Source: a virus
DNA: 43,923 nt
Direction: 5' to 3' (one strand)
Virus record (IMG/VR): IMGVR_UViG_3300002164_000001
Location: 1 to 43,923 of that record
Shown: positions 1 to 43,923 of the stretch, in pieces
Layout: every line of letters begins with the position of its first letter
Numbering within the stretch: the stretch's first letter is position 1
The notes under the pieces: model-generated
Seen by the model: only the letters and a program-made list of their open reading frames with translations
What the model was told of the DNA's origin: nothing
Databases searched by the model: none
Translations under genes and position numbers: made by a program

Positions 1-154
1 AGGTTGTTCTCTCTATATTCTTTATTTTTAGGGTATTATATTTTTATAATTTTTTTTTTATTATTTTAACTTAATTACTTAATAACTTATAGTAATCTTG
101 AACTTCTTGAACTGAACACAGTCAAACCCTTGTGGGATAACTCTTTCAATCGGT

Positions 155-616
155 TCAAGGTATGTTAATCCATCTTGAACCATCTTGAACCATCACGTCT
201 TGATCTATTCTTAATTGGATCAGTTCTTCATGAAATCCATAAATCATTGCAAGTTGACCAGTAGTTAATTCCTTATATTCTTTCAAGTCTTCATCACTAA
301 TAAGTAAATTCACAGCAAATTTATTTGCTTCAATTTCAAGTTTATTGACTGATAAATAAGTCTTTTCCCTTAAAAAAGGGGTGTTTGACTTTGGGTGTAA
401 TAAAGCATGACCAAGTTCATGGGCAGCAGTGAATAATTTTTTATAATCAGGAAGGTTACAGTTGATATGGATGAATTTTTGTCTAAATGCAGTGTTGTAA
501 TATCCATTGATACTTCCAAGATCTTCAAACAAAACAATAATTCCAAGATTATCAGCAATATCATAAGGATTTCTTGTCTTATGCTTTTTAATTAACTTTG
601 AAATAATCTCCTTCAT
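155..616 (-). CDS. ImmA/IrrE-family zinc metallopeptidase (anti-repressor protease of the immunity module)
   Basis: HExxH motif in AAHELGHALLH. About 150 aa and lies directly downstream of an XRE repressor in the same operon, the classic ImmR/ImmA arrangement. The 3' end overlaps GTTCAAG-type sites. Confidence 0.85.
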   Translation of the reverse strand: MKEIISKLIKKHKTRNPYDIADNLGIIVLFEDLGSINGYYNTAFRQKFIHINCNLPDYKKLFTAAHELGHALLHPKSNTPFLREKTYLSVNKLEIEANKFAVNLLISDEDLKEYKELTTGQLAMIYGFHEELIQLRIDQDVMVQDGSRWINIP

Positions 617-639
617 ATCAATATACCCCCTCTTAAATG

Positions 640-1092
640 TTATTTCTTATACTTGTTTGGAGTATATTTCTTTGCAATCATCTTCCCCATCTTCAAACTA
701 TTCAAAAGACTTGCTTTCAAAAGTTCCCTCGTTTCATCATCTAAAATTTCACCATCAAACATTAAAGCTTCTTGATTACTATCAAGTTGTTCCAATAAGA
801 AATTCATTGTGGTAGCAATATCTTTTTTATCCCTATTTGAAAAATCTTCATATCTTTCAACATCCAATGCAAGTTTCTTTTCATCAGGAATACATCTGAA
901 CTTTGTTTTACCAAGTAACCAATCAACTGAAACATGAAAATAATCTGCAACCTTAGATAATTTATCAGTGCTTGGTGAACTTTTATTCCACTTGTATAAT
1001 GTTCCCCTTCCAAAATCAAGTTCTGTTTCAAGTTTTGATACTGTTATATTTTTTTCTTCACATAACAACTGAATTTTTTCCAGTATGTTCAT
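640..1092 (-). CDS. XRE-family HTH repressor (CI/ImmR-like)
   Basis: N-terminal HTH_3-like segment (ITVSKLETELDFGRGTLYKWNK). Divergent from a Cro-like gene and paired with ImmA. Confidence 0.85.
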   Translation of the reverse strand: MNILEKIQLLCEEKNITVSKLETELDFGRGTLYKWNKSSPSTDKLSKVADYFHVSVDWLLGKTKFRCIPDEKKLALDVERYEDFSNRDKKDIATTMNFLLEQLDSNQEALMFDGEILDDETRELLKASLLNSLKMGKMIAKKYTPNKYKK

Positions 1093-1118
1093 AGCTTTGC
1101 CCTCCTTAAAAAATATTT

Positions 1119-1298
1119 CTGAAAATATTCAGCAAAAACTATTGACATACTGAATTAAATCAGTATAATATAATTATAGCTGAAATAATTCAGCAAATCA
1201 AGAACACCACTGAATACTTTCTTTATAATTGTAGTGAGATACTATTATAATAGATTATTTTCAGTAGTTTGTCAATGAATTTTGCTGAATTATTTCAA
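1119..1298. promoter_or_regulatory. Operator array of the genetic switch: 14-bp palindromes CTGAA-N4-TTCAG
   Basis: ctgaaaatattcag at 1119-1132 and ctgaaataattcag at 1180-1193 are perfect. ctgaattaaatcag at 1150-1163 and ctgaattatttcaa at 1285-1298 have one mismatch each. All lie in the repressor/cro intergenic region. Confidence 0.7.
1142..1169 (+). promoter_or_regulatory. Sigma-70-type rightward early promoter (TTGACA-16 bp-TATAAT) with an operator in the spacer
   Basis: ttgaca at 1142-1147 and tataat at 1164-1169. The imperfect operator 1150-1163 fills the spacer. Confidence 0.6.
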
Positions 1299-1350
1299 CA
1301 AATAATCTTTCTTTATTCGACAAAATGTTAGAAAGGGGTGCAAAGAATTA

Positions 1351-1536
1351 ATGAATGAGTTTGAAAAGACAGTAAGAAAGGCATTGATTGACAGGGATAT
1401 GAAACTTACTGACTTGGCTGATGCTATTGGAATAAGTCTAACTTATTTATATGACATTCTAAATGGTAACAGAAAAGCAGAGCATCAGAAGAAAAAAATT
1501 ATTGAAATTCTTGAACTTCAAGAAGATTTTGATTAA
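1351..1536 (+). CDS. Cro-like small XRE HTH regulator
   Basis: 61 aa with an HTH segment (MKLTDLADAIGISLTYLYDILNG). First gene of the rightward operon, preceded by the RBS gaaagggg. Confidence 0.75.
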   Translation: MNEFEKTVRKALIDRDMKLTDLADAIGISLTYLYDILNGNRKAEHQKKKIIEILELQEDFD

Positions 1537-1550
1537 GAAAGGATGATGTA

Positions 1551-1724
1551 ATGAAAAAAATCTTGTTTGCATGGATCGAACAGATAATTCAGTTTGATTC
1601 AGCAGAGGAAAGACAGGACTTTATTAACAAGACAAAAGGTATAAAGGTTGTTGAATCCTTTGAAGAAGATGGAAAATACAACCTTCATGTTAAAAGACCT
1701 TACAACAATAACAAAATGAAATAG
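1551..1724 (+). CDS. Hypothetical small protein (57 aa, below the ORF-track cutoff)
   Basis: ATG at 1551 preceded by aaaggatgatg. Open frame to TAG at 1722-1724, and it fills an otherwise empty gap. Confidence 0.5.
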   Translation: MKKILFAWIEQIIQFDSAEERQDFINKTKGIKVVESFEEDGKYNLHVKRPYNNNKMK

Positions 1725-1739
1725 AAAGGATGGTTAAGT

Positions 1740-2138
1740 ATGAGTTTTGCAGCTAATTTGAAAAAGGCAATGGATGAAAGAAATATGTCACAAACAGATC
1801 TTTCAGCTTTAACTGGAATTGGTAAATCTTCAATTAGTCAATATTTATCAGGAAAGAATGAACCAAATGAAAAAAGAAAAGAAAAAATTGCAGATGCACT
1901 TGAATATTCAGTTGCTTTCTTAAACGGATTGACAAGTTGCAGTGATCCAACAACTGATATAAATGGTTTTAAGAATGTTCCAGTAAAAATTGCAGCAGAA
2001 AAGCTTGGTAAATCAGAACAATTCATTAGAGTTGGACTTCAAAGAAATAGATTACCATTTGGAACAGCAGTAAAACTTTCATCAAGGTTTAGTTATCATA
2101 TTTCACCAAAACTTCTTAATGAATATATTGGTGGATAA
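1740..2138 (+). CDS. XRE-family HTH DNA-binding protein with a C-terminal extension
   Basis: HTH_3-like N-terminus (MSQTDLSALTGIGKSSISQYLSGKNEP). Confidence 0.75.
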   Translation: MSFAANLKKAMDERNMSQTDLSALTGIGKSSISQYLSGKNEPNEKRKEKIADALEYSVAFLNGLTSCSDPTTDINGFKNVPVKIAAEKLGKSEQFIRVGLQRNRLPFGTAVKLSSRFSYHISPKLLNEYIGG

Positions 2139-2751
2139 AAAGAAAAGCACCAAGGAAATTGCAGTTTCCAATGGTGCAAATGGAAAAATATACTTGCCTA
2201 AATTATATGTGAATGGATGTGAAAAATCAATGATTAGACTTACTAAATTATCAAAAGCTTTGAAAAATGTTGGATATACTGCATGGATCAAGAAAAATCA
2301 TCATGATTATATTTTATCTGATCACTTTATCTTGAAAACTAATCAAGACATTAAAGGAAGTGCATTAACAAAATTAATATCATTACTTGGAACAGTACCA
2401 AATGAAGATCAAGGTATTCAAAATAGACACAATCACATAAACGAAATGACAGAAGATGAAATAAATAGATGGCTTGATCTTCTTAAAGGTAAAGATGCAA
2501 AATCAATTTATTTTACTAACTTAATTCACCAAACAGATAAAGAATTATTTTCTATATTCAAAGGTGAAAAAGATTATATCTTCCTTAATAAGATTTATGT
2601 TGATTTGATTGACTTGTATGAAGAAAACATTGAAATACGTGGAACAAAAGGGGTTTCACCCACTTACTTTTATAAAGATGATGAAGAATTAATGATTTTA
2701 CCAGTGAGATTGAGAGAAGAACCATTTTACTTGAAAGGTGATGACAAATGA
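2119..2751 (+). CDS. Hypothetical early protein
   Basis: 210-aa ORF, tightly packed and overlapping its neighbours. No motif recognised. Confidence 0.6.
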   Translation: MNILVDKKKSTKEIAVSNGANGKIYLPKLYVNGCEKSMIRLTKLSKALKNVGYTAWIKKNHHDYILSDHFILKTNQDIKGSALTKLISLLGTVPNEDQGIQNRHNHINEMTEDEINRWLDLLKGKDAKSIYFTNLIHQTDKELFSIFKGEKDYIFLNKIYVDLIDLYEENIEIRGTKGVSPTYFYKDDEELMILPVRLREEPFYLKGDDK

Positions 2752-4094
2752 TCCAATTGTACCCACACCAGGAACAATCTTTAAAAGAAACTGAAAAATT
2801 TAATAGGGTTGCTTATTATCTGGACATGGGTCTTGGAAAAACATTTGTTGGTTCTGAAAAAATGAAGCAGCTTGATGAACACATCAATCTTGTAGTTTGT
2901 CAGAAGTCGTTAATTCAAACATGGATTGATCACTTCAAAACATATTACAAAGTTTGGGTGTATAACTTGACAGATAAAAATGAACTTCAATCATTCAAGC
3001 ACCATGTGGAAAATAAACCACCATTCCCATTGGTTGGAATCATAAATTATGATCTGATATTCAGAAGAAAGTTCTTCCTTCAATTAGAGAATTACACTCT
3101 GATGTTGGATGAAAGTTCAATGATTCAGAATGAAAAGGCTAAAAGGTCAAAATTTATTCTTCAAATGAAACCTGATAATGTGATACTTCTTTCAGGAACA
3201 CCAACATCAGGAAAATATGAAAACCTATGGTCACAAATTAATTTACTTGGGTGGAATATCAGTAATGACTTATATAACAAGCAATATGTGAACTGGAAGA
3301 AGATTGAAGTTGGTGGGTTTCCAATGAAGATTGTTGATAAAGATGAACCTTATAAAAATATTGATAGGTTGAAACAAAAGCTTCGTGATCATGGTGCAAT
3401 ATTCATGAAGACTGATGAAGTGGTTGATCTTCCTGAACAAACCTTCATTACTATAAATATACCTACAACAAAGGAATATAGGAAGTTTCAAAGGACTTCA
3501 ATTATCACCATAGACACAAAGAACCTGACTGAATTCAAAGATGACAATGATTTTTATGGTAAATCAAATACTTCAAACAATGTTGAATTGATCGGTGATA
3601 CTACATTAACTAAAAGGTTATATTCCAGGATGCTTTGTGGTCAATACAACAAGGACAAGTTGAAAGCTTTTGAAGACCTGGCATCTAGTACACAGGATAG
3701 ATTGATTGTATTTTATAACTTCAATGAAGAACTTGCAGCATTAAGAAAGATTGCCCAAAAGTTGGACAGACCTATTTCAGAAGTAAATGGTCAAGTTAAA
3801 GATCTAACTAATTATGAAAATGAAAATAATTCAATTACTTTAATTCAGTATCAAGCAGGGGCAATGGGTTTGAACCTTCAAAAATCAAACAAGATTATTT
3901 ACTTCACCCTTACTGAAAAAAGTGAATTATTTGAACAAAGTAAGAAGAGGATTCACAGGATAGGACAGAACAATAATTGTTTGTATTATCTGCTGATATG
4001 TAAAGGAAGTATTGAAGAAGACATTCTTCAAACTTTAGAAATGAGAAAGGACTATACAGATGAACTATTCAAGGAATATATCCAAAAGAAATAA
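2748..4094 (+). CDS. SNF2/DEAD-like superfamily-2 helicase
   Basis: Motif I GLGKT, motif II DESS, motif III SGTP, and motif VI QSKKRIHRIGQ. Confidence 0.85.
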   Translation: MIQLYPHQEQSLKETEKFNRVAYYLDMGLGKTFVGSEKMKQLDEHINLVVCQKSLIQTWIDHFKTYYKVWVYNLTDKNELQSFKHHVENKPPFPLVGIINYDLIFRRKFFLQLENYTLMLDESSMIQNEKAKRSKFILQMKPDNVILLSGTPTSGKYENLWSQINLLGWNISNDLYNKQYVNWKKIEVGGFPMKIVDKDEPYKNIDRLKQKLRDHGAIFMKTDEVVDLPEQTFITINIPTTKEYRKFQRTSIITIDTKNLTEFKDDNDFYGKSNTSNNVELIGDTTLTKRLYSRMLCGQYNKDKLKAFEDLASSTQDRLIVFYNFNEELAALRKIAQKLDRPISEVNGQVKDLTNYENENNSITLIQYQAGAMGLNLQKSNKIIYFTLTEKSELFEQSKKRIHRIGQNNNCLYYLLICKGSIEEDILQTLEMRKDYTDELFKEYIQKK

Positions 4095-4749
4095 GAGATT
4101 TAGGAACATCATGATTTCATGGGTAATTGTTTTGGCAATAGGATTTTTAAGTGGTTTTAGTATAGGTAAACTTAGAAAAGCTGACACAAATGAAGTTGTT
4201 GGAACACTGGTACATTTTAGTGAAGTTGAACCTTATGGAACTATTGATGGAAAAACATTCAGTTGGGGTTTGACTAAAGAATGGACAAGTGGTGCTGAAC
4301 TTGGATTCATTCCCCTTGAAATTGAAATGGATGAAGAACTTCAAGAATTTATTTACTGCTTATCTTATGGTTACAACATAGATTATGCGTTTGTAATGGG
4401 ATTGATTGAAGCAGAAAGCACCTATCAAGTTGATGTAATTAGTTCAACCAATGATTATGGGTTAATGCAGATTAACACTATCAACCATGAATGGCTTACA
4501 GAAAAAATTGGGGTTACAGATTTTCTTGATCCCTACCAAAATATCAGATCGGGAATTTACATACTACGAAACCTATTTGAAAAGTATGAAGATCCTGAAA
4601 AAGTATTGATGGCTTATAACATGGGTGAAACTGGTGCAAAAAGGCTTTGGGATAATGGAATTTATGAAACTAATTACACTAACAAAGTTATTAAAAACAT
4701 CATGGAAATAAAAAATTATATTGATGAAAGGATGGAAAATTATGAGTAA
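4060..4749 (+). CDS. Membrane-anchored lytic transglycosylase (SLT domain)
   Basis: Catalytic-region signature EAESTY...DYGLMQIN...AYNMG and an N-terminal TM segment (ISWVIVLAIGFLSGF). The true start may be the ATG near 4110. Confidence 0.8.
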   Translation: MNYSRNISKRNKRFRNIMISWVIVLAIGFLSGFSIGKLRKADTNEVVGTLVHFSEVEPYGTIDGKTFSWGLTKEWTSGAELGFIPLEIEMDEELQEFIYCLSYGYNIDYAFVMGLIEAESTYQVDVISSTNDYGLMQINTINHEWLTEKIGVTDFLDPYQNIRSGIYILRNLFEKYEDPEKVLMAYNMGETGAKRLWDNGIYETNYTNKVIKNIMEIKNYIDERMENYE

Positions 4750-5065
4750 TCAAAACCAAGTTCAAGTATTTGAACAGCAACACATGCAAGTATTTAAGAA
4801 GTTAGCTGACATTACCAAACAGAAGAAACTTATTGAAGAACAGGAAAAGAAGGTTAAAACTGACCTTGAAAAAGCAATGGATGCGTATGACATTAAATCA
4901 ATTGACAATCAGTATATCAGGATCACCAGGGTTAATGGTAGCACTTCCACTTCAATTGATTGGAAAACAATGCAAAAGGAAGAACCAAAGTTATATGCTG
5001 AACTGCTTGAAGATTATCCAAAGGTAACTACCAGGAAACCATCCATAAGATTTCAGGTGAAGTAA
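4721..5065 (+). CDS. Hypothetical protein (coiled-coil N-terminus)
   Basis: ORF in the recombination module. The likely real start is the ATG at 4742 (MSNQNQ...). Confidence 0.55.
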   Translation: MMKGWKIMSNQNQVQVFEQQHMQVFKKLADITKQKKLIEEQEKKVKTDLEKAMDAYDIKSIDNQYIRITRVNGSTSTSIDWKTMQKEEPKLYAELLEDYPKVTTRKPSIRFQVK

Positions 5066-5482
5066 TTGACATCAGAAAAGCTGTTTGAAAAGAAGGTTGA
5101 AAAATATCTTCATTCGATCGGTATTTATCAAGCAGGTACACCTTCCCACAGAATGGCTGAAAAGCAAATTGGATGGTTCACAAAAATATGGGGTGGTGGT
5201 TATCAGAAATCAGGTATTCCTGACTTGATCCTTTGTGTAAATGGAATTTTCATCACAGTTGAACTGAAAGGTAGCAAAGGAAGACCATCTGACCTTCAAA
5301 AGATGAATACTGCAAGAATTAATCAATCGAACGGAATAGGGGTTATTCTTTATCCTGATGGTTTTGAACAATTTAAGAAGATTATAGAGGGGGTGACAAG
5401 TTGCAAGTATCACATTCAAGAATTGACCAATTTAAGAAATGCCCATTCAAATACAAAATGCGTTATATTGATGGACTATTAA
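5066..5482 (+). CDS. VRR-NUC-type PD-(D/E)XK nuclease
   Basis: Motif GIPDLILCVNGIFITVELKGSKG (D...ExK). TTG start. Overlaps the next gene by about 80 nt. Confidence 0.7.
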   Translation: MTSEKLFEKKVEKYLHSIGIYQAGTPSHRMAEKQIGWFTKIWGGGYQKSGIPDLILCVNGIFITVELKGSKGRPSDLQKMNTARINQSNGIGVILYPDGFEQFKKIIEGVTSCKYHIQELTNLRNAHSNTKCVILMDY

Positions 5483-7308
5483 CACTACCAACAGATCAAG
5501 CAAACCATCCATTAATAATTGGAACAGCATTGCATACTGGACTTGAAAAGGGTGTTGAAGCAGCAATTAATGAATATTATATGTCTTATCCAATTATTAC
5601 AGATAGACATATTGAAGAAGCAATGAAACTTGAAAAATTAATACCAAAAGCTGCAGCAATAATTCCACAGGGTGAATTTGAAACTATGATTAGGAACAGA
5701 CATTTTATTGGGTTTATTGACCTTCTTGTACCTGCAACAGTATTCAAAAGAGGGGTTGAAGTTCCAAATCAATATGATCTGTATGACTTCAAATATTCCA
5801 ATAATGTTTCTAACTATAAGAGGTCACAGCAACTTCACCTATATAAATACTTTTGGGAAAAAGATAACCCTGGTAAGAAGATCAGGAACATGTACTTTTT
5901 GTTTGTACCAAAAACAAACATTAGACAGAAGAAAACAGAAGACCTACATCAATTTAGAAAAAGACTTGAAAGCGAATTGGACAACCTTGAACCAAACTTG
6001 GTTCAAATCGAATATGATTCTTCAAAAGTAATTGAATTCATGATTAATGTGAAAGAACTACTGGAAGCAAAAGATTTCCCAAAATGTGAAAGTTATCTAT
6101 GTAACTTTTGTGAGTATCAAAAATATTGTCAAGAAGGAGAAGATTATATGTTATTACCTAAAAATGAAAGAAGAAATATTGAGAAGATCGAAAAGAAAGT
6201 TCTTTGGTTATATGGTTCACCATTCAGTGGAAAGACAACTTTTGCAAATAGATTTCCTGATCCACTAATGCTGAACACTGATGGAAATATTAAGTTTGTT
6301 GATGCACCTTATATTCCAATTAAGGATGAAGTTGAGTACACTGGCAGATTATCAAACAGAACATTTGCTTGGGAAAAATTCAAACAAGTTATTGCTGAAC
6401 TTGAAAAGAAAGACAATGATTTTAAGACTATTATTGTTGACCTACTTGAAGACACTTATGAACACTGCAGACTTTACATGTATGACCAAATGGGAATTAC
6501 ACATGAAAGTGATGATAGTTTCAGGGCATGGGATAAGGTTACAGTTGAATTCTTATCAACTTTGAAAAAACTTATGAATTTAGATTATGAAAATATTATT
6601 CTAATCAGTCATGAAGATACTTCAAAGGACTTCACCAAAAAAGGTGGGGATAAGATTACAGCAATAAAACCTAATCTTCGTGACAAGGTAGCACTTAAAG
6701 TTGCAGGTATGGTTGATATAGTTGCAAGGGTTGTTGCTGATGGTGAAATAAGAACCTTATCATTCAAGACCAATGAAGTAATCTTTGGTGGTGGCAGACT
6801 TAAAGCTTCTACAAATGAAATTCCACTTGATTATGATGAATTCTTAAAAATCTATGAAGAAGCAAACAGAAATGCAGTTGCAGAAATGAAAGGTGAAAGA
6901 CCATATATTACACCTTCAAATAAGACCACAGAGGGCAGAAAAAGGAGAAGTAAGAGAGAAACACCTTCTATCCCTAATGAAGCATCAGAAGATGAAAATA
7001 TGAGTTCTGACAATGATTCTGAACTGGTTATACCTGAAAACTTATCTTCATTAAAGGTTAGAGAATTAAGGACACTTGCAGAAGATTTGGGAATTGATAC
7101 AACAGATATGAAAAAACAAGATCTTATTGATGTAATTGAAGATTTAGAAAATAAGGAAAATGAAGAAGATGACCAGGATGAGTTAACTGATGAAAAACCA
7201 AGAACAAGAAGATCCAGGAATGAAGAACCTGATGAAGATGAAAGTGATGAAGTTGAACAAGAAGAACCAGGTACAAGGACAAGAAAAAGAAGAAAAAGGG
7301 GTGAGTAA
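5401..7308 (+). CDS. Fusion of a Cas4/RecB-like PD-(D/E)XK exonuclease, a Sak4-like (AAA_24) ATPase, and a SAP/Rho-N-like charged tail
   Basis: The N-terminus has one Cys (KKCPFKY), FIDLL and YDFKY nuclease motifs, and a C-x2-C-x5-C cluster (CNFCEYQKYC). The middle carries Walker A GSPFSGKTT. The C-terminus has LKVRELRTLAEDLGI followed by a long D/E/R/K-rich tail. Confidence 0.75.
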   Translation: MQVSHSRIDQFKKCPFKYKMRYIDGLLTLPTDQANHPLIIGTALHTGLEKGVEAAINEYYMSYPIITDRHIEEAMKLEKLIPKAAAIIPQGEFETMIRNRHFIGFIDLLVPATVFKRGVEVPNQYDLYDFKYSNNVSNYKRSQQLHLYKYFWEKDNPGKKIRNMYFLFVPKTNIRQKKTEDLHQFRKRLESELDNLEPNLVQIEYDSSKVIEFMINVKELLEAKDFPKCESYLCNFCEYQKYCQEGEDYMLLPKNERRNIEKIEKKVLWLYGSPFSGKTTFANRFPDPLMLNTDGNIKFVDAPYIPIKDEVEYTGRLSNRTFAWEKFKQVIAELEKKDNDFKTIIVDLLEDTYEHCRLYMYDQMGITHESDDSFRAWDKVTVEFLSTLKKLMNLDYENIILISHEDTSKDFTKKGGDKITAIKPNLRDKVALKVAGMVDIVARVVADGEIRTLSFKTNEVIFGGGRLKASTNEIPLDYDEFLKIYEEANRNAVAEMKGERPYITPSNKTTEGRKRRSKRETPSIPNEASEDENMSSDNDSELVIPENLSSLKVRELRTLAEDLGIDTTDMKKQDLIDVIEDLENKENEEDDQDELTDEKPRTRRSRNEEPDEDESDEVEQEEPGTRTRKRRKRGE

Positions 7309-7310
7309 AA

Positions 7311-7544
7311 TTGGATGAATTTATAAAGATGATAATGCAAGCTGCTGTTGATTCACAGAAACAAACCAATGGAACAGGTCAAAGACCAACTTCATTCGGT
7401 TCAATTAATGATGATTTTATTGTTAGATCGGTAAAAGAATCAGCAAAAGTAACTAAAATTTTATTTGATGAACATGTGAAAATTGGTTTTACAGAAGAAC
7501 AAGCTTTGAAAATTGTAACAAGCATTTTATCAAATAAAAGATAA
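7311..7544 (+). CDS. Hypothetical protein
   Basis: 77-aa ORF with a TTG start, packed within the operon. Confidence 0.5.
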   Translation: MDEFIKMIMQAAVDSQKQTNGTGQRPTSFGSINDDFIVRSVKESAKVTKILFDEHVKIGFTEEQALKIVTSILSNKR

Positions 7545-7566
7545 AAAGAAAGGTAAAGGTGAATAA

Positions 7567-7905
7567 ATGGCAGATGTAATTTCTTTGAAGGATGGTTCAG
7601 TTGAAACCCTCTTTGAACCAAAAGATTTTCAATATTTAGTTGAAAAGTATATGGGTTATGAAGCTGAAACATATTTTGAAAACTTAATTTCAAAATTACA
7701 AGAAGAAGTTGATGATGCCCTGAATAAAGAACAAAGTGACCTTAGAGCATATGAAGCATCACTTGAAAGTAATACAAGATGTTTCATTGATATTCAGGAA
7801 GTAATTGAAGAAATGGAATTGATCCTTGAAGCACCAAGGGTTGATAAAAAGAAACTGTTCAAACTAATTGAACAAATTCAATCAAAAATAAACAATCAAA
7901 TTTGA
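7567..7905 (+). CDS. Hypothetical acidic coiled-coil protein
   Basis: 112-aa ORF preceded by the RBS aaaggtaaaggtg. Confidence 0.6.
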   Translation: MADVISLKDGSVETLFEPKDFQYLVEKYMGYEAETYFENLISKLQEEVDDALNKEQSDLRAYEASLESNTRCFIDIQEVIEEMELILEAPRVDKKKLFKLIEQIQSKINNQI

Positions 7906-7922
7906 AAGGATGGTAAATTACT

Positions 7923-8378
7923 ATGGCAAATATTTGGGATAAGTTTGATCAAGCAATTGATACAAAGGGTTTACAGGATGATGTTAAGGAAGCAGCAGAA
8001 AATGGAACAGGTTCATTTAAGGAAGTTCCACATGGTGAATATGAAGTTGAAGTGAACAAAATGGAACTAATTGCATCCAAGAAGGGTGATCCAATGGTTA
8101 CGATTTGGTTCAAAGTTCTTGAAGGTGAATATAAAGGTAGTTTAATATTCATGAACCAGGTAATCACCCAAGGTTTCCAAATTCATATAGTCAATGAACT
8201 ACTTAGATCAATGGACACTGGACTTGACATTAAGTTTGAAACTTATAACCAATATGGGAACTTATTGATGGACATTGCAGAAGAAATTGATGGGCAACTT
8301 GAATTTGCTTTGAAGTATGGAAAAGGTAAAAAAGATTTTAGCACCTATGAAATTACAGATGTATTTGAAGTAGAATAA
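7923..8378 (+). CDS. DUF669-like putative ssDNA-binding protein (partner of Sak4-type recombinases)
   Basis: Size, position after the Sak4-like ATPase, and an N-terminal pattern (FKEVPHGEYEVEV...KGDPMV) that resembles DUF669 as I recall it. Confidence 0.55.
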   Translation: MANIWDKFDQAIDTKGLQDDVKEAAENGTGSFKEVPHGEYEVEVNKMELIASKKGDPMVTIWFKVLEGEYKGSLIFMNQVITQGFQIHIVNELLRSMDTGLDIKFETYNQYGNLLMDIAEEIDGQLEFALKYGKGKKDFSTYEITDVFEVE

Positions 8379-8388
8379 TCAACCAAGA

Positions 8389-8424
8389 AATTGGGGGTGC
8401 ATTATATTTTACATCCCCAATTTT
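8389..8424 (+). terminator. Rho-independent terminator
   Basis: 11-bp stem aattgggggtg / catccccaatt (one G-U pair), 12-nt loop, then tttt. Confidence 0.65.
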
Positions 8425-8491
8425 CCACCTACTTCCCCATTGTTAGTATTGACAATTCACTTGAAGTTCATACAGAAAGGATGTGAAATAA

Positions 8492-10258
8492 ATGTTATTT
8501 TATGACTTTGAAGTTTTCAAAGAAGATTGGTTGGTTGTAGTTCTTGATATGTTGAATAAAAAAGAACATGTTATTATCAATGATCCTGCTGCACTGGAAA
8601 ATTTATATGAGGAAAACAAGAATGAAATATGGGTTGGATTTAATTCAAGACATTATGACCAATACATTCTGAAAGGAATCCTTTGTGGGTTTGATCCTAA
8701 AAGAATAAACGATTACATCATTGTTAGGGGCAATCCAGGATGGAGATTTTCATCCTTACTTAGAAACATAAAGCTTATAAACTATGATGTTATGACTGGC
8801 ATTGATAGAGGATTGAAAACTTTTGAAGGTTTCATGGGAAATGACATTAGAGAAAGTTCAGTTCCTTTTGATATAGATAGAAAATTAACTCAAAAAGAAA
8901 TTGAAGAAACAGTTAAGTATTGTAGACATGATGTTCAACAAACAGTTGAAGTTTTCTTGGAAAGAAAAGATGATTTTGAAGCACATATGGGATTGGTGAA
9001 GATTGCTTGTGAGGGGAAACCTTTGGATCTGTTTCTATTATCAAGAACCAAAGTTCAACTTTCATCAATTATTCTTGATGCAGTAAAGAAAGATCATGAT
9101 GATGAATTTGACATTGACTTCCCTTCTACTATGAAAATTGAAAAATATACACAAGTGGTTGATTGGTATGCTGATCCTGAAAACAGGTGTTATACAAAGA
9201 AAAATAAAAATGGAAGAATGGTAAAAAACCAGCTTGAAATTATGGTTGCAGGTGTTCCACATGTATTTGCTTGGGGTGGGGTTCATGGTGCTATTGATAA
9301 ATACCAGGGTGAAGGATATTTCTTAAATGTAGATGTTGCTTCACTATACCCTTCATTGATGATTTTATATGACCTTGGAAGTAGAAATATGAAAGATCCA
9401 AAAAAATATGAAGAAATTTATCATACCAGGCTGAAATATAAGGCAGAGGGAAACCCTTTGGATTTACCATTGAAACTTGTATTGAATGGTACTTATGGGG
9501 CAATGAAAGACAAGAATAATCAGTTATATGATCCAAGACAAGCAAACAGGGTTTGTGTATATGGGCAACTTCTATTACTTGATTTGATTGAAAAACTTGA
9601 ACCACATGTGCAAATTATTCAATCAAATACAGATGGTGTTCTAATGAAATTACCTGATGGTTCAGCTGAAACCTTCTATTTGATAGATGATATTTGTCAT
9701 GAATGGGAAGAAAGAACTGGTCTTGTACTGGAATTTGAAGAATACAAAAAAGTTTTTCAAAAGGATGTTAATAACTATGTAATTGTACCACATGGAAAGC
9801 TTTATGATGAAAAAGGCAAACCACTATGGGTTTCAAAAGGTGCTTATGTAAAGAAATTGCATAGTCTTGATTATGATCTTCCAATTGTAAATAAAGCATT
9901 AATAAATTACATGGTGCATGATATTCCAGTTGAAAAGACAATTAATAATTGTAATGAATTAAAAGAATTTCAACTGATAACAAGAGCAAGCAGCAAATAT
10001 ACACATATCCTTCATGGTGATAAAAAAATTAATGAAAAAACAATCAGGGTCTTTGCTTCCAATGATCCAAAGGATCAAGGTAAAGGTGTTAGAAAGGTTC
10101 ATGCTGTTACAGGTAGACCTGCAAAAATGCCCAATTCCCCTGAAAGTTGTTTCATCTTCAATGATGATGTAAATGGTGTAAAAGCACCAAAAAAACTTGA
10201 TAAAGAGTTTTATATTGATATGGCAAACAAAAGACTTAAAGACTTTGGGGTGGTGTGA
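8492..10258 (+). CDS. Family-B DNA polymerase (compact, with a 3'-5' exonuclease domain)
   Basis: Exo I FYDFEVF, Exo II NSRHYDQY, Exo III YCRHD. Pol motif A DVASLYPS, motif B KLVLNGTYG, motif C-like SNTDGV. Confidence 0.8.
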   Translation: MLFYDFEVFKEDWLVVVLDMLNKKEHVIINDPAALENLYEENKNEIWVGFNSRHYDQYILKGILCGFDPKRINDYIIVRGNPGWRFSSLLRNIKLINYDVMTGIDRGLKTFEGFMGNDIRESSVPFDIDRKLTQKEIEETVKYCRHDVQQTVEVFLERKDDFEAHMGLVKIACEGKPLDLFLLSRTKVQLSSIILDAVKKDHDDEFDIDFPSTMKIEKYTQVVDWYADPENRCYTKKNKNGRMVKNQLEIMVAGVPHVFAWGGVHGAIDKYQGEGYFLNVDVASLYPSLMILYDLGSRNMKDPKKYEEIYHTRLKYKAEGNPLDLPLKLVLNGTYGAMKDKNNQLYDPRQANRVCVYGQLLLLDLIEKLEPHVQIIQSNTDGVLMKLPDGSAETFYLIDDICHEWEERTGLVLEFEEYKKVFQKDVNNYVIVPHGKLYDEKGKPLWVSKGAYVKKLHSLDYDLPIVNKALINYMVHDIPVEKTINNCNELKEFQLITRASSKYTHILHGDKKINEKTIRVFASNDPKDQGKGVRKVHAVTGRPAKMPNSPESCFIFNDDVNGVKAPKKLDKEFYIDMANKRLKDFGVV

Positions 10259-10321
10259 TGGATAAAAATGAGTTGAACTTAAATCCCAAAGAAATTGAAA
10301 TAAGTAAGGTGGTGACAAAAG

Positions 10322-12205
10322 TTGTTTTTTAGAGGATATGTTGAAACAAAAAATAAAAAATGCATTGAAAAATTCAAAGGAAGAACTAACTTAAAAACTT
10401 ATGAACAAGTAAAAGATTTATCAGAATTTGCAGGTATCCTTGCAACTGACACCATCTTAATTGATATAGATGATTTTGAACAAAGTGAAATACTGTTCAA
10501 AATAGTTCAAGATAAAGGGCTTATTTGTAGGGTGTATGAAACAACCAGGGGGAAACATTTTCTATTCAAGAATAAAGGTGTTCCTTCAAATAAGACAAAA
10601 GCAAACCTGGCTATTGGAATAACTGCTGATATTAAACTTGGGAAAAGAAATTCTTATTCCATACTAAAATTCAAAAATAAAGAAAGAAAGATTATATATG
10701 ATACCACAGAAAACGAACAAGCACAGGAACTTCCAAAGTGGTTACTTCCAATTAAAAATAATACTGATTTTATTAATATGAATGCAGGTGATGGAAGAAA
10801 TCAAGCTTTATTCAACTACATACTTACATTACAATCTAATGACTTTGAAGTTGAAGAATCAAGGGAAACAATCAGGATCATCAATCAATATGTATTAAAA
10901 GAACCATTATCAGATGATGAACTTGAAGTTGTTATTCGTGATGAAGCTTTTGCAAAACCAGTGTTTTTCAAGGGTACAACCTTCCTTTTTGATAAGTTTT
11001 CAGTGTTCTTGAAAAATAACCATCATATTAAAAGAATAAATAATCAGCTGCATATATACAAAGATGGAATTTACATTAGTGGACTTGCTGAAATTGAAGC
11101 TGAAATGATTAAGCATATCCCCCAGTTAAACAGGGCAAAAAGAGCAGAAGTTCTTGCTTACCTGGATATTTTAATTAGGGAAAATACACCTGCAACAGAA
11201 GCAAATTGGATTGCTTTCAGGAATGGACTTCTTAATATTTATGATGATAGCTTTGTTCCATTTACTCATGAGCATGTAATCACTAATAAAATTGATTGGG
11301 ATTACAATCCAAATGCTTATGATGAACTTGCAGATAAAACCCTTGACAGAATATCCTGCAATGATAAGCAGATCAGAATGTTACTTGAAGAAATAGTGGG
11401 ATATACAATGTTCAGAAGAAATGAACTTGGAAAAGCATTCATATTAACAGGTTCAGGTTCAAATGGAAAATCAACTTTCCTGAATATGCTTAAACACATG
11501 CTTGGAAGAAGAAATGTTTCAGTTTTGGACTTGAAAAAACTAAATGATAGGTTTTCAACAGTAATGCTATTTGGAAAGCTTGCAAACATTGGTGATGATA
11601 TTTCTGATGAATTCATAACAGATACATCAGAGTTTAAGAAAATTGTTACAGGTGAAGCAATAGATGCTGAACAGAAAGGTCAACCAAAGTTTGAATTTGA
11701 ACCTTATGTAAAATTATTATTTTCAGCAAACAATATTCCAAGATTAGGAAAAGGTAGGGATTCAAATTCAATATTAAGAAGACTGATCATTGTTCCATTT
11801 AATGCAAGATTTTCACCTGATGATGATGACTTTGTTCCCTTCATTGGTGACAAGTTAAGAAGACAAGAAGCAATTGAATATTTAATTCAACTTGGACTTA
11901 AAGGATTGAAAAGGGTTCTTATTACAAGAAAGTTCACTGAATCAGAACAAGTTCAAAAAGAACTTGAAGAATATGAAGAAACTAACAACCCAATCATTGG
12001 ATTCTTTAAGGAAATTGACAGGGAAGAAATTGAAAATGAACCAACAAATCAAGTTTATAAGAGATATACAGTATATTGTGCTGAAAATGGATTGAATCCA
12101 GTTTCACAGATAGGATTTTCAAAACAACTAACTGCAAATTTTGGTTTTGAAATCATAGATAAAAAAATCAAAGGTAAGAAATACAGAATATTAGTTTCAA
12201 AGTAA
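10322..12205 (+). CDS. Primase-helicase (prim-pol-like N-terminus with a D5/P4-type SF3 helicase C-terminus)
   Basis: DIDD acidic motif near the N-terminus and Walker A GSGSNGKST. TTG start preceded by the RBS aaggtggtga. Confidence 0.8.
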   Translation: MFFRGYVETKNKKCIEKFKGRTNLKTYEQVKDLSEFAGILATDTILIDIDDFEQSEILFKIVQDKGLICRVYETTRGKHFLFKNKGVPSNKTKANLAIGITADIKLGKRNSYSILKFKNKERKIIYDTTENEQAQELPKWLLPIKNNTDFINMNAGDGRNQALFNYILTLQSNDFEVEESRETIRIINQYVLKEPLSDDELEVVIRDEAFAKPVFFKGTTFLFDKFSVFLKNNHHIKRINNQLHIYKDGIYISGLAEIEAEMIKHIPQLNRAKRAEVLAYLDILIRENTPATEANWIAFRNGLLNIYDDSFVPFTHEHVITNKIDWDYNPNAYDELADKTLDRISCNDKQIRMLLEEIVGYTMFRRNELGKAFILTGSGSNGKSTFLNMLKHMLGRRNVSVLDLKKLNDRFSTVMLFGKLANIGDDISDEFITDTSEFKKIVTGEAIDAEQKGQPKFEFEPYVKLLFSANNIPRLGKGRDSNSILRRLIIVPFNARFSPDDDDFVPFIGDKLRRQEAIEYLIQLGLKGLKRVLITRKFTESEQVQKELEEYEETNNPIIGFFKEIDREEIENEPTNQVYKRYTVYCAENGLNPVSQIGFSKQLTANFGFEIIDKKIKGKKYRILVSK

Positions 12206-12220
12206 AGAGGTGAATTAAAC

Positions 12221-12919
12221 ATGCAGGGTAAATATGAAAAAGAATTTATCAAAATGATAGAACAACAAAGATATAAATATGGTGCTTATCAGTTATTTTA
12301 TGATTTTTGTGAATGTGCAGCATGTTCTATTAATTCACCATTAGAAAATCATGAGATAAGAGAACAAAGGTATCAAGAAACCATAAAGAGATATCAGGAT
12401 GAAAATATAGTAAATATACTTGGTGACATGCTTGGAGCTTTAATTTTAGCAATAGAAGAAAACCCCTTTACAGATGTTCTTGGAAATATCTATATGCAGC
12501 TTGAAATATCAGATAAAAAACATCTTGGACAATGTTTTACACCTGACCATGTTTCCCTTCTATGCAGTCAATTGACTTTAGGAAATATAGAAGAAGTTAT
12601 TAAAGAAAATGGATTTGTAACACTTAATGATTGTTGTGTTGGTGGTGGAAGTATGGTTTTATCTTTTGCTAAAGCTTTCAAAGATTTAGGATTTAACCCA
12701 CAAAAGGAATTATGTGTTGTGTGTAATGACATTGATTCTCTATGTGTGAACATGACATATATTCAACTATCATTGAATGGAATTCCTGCAAGAGTATTAT
12801 GGGGTGATACAATTACACAAAAATTTACTGATTATTTTCATACACCAATGTGGGTACTGAATGGTTTTAATTATAAATATGAAAGGATGATGAAGGGTGA
12901 AGAATTCAGGGTTAGCTGA
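12221..12919 (+). CDS. HsdM/N6_Mtase-like SAM-binding protein lacking an evident NPPY/F catalytic motif
   Basis: GQCFTPDHV (motif X-like), a motif I-like CCVGGGSMVL, and NMTYIQLSLNGIPARVLWGDTI. The protein ends about 35 aa later with no NPP[YF]. Confidence 0.5.
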   Translation: MQGKYEKEFIKMIEQQRYKYGAYQLFYDFCECAACSINSPLENHEIREQRYQETIKRYQDENIVNILGDMLGALILAIEENPFTDVLGNIYMQLEISDKKHLGQCFTPDHVSLLCSQLTLGNIEEVIKENGFVTLNDCCVGGGSMVLSFAKAFKDLGFNPQKELCVVCNDIDSLCVNMTYIQLSLNGIPARVLWGDTITQKFTDYFHTPMWVLNGFNYKYERMMKGEEFRVS

Positions 12920-13280
12920 TGTATGTATTACATGTGGGGTTTATGTTCCAGAAGGAAGACAGATTTGTCCTTCATGTGAAAAGAATAAATCTATCATCAG
13001 GGTGGAAGACAAACCACAGAAACACATTGAAATATGCAATATATTGAATGACATATACACAAGAAAAAATCATGACTATGGTGATTCATTTGCAAAATTA
13101 AGAAATGAACTTCCAAATGCAATCCTGGTCAGGATATATGACAAATATTCAAGACTTAAAACATTAATGGAAGGTGCAGAACAAAAGGTTAAAGATGAAA
13201 GTATTGATGACACACTTATGGATTTAGCAAATTATTGCATTATGGAATTAGTTGAAAGGAAGATGACAAATGGAAATTAA
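12897..13280 (+). CDS. DUF1599-like protein with an N-terminal CxxC...CxxC zinc ribbon
   Basis: CITCGVYVPEGRQICPSC followed by KNHDYGDSF...YDKYSRLKTL. Sits directly upstream of MazG, a common phage pairing. Confidence 0.5.
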   Translation: MKNSGLADVCITCGVYVPEGRQICPSCEKNKSIIRVEDKPQKHIEICNILNDIYTRKNHDYGDSFAKLRNELPNAILVRIYDKYSRLKTLMEGAEQKVKDESIDDTLMDLANYCIMELVERKMTNGN

Positions 13281-13599
13281 TGATTATCAAAAAGCAGCAT
13301 TAAGAACAGCAAACAGCGACAAATCAAAGGATTTAATTTTGAATGGTGTTCTTGGTCTTTGTGGTGAAACAGGTGAAGTTGCTGATCATATTAAAAAGCA
13401 TTTATTTCAAGGTCATGAATTGGACAAGGATCAAATGATTAATGAACTTGGTGATGTATGTTGGTATATTGCAATTCTTGCAAAAGGACTGAATGTTGAT
13501 CTTGAAACAGTCATGAAAAAGAACATTGATAAGTTAATGAAAAGATACCCCAATGGATTTGAGAAGGAAAGGTCACTACACAGAAAGGATGATGAATAA
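13270..13599 (+). CDS. MazG-like nucleotide pyrophosphohydrolase
   Basis: INDYQKAALRTA...GLCGETGEVADHIKK...ELGDVCWYIA, the typical MazG helix pattern. Confidence 0.8.
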   Translation: MEINDYQKAALRTANSDKSKDLILNGVLGLCGETGEVADHIKKHLFQGHELDKDQMINELGDVCWYIAILAKGLNVDLETVMKKNIDKLMKRYPNGFEKERSLHRKDDE

Positions 13600-13805
13600 T
13601 GAAGGTTAAGAAAGTAAATTCAGTTGAAGTTCCAATGTTGACTGATGAAAAGTTTGATAAGATTGAAGAATTTGCTGCACTTGTGAAACCAGTCCAGGAA
13701 TGGATGTTGAAAAATTACAATCCACATTCCAAGGTAATTATTGAAGTGAATGGTGCAACAGTCACAACAGATGACTTATTTATTCCATTGAAAGTTGGTG
13801 ATTAA
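13599..13805 (+). CDS. Hypothetical protein
   Basis: 68-aa ORF whose start overlaps the MazG stop (ATGA-type coupling). Confidence 0.55.
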   Translation: MKVKKVNSVEVPMLTDEKFDKIEEFAALVKPVQEWMLKNYNPHSKVIIEVNGATVTTDDLFIPLKVGD

Positions 13806-13881
13806 ATGGGTTACATCATAACATTCATGATTGGTGGAATATTCGGTGTAATTATAATGTGTTTAGTCACTATTTCAAAGG

Positions 13882-14106
13882 ATGGTGATAATGTTGGCAA
13901 GTAGAAATCCAAAGTATAATGCATCAGGTTGTGCTGATCCAACAGCTTATGAAGCATTGAAACCAATTATCAAAGAGGACAGGCAACTTGAAAGAAAAGT
14001 TCACAATATCATTAATACTTTGAAATTTATTGTTGATTGGGCAGGATTTGAATTTATCGGAAGAATTGAAATCAGACACAAAGAATCAGGAAGGGAATTC
14101 AAATGA
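13882..14106 (+). CDS. Hypothetical protein
   Basis: 74-aa ORF in the operon. Confidence 0.5.
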   Translation: MVIMLASRNPKYNASGCADPTAYEALKPIIKEDRQLERKVHNIINTLKFIVDWAGFEFIGRIEIRHKESGREFK

Positions 14107-14267
14107 ATAGATATAAATGTCCAAATTGTAAAGGAAATCAATATTCATCTAGTAGCAAGAAAGCTGATGAACCATGTATCTATTGTGGTAATGAAGGAAC
14201 TGAATTAATGAAAAACATTGAAGAAAGTGAAGGTGGAAAGGATGAAAAGAACTTATGCAGTAAGTAA
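14103..14267 (+). CDS. Small zinc-ribbon protein (54 aa, below the ORF-track cutoff)
   Basis: MNRYKCPNCKG...CIYCGNEG gives two CxxC pairs. ATG at 14103 overlaps the upstream stop. Confidence 0.45.
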   Translation: MNRYKCPNCKGNQYSSSSKKADEPCIYCGNEGTELMKNIEESEGGKDEKNLCSK

Positions 14268-14409
14268 GGATGATAAATCAAGTTTATGGTATGCACATAT
14301 GGTTGACTTTCCCAAAATACCTGTATTTGGTAGTTTCAGTAAAAACAAAAAAAGCAGCACAGAAACATGCAGCAAATATGATGGGGATAACCTTAAAGGA
14401 ATATTATAA
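14218..14409 (+). CDS. Hypothetical protein
   Basis: 63-aa ORF. The likely real start is the ATG at 14242, after gaaggtggaaagg. Confidence 0.45.
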   Translation: MKKVKVERMKRTYAVSKDDKSSLWYAHMVDFPKIPVFGSFSKNKKSSTETCSKYDGDNLKGIL

Positions 14410-14437
14410 AACAAAAAATTAAAGGGTGGTATGAAAA

Positions 14438-14725
14438 ATGAAACCAGTAAAAACAGAAACAAGTAATGTAACCTTTGTTGGTGAAGGATGTCAGGACTTA
14501 CCAGGTACAAGATATCTTTGTGATGATGGGGTTACCCCTGGAATAGAAACAGTTTGGGAATTGGATGATAAGGAAAAGCAACAAGTGTTGGAATCAGGCA
14601 GAATTTATTTATACATAATGGGAAGAACAGTTCAACCTTGTTTTCTTGCAACAGAATCAGCAATCAGAATTGAAGAAGATGAAAGGAATGGTGAAGATAA
14701 TGAAAAATATGAATACAAAGAATAG
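14438..14725 (+). CDS. Hypothetical protein
   Basis: 95-aa ORF preceded by the RBS aaagggtggt. Confidence 0.6.
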   Translation: MKPVKTETSNVTFVGEGCQDLPGTRYLCDDGVTPGIETVWELDDKEKQQVLESGRIYLYIMGRTVQPCFLATESAIRIEEDERNGEDNEKYEYKE

Positions 14726-15299
14726 AATTGAATTATATAAGAAGTTAGTTGATGAACGTAGTAATCAGTTACCAGGTGTAATGAATGAAGATTTCTTACA
14801 GTGGTTAATTGATGAAGGGTTCTTCGCTGCCCCTGCTTCAAGAAAATATCATGGTGCATATGAAGGTGGACTATTTGATCATTCATATGCAGTTACTCAT
14901 ACTCTACTTGGAATGACTGAAAGACTTGATATTGAATGGGAACATCCAAGATCACCAGTTATTGTTGGACTGTTTCATGATTTATGTAAGGTTGACCAGT
15001 ATGAGAAGGTCATTGATGTTGAAGGGGTTACTTACTTTGGTAGGGATGAAGTTGAAGGTGAAGAATATCATTTTGAATATAGAAATGATAGTTTGTTCCC
15101 TGGACATGGTGAAAAATCAGTGATGAAATTGGCTGCATGGTTACACCTTACAGAAGAAGAAATTCTTTGTATTCGTTATCATATGGGTGCTTATGAAAAG
15201 GATGCTTGGGATTACTTTGATAAAGCAATCAGGAAATATGAAACTGTACTTTGGACACATCAGGCAGACATGTATGCTTCTAAAGTCAAAGGTATTTGA
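14646..15299 (+). CDS. HD-domain phosphohydrolase
   Basis: KYHGAYEGGLFDHS and GLFHDLCK (H...HD signature). The likely real start is the ATG near 14700. Confidence 0.75.
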   Translation: MQQNQQSELKKMKGMVKIMKNMNTKNRIELYKKLVDERSNQLPGVMNEDFLQWLIDEGFFAAPASRKYHGAYEGGLFDHSYAVTHTLLGMTERLDIEWEHPRSPVIVGLFHDLCKVDQYEKVIDVEGVTYFGRDEVEGEEYHFEYRNDSLFPGHGEKSVMKLAAWLHLTEEEILCIRYHMGAYEKDAWDYFDKAIRKYETVLWTHQADMYASKVKGI

Positions 15300-15330
15300 A
15301 AGTTAATTTTCAAAGAAGGGATGAAGGATC

Positions 15331-15501
15331 ATGTTAGAAAGAAATGAAGAAGGTAGATTAAAATTTGATTCATTAGGTATGGAAATATTTATTGGTGGAC
15401 TATTTCAAAAATGTAATACGGAACATGAAGTAAATTGGTTAGAAGAACAACTTCAAGACATAGTTGAAATGAGTGCAGAAGAAAAGCTTGATGAATTATA
15501 A
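15331..15501 (+). CDS. Hypothetical small protein (56 aa, below the ORF-track cutoff)
   Basis: ATG at 15331 preceded by gaagggatgaagg. Open frame to TAA at 15499-15501. Confidence 0.45.
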   Translation: MLERNEEGRLKFDSLGMEIFIGGLFQKCNTEHEVNWLEEQLQDIVEMSAEEKLDEL

Positions 15502-15535
15502 AAAATTTGTTCCCCAAATATTTCAAACAGTAGTA

Positions 15536-15833
15536 GTTCAAGGTTGGGTTCAAGATAGTTCTTGATAAAATATATAACTTGAACCCTTTGAAACCCTTGA
15601 TGTAACTATTGTTAAGGGTATCGGTTCAAGAAGTTCAAGATAGTAACAACTTATTATATAAAATATTATATATTTTTTAATTAAGTTTAAATATAATATA
15701 TACCCTAAAAATAAAGAATATATAGGAATATATCTTGAACCTTGAACCGTTAAAGCTGAAACCCTTGAAAACACTGACTTTTTATCGGTTCAAGATAAAA
15801 AAGGGGTTCAAGGTGTAATACAAAAGGTTCAAG
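15536..15833 (+). promoter_or_regulatory. GTTCAAG/CTTGAAC site array with an AT-rich core (copy B), upstream of the late regulator gene
   Basis: gttcaag at 15536, 15548, 15624, 15633, 15788, 15806 and 15827. cttgaac at 15578, 15734 and 15741. The core 15623-15749 is an inverted near-copy of 42712-42837. Confidence 0.7.
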
Positions 15834-15846
15834 AAGAAAGGATGAT

Positions 15847-16386
15847 TTGATGACAAAACAGATAGAAAATTATATGAATGAGCTTATTTATAAATATACT
15901 TCTGAATTGAAAAAGCAAGGTCTTTTGAGGAATAACAAAAGAACACCTTTTCAAAAAACAGAAACCTTGTTGTATAATTACAATAATTTTAAGGCTGCAA
16001 TCCAAGATAAGCATGATCAGATTGAAGAAATTAAAAATGTAGGACTTAGAAAAAGAAGTAAAAGCATAACATCCATTTCTTCAAATCCTACATATGAAAT
16101 TAAATCAGATATAGACAAGGCAGAAGAAAAAATTGAAAGTATTGAACAAAGTATTCAGGTAACAAAGAATTTTATCAGAATAATAGATAATGCAATTGAT
16201 ATGTTAAAGGATGATCCTTACTTTGATATTATCAGGATGAAATATTTTGAAGGTAAAACAAGAGAAGAAATGGCTGAATACTATGATGTTGATGTTTCTA
16301 CTATTTCAAGAAATAAGAACAGGCTTGTAAATTTATTGCAGATTAGATTGTTTTCAGATGAAGTAATATATCAAATATTTAGTTAA
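15847..16386 (+). CDS. Sigma-70 region-4-like late transcriptional regulator (ArpU/RinA-type position upstream of terS)
   Basis: C-terminal HTH KTREEMAEYYDVDVSTISRNKNRLVNLL. Located just before the packaging genes. The likely start is the ATG at 15850. Confidence 0.65.
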   Translation: MMTKQIENYMNELIYKYTSELKKQGLLRNNKRTPFQKTETLLYNYNNFKAAIQDKHDQIEEIKNVGLRKRSKSITSISSNPTYEIKSDIDKAEEKIESIEQSIQVTKNFIRIIDNAIDMLKDDPYFDIIRMKYFEGKTREEMAEYYDVDVSTISRNKNRLVNLLQIRLFSDEVIYQIFS

Positions 16387-16406
16387 AATATAAAGAAGGT
16401 GATATT

Positions 16407-16727
16407 GTGAACAGAGCAGAAAGAAGAAGATTACAAAAGAAGGGTCTTCCAGTTAAGAAAGAACCAGTAGTCAATATCAAGTATAGTGATGTTCAACAGA
16501 TGAAAGATGAAGCAACTAAAAAAGCAGCAGATACAGCATTCCTTTTGATGTTAGGTCTTCCAGTGTTAGTTCTTCGTGACAAGTGGGGCTTCGGTAAAGT
16601 TAGACTTGAAAGGTTTATTGACCAGGTAATTGATATGTATGAAGCTTTCAATGAAGGATATTTGACACTTGATGATATTCATAAGGTTATTGAAGAAGAA
16701 ACAAGAATTAAAATCCTTGGTAAATAA
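16407..16727 (+). CDS. Hypothetical protein
   Basis: 106-aa ORF with a GTG start after aaggtga. Confidence 0.55.
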   Translation: MNRAERRRLQKKGLPVKKEPVVNIKYSDVQQMKDEATKKAADTAFLLMLGLPVLVLRDKWGFGKVRLERFIDQVIDMYEAFNEGYLTLDDIHKVIEEETRIKILGK

Positions 16728-16809
16728 TGCACATATCGTGCAACATTGACACCCTTGTTATGCATTTATATTAATAGTAAGATGTTAATAAGTAAAATTT
16801 TATCTTGAA

Positions 16810-16857
16810 CCCCTTAATTAATCTTGAACTTTTCAATAGATTAATTAAGGGGTTTTT
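16810..16857 (+). terminator. Rho-independent terminator
   Basis: 14-bp perfect stem ccccttaattaatc / gattaattaagggg, then ttttt. Confidence 0.8.
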
Positions 16858-16883
16858 ATATTCAGAAAGGAAGGTGTTGCAGG

Positions 16884-17402
16884 ATGGCAAAGCTGACTAA
16901 AAAGCAAAAGCTATTCGTTGAAGAATACCTGATTGACCTGAATGCAACACAAGCAGCAATCAGGGCAGGGTATTCTTCTAATACAGCAAAAGAAATAGGA
17001 TATGAAAACCTGACAAAACCTCACATTAAAAGTGCAATAGATAAAGCTATGGCTGAAAGATCAAGAAGAACAGGTGTCAATGCAGATAGAATTGTTCAAG
17101 AACTTGCCAAGATTGCTTTTCTTAATCCCACTGATGTTATTAATATGGATGAAGCTACAATCAAAGGCGATTCTAATAGAGATGACACTGCTGCAATCAG
17201 TTCAGTAAAAGTTAAAAGAATTCCAACAGAAGATGGGGATATTACTGAAAGAGAAGTCAGAACTTATGATAAAATCAAAGCACTTGAACTTCTTGGAAAA
17301 CATATTGGAATGTTCACTGATAAGTTTAAAGTTGAAGGTAATATTCCAGTTGTAATTGTTGATGACCTGGAAGATGATGAAGATGAAGAATTTGATGACT
17401 AA
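16884..17402 (+). CDS. terS: Terminase small subunit (Terminase_2-like)
   Basis: KKQKLFVEEYLIDLNATQAAIRAGYS...AKEIGYENLTKP, a typical TerS HTH N-terminus. Lies directly upstream of terL. Confidence 0.85.
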   Translation: MAKLTKKQKLFVEEYLIDLNATQAAIRAGYSSNTAKEIGYENLTKPHIKSAIDKAMAERSRRTGVNADRIVQELAKIAFLNPTDVINMDEATIKGDSNRDDTAAISSVKVKRIPTEDGDITEREVRTYDKIKALELLGKHIGMFTDKFKVEGNIPVVIVDDLEDDEDEEFDD

Positions 17403-17476
17403 TAACACATTAGTAACACAATCATCTTCAAACCCTGATAAACAAAGGCTTTATATTTATTATGCAATAATTCAGG

Positions 17477-18736
17477 GTGATGCATATGGTTAAAAGAAAG
17501 AAGATTTCCTTAAAGAAAGTTGTAGGTAAACATTATAATAGATTTTGGAGATTCAAAGGTAGATATAGAGTTGTAAAAGGAAGTCGTGCTTCCAAGAAAT
17601 CAAAGACAACTGCACTTTGGTATATTTCTAACATGATGAAATATTCAAGTGCAAATACCCTGGTAATCAGGAAGACGTTCAGAACATTAAAAGATTCATG
17701 TTTTACTGAATTGAAATGGGCAATTAATAGACTTGGGGTTTCTGAACATTGGGATATAAAAGAATCACCACTTGAAATGACTTATATTCCAACAGGTCAA
17801 AAGATTTATTTTAGGGGTCTTGATGATCCATTAAAAGTTACTTCAATCACAGTAGAAGTTGGTTCATTATGTTGGATGTGGATTGAAGAAGCTTATGAAA
17901 TCATGAACGAATCAGATTTTGACATGATAGATGAATCTATTCGTGGTCAAGTTGAAGATGGATTGTTCAAGCAAATTACACTTACATTCAACCCTTGGAA
18001 TGAACATCACTGGATAAAGAAAAGGTTCTTTGATGCTGAACCTGATCCTGATATACTTGCACTTACCACTAATTACAAAATGAATGAATTCTTGGATGCT
18101 GCAGATAAGAAATTGTTTGAAACAATGAAGAAAAACAATCCAAGAAGATATAAGGTTGCAGGTCTTGGTGATTGGGGTATTGTTGAAGGTCTTGTATTTG
18201 AGAATTGGGAAGAAAAAGCATTTAACCTGGAAACTATTAAGAAAATCAAAGGTATCAAATCAGCATTTGGTCTTGACTTTGGATATACCAATGATCCTTC
18301 TGCCCTATTTTGTGGAATGGTAGATGTTGAAGGAAAAAGGATCTATGTATTTGATGAAATGTACCAGGAAGGAATGTCAAATGAAGCAATCTATGAAGAA
18401 GTCACAGAAATGGGTTACAGGAAGGAAAGAATTCGTGCTGATAGTGCTGAACCAAAGTCCATTGATAGATTAAGAATATTGGGTCTTTCAAATATCAGGG
18501 GTGCGAGAAAAGGAAAAGACAGTGTAAATAATGGAATTGATTACATTCAAGATTTTAAGATTATCATTCATCCTAAATGTGTAAACTTCATAACTGAAAT
18601 AAGTAACTATACTTGGGATAAAGATAAGTTTGGAAAGAAAATAAATAAACCAATTGATGACTTCAACCACTTGATGGATGCAATGAGATATGCACTTGAA
18701 GACTTCATCAAAGGTGAAACATTTAGTTTTGATTAG
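17477..18736 (+). CDS. terL: Terminase large subunit (PBSX/XtmB-like)
   Basis: Walker-A-like KGSRASKKSKT, size about 415 aa, and position between terS and the portal gene. The probable start is the ATG at 17486. Confidence 0.85.
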   Translation: MMHMVKRKKISLKKVVGKHYNRFWRFKGRYRVVKGSRASKKSKTTALWYISNMMKYSSANTLVIRKTFRTLKDSCFTELKWAINRLGVSEHWDIKESPLEMTYIPTGQKIYFRGLDDPLKVTSITVEVGSLCWMWIEEAYEIMNESDFDMIDESIRGQVEDGLFKQITLTFNPWNEHHWIKKRFFDAEPDPDILALTTNYKMNEFLDAADKKLFETMKKNNPRRYKVAGLGDWGIVEGLVFENWEEKAFNLETIKKIKGIKSAFGLDFGYTNDPSALFCGMVDVEGKRIYVFDEMYQEGMSNEAIYEEVTEMGYRKERIRADSAEPKSIDRLRILGLSNIRGARKGKDSVNNGIDYIQDFKIIIHPKCVNFITEISNYTWDKDKFGKKINKPIDDFNHLMDAMRYALEDFIKGETFSFD

Positions 18737-18754
18737 TAACATATTAGTAACAAG

Positions 18755-18790
18755 AACCCTTGAAAATATTGTTATTTCAAGGGTTTTATT
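18755..18790 (+). terminator. Rho-independent terminator-like hairpin
   Basis: Stem aacccttgaaa / tttcaagggtt, followed by tttta. Confidence 0.6.
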
Positions 18791-18830
18791 ATATTAGGTC
18801 ATAAATTTGTATGAAAGGTGGTGAATTAGC

Positions 18831-20336
18831 ATGTTTCAATTTCTGTCTATTGAATCAGGAACTGAATATATAAATAACATTATCCAACAAGGAGCTGCTG
18901 CAAGAATAACTGATGAAAGATTTATTGAACTTGAAATTCAAAGGTTCAAAGCTTCAAGAAGAAGAAAAGAAATGATTGATGGTGAAAGGTATTATGAAGG
19001 TAACCATGATATTTTAAGAAGAAAAAGAACTGTCATTGGTGAAGGTGGAAAGCTTGAAAATGTTGATAACCTTCCAAATAACAGAATTGTTGATAATCAG
19101 TATGGAAAAATGGTTGATCAAAAGAAAAACTATTTATTGGGTCAACCTATTGCATTTAATACTGAAAATGATCTTTACACTAAATTATTAAAGAAAATAT
19201 TCAATAAAAGATTTCAAAGGCTAATCAAGAATGTTGGTGAAGATTCCTTAAATGGTGGTATTGGTTGGATAATGCCCTATTACAATGAACATGGTGAATT
19301 CACCTTTAAGAGATTCAAACCTTATGAAATTATACCAGGATGGGCAGATGCAGATCATACAATCTTGGAATATGCAATCAGGATTTATGAAGTTATTGCT
19401 TATGAAGGTGAAACAGAAAAGATTATTGAAAAGGTTGAAGTCTATGATGAAAATGGTATTTATAGATTTGAATTAAGAGATGGAAGACTTGTTCCTGATG
19501 AAATACCTTTCAGCAACTACTTTATTACTATTACAGAAGATGGTGATCAAGTAATTGAACAAGGTTGGAATTGGGCAAAGGTACCCCTTATCCCCTGGAA
19601 GTATAATTCAAAAGAAATTCCATTGATAAGAAAAATAAAGTCATTGCAGGATGGATTGAACTTAATTCTTTCTAACTTCCAAAATAACATGGAAGAAGAT
19701 GCAAGAAATACAATCTTAATACTGGTCAACTATGATGGTGAAAATCTTGGTGAATTTAGAAAGAACCTAACAACTTATGGTGCAGTTAAAGTTAAAACTG
19801 TTGATGGTGCAGGTGGTGATGTTAAAACACTACAGGTTGAAGTCAATGCTGAAAACTACAAAGCAATACTTGAAATATTCAAGAAAGCAATCATTGAGAA
19901 TGCAAAAGGTTATGATGCAAAAGATGACAGGCTTGCAGGTCAACCAAATCAAATGAATATTCAGTCCATGTATTCTGATATTGAACTTGATGCAAATGAA
20001 ATGGAAACTGAATTCCAGGCTTCCTTTGAAGAATTGCTTTGGTTTGTTGATGTTCACTTATTTAATGCAGGATTTGGAGATTTTGAGAATGAAGAAGTTG
20101 AAGTTATATTTAACAGGGATATTATGATTAGTGAATCAGAAGTCATTTCTAACATTAAAGATTCAGTTGGAATTCTTTCTGATGAAACACTTATTTCACA
20201 ACATCCTTGGGTTGATGATCCACAACTTGAACTTGAAAGAAAGGCAGCAGAAAAGGAAAAAGAACTTGATGAATATAGCAGAGCTTTTCCTTTTCACAAT
20301 CAAAGGGTTGAAGATGGTGATGTAAATGAAGAATAG
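18831..20336 (+). CDS. Portal protein (SPP1 gp6-like)
   Basis: 501 aa, immediately after terL and before the MuF-like gene. Confidence 0.8.
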   Translation: MFQFLSIESGTEYINNIIQQGAAARITDERFIELEIQRFKASRRRKEMIDGERYYEGNHDILRRKRTVIGEGGKLENVDNLPNNRIVDNQYGKMVDQKKNYLLGQPIAFNTENDLYTKLLKKIFNKRFQRLIKNVGEDSLNGGIGWIMPYYNEHGEFTFKRFKPYEIIPGWADADHTILEYAIRIYEVIAYEGETEKIIEKVEVYDENGIYRFELRDGRLVPDEIPFSNYFITITEDGDQVIEQGWNWAKVPLIPWKYNSKEIPLIRKIKSLQDGLNLILSNFQNNMEEDARNTILILVNYDGENLGEFRKNLTTYGAVKVKTVDGAGGDVKTLQVEVNAENYKAILEIFKKAIIENAKGYDAKDDRLAGQPNQMNIQSMYSDIELDANEMETEFQASFEELLWFVDVHLFNAGFGDFENEEVEVIFNRDIMISESEVISNIKDSVGILSDETLISQHPWVDDPQLELERKAAEKEKELDEYSRAFPFHNQRVEDGDVNEE

Positions 20337-22200
20337 TTCATACTGGAAAAAAAGATTTGAATATCTTGAACAGCTTGAACATAAAGAAGCTTCTTCCCTA
20401 CTTCATCAACTGGAAGATCATTATAGGAAAGCACAAAGAGAAATTGAAGGTAAAATTCAAGTTTGGTATCAACGATTTGCTGACAACAATCAAATCAGCA
20501 TGGCAGAAGCAAGGAAATGGTTGACTACAAAAGAACTGGCTGAATTCAAATGGGATGTTAAAGAATATATCAAGTATGGTGAACAGAATGAACTTAATCA
20601 ACAATGGATGAAAGAACTTGAAAATGCATCAGCAAGGTATCATATTTCAAGGTTGGATGCGTTGAAGATTCAAACTCAACAATCACTTGAAGTTCTTTAT
20701 GGAAACCAAATTGATGAAGTGGATTCTTTGATGAAAAAAATATATTCAAAAGGTTATTATCATACATTGTATGAACTTCAAAAAGGGTTCAATATTGGTT
20801 GGGATATTGCTTCAATAGATGAAAGAAAATTACAAAGGATAATCAAAAAACCTTGGGCAGTAGATGGAAGAAATTTTAGTGATAGGATTTGGAATAATAA
20901 ATCAAAGTTAGTCAATGAATTGCACAATGAACTTACTCAAATGACTATCCTTGGAAAAGCACCTGATGAAGCAATCAGCAATATAGCAAGGAAAATGAAT
21001 ACTTCCAAGACTAATGCAGGAAGATTGGTTATGACAGAATCAGCTTACTTTTCTTCTGTTTCTCAAAAGGATGCATTTAATGATCTTGAAGTTGAAATGT
21101 ATGAAATTGTTGCAACCCTGGACAGTAGGACATCAGATATATGTCAAGAACTTGATGGTAAAGTCTTTAATATGAAGGACTATGAAGCAGGGGTTACTGC
21201 CCCACCCTTCCATGTTTATTGTAGAACAACCACTGTTCCCTATTTTGATGATGAATTCAATGTTGGGGAAAGAGCAGCAAGAGATCCTGAAACGGGAAAG
21301 ACTTATTATGTACCTTCAAATATGACTTATCCACAATGGAAAGAAAGTTTTGTGGATAAAGGTAGTAAATCAGGATTGAATGAAGTCGATCCAGTTGCTA
21401 TAATAAAAGATGAAAGACTGAAAGAATTTAAGAAGTTTTATGAAGATTGGGATGGGAATAATGTCAAACCACTTGCAGTTAAAGTTGTTAATCATGAGAA
21501 TTTACCCCTAAAAGTTAATAGACATAAAATATCAGCACATGGTCAATGTCAATTAAGTTATAGTGATCCTGAAATGAAAATATTGACCTTTGAACTTAAT
21601 AGTAAAGATTTAAGAAGTAAAGAATATCAGGTTAAAACAATATTTCATGAATTATTTCATGCAAAGTCACATGGTATTAAACATGATATAGGAAGTATTT
21701 CATTTAGAGATTGGGCATACCTTGATGATGTGTTTGCAGAAGTAACTGCACACTATATGAACAAGTCAATTGGTATTACAAAAGAAATTACACCAAGTTA
21801 TGCAAGACATCTAATTGATACACTTCCAAAACTTAAAAAACTTCCTGAATTTAAGTCTTGTAATACAATAGCTGATTTTGGAAAAGTTGCGTATAATTAT
21901 AGGTTTTCTACTAACAATAATGCTGAATGGAAATCAATGTGGAATGCATTAAATAAGATTGATCATAACATGATAGATTATAGTAAAGATTATCTTGATT
22001 ATATTACTAAAAACAAAAGTAAATTAGTTGATCAATTGCTTGAAAATATGCCCCAGTATTCAGCATATAAAAATAATATGATTGATGATCTTACTAATGC
22101 TATTGATGACATAAATAATGGATTTAATGTAAGTGGTAATAGGCAAATGGTATTTGAACAGGCTTTAATTATTTCAATGAATAGATTGGGGGTAAAGTAA
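20326..22200 (+). CDS. Minor head protein with a MuF/SPP1-gp7 domain, fused to a C-terminal HExxH domain of about 280 aa
   Basis: MuF signature TLDSRTSDICQELDGKVF...PPFHVYCRTT. The C-terminal region carries HELFH (nt 21646-21660) with a Glu about 27 residues later (VFAEV). Confidence 0.8.
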   Translation: MKNSSYWKKRFEYLEQLEHKEASSLLHQLEDHYRKAQREIEGKIQVWYQRFADNNQISMAEARKWLTTKELAEFKWDVKEYIKYGEQNELNQQWMKELENASARYHISRLDALKIQTQQSLEVLYGNQIDEVDSLMKKIYSKGYYHTLYELQKGFNIGWDIASIDERKLQRIIKKPWAVDGRNFSDRIWNNKSKLVNELHNELTQMTILGKAPDEAISNIARKMNTSKTNAGRLVMTESAYFSSVSQKDAFNDLEVEMYEIVATLDSRTSDICQELDGKVFNMKDYEAGVTAPPFHVYCRTTTVPYFDDEFNVGERAARDPETGKTYYVPSNMTYPQWKESFVDKGSKSGLNEVDPVAIIKDERLKEFKKFYEDWDGNNVKPLAVKVVNHENLPLKVNRHKISAHGQCQLSYSDPEMKILTFELNSKDLRSKEYQVKTIFHELFHAKSHGIKHDIGSISFRDWAYLDDVFAEVTAHYMNKSIGITKEITPSYARHLIDTLPKLKKLPEFKSCNTIADFGKVAYNYRFSTNNNAEWKSMWNALNKIDHNMIDYSKDYLDYITKNKSKLVDQLLENMPQYSAYKNNMIDDLTNAIDDINNGFNVSGNRQMVFEQALIISMNRLGVK

Positions 22201-22201
22201 A

Positions 22202-22393
22202 ATGATTTATATTCCAAAAGAGTGGATGAAGGATGAAAAGAATGAACAAAAAATTCATGAAATATTTAATGAATATCTTTACACTGATTTGAATCTTGAT
22301 AATAATGTTCGATTAGCAATTCAAGAATTAAATAACATAGGTGAAACCATTATTATTGAAAAAATAAGAGATGGAACAATAAGCATCTTGTAA
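22202..22393 (+). CDS. Hypothetical 63-aa protein (candidate immunity partner of the MuF C-terminal domain)
   Basis: Its start lies 2 nt after the MuF stop, and a terminator follows immediately. The functional call rests on position alone. Confidence 0.5.
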   Translation: MIYIPKEWMKDEKNEQKIHEIFNEYLYTDLNLDNNVRLAIQELNNIGETIIIEKIRDGTISIL

Positions 22394-22413
22394 AAATTAC
22401 AGGGTGCTTTTTT
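22382..22413 (+). terminator. Rho-independent terminator
   Basis: 10-bp stem agcatcttgt / acagggtgct (two G-U pairs), then tttttt. The stop codon sits in the loop. Confidence 0.65.
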
Positions 22414-22715
22414 CATGGAAACATTGAAAAATCAAGGGTACTAAAGTATCAATGACCTTCTAAAAGTCGCTTAAATCGGCTTATATGAGGTCATTTTTTC
22501 ATGGGTTTTTCACATAAAAGGATGGTGATTAAATATTGAGCAAATCAGGAATCATCAATCAGAATTTTAATGTGAAAGGTAGGTGATCCAATATCTCCCT
22601 AGTGTTTGGGTTAAAACACATTTCATCTTTTTGGTATTGAAGATGTAAAAGAACAAGACAAATAAAACTGGACTGAACCAGGTAAAAAATGAATTTGAAA
22701 GGATGAATATTAAAA

Positions 22716-23321
22716 ATGAAATACGAAGATTTTATTAAGTTAGGACTTAGTGAAGAAGATGCAAAAAAGGCTGCTGAAGCTTCACAGGAAGAATTAAAGG
22801 GTTTTATTCCAAAGGCAAGATTTGATGAAGTGAATAATGAAAAGAAAAAACTTGAAGCAACTGTTGCTGAAAGAGATGAACAACTTGAAACTTTGAAAAA
22901 TTCAACTGGTGATCTTGAAGCTATGAAACAAAAGATTTCTGATCTTCAAGCTGATAATAAAAAGAAGGATGAAGAACATGCTGCTGAAATCAAACAATTA
23001 AAGATTGATGCTGCTGTTTCTGCTGCAATTACTGCTGCAAAAGGAAAGAATGAAAAAGCAGTTAAAGCACTTCTTGAACTGGATGAAGTTGAACTTCTTG
23101 ATGATGGAAGTGTTAAGGGATTGGATGATCAGATTAAAAAACTTCTTGAATCTGATGATACAAAGTTCTTATTTGATACTTCAACCAAGAAAACAACAAT
23201 GAAAGGTGCAAAACCAGGTGAAGCAGGTAATGAAGATCCTGATAATGCAGTTGACATCACAAAAATGTCATATGAAGAATTGGCAGCTTACCTGGAAGAA
23301 AATCCTGATGCAGAAATTTAA
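22716..23321 (+). CDS. Scaffolding protein (GP20-like)
   Basis: Acidic coiled-coil protein of 201 aa directly upstream of the capsid gene. N-terminus FIKLGLSEEDAKKAAE...IPKARFDEV. Confidence 0.75.
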   Translation: MKYEDFIKLGLSEEDAKKAAEASQEELKGFIPKARFDEVNNEKKKLEATVAERDEQLETLKNSTGDLEAMKQKISDLQADNKKKDEEHAAEIKQLKIDAAVSAAITAAKGKNEKAVKALLELDEVELLDDGSVKGLDDQIKKLLESDDTKFLFDTSTKKTTMKGAKPGEAGNEDPDNAVDITKMSYEELAAYLEENPDAEI

Positions 23322-23353
23322 TTAAAAATTGATAAAAGGAAAGGTGAAAATTA

Positions 23354-24424
23354 ATGGCTAAATTTGATTCTAAAAGTTTTAATGAAAGAGCTTTTGGAAA
23401 ATATGTTGATATTGTTCCAAAGCTAAAGAAAAATGAACTGGTTAAATCCAGGGCATTAAAACCAAATAGTCAGATAAGGGAAACATTTAGAGGGCAAACA
23501 GGGGTTGTCTATGCAACTATCCCTATGTATGGAAGAATTGATGGGGATGCCCTGAATTATGATGGTGAAACTGACATTACTGCAACAAGTACAACCACTT
23601 ATGAAAGGGGTGTAATTGTTGTTGGTAGATCTAAAGCATGGGTTGAAACTGATTTTGCAGAAGATGTAACAGAAGGTGCTGGTTTCATGACCAATGTGGC
23701 AAAACAAGTTGCTGAATATTGGGATGAAGTTGACCAAGATACATTACTTGCAATCCTTGAAGGTATCTTCAACATGACTGGTGCAGGAAACTTGAAGTTT
23801 GTTAATGGTCATACTTATGATATTTCTGACAAGGAAACAAATAATGTTGTTGGTGCTGCAACTTTAAATACTGCTATTCAGAAAGCAAGTGGTGACAAGA
23901 AGTCCAAGTTTACAATTGCAATCATGCATTCAACTGTTGCAACAAACCTTGAAAACTTGAAGTTACTTGCTTATATGACTTACACTGATGCAAATGGAAT
24001 TGAAAGACAACTTGAACTTGCAACTTGGAATGGTAGAACAGTAATAATTGATGATGGTATGCCTGTTGAAGAAGTAGAAGAATCAGAAGCAGGTGCAGGT
24101 GATGGATATTATAAATACACCACTTATGTTCTTGGAGATGGTGCGTTTGATTATGAAGATGTTGGAGTAGAAGTTCCATATGCTATGGTTCGTGATGAAT
24201 TTAAGAATGGTGGACAAACAACTCTTGTTTCAAGACAAAGAAAAGTATTTGCACCATATGGTATTAGCTTTACTAAAAATCAAATGGCAACTAATTCCCC
24301 AACAGAAACTGAATTAAAAGATGGTCGAAACTGGGAACTAGTACATGATGGTGGAGCAGGTGCAGCAAGAAAGCACTTTGACCATAAAGCAATCCCAATT
24401 GCTAGAATTATTTCAAGGGGATAA
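23354..24424 (+). CDS. Major capsid protein
   Basis: 356 aa, follows the scaffold gene, strong RBS aaaggaaaggtg. Confidence 0.8.
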   Translation: MAKFDSKSFNERAFGKYVDIVPKLKKNELVKSRALKPNSQIRETFRGQTGVVYATIPMYGRIDGDALNYDGETDITATSTTTYERGVIVVGRSKAWVETDFAEDVTEGAGFMTNVAKQVAEYWDEVDQDTLLAILEGIFNMTGAGNLKFVNGHTYDISDKETNNVVGAATLNTAIQKASGDKKSKFTIAIMHSTVATNLENLKLLAYMTYTDANGIERQLELATWNGRTVIIDDGMPVEEVEESEAGAGDGYYKYTTYVLGDGAFDYEDVGVEVPYAMVRDEFKNGGQTTLVSRQRKVFAPYGISFTKNQMATNSPTETELKDGRNWELVHDGGAGAARKHFDHKAIPIARIISRG

Positions 24425-24443
24425 TCAAAGCTAATCAGAAAGG

Positions 24444-24914
24444 ATGATATGTATGGCACTTGATGAGTTAAAACAAACGGTGCTGAACAATATCATTCCA
24501 TTATTGTCAGGGTCAAGTCTTTCAGAACAGTCCTACCTCCTGGCTGTTCTTGAAAGACTTGAATCCCTTGGTTATAAGATCAAGGAAACTGATAGTTGGA
24601 TGATTGGTTTTTCAGTACAAAAAGTTGAAAATACCATCAAGAATGAATGCAATGTCACTGCTGTTCCTGATGGTTTACGTAATGTATCAATTGACATGAT
24701 TTGTGGTGAAGTATTATTTGCTAAAAAACAAAGTGGACAATTAGAAAATTTTGATTTGGAAACTGCATTAAAATCAGTTCAAACAGGTGATACAACAGTA
24801 ACTTATGCAATTGAAAGTTCAATGACACCTGAACAAAGATTGAACACTCTTATTTCTCATTTATTAACCTATGGGAAGGGTGAATTTGCATGTTATCGGA
24901 AAATCAAGTGGTAA
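24444..24914 (+). CDS. Head-tail connector protein (putative)
   Basis: Called from its position after the capsid gene. The likely start is the ATG at 24453. Confidence 0.55.
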   Translation: MICMALDELKQTVLNNIIPLLSGSSLSEQSYLLAVLERLESLGYKIKETDSWMIGFSVQKVENTIKNECNVTAVPDGLRNVSIDMICGEVLFAKKQSGQLENFDLETALKSVQTGDTTVTYAIESSMTPEQRLNTLISHLLTYGKGEFACYRKIKW

Positions 24915-25264
24915 TGGTTAGAAAAGCAATTGAAAAGACTTATACTGGTAAATGCACCATTACTGAATATCAACCTTACAAGAAAGAAAATAAGTCAACA
25001 GGTAATAAAGAAGTTGATGTTCTTGAAGATCAACCTTGCAAATTATCCTTTGAAAAAATAACTAATATTAATCAAGGTGAAGCTGCTGCATCAGTAATTC
25101 AAATAGCAAAAGTTATGCTTGCACCTGAAATTAAAATCAAACCAGGTTCAAAACTTACTATTACACAAAATGGGGTTACAACTGAATATTCAAACAGTGG
25201 TGAACCTGCAATATATAACACCCATCAAGAAATTATTCTTGAACTATTCAAAGGATGGTCTTAA
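24890..25264 (+). CDS. Head-closure / head-tail adaptor protein (putative)
   Basis: Position and size (124 aa). Confidence 0.5.
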   Translation: MLSENQVVMVRKAIEKTYTGKCTITEYQPYKKENKSTGNKEVDVLEDQPCKLSFEKITNINQGEAAASVIQIAKVMLAPEIKIKPGSKLTITQNGVTTEYSNSGEPAIYNTHQEIILELFKGWS

Positions 25265-25731
25265 TGTCAAGGTTTGGAAGATGTGAATTCAGTGGTTTGA
25301 AAAAACTTCAAAGTAGATTGAACAAATTAGATGATGAAGAAATTAATATATTTATTCAATCATGTGCAAAAGAACTTGCAGCAAGACTTCTTGCAAAAGT
25401 AATTAAAAGAACACCAGTTGGTGAATATCCAAGTAGTTCAGGAAAAAAGGGTGGAACTTTAAGAAGGGGTTGGACAGCAGGAAAGAATCAAAGTGTAAGT
25501 AAGTATGTTTCAGAGTTAGTCATTCATCATTATGGTGGTGTATATGTCATTGAAATAGTAAATCCAGTTGATTATGCATCTTATGTTGAATTTGGTCATA
25601 GAACAAGGAATCATAAAGGTTGGGTAAAGGGAAGATTCATGCTTACTATATCGGAACAAGAAATTGAAAGAGATGCACCAATGATCCTTGAAAGAAAATT
25701 GGAAAAGAAGTTAAGGGAAGTGTTTAGATGA
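25255..25731 (+). CDS. HK97 gp10-like tail-completion/neck protein
   Basis: Pattern LKKLQSRLNKL...AKELAARLLAKVIKRTPV...GTLRRGW, plus position. Confidence 0.6.
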   Translation: MVLMSRFGRCEFSGLKKLQSRLNKLDDEEINIFIQSCAKELAARLLAKVIKRTPVGEYPSSSGKKGGTLRRGWTAGKNQSVSKYVSELVIHHYGGVYVIEIVNPVDYASYVEFGHRTRNHKGWVKGRFMLTISEQEIERDAPMILERKLEKKLREVFR

Positions 25732-26171
25732 TTAATAAAATTATTGATTCAATCAGCATTTCCATTCATTCTGAATTCGGTGACGAATATGAAATTTATA
25801 CAGAAAGTTTGAAACAAGGTTTGAAAGAACCTTGTTTTTTTATTTTCTGCTTGAACCCAACCAATAACCTTTTCAGGAATAACAAGTATTTTAGAACCAA
25901 CCAATTTTGCATTCAATACTTCCCTTCTACTCGTGAACCAAAGGCTGAATGTAATGATGTTCTTGAAAGATTATATGGTTGCCTGGAACTAATAACTATT
26001 AAAGAAAATGAAACAACTGAAAGTTTAACCAGAGGTTCAAGAATGAATGGTGAAATTGTTGATGGTGTTTTAAGCTTCTTTGTGAATTATGACATGTTTG
26101 TTTATAGAGTAGAAGAACCAGGTGAAAACATGGAAGATTTGAATGTAAAAACAGATGCGAAAGGATGGTAA
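25728..26171 (+). CDS. Tail-completion protein (putative)
   Basis: Position immediately before the sheath region. Confidence 0.5.
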   Translation: MINKIIDSISISIHSEFGDEYEIYTESLKQGLKEPCFFIFCLNPTNNLFRNNKYFRTNQFCIQYFPSTREPKAECNDVLERLYGCLELITIKENETTESLTRGSRMNGEIVDGVLSFFVNYDMFVYRVEEPGENMEDLNVKTDAKGW

Positions 26172-26365
26172 TAATGGCAAGTAAAACAAAGAAAACTGAT
26201 AAAACTGTTCAAGAAGTTAAATATTCTAAAGAACAGATTTTATCAGCTAACAAATACAGAAATAGAAAAGACATCCTGAAAAGATTACTTGTTGATGGAA
26301 AAGAATATTCCATCAAGCAAGTGGATTCTTTGATGGGTGATTTCATGAAAGGTAAGGTGAAATAA
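26165..26365 (+). CDS. Hypothetical small protein
   Basis: 66-aa ORF. The likely start is the ATG at 26174. Confidence 0.5.
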   Translation: MVIMASKTKKTDKTVQEVKYSKEQILSANKYRNRKDILKRLLVDGKEYSIKQVDSLMGDFMKGKVK

Positions 26366-26366
26366 T

Positions 26367-27665
26367 ATGGCTTTAGGTGGTGGAACTTTTGTCACTCAAA
26401 ACAAAGTGCTTCCAGGATCTTATATAAACTTTGTTTCTTTGGCAAGAGCATCAGCAACCCTTTCTGATAGGGGTGTTGTAGCAATGCCCCTTGATCTTGA
26501 TTGGGGTGTTGAAAATGCAGTATTTGAAGTTACTAAAGAAGATTTCCAAAAAGATTCATTGAAAATCTTCGGATATGCTTACACTGATGATAAATTGAAA
26601 GGTCTTAGGGATCTATTCATGAATATCAAAACTCTTTATGCTTACAGATTATCAAGTGGTGGTGAAAAAGCAACCAATGACTTTGCAACTGCAAAATATT
26701 GTGGTATTCGTGGGAATGACTTGAAGATTGTTATTCAATCAAATGTTGATGTTCCTAGTGACTTTGATGTTAGAACAGTTCTTGGAACAACTATTGTTGA
26801 TGAACAAACAGTTTCAGGTGCTGATGAATTAGTTGCAAATGATTATGTAACATTTAAGACAGATGCAACACTTACAGTTACAGCTTCAACCCCACTTACA
26901 GGTGGTACAAATGGAACTGTTGATGGTACTTCACATCAAAACTTCCTAGATAAGATTGAATCTTATTCATACAATGCCCTTGGTGTTGTTACTACTGATG
27001 ATGTGGTTAAGGGTTTATATGCAAACTTTACTGAAAGACTTCGTGATGATATTGGTCAGAAGTTCCAAGTTGTTCTTTACAATGAACCTGCTGATTATGA
27101 AGGGGTTATCAATGTAAAGAATAAAGCAGTTGAAGATGAAGCAGCACTGGTGTATTGGGTGACTGGAATTATTGCAGGTTGTGAAGTGAATAAATCCAAC
27201 TTAAATAAACTTTATGATGGTGAATACACTGTTGAAGCTGATTATACCCAAGCAGAATTGGAAGCAGCTATTAAATCAGGTGAATTTACACTTCATAAAG
27301 TTGGTTCTGATATTAGAGTTCTTTCAGATATAAATTCCCTGGTTACTGTTTCAGATACTAAAGGTGAAATCTTCAAAGATAACCAAACAATAAGAGTTAT
27401 GGATCAGATTGCAAATGACATTGCAGTTTTATTCAATACAAAATACCTTGGCAATGTTCCAAATGATGCAGCAGGAAGAATTTCATTGTGGTCAGATATT
27501 GTTAAACACCATGAACAACTTCAAGAAATTAGAGCTATTGAAGAATTTAATGATAGTGATGTTGTAGTTGAACAAGGTGATACAAAGAAATCAGTTGTTG
27601 TAAATGATGTTGTCACTGTTGTAAATGCAATGGCACAGCTTTACATGACAGTTATAATGGCATAG
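26367..27665 (+). CDS. Contractile tail sheath protein (XkdK-like)
   Basis: N-terminus MALGGGTFVTQNKVLPGSYINFVS is typical of PBSX-type sheaths. 432 aa, followed by the tube gene. Confidence 0.85.
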   Translation: MALGGGTFVTQNKVLPGSYINFVSLARASATLSDRGVVAMPLDLDWGVENAVFEVTKEDFQKDSLKIFGYAYTDDKLKGLRDLFMNIKTLYAYRLSSGGEKATNDFATAKYCGIRGNDLKIVIQSNVDVPSDFDVRTVLGTTIVDEQTVSGADELVANDYVTFKTDATLTVTASTPLTGGTNGTVDGTSHQNFLDKIESYSYNALGVVTTDDVVKGLYANFTERLRDDIGQKFQVVLYNEPADYEGVINVKNKAVEDEAALVYWVTGIIAGCEVNKSNLNKLYDGEYTVEADYTQAELEAAIKSGEFTLHKVGSDIRVLSDINSLVTVSDTKGEIFKDNQTIRVMDQIANDIAVLFNTKYLGNVPNDAAGRISLWSDIVKHHEQLQEIRAIEEFNDSDVVVEQGDTKKSVVVNDVVTVVNAMAQLYMTVIMA

Positions 27666-27681
27666 AAAGGGGTGGAAATAG

Positions 27682-28155
27682 ATGAATAATATTACTATGA
27701 AAGCAAAAGACACTATTTCAGCAAAGTTGGCTGAATGCTTTATTACTATTGGTGAAAACAGATATAATTTTATGCAGATGATCAACTTTGAAGGAAATAT
27801 TGAAAAAACCAAAACCAAAGTTCCTATTTTAGGTAGAATCATGGATGGAAATAAAACAATTGGTCTTTCAGGTACTTTTTCAGGTACTGCACACTATAAT
27901 CAATCTATTTTCAGACAAGCACTTCTTGATTATAAGAACACTGGAATTGATACCTACTTTGAAATTCAGATAACTAATGAAGATCCTGAATCAGCAGCAG
28001 GAAGACAAACCATTGTGTTCATAGATTGTAATGTTGATGGTGGAATTTTATCCAAGTTTGATGCAGATGGCGAATATCTTGATGAAGAAATTGAAGGAAC
28101 ATTTGAAGACTTCAAGATGCCTGAAAGCTTTGCAATTCTCAATGGTATGATTTAA
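27682..28155 (+). CDS. Tail tube protein (XkdM-like)
   Basis: 157 aa, directly after the sheath gene. Confidence 0.75.
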   Translation: MNNITMKAKDTISAKLAECFITIGENRYNFMQMINFEGNIEKTKTKVPILGRIMDGNKTIGLSGTFSGTAHYNQSIFRQALLDYKNTGIDTYFEIQITNEDPESAAGRQTIVFIDCNVDGGILSKFDADGEYLDEEIEGTFEDFKMPESFAILNGMI

Positions 28156-28164
28156 TTTAAGTTT

Positions 28165-28200
28165 GGGGTGTTCTAATTATAGAATACCCCCTTTATTTTT
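28165..28200 (+). terminator. Intra-operon terminator/attenuator hairpin after the tube gene
   Basis: 11-bp stem ggggtgttcta / tagaatacccc, 4-nt loop, then a T-rich tail (cctttatttttt). Confidence 0.65.
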
Positions 28201-28231
28201 TGATTAAATACAGAAAGGTCAAGGTGAAATT

Positions 28232-28666
28232 ATGTCAAATTTAAGTTTATTCTTAAAGAAAAATAAGATTCAGAAAGAAAATACAACTTATCCTGCAACC
28301 AAATCATTGCTTGATGAAAATGGTAAACCATTACTTTGGACTATAAAACCATTAACAACAAAGGAAAATGAAGATATTCGTGAAAGTTGCACCTATGAAG
28401 TTCCAGTTAAAGGTAAACCAAATATGTTTAGACCAAAGGTAAATACAAATCAATATCTTGCAAAAATGATTGTTGCATCAGTTGTTGAACCTAATTTGAA
28501 TAATGCAGAATTACAAGATAGTTATGGAGTTAAGAAACCAGAAGACTTATTAAAAGAAATGATTGATGATCCTGGTGAATATAATGAGTTTGCAATGTTT
28601 ATTCAACAATTCAATGGGTTTAACATCAATATTAATGACAAGGTTGAAGAAGTAAAAAACGAATAA
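28232..28666 (+). CDS. Tail assembly chaperone, short form (XkdN-like)
   Basis: Position between the tube and tape-measure genes, 144 aa. Confidence 0.75.
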   Translation: MSNLSLFLKKNKIQKENTTYPATKSLLDENGKPLLWTIKPLTTKENEDIRESCTYEVPVKGKPNMFRPKVNTNQYLAKMIVASVVEPNLNNAELQDSYGVKKPEDLLKEMIDDPGEYNEFAMFIQQFNGFNININDKVEEVKNE

Positions 28667-28857
28667 GAGAAGATGACCCTGAATTTAATTTTATTCATTA
28701 TGCAATACAGAAGTTGAAGTGGTCACCTTCTCAAATAAATGAATTTATTAATGCTGATGAAAACATGCAAGCATTATATTATGGTTCTACACAGATTAAA
28801 ATTGAAAATGACAAAGAAAAGAAAAAAGAATTAGAAAGAAAAGCTAAAAAGAAGTAG
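28232..28857 (+). CDS. Tail assembly chaperone, long form made by a -1 programmed frameshift at 28654-28660
   Basis: Slippery heptamer A_AAA_AAC sits in the correct zero-frame register 4 nt before the stop. The -1 frame stays open for about 65 further codons (KKRIREDDPEFNF...ERKAKKK) to TAG at 28855-28857. Confidence 0.7.
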
Positions 28858-28991
28858 GGTTGAATCATCTCCCCTGTTTCTTTTACTTGATATAGAAAGG
28901 CAGGTGAAGACAAATAGCAAGCATTAGAACACAGATTGAACTTTATGATGTTATTTCAGCACCACTATTAAATATTACAAGTGCATTAAAT

Positions 28992-31058
28992 ATGACAGTA
29001 AGTGCATTTGAAGAAATGGATGCTGCTGCAAATAGTTCCTTTGATTCTGCAAATTTTTCTGCTGTTAGAGAACATCTTAATCAAGCTAATATTGAAATTG
29101 AAGAAATGGAACAAAATCTTAGTCAAGCTGATATACAACAACAGAATCTAAATAATTCCATTGAAAAAGGAACTGGACTTGCAGGTGGACTTGAAAGAAA
29201 AATTATAGGTATTATTGGAGCATATGCTTCATTTAAGGGTGTTCAAAAGGTTCTTGATATTACTGATGTAATGAACCAAACCACAGCAAGACTGAACTTA
29301 ATGAATGATGGATTACAAACAACTAAAGAATTACAAGACATGATATATTTATCAGCACAAAGATCAAGATCAGAATATCAAACTACTGCTGATATGGTTT
29401 CACAACTTGGGTTAAATGCAAAAGATGCTTTCAGTAGTAATGTTGAACTAATTAAGTTTGCAGAACAACTGAATAAGTCAATGGTTATTGCAGGGGCAAG
29501 TGGAATGGCTGCTGAATCAACTGTTTACAACCTAACACAAGCACTTTCAACTGGTGTTTTAAGAGGTCAAGACCTTAATGCTGTTTTAAGTAATTCACCT
29601 AATATTGTTCAAAATATTGCAGATTATCTTGAAGTTCCAATGGGGCAAATAAGGGATATGGCAGCAGAAGGACAAATTACTGCTGAAATAGTAAAAAATG
29701 CAATGTTAGCTGCAGCAGATGAAACCAATGAAGCTTTTGAAAGTATGCCTATGACCTATGACCAAATTTGGACTTCTATTTCAAACAGTGCTTTAATGGC
29801 TTTTCAACCAATCTTTGATAGGTTAACTGAACTTGGAAACAGTGAACATTTTCAGGTGTTAGTAGATGGTATTATTGATTCCCTTGTATTTGTTTCAGGT
29901 GTTGTTATTGAAATATTTGATTTGGTTGCACAAGTTGGAGCATTTATTTCTGATAACTGGTCAATTCTTGAACCACTAATTCTTGGGGCAGCAACAGCAC
30001 TTGGAATATATACTGCTGCTTTGATAGTTTACAACACCATTCAAGCAATTTCTAATGGTATCAAGGCAATTGCTGCTTTCAGGGAAACAGTTCATGCAGC
30101 AGCTTTAATGATGCAGACAGGTGCAACTTTTGCAGCAACAGCAGCACAACATGGATTTAATGCTGCATTAATGGCTTCACCTATCACTTGGATATTAATA
30201 ATTATAATTGCAGTTATTGCAGCATTATTTGCAGTGGTAGCAGCAATAAATAAAGTAACTGGTTCAAGTATTAGTGCAATTGGAATTATAACTGGTGCAT
30301 TGGCAGTTGCAGCAGCATTCATTGGAAATCTGTTTGTAACACTGATAAATTTTGCGATTGATATATTTGTTGTTCTATGGAATTTCATTGCAGCATTTGC
30401 AAACTTCTTTGCTAATGTATTCAATGATCCAATAGGTGCAATAGCAAGGTTATTCTTTGATTTGGTTGATACAGTGCTTTCACTTCTTCAATCCTTGGCA
30501 AAAGCAATTGACACCATATTTGGTTCAAACCTTGCAGGTTCGGTTCAAGGTTGGAGAGATTCACTTGGTGGATGGGTAGATGATACCTTTGGAAAAGGTG
30601 TTGAAGTCATGGCAAAAATGGATGGAAGTGATCTTCATCTTGGAAGATTTGAGTATGGTGCAGCATGGGATGCAGGTTATGCGTTTGGTGAAGGTATTGA
30701 AGATACTATTTCAAATTTTGACCCTTCTTCCCTATTTGATACAAGTATTCCTGATCCAAGTGATTATGCTTTTGATTATGCAGGTGGAATTGATTCTGTA
30801 CCATCCAATATTGCTGATACTGCTGAAAACACTGGTGCAATTAAAAATTCAGTTGATATTTCACAGGAAGATTTGAAGTATTTGCGTGACATTGCTGAAA
30901 TGGAAGTTATTAATAGATTTACTACTGCTGAAATTAAAGTGGAAATGACTAATAACAATAATATTAATAATGAAATGGATCTTGATGGTGTTATTGATTA
31001 CCTTGGTGAAGGTGTAAATGAAGCTATGGAAAAAGCAGCAGAGGGGGTGCATAGTTAA
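28992..31058 (+). CDS. Tape measure protein
   Basis: 688 aa with a long hydrophobic Ala/Ile-rich central region, positioned after the chaperone pair. The frame is open from 28908 and the RBS-like gaaaggcaggtg lies at about 28896, so the true start may be a non-ATG codon upstream of 28992. Confidence 0.8.
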   Translation: MTVSAFEEMDAAANSSFDSANFSAVREHLNQANIEIEEMEQNLSQADIQQQNLNNSIEKGTGLAGGLERKIIGIIGAYASFKGVQKVLDITDVMNQTTARLNLMNDGLQTTKELQDMIYLSAQRSRSEYQTTADMVSQLGLNAKDAFSSNVELIKFAEQLNKSMVIAGASGMAAESTVYNLTQALSTGVLRGQDLNAVLSNSPNIVQNIADYLEVPMGQIRDMAAEGQITAEIVKNAMLAAADETNEAFESMPMTYDQIWTSISNSALMAFQPIFDRLTELGNSEHFQVLVDGIIDSLVFVSGVVIEIFDLVAQVGAFISDNWSILEPLILGAATALGIYTAALIVYNTIQAISNGIKAIAAFRETVHAAALMMQTGATFAATAAQHGFNAALMASPITWILIIIIAVIAALFAVVAAINKVTGSSISAIGIITGALAVAAAFIGNLFVTLINFAIDIFVVLWNFIAAFANFFANVFNDPIGAIARLFFDLVDTVLSLLQSLAKAIDTIFGSNLAGSVQGWRDSLGGWVDDTFGKGVEVMAKMDGSDLHLGRFEYGAAWDAGYAFGEGIEDTISNFDPSSLFDTSIPDPSDYAFDYAGGIDSVPSNIADTAENTGAIKNSVDISQEDLKYLRDIAEMEVINRFTTAEIKVEMTNNNNINNEMDLDGVIDYLGEGVNEAMEKAAEGVHS

Positions 31059-31735
31059 TGGCATATTATTTCTATTTAGATAAATTGTTATTACCAATTG
31101 CACCTTCAAGGTTGCGATTGAGAATAAACAATCAGAATAAAACACTAACATTAATAAATGATGGTGAAATAAATATCTTGAAACAGGCAAAATTGACTGA
31201 TATTGACTTTGATTGTCTAATACCACAGGTACATTATCCTTTTGCTTTATATAAAAATGGGTTTCAAAGAGCTTCAACTTACCTGAACAAGTTTGAACAA
31301 TTGAAGTCAAGTCAAGAACCTTTTCAGTTTATTGTTACAAGAACCCTTCCTAATGGAAGAATGTTATTTGACACAAACATTAAAGTTTCTATGGAAAATT
31401 ATGATATTAAAGAAGAAAAAAGAGAAGGTTTTGATTTAGTTGTTTCAATTAAATTAAAGCAGTATAAAGATTATGGAACAAAGACTGCAAACATTACTTT
31501 TTCACAAGCAAAACCAAAAGCAGTTGTTCAGAAAGCAAGACCTACTGAATCATCCCCTGCACCAAAGAAAACAGCTAAAACACATAAGGTTGTAAGGGGT
31601 GATACTCTTTGGGGTATTGCAAAAAAATATTATGGAAATGGAAGTCAATACCCTAAAATTCATAATGCGAATAAAGATAAAGTTAAAAATCCAAATCTGA
31701 TATACCCTGGTCAAATTTTGACTATTCCAATTTAG
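31058..31735 (+). CDS. LysM-domain tail protein (XkdP-like)
   Basis: C-terminal LysM HKVVRGDTLWGIAKKYYGNGSQYPKIHNANKD...IYPGQILTIP. Confidence 0.8.
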   Translation: MAYYFYLDKLLLPIAPSRLRLRINNQNKTLTLINDGEINILKQAKLTDIDFDCLIPQVHYPFALYKNGFQRASTYLNKFEQLKSSQEPFQFIVTRTLPNGRMLFDTNIKVSMENYDIKEEKREGFDLVVSIKLKQYKDYGTKTANITFSQAKPKAVVQKARPTESSPAPKKTAKTHKVVRGDTLWGIAKKYYGNGSQYPKIHNANKDKVKNPNLIYPGQILTIPI

Positions 31736-31738
31736 GGG

Positions 31739-32707
31739 GTGTTTTGGATGGATGTTGAGTTATTAATTCAAAATGGAAATAAAGTTTATATTCCAGTAGT
31801 TGAAGAAGATATTTCATGGATGACTGAAAGGAAAGGTTCACCAGGTCAATTAACCTTCAAAGTAGTTAAGGATGACATTATAAATTTTACAGAAGGAAAT
31901 GCAGTCAGATTAAGGGTTGATAATAAAAATATATTTTATGGATTTATATTCATAAAGAAACGTAATAAAGAAAATATCATCACTGTTACAGCTTATGATC
32001 AGTTAAGATATTTGAAAAATAAAGACACCTATGTTTATACCAATAAAAGAGTAGATGAATTCATCAGAATGATAGCATCTGATTTCAATATGAATGTTGG
32101 AACTTTAGAAAATACAGGTTATAAAATAGCATCCAGGGTTGAAGATAATGTTACACTAATGGACATGATTCAAAATGCATTGGACTTAACACTTGAAAAC
32201 AGAAAAGAAATGTTTGTTCTATATGATGATTTTGGAAAGCTTACCTTGAAAAGTATTCAATCTATGAGATTAAACCTGCTGATTGATGAAGAAACTGGTC
32301 AAAATTATAATTATACTTCAAGTATTGATTCAGATACCTATAATAAAATTAAATTAGTATATGACAATGAGAAATCAGGAAAAAGGGATGTTTACATTGC
32401 ACAAGATTCAAGAAATATGAATAATTGGGGTGTACTTCAATATTTTGATACCTTAAAAGAAGGTGAAAACGGAAAAGCAAAAGCAGATGCCCTTCTTTCC
32501 TTGTATAATCAGAAAACAAGAAATTTAACTATTCAGAATGCACTTGGTGATACAAGAGTGAGAGCAGGTTCAATGGTGGTTGTTCAATTAGATTTAGGTG
32601 ATATTAAGTTAAATAATTTAATGCTTGTTGAAAAGTGTAAACATAATTTTAAGCATGAAGAACATTTTATGGATCTAACTTTAAGAGGGGGTGAATTTGT
32701 TGCGTGA
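31739..32707 (+). CDS. Baseplate hub / late-control-D-like protein (XkdQ-like)
   Basis: PBSX synteny and size (322 aa). Confidence 0.6.
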   Translation: MFWMDVELLIQNGNKVYIPVVEEDISWMTERKGSPGQLTFKVVKDDIINFTEGNAVRLRVDNKNIFYGFIFIKKRNKENIITVTAYDQLRYLKNKDTYVYTNKRVDEFIRMIASDFNMNVGTLENTGYKIASRVEDNVTLMDMIQNALDLTLENRKEMFVLYDDFGKLTLKSIQSMRLNLLIDEETGQNYNYTSSIDSDTYNKIKLVYDNEKSGKRDVYIAQDSRNMNNWGVLQYFDTLKEGENGKAKADALLSLYNQKTRNLTIQNALGDTRVRAGSMVVVQLDLGDIKLNNLMLVEKCKHNFKHEEHFMDLTLRGGEFVA

Positions 32708-33089
32708 TTTTAATGATTTGTTAAATGCAATAAAAAAAGCAGCAATTGATGCGGTAAATGCAACCAAACCAACAGCAATTGTTTATGGTAAAGTAATCAA
32801 TACTTCCCCCCTTCAAATAAATGTTGAACAGAAAATGACTTTAACTGCTGCACAATTGGTATTAACCAGGAATGTAACAGATCATAAAGTTGAAATGACA
32901 GTTAATCATGTAACAGAAAACAGAAGTGGTGGTTCTGGTGAAAATTCCTTTGCATCACATAATCATGCTTATCAAGGTAAAAAAGAATTTACTGTTCATA
33001 ATGGTTTAGTTGTTGGTGATGAAGTAATCATGATCCAAATGCAGGGTGGTCAGAAGTACATTATACTTGATAGGGTGGTGAAAACATGA
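32691..33089 (+). CDS. Baseplate spike-region protein (XkdR-like)
   Basis: Synteny only. Confidence 0.5.
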   Translation: MNLLRDFNDLLNAIKKAAIDAVNATKPTAIVYGKVINTSPLQINVEQKMTLTAAQLVLTRNVTDHKVEMTVNHVTENRSGGSGENSFASHNHAYQGKKEFTVHNGLVVGDEVIMIQMQGGQKYIILDRVVKT

Positions 33090-33490
33090 TTCCAGGTGTA
33101 GTTGGATTTTTAGAAGAAGATTTTGAAATTGAAGAACAACCAAGTAAAACACATAAAATGTATCTTGAACAAGAAGTTATTAATGGCTTCACTGATGGAC
33201 TGGATGCAATGAAACAAACAATATATATGATTCTTAATACTGAAAGGTATCAATATATTATTTATTCCTGGAATTATGGAATTGAATTAATTGATTTGTT
33301 TGGTGAACCTATCACTTATGTATGCCCTGAATTAGAAAGAAGAATTACAGAAGCATTAACCCAAGATGAAAGGATCTTGTCGGTTGATGCTTTTTCTTTT
33401 GATACAAGTAAAAAAGGGGTGGTTCATGTAACTTTCACTGCACATACAATCTTTGGTGAAGTTGATGCGGAAAGGATGGTGAATATTTAA
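33086..33490 (+). CDS. Baseplate wedge protein (XkdS / gp25-like)
   Basis: Synteny and size (134 aa). Confidence 0.5.
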   Translation: MIPGVVGFLEEDFEIEEQPSKTHKMYLEQEVINGFTDGLDAMKQTIYMILNTERYQYIIYSWNYGIELIDLFGEPITYVCPELERRITEALTQDERILSVDAFSFDTSKKGVVHVTFTAHTIFGEVDAERMVNI

Positions 33491-34551
33491 TGTATGAACA
33501 CATAACATTTGAAGTTATACTTCAAAGAATGCTTGACAGAATACCTGATCAGTTAGATAAAAGAGAAAGTTCACCAATTTATAATGCACTTGCACCTGCT
33601 GCAGTTGAACTTCAATTGATGTATATTGAATTTGACATCATACTTCAAGAAACCTTTGGTGATACAGCATCAAGGGAATATCTTATCAGAAGGGCAGCAG
33701 AAAGAGGAATTTATCCTTATCCATCAACACATGCAGTGTTAAAAGGTGAATTCACACCAATATCAATCGAAATTCCTATTGGTGCAAGGTTCAGCTTAAA
33801 TGACTTGAACTATTATGTAAAAGAAAAAATTGAAGATGGTATTTATCAAGTTGAATGTGAAGAATCAGGTGTTAAAGGAAATCAATATTTTGGTGATCTT
33901 ATTCCAATTGAATATATTGATGGACTTGAAACAGCAAAACTTACTGAACTTCTTATTCCTGGTGAAGATGAAGAAGATACAGAAGAACTTCGGAATAGAT
34001 ATTTTTCAAGTTTTGAAACAAAATCATATGGTGGAAATAGAAAAGATTATATTGAAAAAACAAATTCTATTCCAGGTGTTGGATCAACAAAAGTTACACC
34101 AATATGGGAAGGTGGTGGAACTGTTAAATTAACAATATTAAATTCAGAATTTACAAAAGCAACACCGACTTTGGTTGATACTGTTCAACAAGAAATTGAT
34201 CCAACAAAAGATGGTCATGGTCTTGGTATTGCACCTATTGGTCATATTGTAACGGTTGACACAGTAGAAGAAGTTACAGTGAATATTTCTTCCAATATTA
34301 CTTTTGATGATGGTTATTCATTTACAACATTAAAACCACAAATTGAAGAAACAATCAGTGACTATCTTCTTGAATTAAGAAAAGATTGGGCAAACCAAAC
34401 TAATTTGATTGTAAGGATTGCACAGATCGATACAAGAATATTGGGTATTCAAGGTGTTGTTGATATTGCAGATACTAAAATCAATGGAAAAGCTGAAAAT
34501 CTTATTTTATCAGAATATCAAATTCCAATGATGGGTGGTGTTAGTGCATGA
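33490..34551 (+). CDS. Baseplate J-like protein (XkdT-like)
   Basis: Synteny and size (353 aa). Confidence 0.65.
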   Translation: MYEHITFEVILQRMLDRIPDQLDKRESSPIYNALAPAAVELQLMYIEFDIILQETFGDTASREYLIRRAAERGIYPYPSTHAVLKGEFTPISIEIPIGARFSLNDLNYYVKEKIEDGIYQVECEESGVKGNQYFGDLIPIEYIDGLETAKLTELLIPGEDEEDTEELRNRYFSSFETKSYGGNRKDYIEKTNSIPGVGSTKVTPIWEGGGTVKLTILNSEFTKATPTLVDTVQQEIDPTKDGHGLGIAPIGHIVTVDTVEEVTVNISSNITFDDGYSFTTLKPQIEETISDYLLELRKDWANQTNLIVRIAQIDTRILGIQGVVDIADTKINGKAENLILSEYQIPMMGGVSA

Positions 34552-35249
34552 TTAGGGATGTAAATTTAATTGAACACCTTCCCCTATTCCTTCAAAAGTT
34601 TAGGGAATTAAAACACATCATGGATGCTGAAAACCCTGAATTTCAAATGATAGCTGATGAAAGTGAAGTTATTAAAAACAACCAATTTATTGAAACATGT
34701 GATTTGGTTGGTATTGCAAGATTTGAAAAGTTATTAAACATTATTCCATTAGATGATGACAATTTAGAATCAAGAATTTCAAGAGTATTGACCAGGTGGA
34801 ATGATGTTATTCCCTACACTTATAGGGCTTTCATTGAAAAGTTGATTGTTTTATGTGATGGACTTAATTTTACAATAAATAAAAACTTTGAAGAATATAA
34901 AATGGAAATCATCACACACTTGGAACTTTCAGGTCAAGTGGATGAACTTCAATATTTATTTGAATATATGATTCCAGTAAACCTTGAATTAACTTCAAAG
35001 AATGAAATCTATTGTAATAGTGAAGGTCAACATAACATTGCAGCAGGAATGGCTTTTTGTGAAACCTTTGAATTATCAGATGCTTATAAGGCTGATTTTA
35101 ATATTCAAGGTAATTCAATCATTAAAGGTGGTCTTGTTGGTTCAGTTGAAGTAACAATTTCTGATAATTTCAATGAAACAATTACAATCAAAGGTGTTGG
35201 GAAAACAGGTTCAAATGCTTCAACTACTCAAATTATAGGAATAAATTAA
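34548..35249 (+). CDS. Baseplate/tail-fibre attachment protein (XkdU-like)
   Basis: Synteny; immediately precedes the fibre gene. Confidence 0.5.
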   Translation: MIRDVNLIEHLPLFLQKFRELKHIMDAENPEFQMIADESEVIKNNQFIETCDLVGIARFEKLLNIIPLDDDNLESRISRVLTRWNDVIPYTYRAFIEKLIVLCDGLNFTINKNFEEYKMEIITHLELSGQVDELQYLFEYMIPVNLELTSKNEIYCNSEGQHNIAAGMAFCETFELSDAYKADFNIQGNSIIKGGLVGSVEVTISDNFNETITIKGVGKTGSNASTTQIIGIN

Positions 35250-35268
35250 GAAAGGTGGAATAAAAAAC

Positions 35269-37074
35269 ATGGCTGAATTTAAGCAGTTAATTATTACAAA
35301 TAAGGGGCAAGCATTAATGGCAAAAATGCTTGCAGGAACAGGTAATATTCAATTTACCAAAATCAGTGTATCTGATACAACATATACTGATGCACAACTT
35401 CCAGGATTAACTTCATTGTCAGGGGTAAAACAAAGTACCTTAATTAGTAAGGTAATAAGAACAAATGAAGTTGCAGTTCAGGTTGAAGGTGCAGTGACCA
35501 ATACTGATTTATCAAGTGGTTATTACATGAGAACAATCGGTCTTTATGCACTTGATCCTGATGATGGTGAAATTCTTTATGCAGTAACCAATGCAAGTCA
35601 GGCAGGATATATGCCCCCTTATAATGGAATTACTGTTTCAGGTGCTTTCTTCAAGCTTGTCACAACAGTTTCCAATGCTGACAATGTAACACTTGAAGTT
35701 GACCCTGCTGCAGTTGCAACTATTGGTGATATTCAAGACTTACAACAGCAAATTTCAGACCTTCAAGCTTTTGTTGGCTACACTGATGATGACATTGTTG
35801 GTGTTGAAGTGGACTTTAAGAATAGGAAATTTACAAGACTTGCAGGTGCAGTTAATAGAACACCAGGTGCAGGGTTTGATGATATAAAAGCATTTGGTGG
35901 AAGAAAAAGATGTATTTTAACAGATGATGGTGTTGTTTTAGCTTATCATGGTGAACCTGGATATACTGAAACAGGTGCTTTGACACAGGAAATTGTGATT
36001 GAACTTGAACCTGCAAAAGGTGAAGATCCTGCTGTTACTGAAACATATCCAGTTGGAACAAAGGTTCAAGTTATGGTTGAACAACCAAAGTTTTATTATA
36101 AAGTTGTACCATTACAACTTGAAAAAGTTGAAGGTGGTAAAGGCTTTCACATGAGAAAAGCAAGATATTATGTATCAGATACCATGAAAGTAGGTTTCAA
36201 ACTTCATCCTGCATTTATTCATAAGGGTGAAGAAAAGAATTTCATTTATTTATCAGCTTATGAAGGGTCAATATTTGACACATCAGCAGGTGTTCATTTA
36301 TTGACAGATGAACAAATTGCAGATTTTAATGAAGATAAGCTTTCATCAATTGCTTACGCAAAACCTGCAAGTGGTTTAACTCAAAACCTTACAAGATCTA
36401 ACACAAGAAAGCTTGCAAATAATCGTGGTACAGGTTGGGAACAAGCTTTTGCTGCAACAGTTGCAGCAACTCAATTATTATTTGCAATTGAATATGCTTC
36501 TTTTAATACACAAACCAAGATTGGAATGGGTAATGTAAGTAAAACTGATGATGGTTCAACATCCATGACTGAAATAACTGGTGCAACAACTCACCTTGGA
36601 AATCAATCAGGATCAGTTACAAATGAAAATGGAATAAATATTGTAACTTATCGTGGTGAAGAAAACTTTTGGGGTAACATTTGGAAATGGGTTGATGGAT
36701 TAAATATTGAAGCAAAAGGTCTTCATAATCTTTATGTTGCAAATGAAAACTTTACTGATGATATTGGAACTGAACCATATAAGGATGCAGGAATAACACT
36801 TGCAAAATCAAATGGTTATATTTCTGCTTTTGCATACAATGAAGAATTTGATTGGCTATTCTTCCCAAGTGAAACAAAAGGTGATTCAGCACTTCCAGTT
36901 GGTGACAATTTCTATCAAAACCATGATTATAACGGTTGGTTGGCGGCTTTCTTGGGTGGTTATTGGGCTTGTGGTTCTTATGCTGGTGGCTTCCTTTGGG
37001 GTGTGATTGATGTTTCTTCTTTTCGTTATCGTAATCGGGGTGGTCGCTTGGTGTATGTACCTGATGTAGCTTAA
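35269..37074 (+). CDS. Tail fibre / receptor-binding protein; DGR target with a C-terminal C-type-lectin/FGE-like variable domain
   Basis: Tail-collar-like N-terminus (LIITNKGQALMAKMLAG...IQFTKISVSD). The C-terminus YRGEENFWGNIWKWVDG...GGYWACGSYAGGFLWG...NRGGRLV contains the VR. Confidence 0.85.
   Translation: MAEFKQLIITNKGQALMAKMLAGTGNIQFTKISVSDTTYTDAQLPGLTSLSGVKQSTLISKVIRTNEVAVQVEGAVTNTDLSSGYYMRTIGLYALDPDDGEILYAVTNASQAGYMPPYNGITVSGAFFKLVTTVSNADNVTLEVDPAAVATIGDIQDLQQQISDLQAFVGYTDDDIVGVEVDFKNRKFTRLAGAVNRTPGAGFDDIKAFGGRKRCILTDDGVVLAYHGEPGYTETGALTQEIVIELEPAKGEDPAVTETYPVGTKVQVMVEQPKFYYKVVPLQLEKVEGGKGFHMRKARYYVSDTMKVGFKLHPAFIHKGEEKNFIYLSAYEGSIFDTSAGVHLLTDEQIADFNEDKLSSIAYAKPASGLTQNLTRSNTRKLANNRGTGWEQAFAATVAATQLLFAIEYASFNTQTKIGMGNVSKTDDGSTSMTEITGATTHLGNQSGSVTNENGINIVTYRGEENFWGNIWKWVDGLNIEAKGLHNLYVANENFTDDIGTEPYKDAGITLAKSNGYISAFAYNEEFDWLFFPSETKGDSALPVGDNFYQNHDYNGWLAAFLGGYWACGSYAGGFLWGVIDVSSFRYRNRGGRLVYVPDVA
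36933..37057 (+). repeat. DGR variable repeat (VR)
   Basis: Aligns without gaps to 37140-37264 at an offset of +207. By hand alignment there are 28 differences, all opposite template adenines. Confidence 0.9.
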
Positions 37075-37139
37075 TTTAAAGTTTATATATTCTTGGGCAA
37101 TCAATAACCTGATACACAATTAAAAGTTTAAGATAGTTT

Positions 37140-37264
37140 CAGTTGGTTAACAGCTATCTTGAGTGGTAATTGGAATAATGGTTCTAATACTGGTAGCTTC
37201 AATTGGAATGTGAATAATGTTTCTTCTAATCGTAATCGTAATCAGGGTGGTCACTTAGTAAATG
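37140..37264 (+). repeat. DGR template repeat (TR), non-coding
   Basis: Lies in the 330-bp gap between the fibre and RT genes. Read in the VR frame it gives ...NWNNGSNTGSFNWNVNNVSSNRNRNQGG..., with 11 AAT codons at diversified positions. Confidence 0.9.
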
Positions 37265-37404
37265 CATAAAAATTAAAATGTTAAGTATTGATTGCCCTAC
37301 CACTCGGTAAAACATAAAAATTAATTGAACTGTATTAGTAGACTTTGACTTATTCAAAGGTTGAAAGTTCGGTTTGATCGTGCATACAAAGGATGATGAC
37401 ATAA

Positions 37405-38472
37405 TTGAAAAGATACGGATATTTATATGAAAAAATTTATGACATGGACAATCTTATTCTTGCACACCACAATGCAAGAAAGGGAAAAGGATGGTATCAG
37501 GAAGTAAAAATGGTTGATGCAAATCCTGAATACTACCTGACCAAACTTCAAGAAATGTTGATCAATAAAACTTATCAAACTTCTGAATATGAAACATTCA
37601 TCAAGAAAGATAGTGGTAAGGAAAGGGAAATATTCAAGTTACCTTATTTCCCTGATAGAATTTGTCAGTGGGCAATTATGCAAGTAATTGAACCTTATTT
37701 ATTAAGGAATTTCACAAAAGACACTTATTCAGCAATACCAGGAAGGGGAATTCATCAATGTTTAAATAGATTAAAATATGCACTAAATCATGATGTTCCT
37801 GAAAGTCAGTATTGTTTGAAGTTAGATTGTAAAAAATTTTACCCATCAATTAACCATACAATTTTGAAAGAGAAATACAGAAGACTTTTCAAAGATGATG
37901 ACCTTCTTTGGTTACTTGATGAAATTATTGATTCAACACCTGGTGACACTGGAATTCCTATTGGTAATTATATTTCACAATATAGTGGGAACTTTTATCT
38001 ATCAGAATTTGACCACTGGATTAAGGAAGTTAAAAAGGTGAAGTATTATTTCAGATACATGGATGACATTGTTATCCTGGGAAGAAGTAAAGAAGAACTT
38101 CACCAATTAAAAAGAGAAATTGAAGAATATCTATGGGTAAAATTGAAGTTAAAAATTAAAGAAAATTGGCAGGTGTTCCCTACTTATGTTCGTGGAATAG
38201 ACTTTGTTGGATATAGGGTATTCATGAATTATTCATTACTTCGGAAATCCACTTGTAAACAATTTAAAAGAAAAATGACAGCACTTAATAAGAAAAGGAT
38301 TGAAGGAAAGCAATTGAATTATTCTGAATGGTGTTCCATTAATTCATACAAAGGTTGGTTGATCCATTGTAATAGTTATAGATTATCGGAAAAGTATATT
38401 AAACCTATTCAACAATTTGCAGATGATTATTACCTGCAAAATATTTATAAGAAAGGTGGAATTCAAACATGA
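37405..38472 (+). CDS. DGR-type reverse transcriptase
   Basis: GIPIGNYISQ (I/LGxxxSQ, the DGR-RT hallmark), YMDD (RYMDDIVILG) and motif A LKLDCKKFYPS. 355 aa, TTG start after aaaggatgatg. Confidence 0.9.
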   Translation: MKRYGYLYEKIYDMDNLILAHHNARKGKGWYQEVKMVDANPEYYLTKLQEMLINKTYQTSEYETFIKKDSGKEREIFKLPYFPDRICQWAIMQVIEPYLLRNFTKDTYSAIPGRGIHQCLNRLKYALNHDVPESQYCLKLDCKKFYPSINHTILKEKYRRLFKDDDLLWLLDEIIDSTPGDTGIPIGNYISQYSGNFYLSEFDHWIKEVKKVKYYFRYMDDIVILGRSKEELHQLKREIEEYLWVKLKLKIKENWQVFPTYVRGIDFVGYRVFMNYSLLRKSTCKQFKRKMTALNKKRIEGKQLNYSEWCSINSYKGWLIHCNSYRLSEKYIKPIQQFADDYYLQNIYKKGGIQT

Positions 38473-38723
38473 TTGATCATGGAAAAGTCAGAAGCACTGT
38501 TGCACCTGAACCAATGGTTGTTGATGAATTCAGTGTGTGGGTTCATTCCAATATCACACCAGTGGAAGAAGACAATGGTGAAGAAACTTTTGTTGGCTTT
38601 GAATATGACATGGTTCAGTATGACAAAGATGAATATATTAAAATTATAACTGAAAGAAGTAAAACTACAGAAATGACTTTGGACACACTTTTAACTGAAA
38701 TACTTCCAAGTCTAATGTTATAA
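38469..38723 (+). CDS. Small acidic tail-module protein (XkdW-position)
   Basis: 84 aa, 4-nt overlap with the RT stop. The sequence type (STVAPEP...FSVWVHSN...GFEYDMVQYDKDEY) is one I recall following fibre genes in Firmicutes phages. Confidence 0.55.
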   Translation: MIDHGKVRSTVAPEPMVVDEFSVWVHSNITPVEEDNGEETFVGFEYDMVQYDKDEYIKIITERSKTTEMTLDTLLTEILPSLML

Positions 38724-38741
38724 GAAAGGTGGTGATAAATA

Positions 38742-38912
38742 ATGAGTGCATTTATAGCAAGAATAATTTCAAATGAAGCAAAGATTTCCCTTGAAAAAGG
38801 AAAAGCAAAATATAAAGCTTATTTTGTAAACACATCATTATATTTGAACTGGAAATCAGAAGTTGACACCATCCTTGAAACTGATGGTTATGCAGAAGTA
38901 ATTGTTAAGTAA
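38742..38912 (+). CDS. Small protein (56 aa, XkdX-position; below the ORF-track cutoff)
   Basis: ATG at 38742 after aaaggtggtga. Open frame to TAA at 38910-38912, followed by a terminator. Confidence 0.55.
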   Translation: MSAFIARIISNEAKISLEKGKAKYKAYFVNTSLYLNWKSEVDTILETDGYAEVIVK

Positions 38913-38939
38913 TACAAATCTATTAAAACATAATAAAAA

Positions 38940-38982
38940 CCCCTATATGACCATTATATGAGTTGTCAGATAGGGGTTTTTT
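38940..38982 (+). terminator. Rho-independent terminator ending the tail operon
   Basis: Stem cccctat / atagggg followed by tttttt. Confidence 0.6.
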
Positions 38983-39002
38983 GTATTCCATAAGTAAAAG
39001 GG

Positions 39003-39326
39003 GTGATGCGTCTGATGACTGTTGAAGTTGCACTTGTTATTTCTATTGTATCGGTTGGATTTGGTATTTGGTCAGGAATAGTGAACATAAAAAGAAACCA
39101 AAAAAATGATACCAAAGCTGATGCATCTGAACTAACAACTGTAATAGTTAAACTTGAAAACATTGGAACTGGAATAACTGAAATTAAATCAGAAATGAGT
39201 AATGTAAAAACTGATGTAAAAGAAACTAGGGAAAGAATTATCAGAGTTGAAGAATCTGCAAAACAAGCACATAAAAGAATAGACACTCTTGAAAAGTATA
39301 AAAGAATTGGTGAATCAGATGAATAA
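39003..39326 (+). CDS. Membrane-anchored coiled-coil protein (lysis-associated, XhlA-position)
   Basis: N-terminal TM (VALVISIVSVGFGIWSGIV) and a coiled-coil C-terminus. First gene of the lysis cassette. Confidence 0.5.
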   Translation: MMRLMTVEVALVISIVSVGFGIWSGIVNIKRNQKNDTKADASELTTVIVKLENIGTGITEIKSEMSNVKTDVKETRERIIRVEESAKQAHKRIDTLEKYKRIGESDE

Positions 39327-39570
39327 GAGAAAAAAGAAAAACAGGTTTTCCAAGTTTATTGTTACACTGGTAATTTTATTAAACATTCTTTTCACTGCTG
39401 CTGTTTTATACATTTTCATGAAAACAGGAAGTGAACCAATGACATTGATTGGATGTTGGTTTGCTTTTACAACAGGTGAATTATGGATGCTTTCAAGTAT
39501 TAAAAAATCCAAAGTAAAAAAGGAAGGTGAAAATAATGAAGATCAATTGGAAACAGAAATTGACCAGTAG
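39289..39570 (+). CDS. Two-TM small membrane protein (holin-like)
   Basis: FIVTLVILLNILFTAAVLYIF and LIGCWFAFTTGELWMLS. The likely start is the ATG at 39319. Confidence 0.5.
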   Translation: MKSIKELVNQMNKRKKKNRFSKFIVTLVILLNILFTAAVLYIFMKTGSEPMTLIGCWFAFTTGELWMLSSIKKSKVKKEGENNEDQLETEIDQ

Positions 39571-39766
39571 AAAGTTTTGGGCAGCAGTTGTTGGTTTTGT
39601 CACTGCAATATTGGTTGCTTTTGGGGTTGATGATCTAACTATTGAACAAGTTGTTGCTTTAATCACAGCAGCATCTACACTGATTGCTTACATAATCGGT
39701 GAAGGAATGGTTGATGCTGCAAGGGTAAATTCAGAGAAAGGAAAAGGTGAAGATAATGGCAATTAA
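39527..39766 (+). CDS. Holin (LL-H / phi-LC3-like)
   Basis: KLTSRKFWAAVVGFVTAILVAFG signature. 79 aa, directly upstream of the amidase gene. Confidence 0.7.
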   Translation: MKIMKINWKQKLTSRKFWAAVVGFVTAILVAFGVDDLTIEQVVALITAASTLIAYIIGEGMVDAARVNSEKGKGEDNGN

Positions 39767-40811
39767 AATTACACTAGATCCTGGACATGGTAGGACTGGA
39801 AATCCTTATCCTCCACAGAAAGGTTATTATGAAGGAACTCAAATGTGGAAACTTGCAAACTTCTTAAAAGTAGAACTTGAAAAATATGGATTTGAAGTTA
39901 TAACTACAAGACCAAATCTTAATGATAACCCTTCCCTTTCAGCAAGAGGACAACTTGCAGGGAAGAATGGTTCTGCTTTATTCCTATCACTTCATAGTAA
40001 TGCACCTGCAAGTGCATCTGATACAAAACCAACAGGTTCAATTGTGTATTATTCCTTGACAGATACAAAGAATAAAGTATTCGCTGATTTGATTGGGAAT
40101 AAAGTATCAGAAGTCATGGGACATTATTACAGGGGTAGTTTAACAAGGGTAGGTTCAAGTGGTGCTGATTATTATGGTGTTATTAGAGCAGCAGCACAAA
40201 GTGGATGTAAGGCAGCATTTATTGTTGAACATGGTTTCCATACCAATATTAAGGATTCAGCATTTCTTATTGTAGATGCTAACCTTCAAAAATTAGCAGT
40301 AGAAGAAGCAAAAGTGATTGCCCAGTACTTTGGTCAAGAAAAGAAAGAAAAGCCCCCACAGGCTAAACCAGGGGTTCTGTATAGGGTTCAAACTGGTGCT
40401 TTCAAAAATAAAGCAAATGCAGATGCACTTCTTGCAAAAGTAAAGGCAGCAGGATTTGACACTTACATGATTCAAGCAGATGGACTTTATAAGGTTCAAG
40501 TTGGTGCTTTTAGTGTAAAATCAAATGCAGATGCTATGGCTAAAAAATTAAAGTCAAAAGGGTTTGATGTTTACATTACAACAAAAGGTGGATCAGCAGT
40601 TTCTTCTTCTCCTGCATCAAAGAAAACATTAAAAGTTGGAAGTAAGGTAAAAGTCAAAAAAGGTGCAAAAACTTTTGAAGGTGGAAATTTAGCATCATTT
40701 GTTTACAATCAAATTTATAATGTTATTCAGATGAATGGTAATAGAATTGTAATTGGAAAAGGAAAAGTTGTTACTGCTGCAATCCATAAAAACAACTTGA
40801 TTTTACAATAA
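39747..40811 (+). CDS. Endolysin: N-acetylmuramoyl-L-alanine amidase (Amidase_3) with two SPOR repeats and a C-terminal binding domain
   Basis: LDPGHG...SLHSNA...EHGFHTN. SPOR-like YRVQTGAFKNKANADALLAKVKAAGF and YKVQVGAFSVKSNADAMAKKLKSKGF. The likely start is the ATG at 39756. Confidence 0.85.
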   Translation: MKIMAIKITLDPGHGRTGNPYPPQKGYYEGTQMWKLANFLKVELEKYGFEVITTRPNLNDNPSLSARGQLAGKNGSALFLSLHSNAPASASDTKPTGSIVYYSLTDTKNKVFADLIGNKVSEVMGHYYRGSLTRVGSSGADYYGVIRAAAQSGCKAAFIVEHGFHTNIKDSAFLIVDANLQKLAVEEAKVIAQYFGQEKKEKPPQAKPGVLYRVQTGAFKNKANADALLAKVKAAGFDTYMIQADGLYKVQVGAFSVKSNADAMAKKLKSKGFDVYITTKGGSAVSSSPASKKTLKVGSKVKVKKGAKTFEGGNLASFVYNQIYNVIQMNGNRIVIGKGKVVTAAIHKNNLILQ

Positions 40812-40993
40812 AATCTGTTACTATTATGTTACTAATGTATGTGATTTTATGTGTTTTCATAGTTCATTAAAATTGAACAAACCCTTGAACTATGGGAATT
40901 TAGCATACTATTAAATTGAACAAATTTATGATATAATAAATTTATAAATACCCCAACTGCTTGATAATTCAAGGGTTGGGGTATTTTTTGTTA
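40812..40993. other. Candidate attP region (between the endolysin and integrase 3' ends)
   Basis: Canonical Firmicutes-phage position. Contains tandem TGTTACTA(T/A)T at 40816 and 40827, a third copy at 40989, and the 11-bp direct repeat aattgaacaaa at 40871 and 40914. Confidence 0.4.
40948..40989 (+). terminator. Strong rho-independent terminator closing the late operon
   Basis: 10-bp stem ataccccaac / gttggggtat with an internally paired loop, then tttttt. Confidence 0.8.
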
Positions 40994-42010
40994 CTAATGT
41001 GTTATTAGTTCAATTGCATCTTTCAACTCTTGAACTGTTTTATGAGTGTAAACTCTTTCACCAACTTCCTTGGATTTATGCCCCATCATTAGATCAATAC
41101 ATACTTTATTTGCACCTGCTGAATCTAATCTTGATCTAAAAGTATGTCTACATTCATGTGGTGTATGTTCAATTTTAAGTTCATCCATTATTGAATTCCA
41201 TATTTCATAATACTTAGCATTAGATAATTTTTTTCCATTAAGTGAAAACAAATACTTGTTTCCTTCTTCTACTCTTTTCTTTACAAATTCAAAAATTTTT
41301 GAATGAATTGGAACAATTCTATCTTTCCCTGATGCTGATTTTATGCCACCTTGAAAAGTTCCTTGTTCCAAATCTACCTTTTCAGTTTTTAATGATAGTA
41401 ATTCACTGATTCTAAACCCTGAATATAAAAATACTAGGACTGAATCAACCCAAGGTTTATCTTTAATCTTCCAAACCTTATCAACTTCTTCATCAGTGAA
41501 TGGTTTCTTCTTTGTTTCAGGTATGGGTTCAGCAGTTGTTAATTGAGCATACGATTTATCAATAACATCAATTTCAAGTGCAAACCTATCAAGATGACCA
41601 AATAGGTTCTTGATTGCCCATTGTGTTGAATATCCCCTTCCACAGTTATCAATACAATCTTGCATGTGAAAAGATTTCATATCTTTATATTTCATCTTAT
41701 GAAATTTCTTGCAATGATTATATGCAGATTTCAATGAAGCTTTTGTTGATTTCCCCAACTTTGGCATTTTCTTTTCCTGGAATAACTCAAATAAATCTTC
41801 CATAGTTGTTTTTTCAGCATCTATATCCCAAGGTGACTTGTTATATTCTGCAAGTAATATCATTCCTTCTTCCCTGGTCGCTGTATAACCAATAGGAAGA
41901 TATATTGGATGACCTTTTTCATTCCAACCTATTGTTTTTCTTACTGCAAATGGTCTTCTTCTATTACCTGAAAGTTTAACTACACTTCCATAACCATTTG
42001 GATTTCTCAT
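40994..42010 (-). CDS. int: Tyrosine site-specific integrase
   Basis: C-terminal catalytic signature HECRHTFRS...MMGHKS...RVYTH. 338 aa. Confidence 0.9.
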   Translation of the reverse strand: MRNPNGYGSVVKLSGNRRRPFAVRKTIGWNEKGHPIYLPIGYTATREEGMILLAEYNKSPWDIDAEKTTMEDLFELFQEKKMPKLGKSTKASLKSAYNHCKKFHKMKYKDMKSFHMQDCIDNCGRGYSTQWAIKNLFGHLDRFALEIDVIDKSYAQLTTAEPIPETKKKPFTDEEVDKVWKIKDKPWVDSVLVFLYSGFRISELLSLKTEKVDLEQGTFQGGIKSASGKDRIVPIHSKIFEFVKKRVEEGNKYLFSLNGKKLSNAKYYEIWNSIMDELKIEHTPHECRHTFRSRLDSAGANKVCIDLMMGHKSKEVGERVYTHKTVQELKDAIELITH

Positions 42011-42014
42011 TTAA

Positions 42015-42608
42015 TCATTCACCCCTTGTATAATTAGGGGTTGAAATGGTATAATCATATTGGATAAATATCACTGGTAACCATTTCAACCCTGAATTCT
42101 TAATGGTTACATGAAAGATCCTTGGTGCTGCAACACCAGGGGTCTTTTTTTTTTTTTTTAGAACAACTTTCAAAGGTGCTGATTGTGGTTTTAATTTCTT
42201 AAAGTAATCAACCAATTGACCTGCACCAATACCATCATTAGTTGTTAATACAATAGTTTTTTCTTCATCAGACTGATAATTGATGATTACAAAATGCGTT
42301 ATAATTTTCTTATGTTTGGTCTTCACCCTTCCACCAACCATTGCACCTAATAAACCAAATGTTGCTGCACCAATTATCATTCCAGGTGCTGATTGTTTTA
42401 CAATTTGCTGCATTTCAACTTCATTTTTATAATCAATCAGTGATAATTTTGAAATGTTAATTTCAAATTCTTGTTTTGTTGCAGCTTCAATCAAAGTTAA
42501 ACCTTCATCAGTTAATTTTACAACTAAATCAGCTTCTTCTTTAACTGGCAACCCTTCAACATGATTTGCACCAATAACTTTTCCTTTAACCTTTTTTCTT
42601 CTAAACAT
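42015..42608 (-). CDS. Lysogeny-module protein with a central glycine-zipper TM segment and an internal A15 (poly-Lys) tract; function unknown
   Basis: PGMIIGAATFGLLGAMVGG hydrophobic segment. KKKKK is encoded by A15 (42145-42159 on the + strand). The 42 codons after the tract cross hairpin-rich DNA and may not be genuine coding sequence. Confidence 0.55.
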   Translation of the reverse strand: MFRRKKVKGKVIGANHVEGLPVKEEADLVVKLTDEGLTLIEAATKQEFEINISKLSLIDYKNEVEMQQIVKQSAPGMIIGAATFGLLGAMVGGRVKTKHKKIITHFVIINYQSDEEKTIVLTTNDGIGAGQLVDYFKKLKPQSAPLKVVLKKKKKTPGVAAPRIFHVTIKNSGLKWLPVIFIQYDYTISTPNYTRGE

Positions 42609-42645
42609 GAATTTTCACCTTTCCTTTCTAAAATTTTAATTTCAT

Positions 42646-42915
42646 CTTGAACTTTTATGTCTATCTTGAACCCCTTGAAAGTATTGATTTCATGAGGTTT
42701 TCATTCATAATCGGTTCAAGGTTCAAGGTTGTTCTCTCTATATTCTTTATTTTTAGGGTATTATATTTTTATAATTTTTTTTTTATTATTTTAACTTAAT
42801 TACTTAATAACTTATAGTAATCTTGAACTTCTTGAACTGAACACAGTCAAACCCTTGTGGGATAACTCTTTCAATCGGTTCAAGGTATGTTAATCCATCT
42901 TGAACCATCTTGAAC
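42646..42915 (-). promoter_or_regulatory. GTTCAAG/CTTGAAC site array with an AT-rich core (copy A), upstream of the 42608 gene
   Basis: cttgaac at 42646, 42665, 42822, 42831, 42899 and 42909. gttcaag at 42713, 42720 and 42878. Site order and orientation match copy B when read on the opposite strand. Confidence 0.7.
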
Positions 42916-43341
42916 CATCACGTCTTGATCTATTCTTAATTGGATCAGTTCTTCATGAAATCCATAAATCATTGCAAGTTGACCAGTAGTTAATTCCTTA
43001 TATTCTTTCAAGTCTTCATCACTAATAAGTAAATTCACAGCAAATTTATTTGCTTCAATTTCAAGTTTATTGACTGATAAATAAGTCTTTTCCCTTAAAA
43101 AAGGGGTGTTTGACTTTGGGTGTAATAAAGCATGACCAAGTTCATGGGCAGCAGTGAATAATTTTTTATAATCAGGAAGGTTACAGTTGATATGGATGAA
43201 TTTTTGTCTAAATGCAGTGTTGTAATATCCATTGATACTTCCAAGATCTTCAAACAAAACAATAATTCCAAGATTATCAGCAATATCATAAGGATTTCTT
43301 GTCTTATGCTTTTTAATTAACTTTGAAATAATCTCCTTCAT
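42880..43341 (-). CDS. ImmA/IrrE-family metallopeptidase (same gene as 155..616, seen again through wrap-around)
   Basis: Identical 153-aa translation. Confidence 0.85.
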   Translation of the reverse strand: MKEIISKLIKKHKTRNPYDIADNLGIIVLFEDLGSINGYYNTAFRQKFIHINCNLPDYKKLFTAAHELGHALLHPKSNTPFLREKTYLSVNKLEIEANKFAVNLLISDEDLKEYKELTTGQLAMIYGFHEELIQLRIDQDVMVQDGSRWINIP

Positions 43342-43364
43342 ATCAATATACCCCCTCTTAAATG

Positions 43365-43817
43365 TTATTTCTTATACTTGTTTGGAGTATATTTCTTTGC
43401 AATCATCTTCCCCATCTTCAAACTATTCAAAAGACTTGCTTTCAAAAGTTCCCTCGTTTCATCATCTAAAATTTCACCATCAAACATTAAAGCTTCTTGA
43501 TTACTATCAAGTTGTTCCAATAAGAAATTCATTGTGGTAGCAATATCTTTTTTATCCCTATTTGAAAAATCTTCATATCTTTCAACATCCAATGCAAGTT
43601 TCTTTTCATCAGGAATACATCTGAACTTTGTTTTACCAAGTAACCAATCAACTGAAACATGAAAATAATCTGCAACCTTAGATAATTTATCAGTGCTTGG
43701 TGAACTTTTATTCCACTTGTATAATGTTCCCCTTCCAAAATCAAGTTCTGTTTCAAGTTTTGATACTGTTATATTTTTTTCTTCACATAACAACTGAATT
43801 TTTTCCAGTATGTTCAT
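43365..43817 (-). CDS. XRE/CI-like repressor (same gene as 640..1092, seen again through wrap-around)
   Basis: Identical 150-aa translation. Confidence 0.85.
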   Translation of the reverse strand: MNILEKIQLLCEEKNITVSKLETELDFGRGTLYKWNKSSPSTDKLSKVADYFHVSVDWLLGKTKFRCIPDEKKLALDVERYEDFSNRDKKDIATTMNFLLEQLDSNQEALMFDGEILDDETRELLKASLLNSLKMGKMIAKKYTPNKYKK

Positions 43818-43923
43818 AGCTTTGCCCTCCTTAAAAAATATTTCTGAAAATATTCAGCAAAAACTATTGACATACTGAATTAAATCAGTATAATATAATT
43901 ATAGCTGAAATAATTCAGCAAAT

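Follow-up and report, generated by a model that had tools for sequence, protein, structure and literature searches.

A probable accessory-free diversity-generating retroelement in the tail module of a temperate phage and the RNA predicted to enclose its template

Where a phage tail-fibre gene is followed by a non-coding near-copy of its own 3' end and then by a reverse transcriptase (RT) gene, the question arises whether the three form a diversity-generating retroelement (DGR), whether the element has been in use, and by what means it would work. The locus considered here lies in 43,923 nucleotides of viral DNA (IMG/VR record IMGVR_UViG_3300002164_000001), the whole of which is called the window below, and the phage that carries it, 42.7 kb long, is temperate, has a contractile tail and comes from a low-GC host of the Bacillota. 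The genes upstream of the fibre gene are PBSX-like (an XkdN-type TAC, YQBQ, DUF2577, a sheath initiator and baseplate J). Behind the RT gene lie two small ORFs (84 and 56 aa) that gave no Pfam family (E <= 0.01) and no NCBIfam family, and whose labels XkdW and XkdX are given by position only. A search of the window for tRNAs and tandem repeats returned nothing relevant. Based on the evidence set out below, the locus is very probably an accessory-free DGR in the phage tail module, composed of target gene, template (TR) and RT (Architecture A of Wu et al., 2018); the identification as a DGR made in an earlier note on this DNA was borne out by the adenine-only mismatches, the RT scores, the variable regions (VRs) of relatives and the fibre model. 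The features are collected in Table 1.

Table 1. Coordinates of the target gene, the repeat pair, the predicted RNA elements and the RT gene in the window.
Feature	Position	Strand	Description
Tail-fibre target gene, 601 aa	35269-37074	+	N-terminal tail-collar fibre domain; predicted C-terminal C-type-lectin-fold receptor-binding domain with the VR
VR, whole	36933-37057	+	ungapped 125-nt alignment with the TR, offset +207
VR, mutagenised part	36933-37037	+	differs from the TR at 24 template adenines; codons for the last ~45 fibre residues
IMH-like VR 3' end (putative)	37038-37057	+	GGGTGGTCGCTTGGTGTATG; G+C-rich; fixed differences from the TR
TR-bracketing helix, 5' arm	37095-37106	+	GGGCAAUCAAUA; 21 nt past the fibre stop codon
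TR, whole	37140-37264	+	non-coding template, 125 nt
TR, mutable part	37140-37244	+	non-coding; 31 adenines; 12 AAT codons in the fibre frame
IMH*-like TR 3' end (putative)	37245-37264	+	GGGTGGTCACTTAGTAAATG; family-wide, A stands opposite a fixed G or T of the VR
Second helix, TR-end strand AUGCAU	37262-37267	+	straddles the point where TR/VR homology stops; pairs with 37380-37385
TR-bracketing helix, 3' arm	37286-37297	+	UAUUGAUUGCCC; perfect 12-nt inverted repeat with 37095-37106
RT-17 RNA (Rfam RF03020)	37293-37389	+	TR-RT spacer; 66.2 bits vs gathering score 40.4; model positions 1-95 of 95
4-bp tetraloop hairpin (UACC ACUC GGUA) and A-run AAAAC	37298-37313	+	directly abuts the bracket helix; Rfam RT-17 consensus structure
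Second helix, RT-17 3' tail strand GUGCAU	37380-37385	+	followed by conserved ACAAA; RT start codon 20 nt downstream
DGR RT, 355 aa	37405-38472	+	TTG start; IGNYISQ and YMDD motifs; RVT_1 E 7.7e-21

The pairing of the end of the fibre gene with the non-coding stretch behind it, which the earlier note had drawn up by hand, was reproduced by a computed alignment in its coordinates, length and offset and without gaps, and an independent repeat search recovered the same pair. Tabulation also confirmed the count of differences: the TR base is A in 28 of the 28 mismatches (A>G 16, A>T 10, A>C 2), eight of the 36 TR adenines are the same in the VR, and no C, G or T of the TR differs; the first mismatch at another base, 37058/37265, lies just past the aligned 125 nt. 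With 36 adenines among 125 positions, the probability of such a distribution is 4.7e-21 (hypergeometric). An A-tolerant scan of the whole window on both strands matched this VR/TR pair only and found no second VR. Both translations quoted earlier, including the AAT-rich reading of the template, were obtained again. In the fibre frame the TR adenines fall on codon positions 1, 2 and 3 in 18, 14 and 4 cases, respectively, a stop codon is unreachable by substituting them, and the 18 variable codons allow for ~7e16 possible fibre tips (about 10^16-10^17).

Comparison of 26 TR/VR pairs of the family divides the repeat into two parts. TR adenines up to ~37244 are randomised in the family VRs, TR adenines 37246-37261 face one unchanging VR base, which is T at 37261 and G elsewhere, and non-adenine substitutions are essentially absent. 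From this pattern the two ends are assigned as a putative IMH in the VR and a non-identical IMH* in the TR, with the fixed differences of this type at TR 37253, 37257, 37260 and 37261. Because these four of the 28 mismatches fall in the fixed IMH-like 20-nt end, the number of mutable adenines that have been substituted is 24 of 31; the earlier statement that 28 of 36 adenines were substituted thus stands as a count of mismatches and fails as a count of mutable sites. TR position 37260 falls on a third codon position where changes are synonymous, and a fixed G nevertheless stands opposite it in the VRs; therefore cDNA from that stretch would not be transferred, or synthesis would begin further 5'.

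The ORF that starts 140 nt past the TR encodes an RT of the length and with the two motifs that had been reported. Its best match in the PDB is the BPP-1 bRT (8ub7_A, E 1.3e-31, 113 bits), with IGNYISQ aligned to IGSLTSQ, against 60 bits for group II intron RTs and 58 bits for retron-type RTs, in agreement with the earlier reading of its motifs as DGR-diagnostic. It also matches phrog_1423 (E 2e-133), and relatives are found in 170 phage records, including Bordetella, crAss-like, Bacteroides and Faecalibacterium phages; the closest GenBank phage RTs are those of Psychrobacillus phage Perkons (59% identity) and of crAss-like phages (~50%). Judged by these similarities, the enzyme is assigned to the DGR clade. 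Another origin could be proposed: an RT from a retron, from a group II intron or from a defence system of the Abi/DRT kind, next to a plain duplication whose copies have since drifted apart. NCBIfam models of group II, Drt3a, Drt2 and retron RTs do yield sub-threshold matches, and some database records label relatives 'retron-type'. These matches, however, lie far below the cut-offs (114 vs 300 bits for the group II intron model TIGR04416, 53 vs 235 bits for the retron St85 model), bRT leads the other solved structures by 50 bits, and in the window Rfam gives only RT-17, with no group II intron or retron RNA. Drift, moreover, cannot put all 28 differences on adenines, nor can it repeat this pattern in ~60 loci, and we give such an origin almost no credence. 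The DGR therefore remains the reading followed here.

The target of the element is a tail fibre that carries PF12571 (Pfam) at residues 6-149 and matches phrog_5302 'tail protein' over its full length (E 1.8e-168), and the VR ends 17 nt before its stop codon. Searches of the fibre C-terminus by Pfam, NCBIfam and PDB sequence found no C-type-lectin, FGE or DUF1566 domain, and the C-type-lectin fold of this part was resolved only by structure prediction. An AlphaFold2 model of residues 190-601 (pLDDT 81, pTM 0.86) has as its top Foldseek matches TaqVP (5vf4, E 1.8e-9), Mtd (1yu0-1yu4), TvpA (2y3c) and FGE, which upholds the lectin- or FGE-like tip suggested earlier. Based on the model, the VR is predicted to sit in a C-type-lectin-fold tip domain of the fibre.

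Evidence that the element has been in use comes from its relatives. In four near-identical phages from different samples the TR is kept and the VRs vary, with polymorphism in 25 of the 36 VR columns opposite TR adenines vs 2 of the 89 elsewhere in the whole 125-nt VR. The only differences among the four TRs are a G>A change and a deletion of 6 nt; the locus with this deletion (L081) shows it in its VR too. The relatives in which the TR is conserved while the VR varies are L081-L083. The mutagenised VR codons are those that differ between otherwise identical fibres, and the fibre protein alignment is invariant upstream of them. The VR-TR-RT layout with adenine-only mismatches recurs in ~60 of 80 related loci. 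Recent activity had been claimed from the window itself; the differences between assemblies support the claim and suggest that information has flowed from TR to VR. It is conceivable that TR, VR and RT are intact and homing has nevertheless been lost in this phage lineage, so that the VR differences are older: the same VR variant recurs on six contigs, and the existence of RT-less and RT-remnant relatives shows that the cassette decays. Such a fossil element appears quite improbable, however, as the RT ORF with its catalytic motifs is intact, and so are the TR and both RNA helices described below, as relatives with ~99% identity in flanks and TR have completely different VRs, and as a deletion in the TR has passed into the VR. 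We therefore regard the DGR as recently active.

The next question is whether proteins other than the RT are involved. Among the window ORFs of at least 60 aa, none matches the Avd families PF05635 or PF22296, in a search whose positive control (L079) matches bAvd at 6e-5. There is no room for an avd gene beside the TR, because the gaps from VR to TR and from TR to RT are only 82 and 140 nt. In BPP-1, the Avd-binding stem-loop sits just downstream of the TR (Handa et al.); there is no room for one here, because only 21 nt separate the TR from the 3' arm of the bracket helix. The 84-aa ORF that overlaps the RT stop codon was considered as a CH1-like DGR accessory and rejected, because it lies directly after RT-less fibre genes in several loci and CH1 is 160-169 aa long. 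It matches only phrog_18126, of unknown function, had no match by tblastn against GenBank phages, and is a tail-module gene. The DGR might still depend on an unrecognised accessory, either a divergent Avd-like phage factor or a host protein, and otherwise work as in BPP-1, considering that Avd is essential for cDNA synthesis in BPP-1, that Avd proteins are poorly conserved and that many small ORFs of the window have no assigned function. We hold this to be rather unlikely: no ORF fits beside TR or RT, the one after the RT is acidic (pI 4.2) and is also found after RT-less fibre genes, the stem-loop has no space, and no avd was found elsewhere in the genomes of Avd-less DGRs (Wu et al., 2018). 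The accessory-free DGR is accordingly the arrangement in which the RNA is considered below.

The stretch between fibre and RT genes contains two helices supported by covariation. In the helix that brackets the TR, 77.9% of cells are paired vs 30-46% when the helix is slid, 10 of the 12 pairs are changed on both sides, and the observed values were reached in none of 500 shuffles; this helix is also kept in independent genome loci and in phage Perkons. The 4-bp hairpin next to it has 98.7% of cells paired and compensatory changes in three of its four pairs. The second helix, between the TR end and the RT-17 tail, has 87.4% of cells paired vs 8-52% when slid and a covariation score of 0.266 vs at most 0.119, again with no shuffle out of 500 reaching it, and is compensated in L040, L056, L060 and Perkons. 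As G-U pairs occur in both helices, an RNA of the + strand is indicated. Together the two helices are predicted to form a pseudoknot. Among 19 diverse related loci, 12 have RT-17 at the same place. The motif had been characterised simply as 'near RT genes', and RT-10 alone of these motifs was linked to a DGR (Weinberg et al., 2017). The covariation suggests partners for the two flanks that count as 'unpaired' in RT-17: the pre-TR segment for the 5' flank and the TR 3' end for the 3' flank.

Other elements were looked for in the same stretch. An alternative pairing was considered in which TR UCAC (37251-37254) meets the segment that immediately precedes the 3' arm, as a BPP-1-like nested primer duplex; it was suggestive in an alignment-free permutation (3/1000) and not significant in the column-based alignment test. 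Three copies of AATTWAAAKKTTA (37073-85, 37118-32 and 37271-85) were by eye not conserved in the aligned relatives and are taken as A+T-rich chance matches for this reason. A search for a dedicated promoter or terminator of the TR RNA gave nothing above background. A hairpin or cruciform reportedly lies just downstream of the IMH in BPP-1-type DGRs (Guo et al., 2011). Downstream of the VR here it is absent: the DNA fold of 37036-37110 has -0.8 kcal/mol and is weaker than that of its shuffles. Three A+T palindromes of 6-11 nt, which overlap one another (37075-37094), are all that was found there, and none of them is a stem-loop.

Based on these elements, the following course can be proposed. 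Transcripts of the late operon would run on past the fibre gene to include the TR and spacer, and the RNA of ~37095-37390 would fold so that the 12-bp helix brackets the TR and is followed by the short hairpin and the A-run, as in the BPP-1 cPRT Stop. The TR 3' end would pair with the RT-17 tail, probably as the template:primer duplex, and the RT would copy the TR from ~37261 back toward the bracket helix, misincorporating opposite adenines. The cDNA would then replace the VR, the junction being set by the G+C-rich IMH-like 20 nt, and, as far as can be read from the DNA, no Avd would take part. The diversified tips would let the phage retarget receptor binding. We tentatively suggest, at somewhat less than even chances, that the system is a two-component DGR made of the 355-aa RT and a pseudoknotted RNA of ~300 nt, whose architecture would replace Avd in positioning the template. 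That this RNA consists of a cPRT-Stop-like bracket helix and the TR-end:RT-17-tail duplex, in an order permuted relative to BPP-1, is a possibility to which we attach the same reserve.

Phage-borne, tail-fibre-targeting DGRs of Firmicutes phages have been catalogued by thousands (Wu et al., 2018; Roux, 2021), and the DGR described here is real but ordinary, its system type being well catalogued. A temperate phage of low-GC Gram-positive bacteria with such a number of receptor-binding tips bears on host-range prediction and on phage use. Among the open-access papers searched, the term 'Avd-independent' is used only in Wu et al. (2018), so the working of Avd-less DGRs appears unstudied. The added value of this locus is that the covariation-supported two-helix RNA model makes the Avd-independent mechanism directly testable, in a compact cassette of TR, RT-17 and RT (~1.4 kb) with clear signs of recent activity, and that the orphan Rfam motif RT-17 is given a putative function. 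If the two-component reading is true, no natural targeted-hypermutation module would be smaller than this cassette, which would also be a tractable model of retrohoming without Avd.

Among the known systems, the BPP-1 DGR (mtd-avd-TR-brt) is the one to which the earlier note had likened the locus, and the likeness holds for the signature of the DGR mechanism and not for the architecture. In both, a C-type-lectin-fold tail-fibre tip is diversified at its C-terminus, the mismatches are at adenines only, the TR has AAY codons, and a G+C-rich IMH-like VR end shows fixed IMH/IMH* differences; bRT is the closest solved homologue of the RT. The BPP-1 cPRT Stop (Handa et al.) also consists of a pre-TR/spacer duplex, a short stem-loop and then unpaired adenosines, and BPP-1 likewise has a second RNA duplex with the TR 3' end. 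Unlike in BPP-1, there is here no avd, no room for an Avd-binding stem-loop and no hairpin or cruciform downstream of the VR, the spacer is RT-17 instead of RT-10, and the fibre has no sequence-level similarity to Mtd in a PDB sequence search. The strands are adjacent and nested in BPP-1, whereas here the helices cross as a pseudoknot, because the TR-pairing strand lies 3' of the bracket strand.

TaqVP of Thermus aquaticus (PDB 5vf4), a DGR variable protein with a C-type-lectin fold, is the best structural match to the modelled C-terminal region of the fibre (E 1.8e-9, probability 1.0, TM 0.45-0.50), but the sequence identity is 14-15% and the domain is fused here to a phage tail-collar fibre N-terminus. 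The spacer is a full-length member of RT-17. Phage Perkons shares the order of target, a 381-nt gap without annotated gene, and RT, and keeps both RNA helices with different sequences; Perkons and the crAss-like phages differ from the phage described here in their backbones, and in the C-terminal domain the targets share only 30-37% identity. The locus agrees with Architecture A and with the avd-less DGRs of Lineage 3 (Wu et al., 2018, NAR 46:11) in its TR-RT core with the target just upstream and in having no avd, HRDC, MSL or CH1 gene; Lineage 3a is from Bacteroides, whereas the clade here is from Bacillota. Architecture A comprised 29% of 372 curated DGRs, and Avd-independent retrohoming was proposed for it (Wu et al., 2018).

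The variable repeat (VR) at the 3' end of the fibre gene and the template repeat (TR) downstream of it align over 125 nt without gaps, at an offset of +207. At each of the 28 mismatches the TR base is an adenine (A>G 16, A>T 10, A>C 2), the other 8 of its 36 adenines are retained in the VR, and no other TR base is mismatched until directly past the block; the probability that 28 random differences all land on 36 adenines among 125 positions is 4.7e-21. The same pair was recovered by a repeat search, and thus the adenine-only repeat described in the earlier note, which was read from the sequence without database searches, was reproduced in full. An A-tolerant scan of both strands of the window found no second VR. 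Translated in the fibre frame, the TR reads SWLTAILSGNWNNGSNTGSFNWNVNNVSSNRNRNQGGHLVN, with 12 AAT codons and adenines chiefly at codon positions 1 and 2; no stop codon can be reached by mutation, and the 18 variable codons correspond to about 7e16 possible protein variants. Three copies of AATTWAAAKKTTA(AG) were also observed in this region, and they probably arose by chance in A+T-rich DNA, since no conservation in relatives was seen by eye.

Features of the retroelement and of the surrounding phage genome
Feature	Position	Remarks
Terminal direct repeat	1-1198; 42726-43923	exact, 1198 bp
Fibre ORF	35269-37074	601 aa
VR	36933-37057	end of fibre ORF
AATTWAAAKKTTA(AG), copy 1	37073-37085	after fibre stop codon
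Helix 1, 5' arm	37095-37106	GGGCAAUCAAUA
AATTWAAAKKTTA(AG), copy 2	37118-37132	just 5' of TR
TR	37140-37264	non-coding
Helix 2, TR 3' end	37262-37267	AUGCAU
AATTWAAAKKTTA(AG), copy 3	37271-37285	just 5' of 3' arm of helix 1
Helix 1, 3' arm	37286-37297	
RT-17 RNA	37293-37389	Rfam RF03020, 66 bits
Helix 2, RT-17 tail	37380-37385	GUGCAU
RT ORF	37405-38472	RVT_1
84-aa acidic ORF	38469-38723	pI 4.2; phrog_18126, unknown function; ATGA overlap with RT stop codon
56-aa ORF	38742-38912	next after 84-aa ORF
Head genes		terminase, SPP1-type portal, scaffold, major head protein
Tail genes		tail sheath, tail tube, XkdN-type chaperone, tape measure
Baseplate genes		LysM/YQBQ/DUF2577/sheath-initiator/baseplate-J/gp48-like proteins, then fibre
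Downstream of retroelement		two small ORFs, holin-like ORFs, amidase-SPOR lysin
Other strand		integrase, ImmA/repressor pair

The closest solved relative of the reverse transcriptase (RT) is that of the BPP-1 diversity-generating retroelement (DGR) (8ub7; E 1.3e-31, 113 bits); group II intron and retron-type RTs scored 60 and 58 bits, respectively. Its IGNYISQ motif is aligned to IGSLTSQ of the BPP-1 enzyme, YMDD is intact, and the NCBIfam group II, retron and DRT RT models all scored far under their cut-offs. The nearest GenBank phage RTs are those of Perkons (59%) and crAss-like phages (about 50%). No sequence profile recognised the fibre C-terminus. Residues 190-601 were modelled with AlphaFold2 from 62 sequences (pLDDT 81, pTM 0.86), and the top PDB match of the model was TaqVP (5vf4, E 1.8e-9, probability 1.0), followed by Mtd (1yu0-1yu4, E 3e-3 to 3e-2), TvpA (2y3c) and then FGE; the best matches of the predicted C-terminal structure are thus DGR variable proteins. 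Both a DGR-type rather than retron or group II RT and a C-type-lectin/FGE-like scaffold at the fibre tip, as proposed earlier, are borne out by these comparisons.

The extent of the mutable region was profiled in 26 non-identical TR/VR pairs of the family, anchored at the conserved TR end. Opposite TR adenines up to about 37244 (window numbering) the VR base is a mix of A, G, C and T; opposite adenines 37246, 37249, 37253, 37257 and 37260 it is always G, and opposite 37261 always T. The G opposite 37260 is fixed, yet this is a synonymous third-codon position. Since the VR bases opposite 37246-37261 are fixed, the last 20 nt appear to behave as IMH in the VR (GGGTGGTCGCTTGGTGTATG) versus IMH* in the TR (GGGTGGTCACTTAGTAAATG), the 3' ends of the two repeats. 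The earlier count of 28 substituted adenines among 36 therefore holds for the mismatches themselves but not for mutagenesis, because four of the differences are of the fixed, IMH type, leaving 24 substitutions among 31 mutable adenines in the window. No hairpin was found 3' of the VR. It was also observed that one position in this otherwise fixed end, 37050 (opposite TR 37257), varies among the four close relatives, which have G, A, T and G there, so that the cDNA/VR junction may at times be shifted in the 3' direction.

Proteins that share 92-95% identity with the fibre do not vary at residues 300-555, and their differences are confined to the last ~45 residues. At the DNA level, the window was compared with L081, L082 and L083, three relatives found in other samples, whose TRs depart from its own only by a single G>A change and a 6-nt deletion and whose VRs are all different. 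Among these four sequences, 25 of 36 columns opposite TR adenines are polymorphic versus 2 of 89 elsewhere (Fisher 1.3e-15). One TAATCG unit is missing from TR and VR alike in L081 (5620-6160, aligned to window 36880-37420), and this shared 6-nt deletion is direct evidence of TR-to-VR copying. As a separate observation, the VR of L083 (5594-6180, aligned to the same window segment) has an in-frame 3-nt insertion (GGGAAC replacing TAA) not shared by its TR; this could be due to RT slippage or later mutation. Eighty loci were retrieved via the RT, and the ~60 with enough upstream DNA have the order VR, TR, RT as in the window; their mismatches are at A only, and the VR-TR spacing is about 170-260 nt. 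The DGR interpretation is therefore supported by the RT, the modelled target fold, the VR variation of the relatives and the family layout.

The TR-RT spacer contains the Rfam RNA RT-17; it was reported that only RT-10 was linked to a DGR (Weinberg et al., 2017). Two long-range helices were found that link RT-17 to the template. Helix 1, which brackets the TR, was evaluated in 39 loci aligned by MAFFT without reference to structure, with a slid partner and 500 shuffles as controls: 77.9% of cells are paired versus 30-46% with the partner slid, both sides are changed in 10 of 12 pairs, and none of the shuffles reached the observed values. Directly after it come a 4-bp hairpin and AAAAC, a layout resembling the 'cPRT Stop' of BPP-1, which consists of an upstream:spacer duplex, a short stem-loop and A-minor adenosines and whose conservation was examined in Avd-containing DGRs only (Handa et al.). 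Helix 2 joins the TR 3' end to the RT-17 tail, with 87.4% of cells paired versus 8-52% when slid and a covariation score of 0.266 versus at most 0.119; 0.266 was reached by 0 of 500 shuffles, and the helix is fully compensated in loci L040, L056 and L060. Equivalents of both helices, differing in sequence, are also present in independent genome loci and in Psychrobacillus phage Perkons, and because the two helices cross, they form a pseudoknot. If the TR:Sp duplex of BPP-1 is taken as a guide, helix 2 may be the template:primer duplex, in which case the first templated base would be A37261, coinciding with the last A-type difference. There is weak support for a nested alternative, in which TR UCAC pairs with a segment 5' of the 3' arm of helix 1.

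No window ORF of at least 60 aa matches PF05635 or PF22296, the models for the usual DGR helper protein Avd, whereas the control locus L079 does match bAvd. The VR-TR and TR-RT gaps are 82 and 140 nt. Only 21 nt separate the TR from the 3' arm of helix 1, too few for the stem-loop to which Avd binds in Avd-dependent DGRs. Several related loci deserve mention. A distant DGR (L079:1428-2213, RT 31% identical) has between VR and TR a 261-aa ORF with a weak MutS_I match and a C-terminal bAvd-like match, possibly an accessory gene encoding an MSL-Avd fusion. The 97-aa ORF at the same place in L068 (162-455, RT 50% identical), unmatched in Pfam and PHROGs, may also be an accessory gene, so far unrecognised, or else be spurious. 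In L036, L037, L039, L041, L043 and L045, an extra G+C-rich hairpin with a U-run (for example CACCCCG...CGGGGUGUUUUU; columns ~400-450 of alignment A5 of the related loci), absent from the window, lies between TR and helix 1; it resembles a terminator but occupies the site of the Avd-binding stem-loop of BPP-1.

The terminal repeat includes the ImmA-like and repressor-like genes and identifies the contig as a circularly permuted or over-assembled genome with a unit of 42,725 bp. The G+C content is 30-35%, and the gene content is that of a temperate, contractile-tailed phage. RT relatives occur in Bacillota genomes (Clostridium, Acetobacterium, Enterococcus timonensis, Lachnospiraceae and 'Bacilli' MAGs), and the named fibre relatives are from Jeotgalibaca and Streptococcus parasuis. 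The 84-aa and 56-aa ORFs, which stand at the XkdW/XkdX positions, had no match among Pfam and NCBIfam models. In 50 of 63 loci the 84-aa ORF is the next one after the RT; it directly follows the fibre gene, without TR or RT, in L137-L139, L143, L156, L167, L168 and L171, and thus belongs to the tail module. Since the TR and RT are missing from these relatives and only a C-terminal RT remnant of 24-58 aa is left in L113, L120, L125 and L146, the TR-RT cassette has been repeatedly lost or gained at one exact site, between the fibre gene and the 84-aa ORF.

All core DGR tests applicable to sequence or model data were passed. Viral DGR clades targeting tail proteins in Firmicutes phages have been catalogued already (Roux, 2021), and the present DGR is real and clean, but expected; as a modest bonus, RT-17 gains a role and an RNA model of Avd-independent DGRs is opened to testing. 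Architecture A, for which an Avd-independent mechanism was proposed, makes up 29% of 372 DGRs (Wu et al., 2018), and a literature search found the term 'Avd-independent' used only by these authors. The element would work like the BPP-1 DGR, from which it differs in having neither Avd nor a target hairpin, and it shares the absence of Avd with the DGRs of Architecture A, the known accessory-free architecture to which it belongs.
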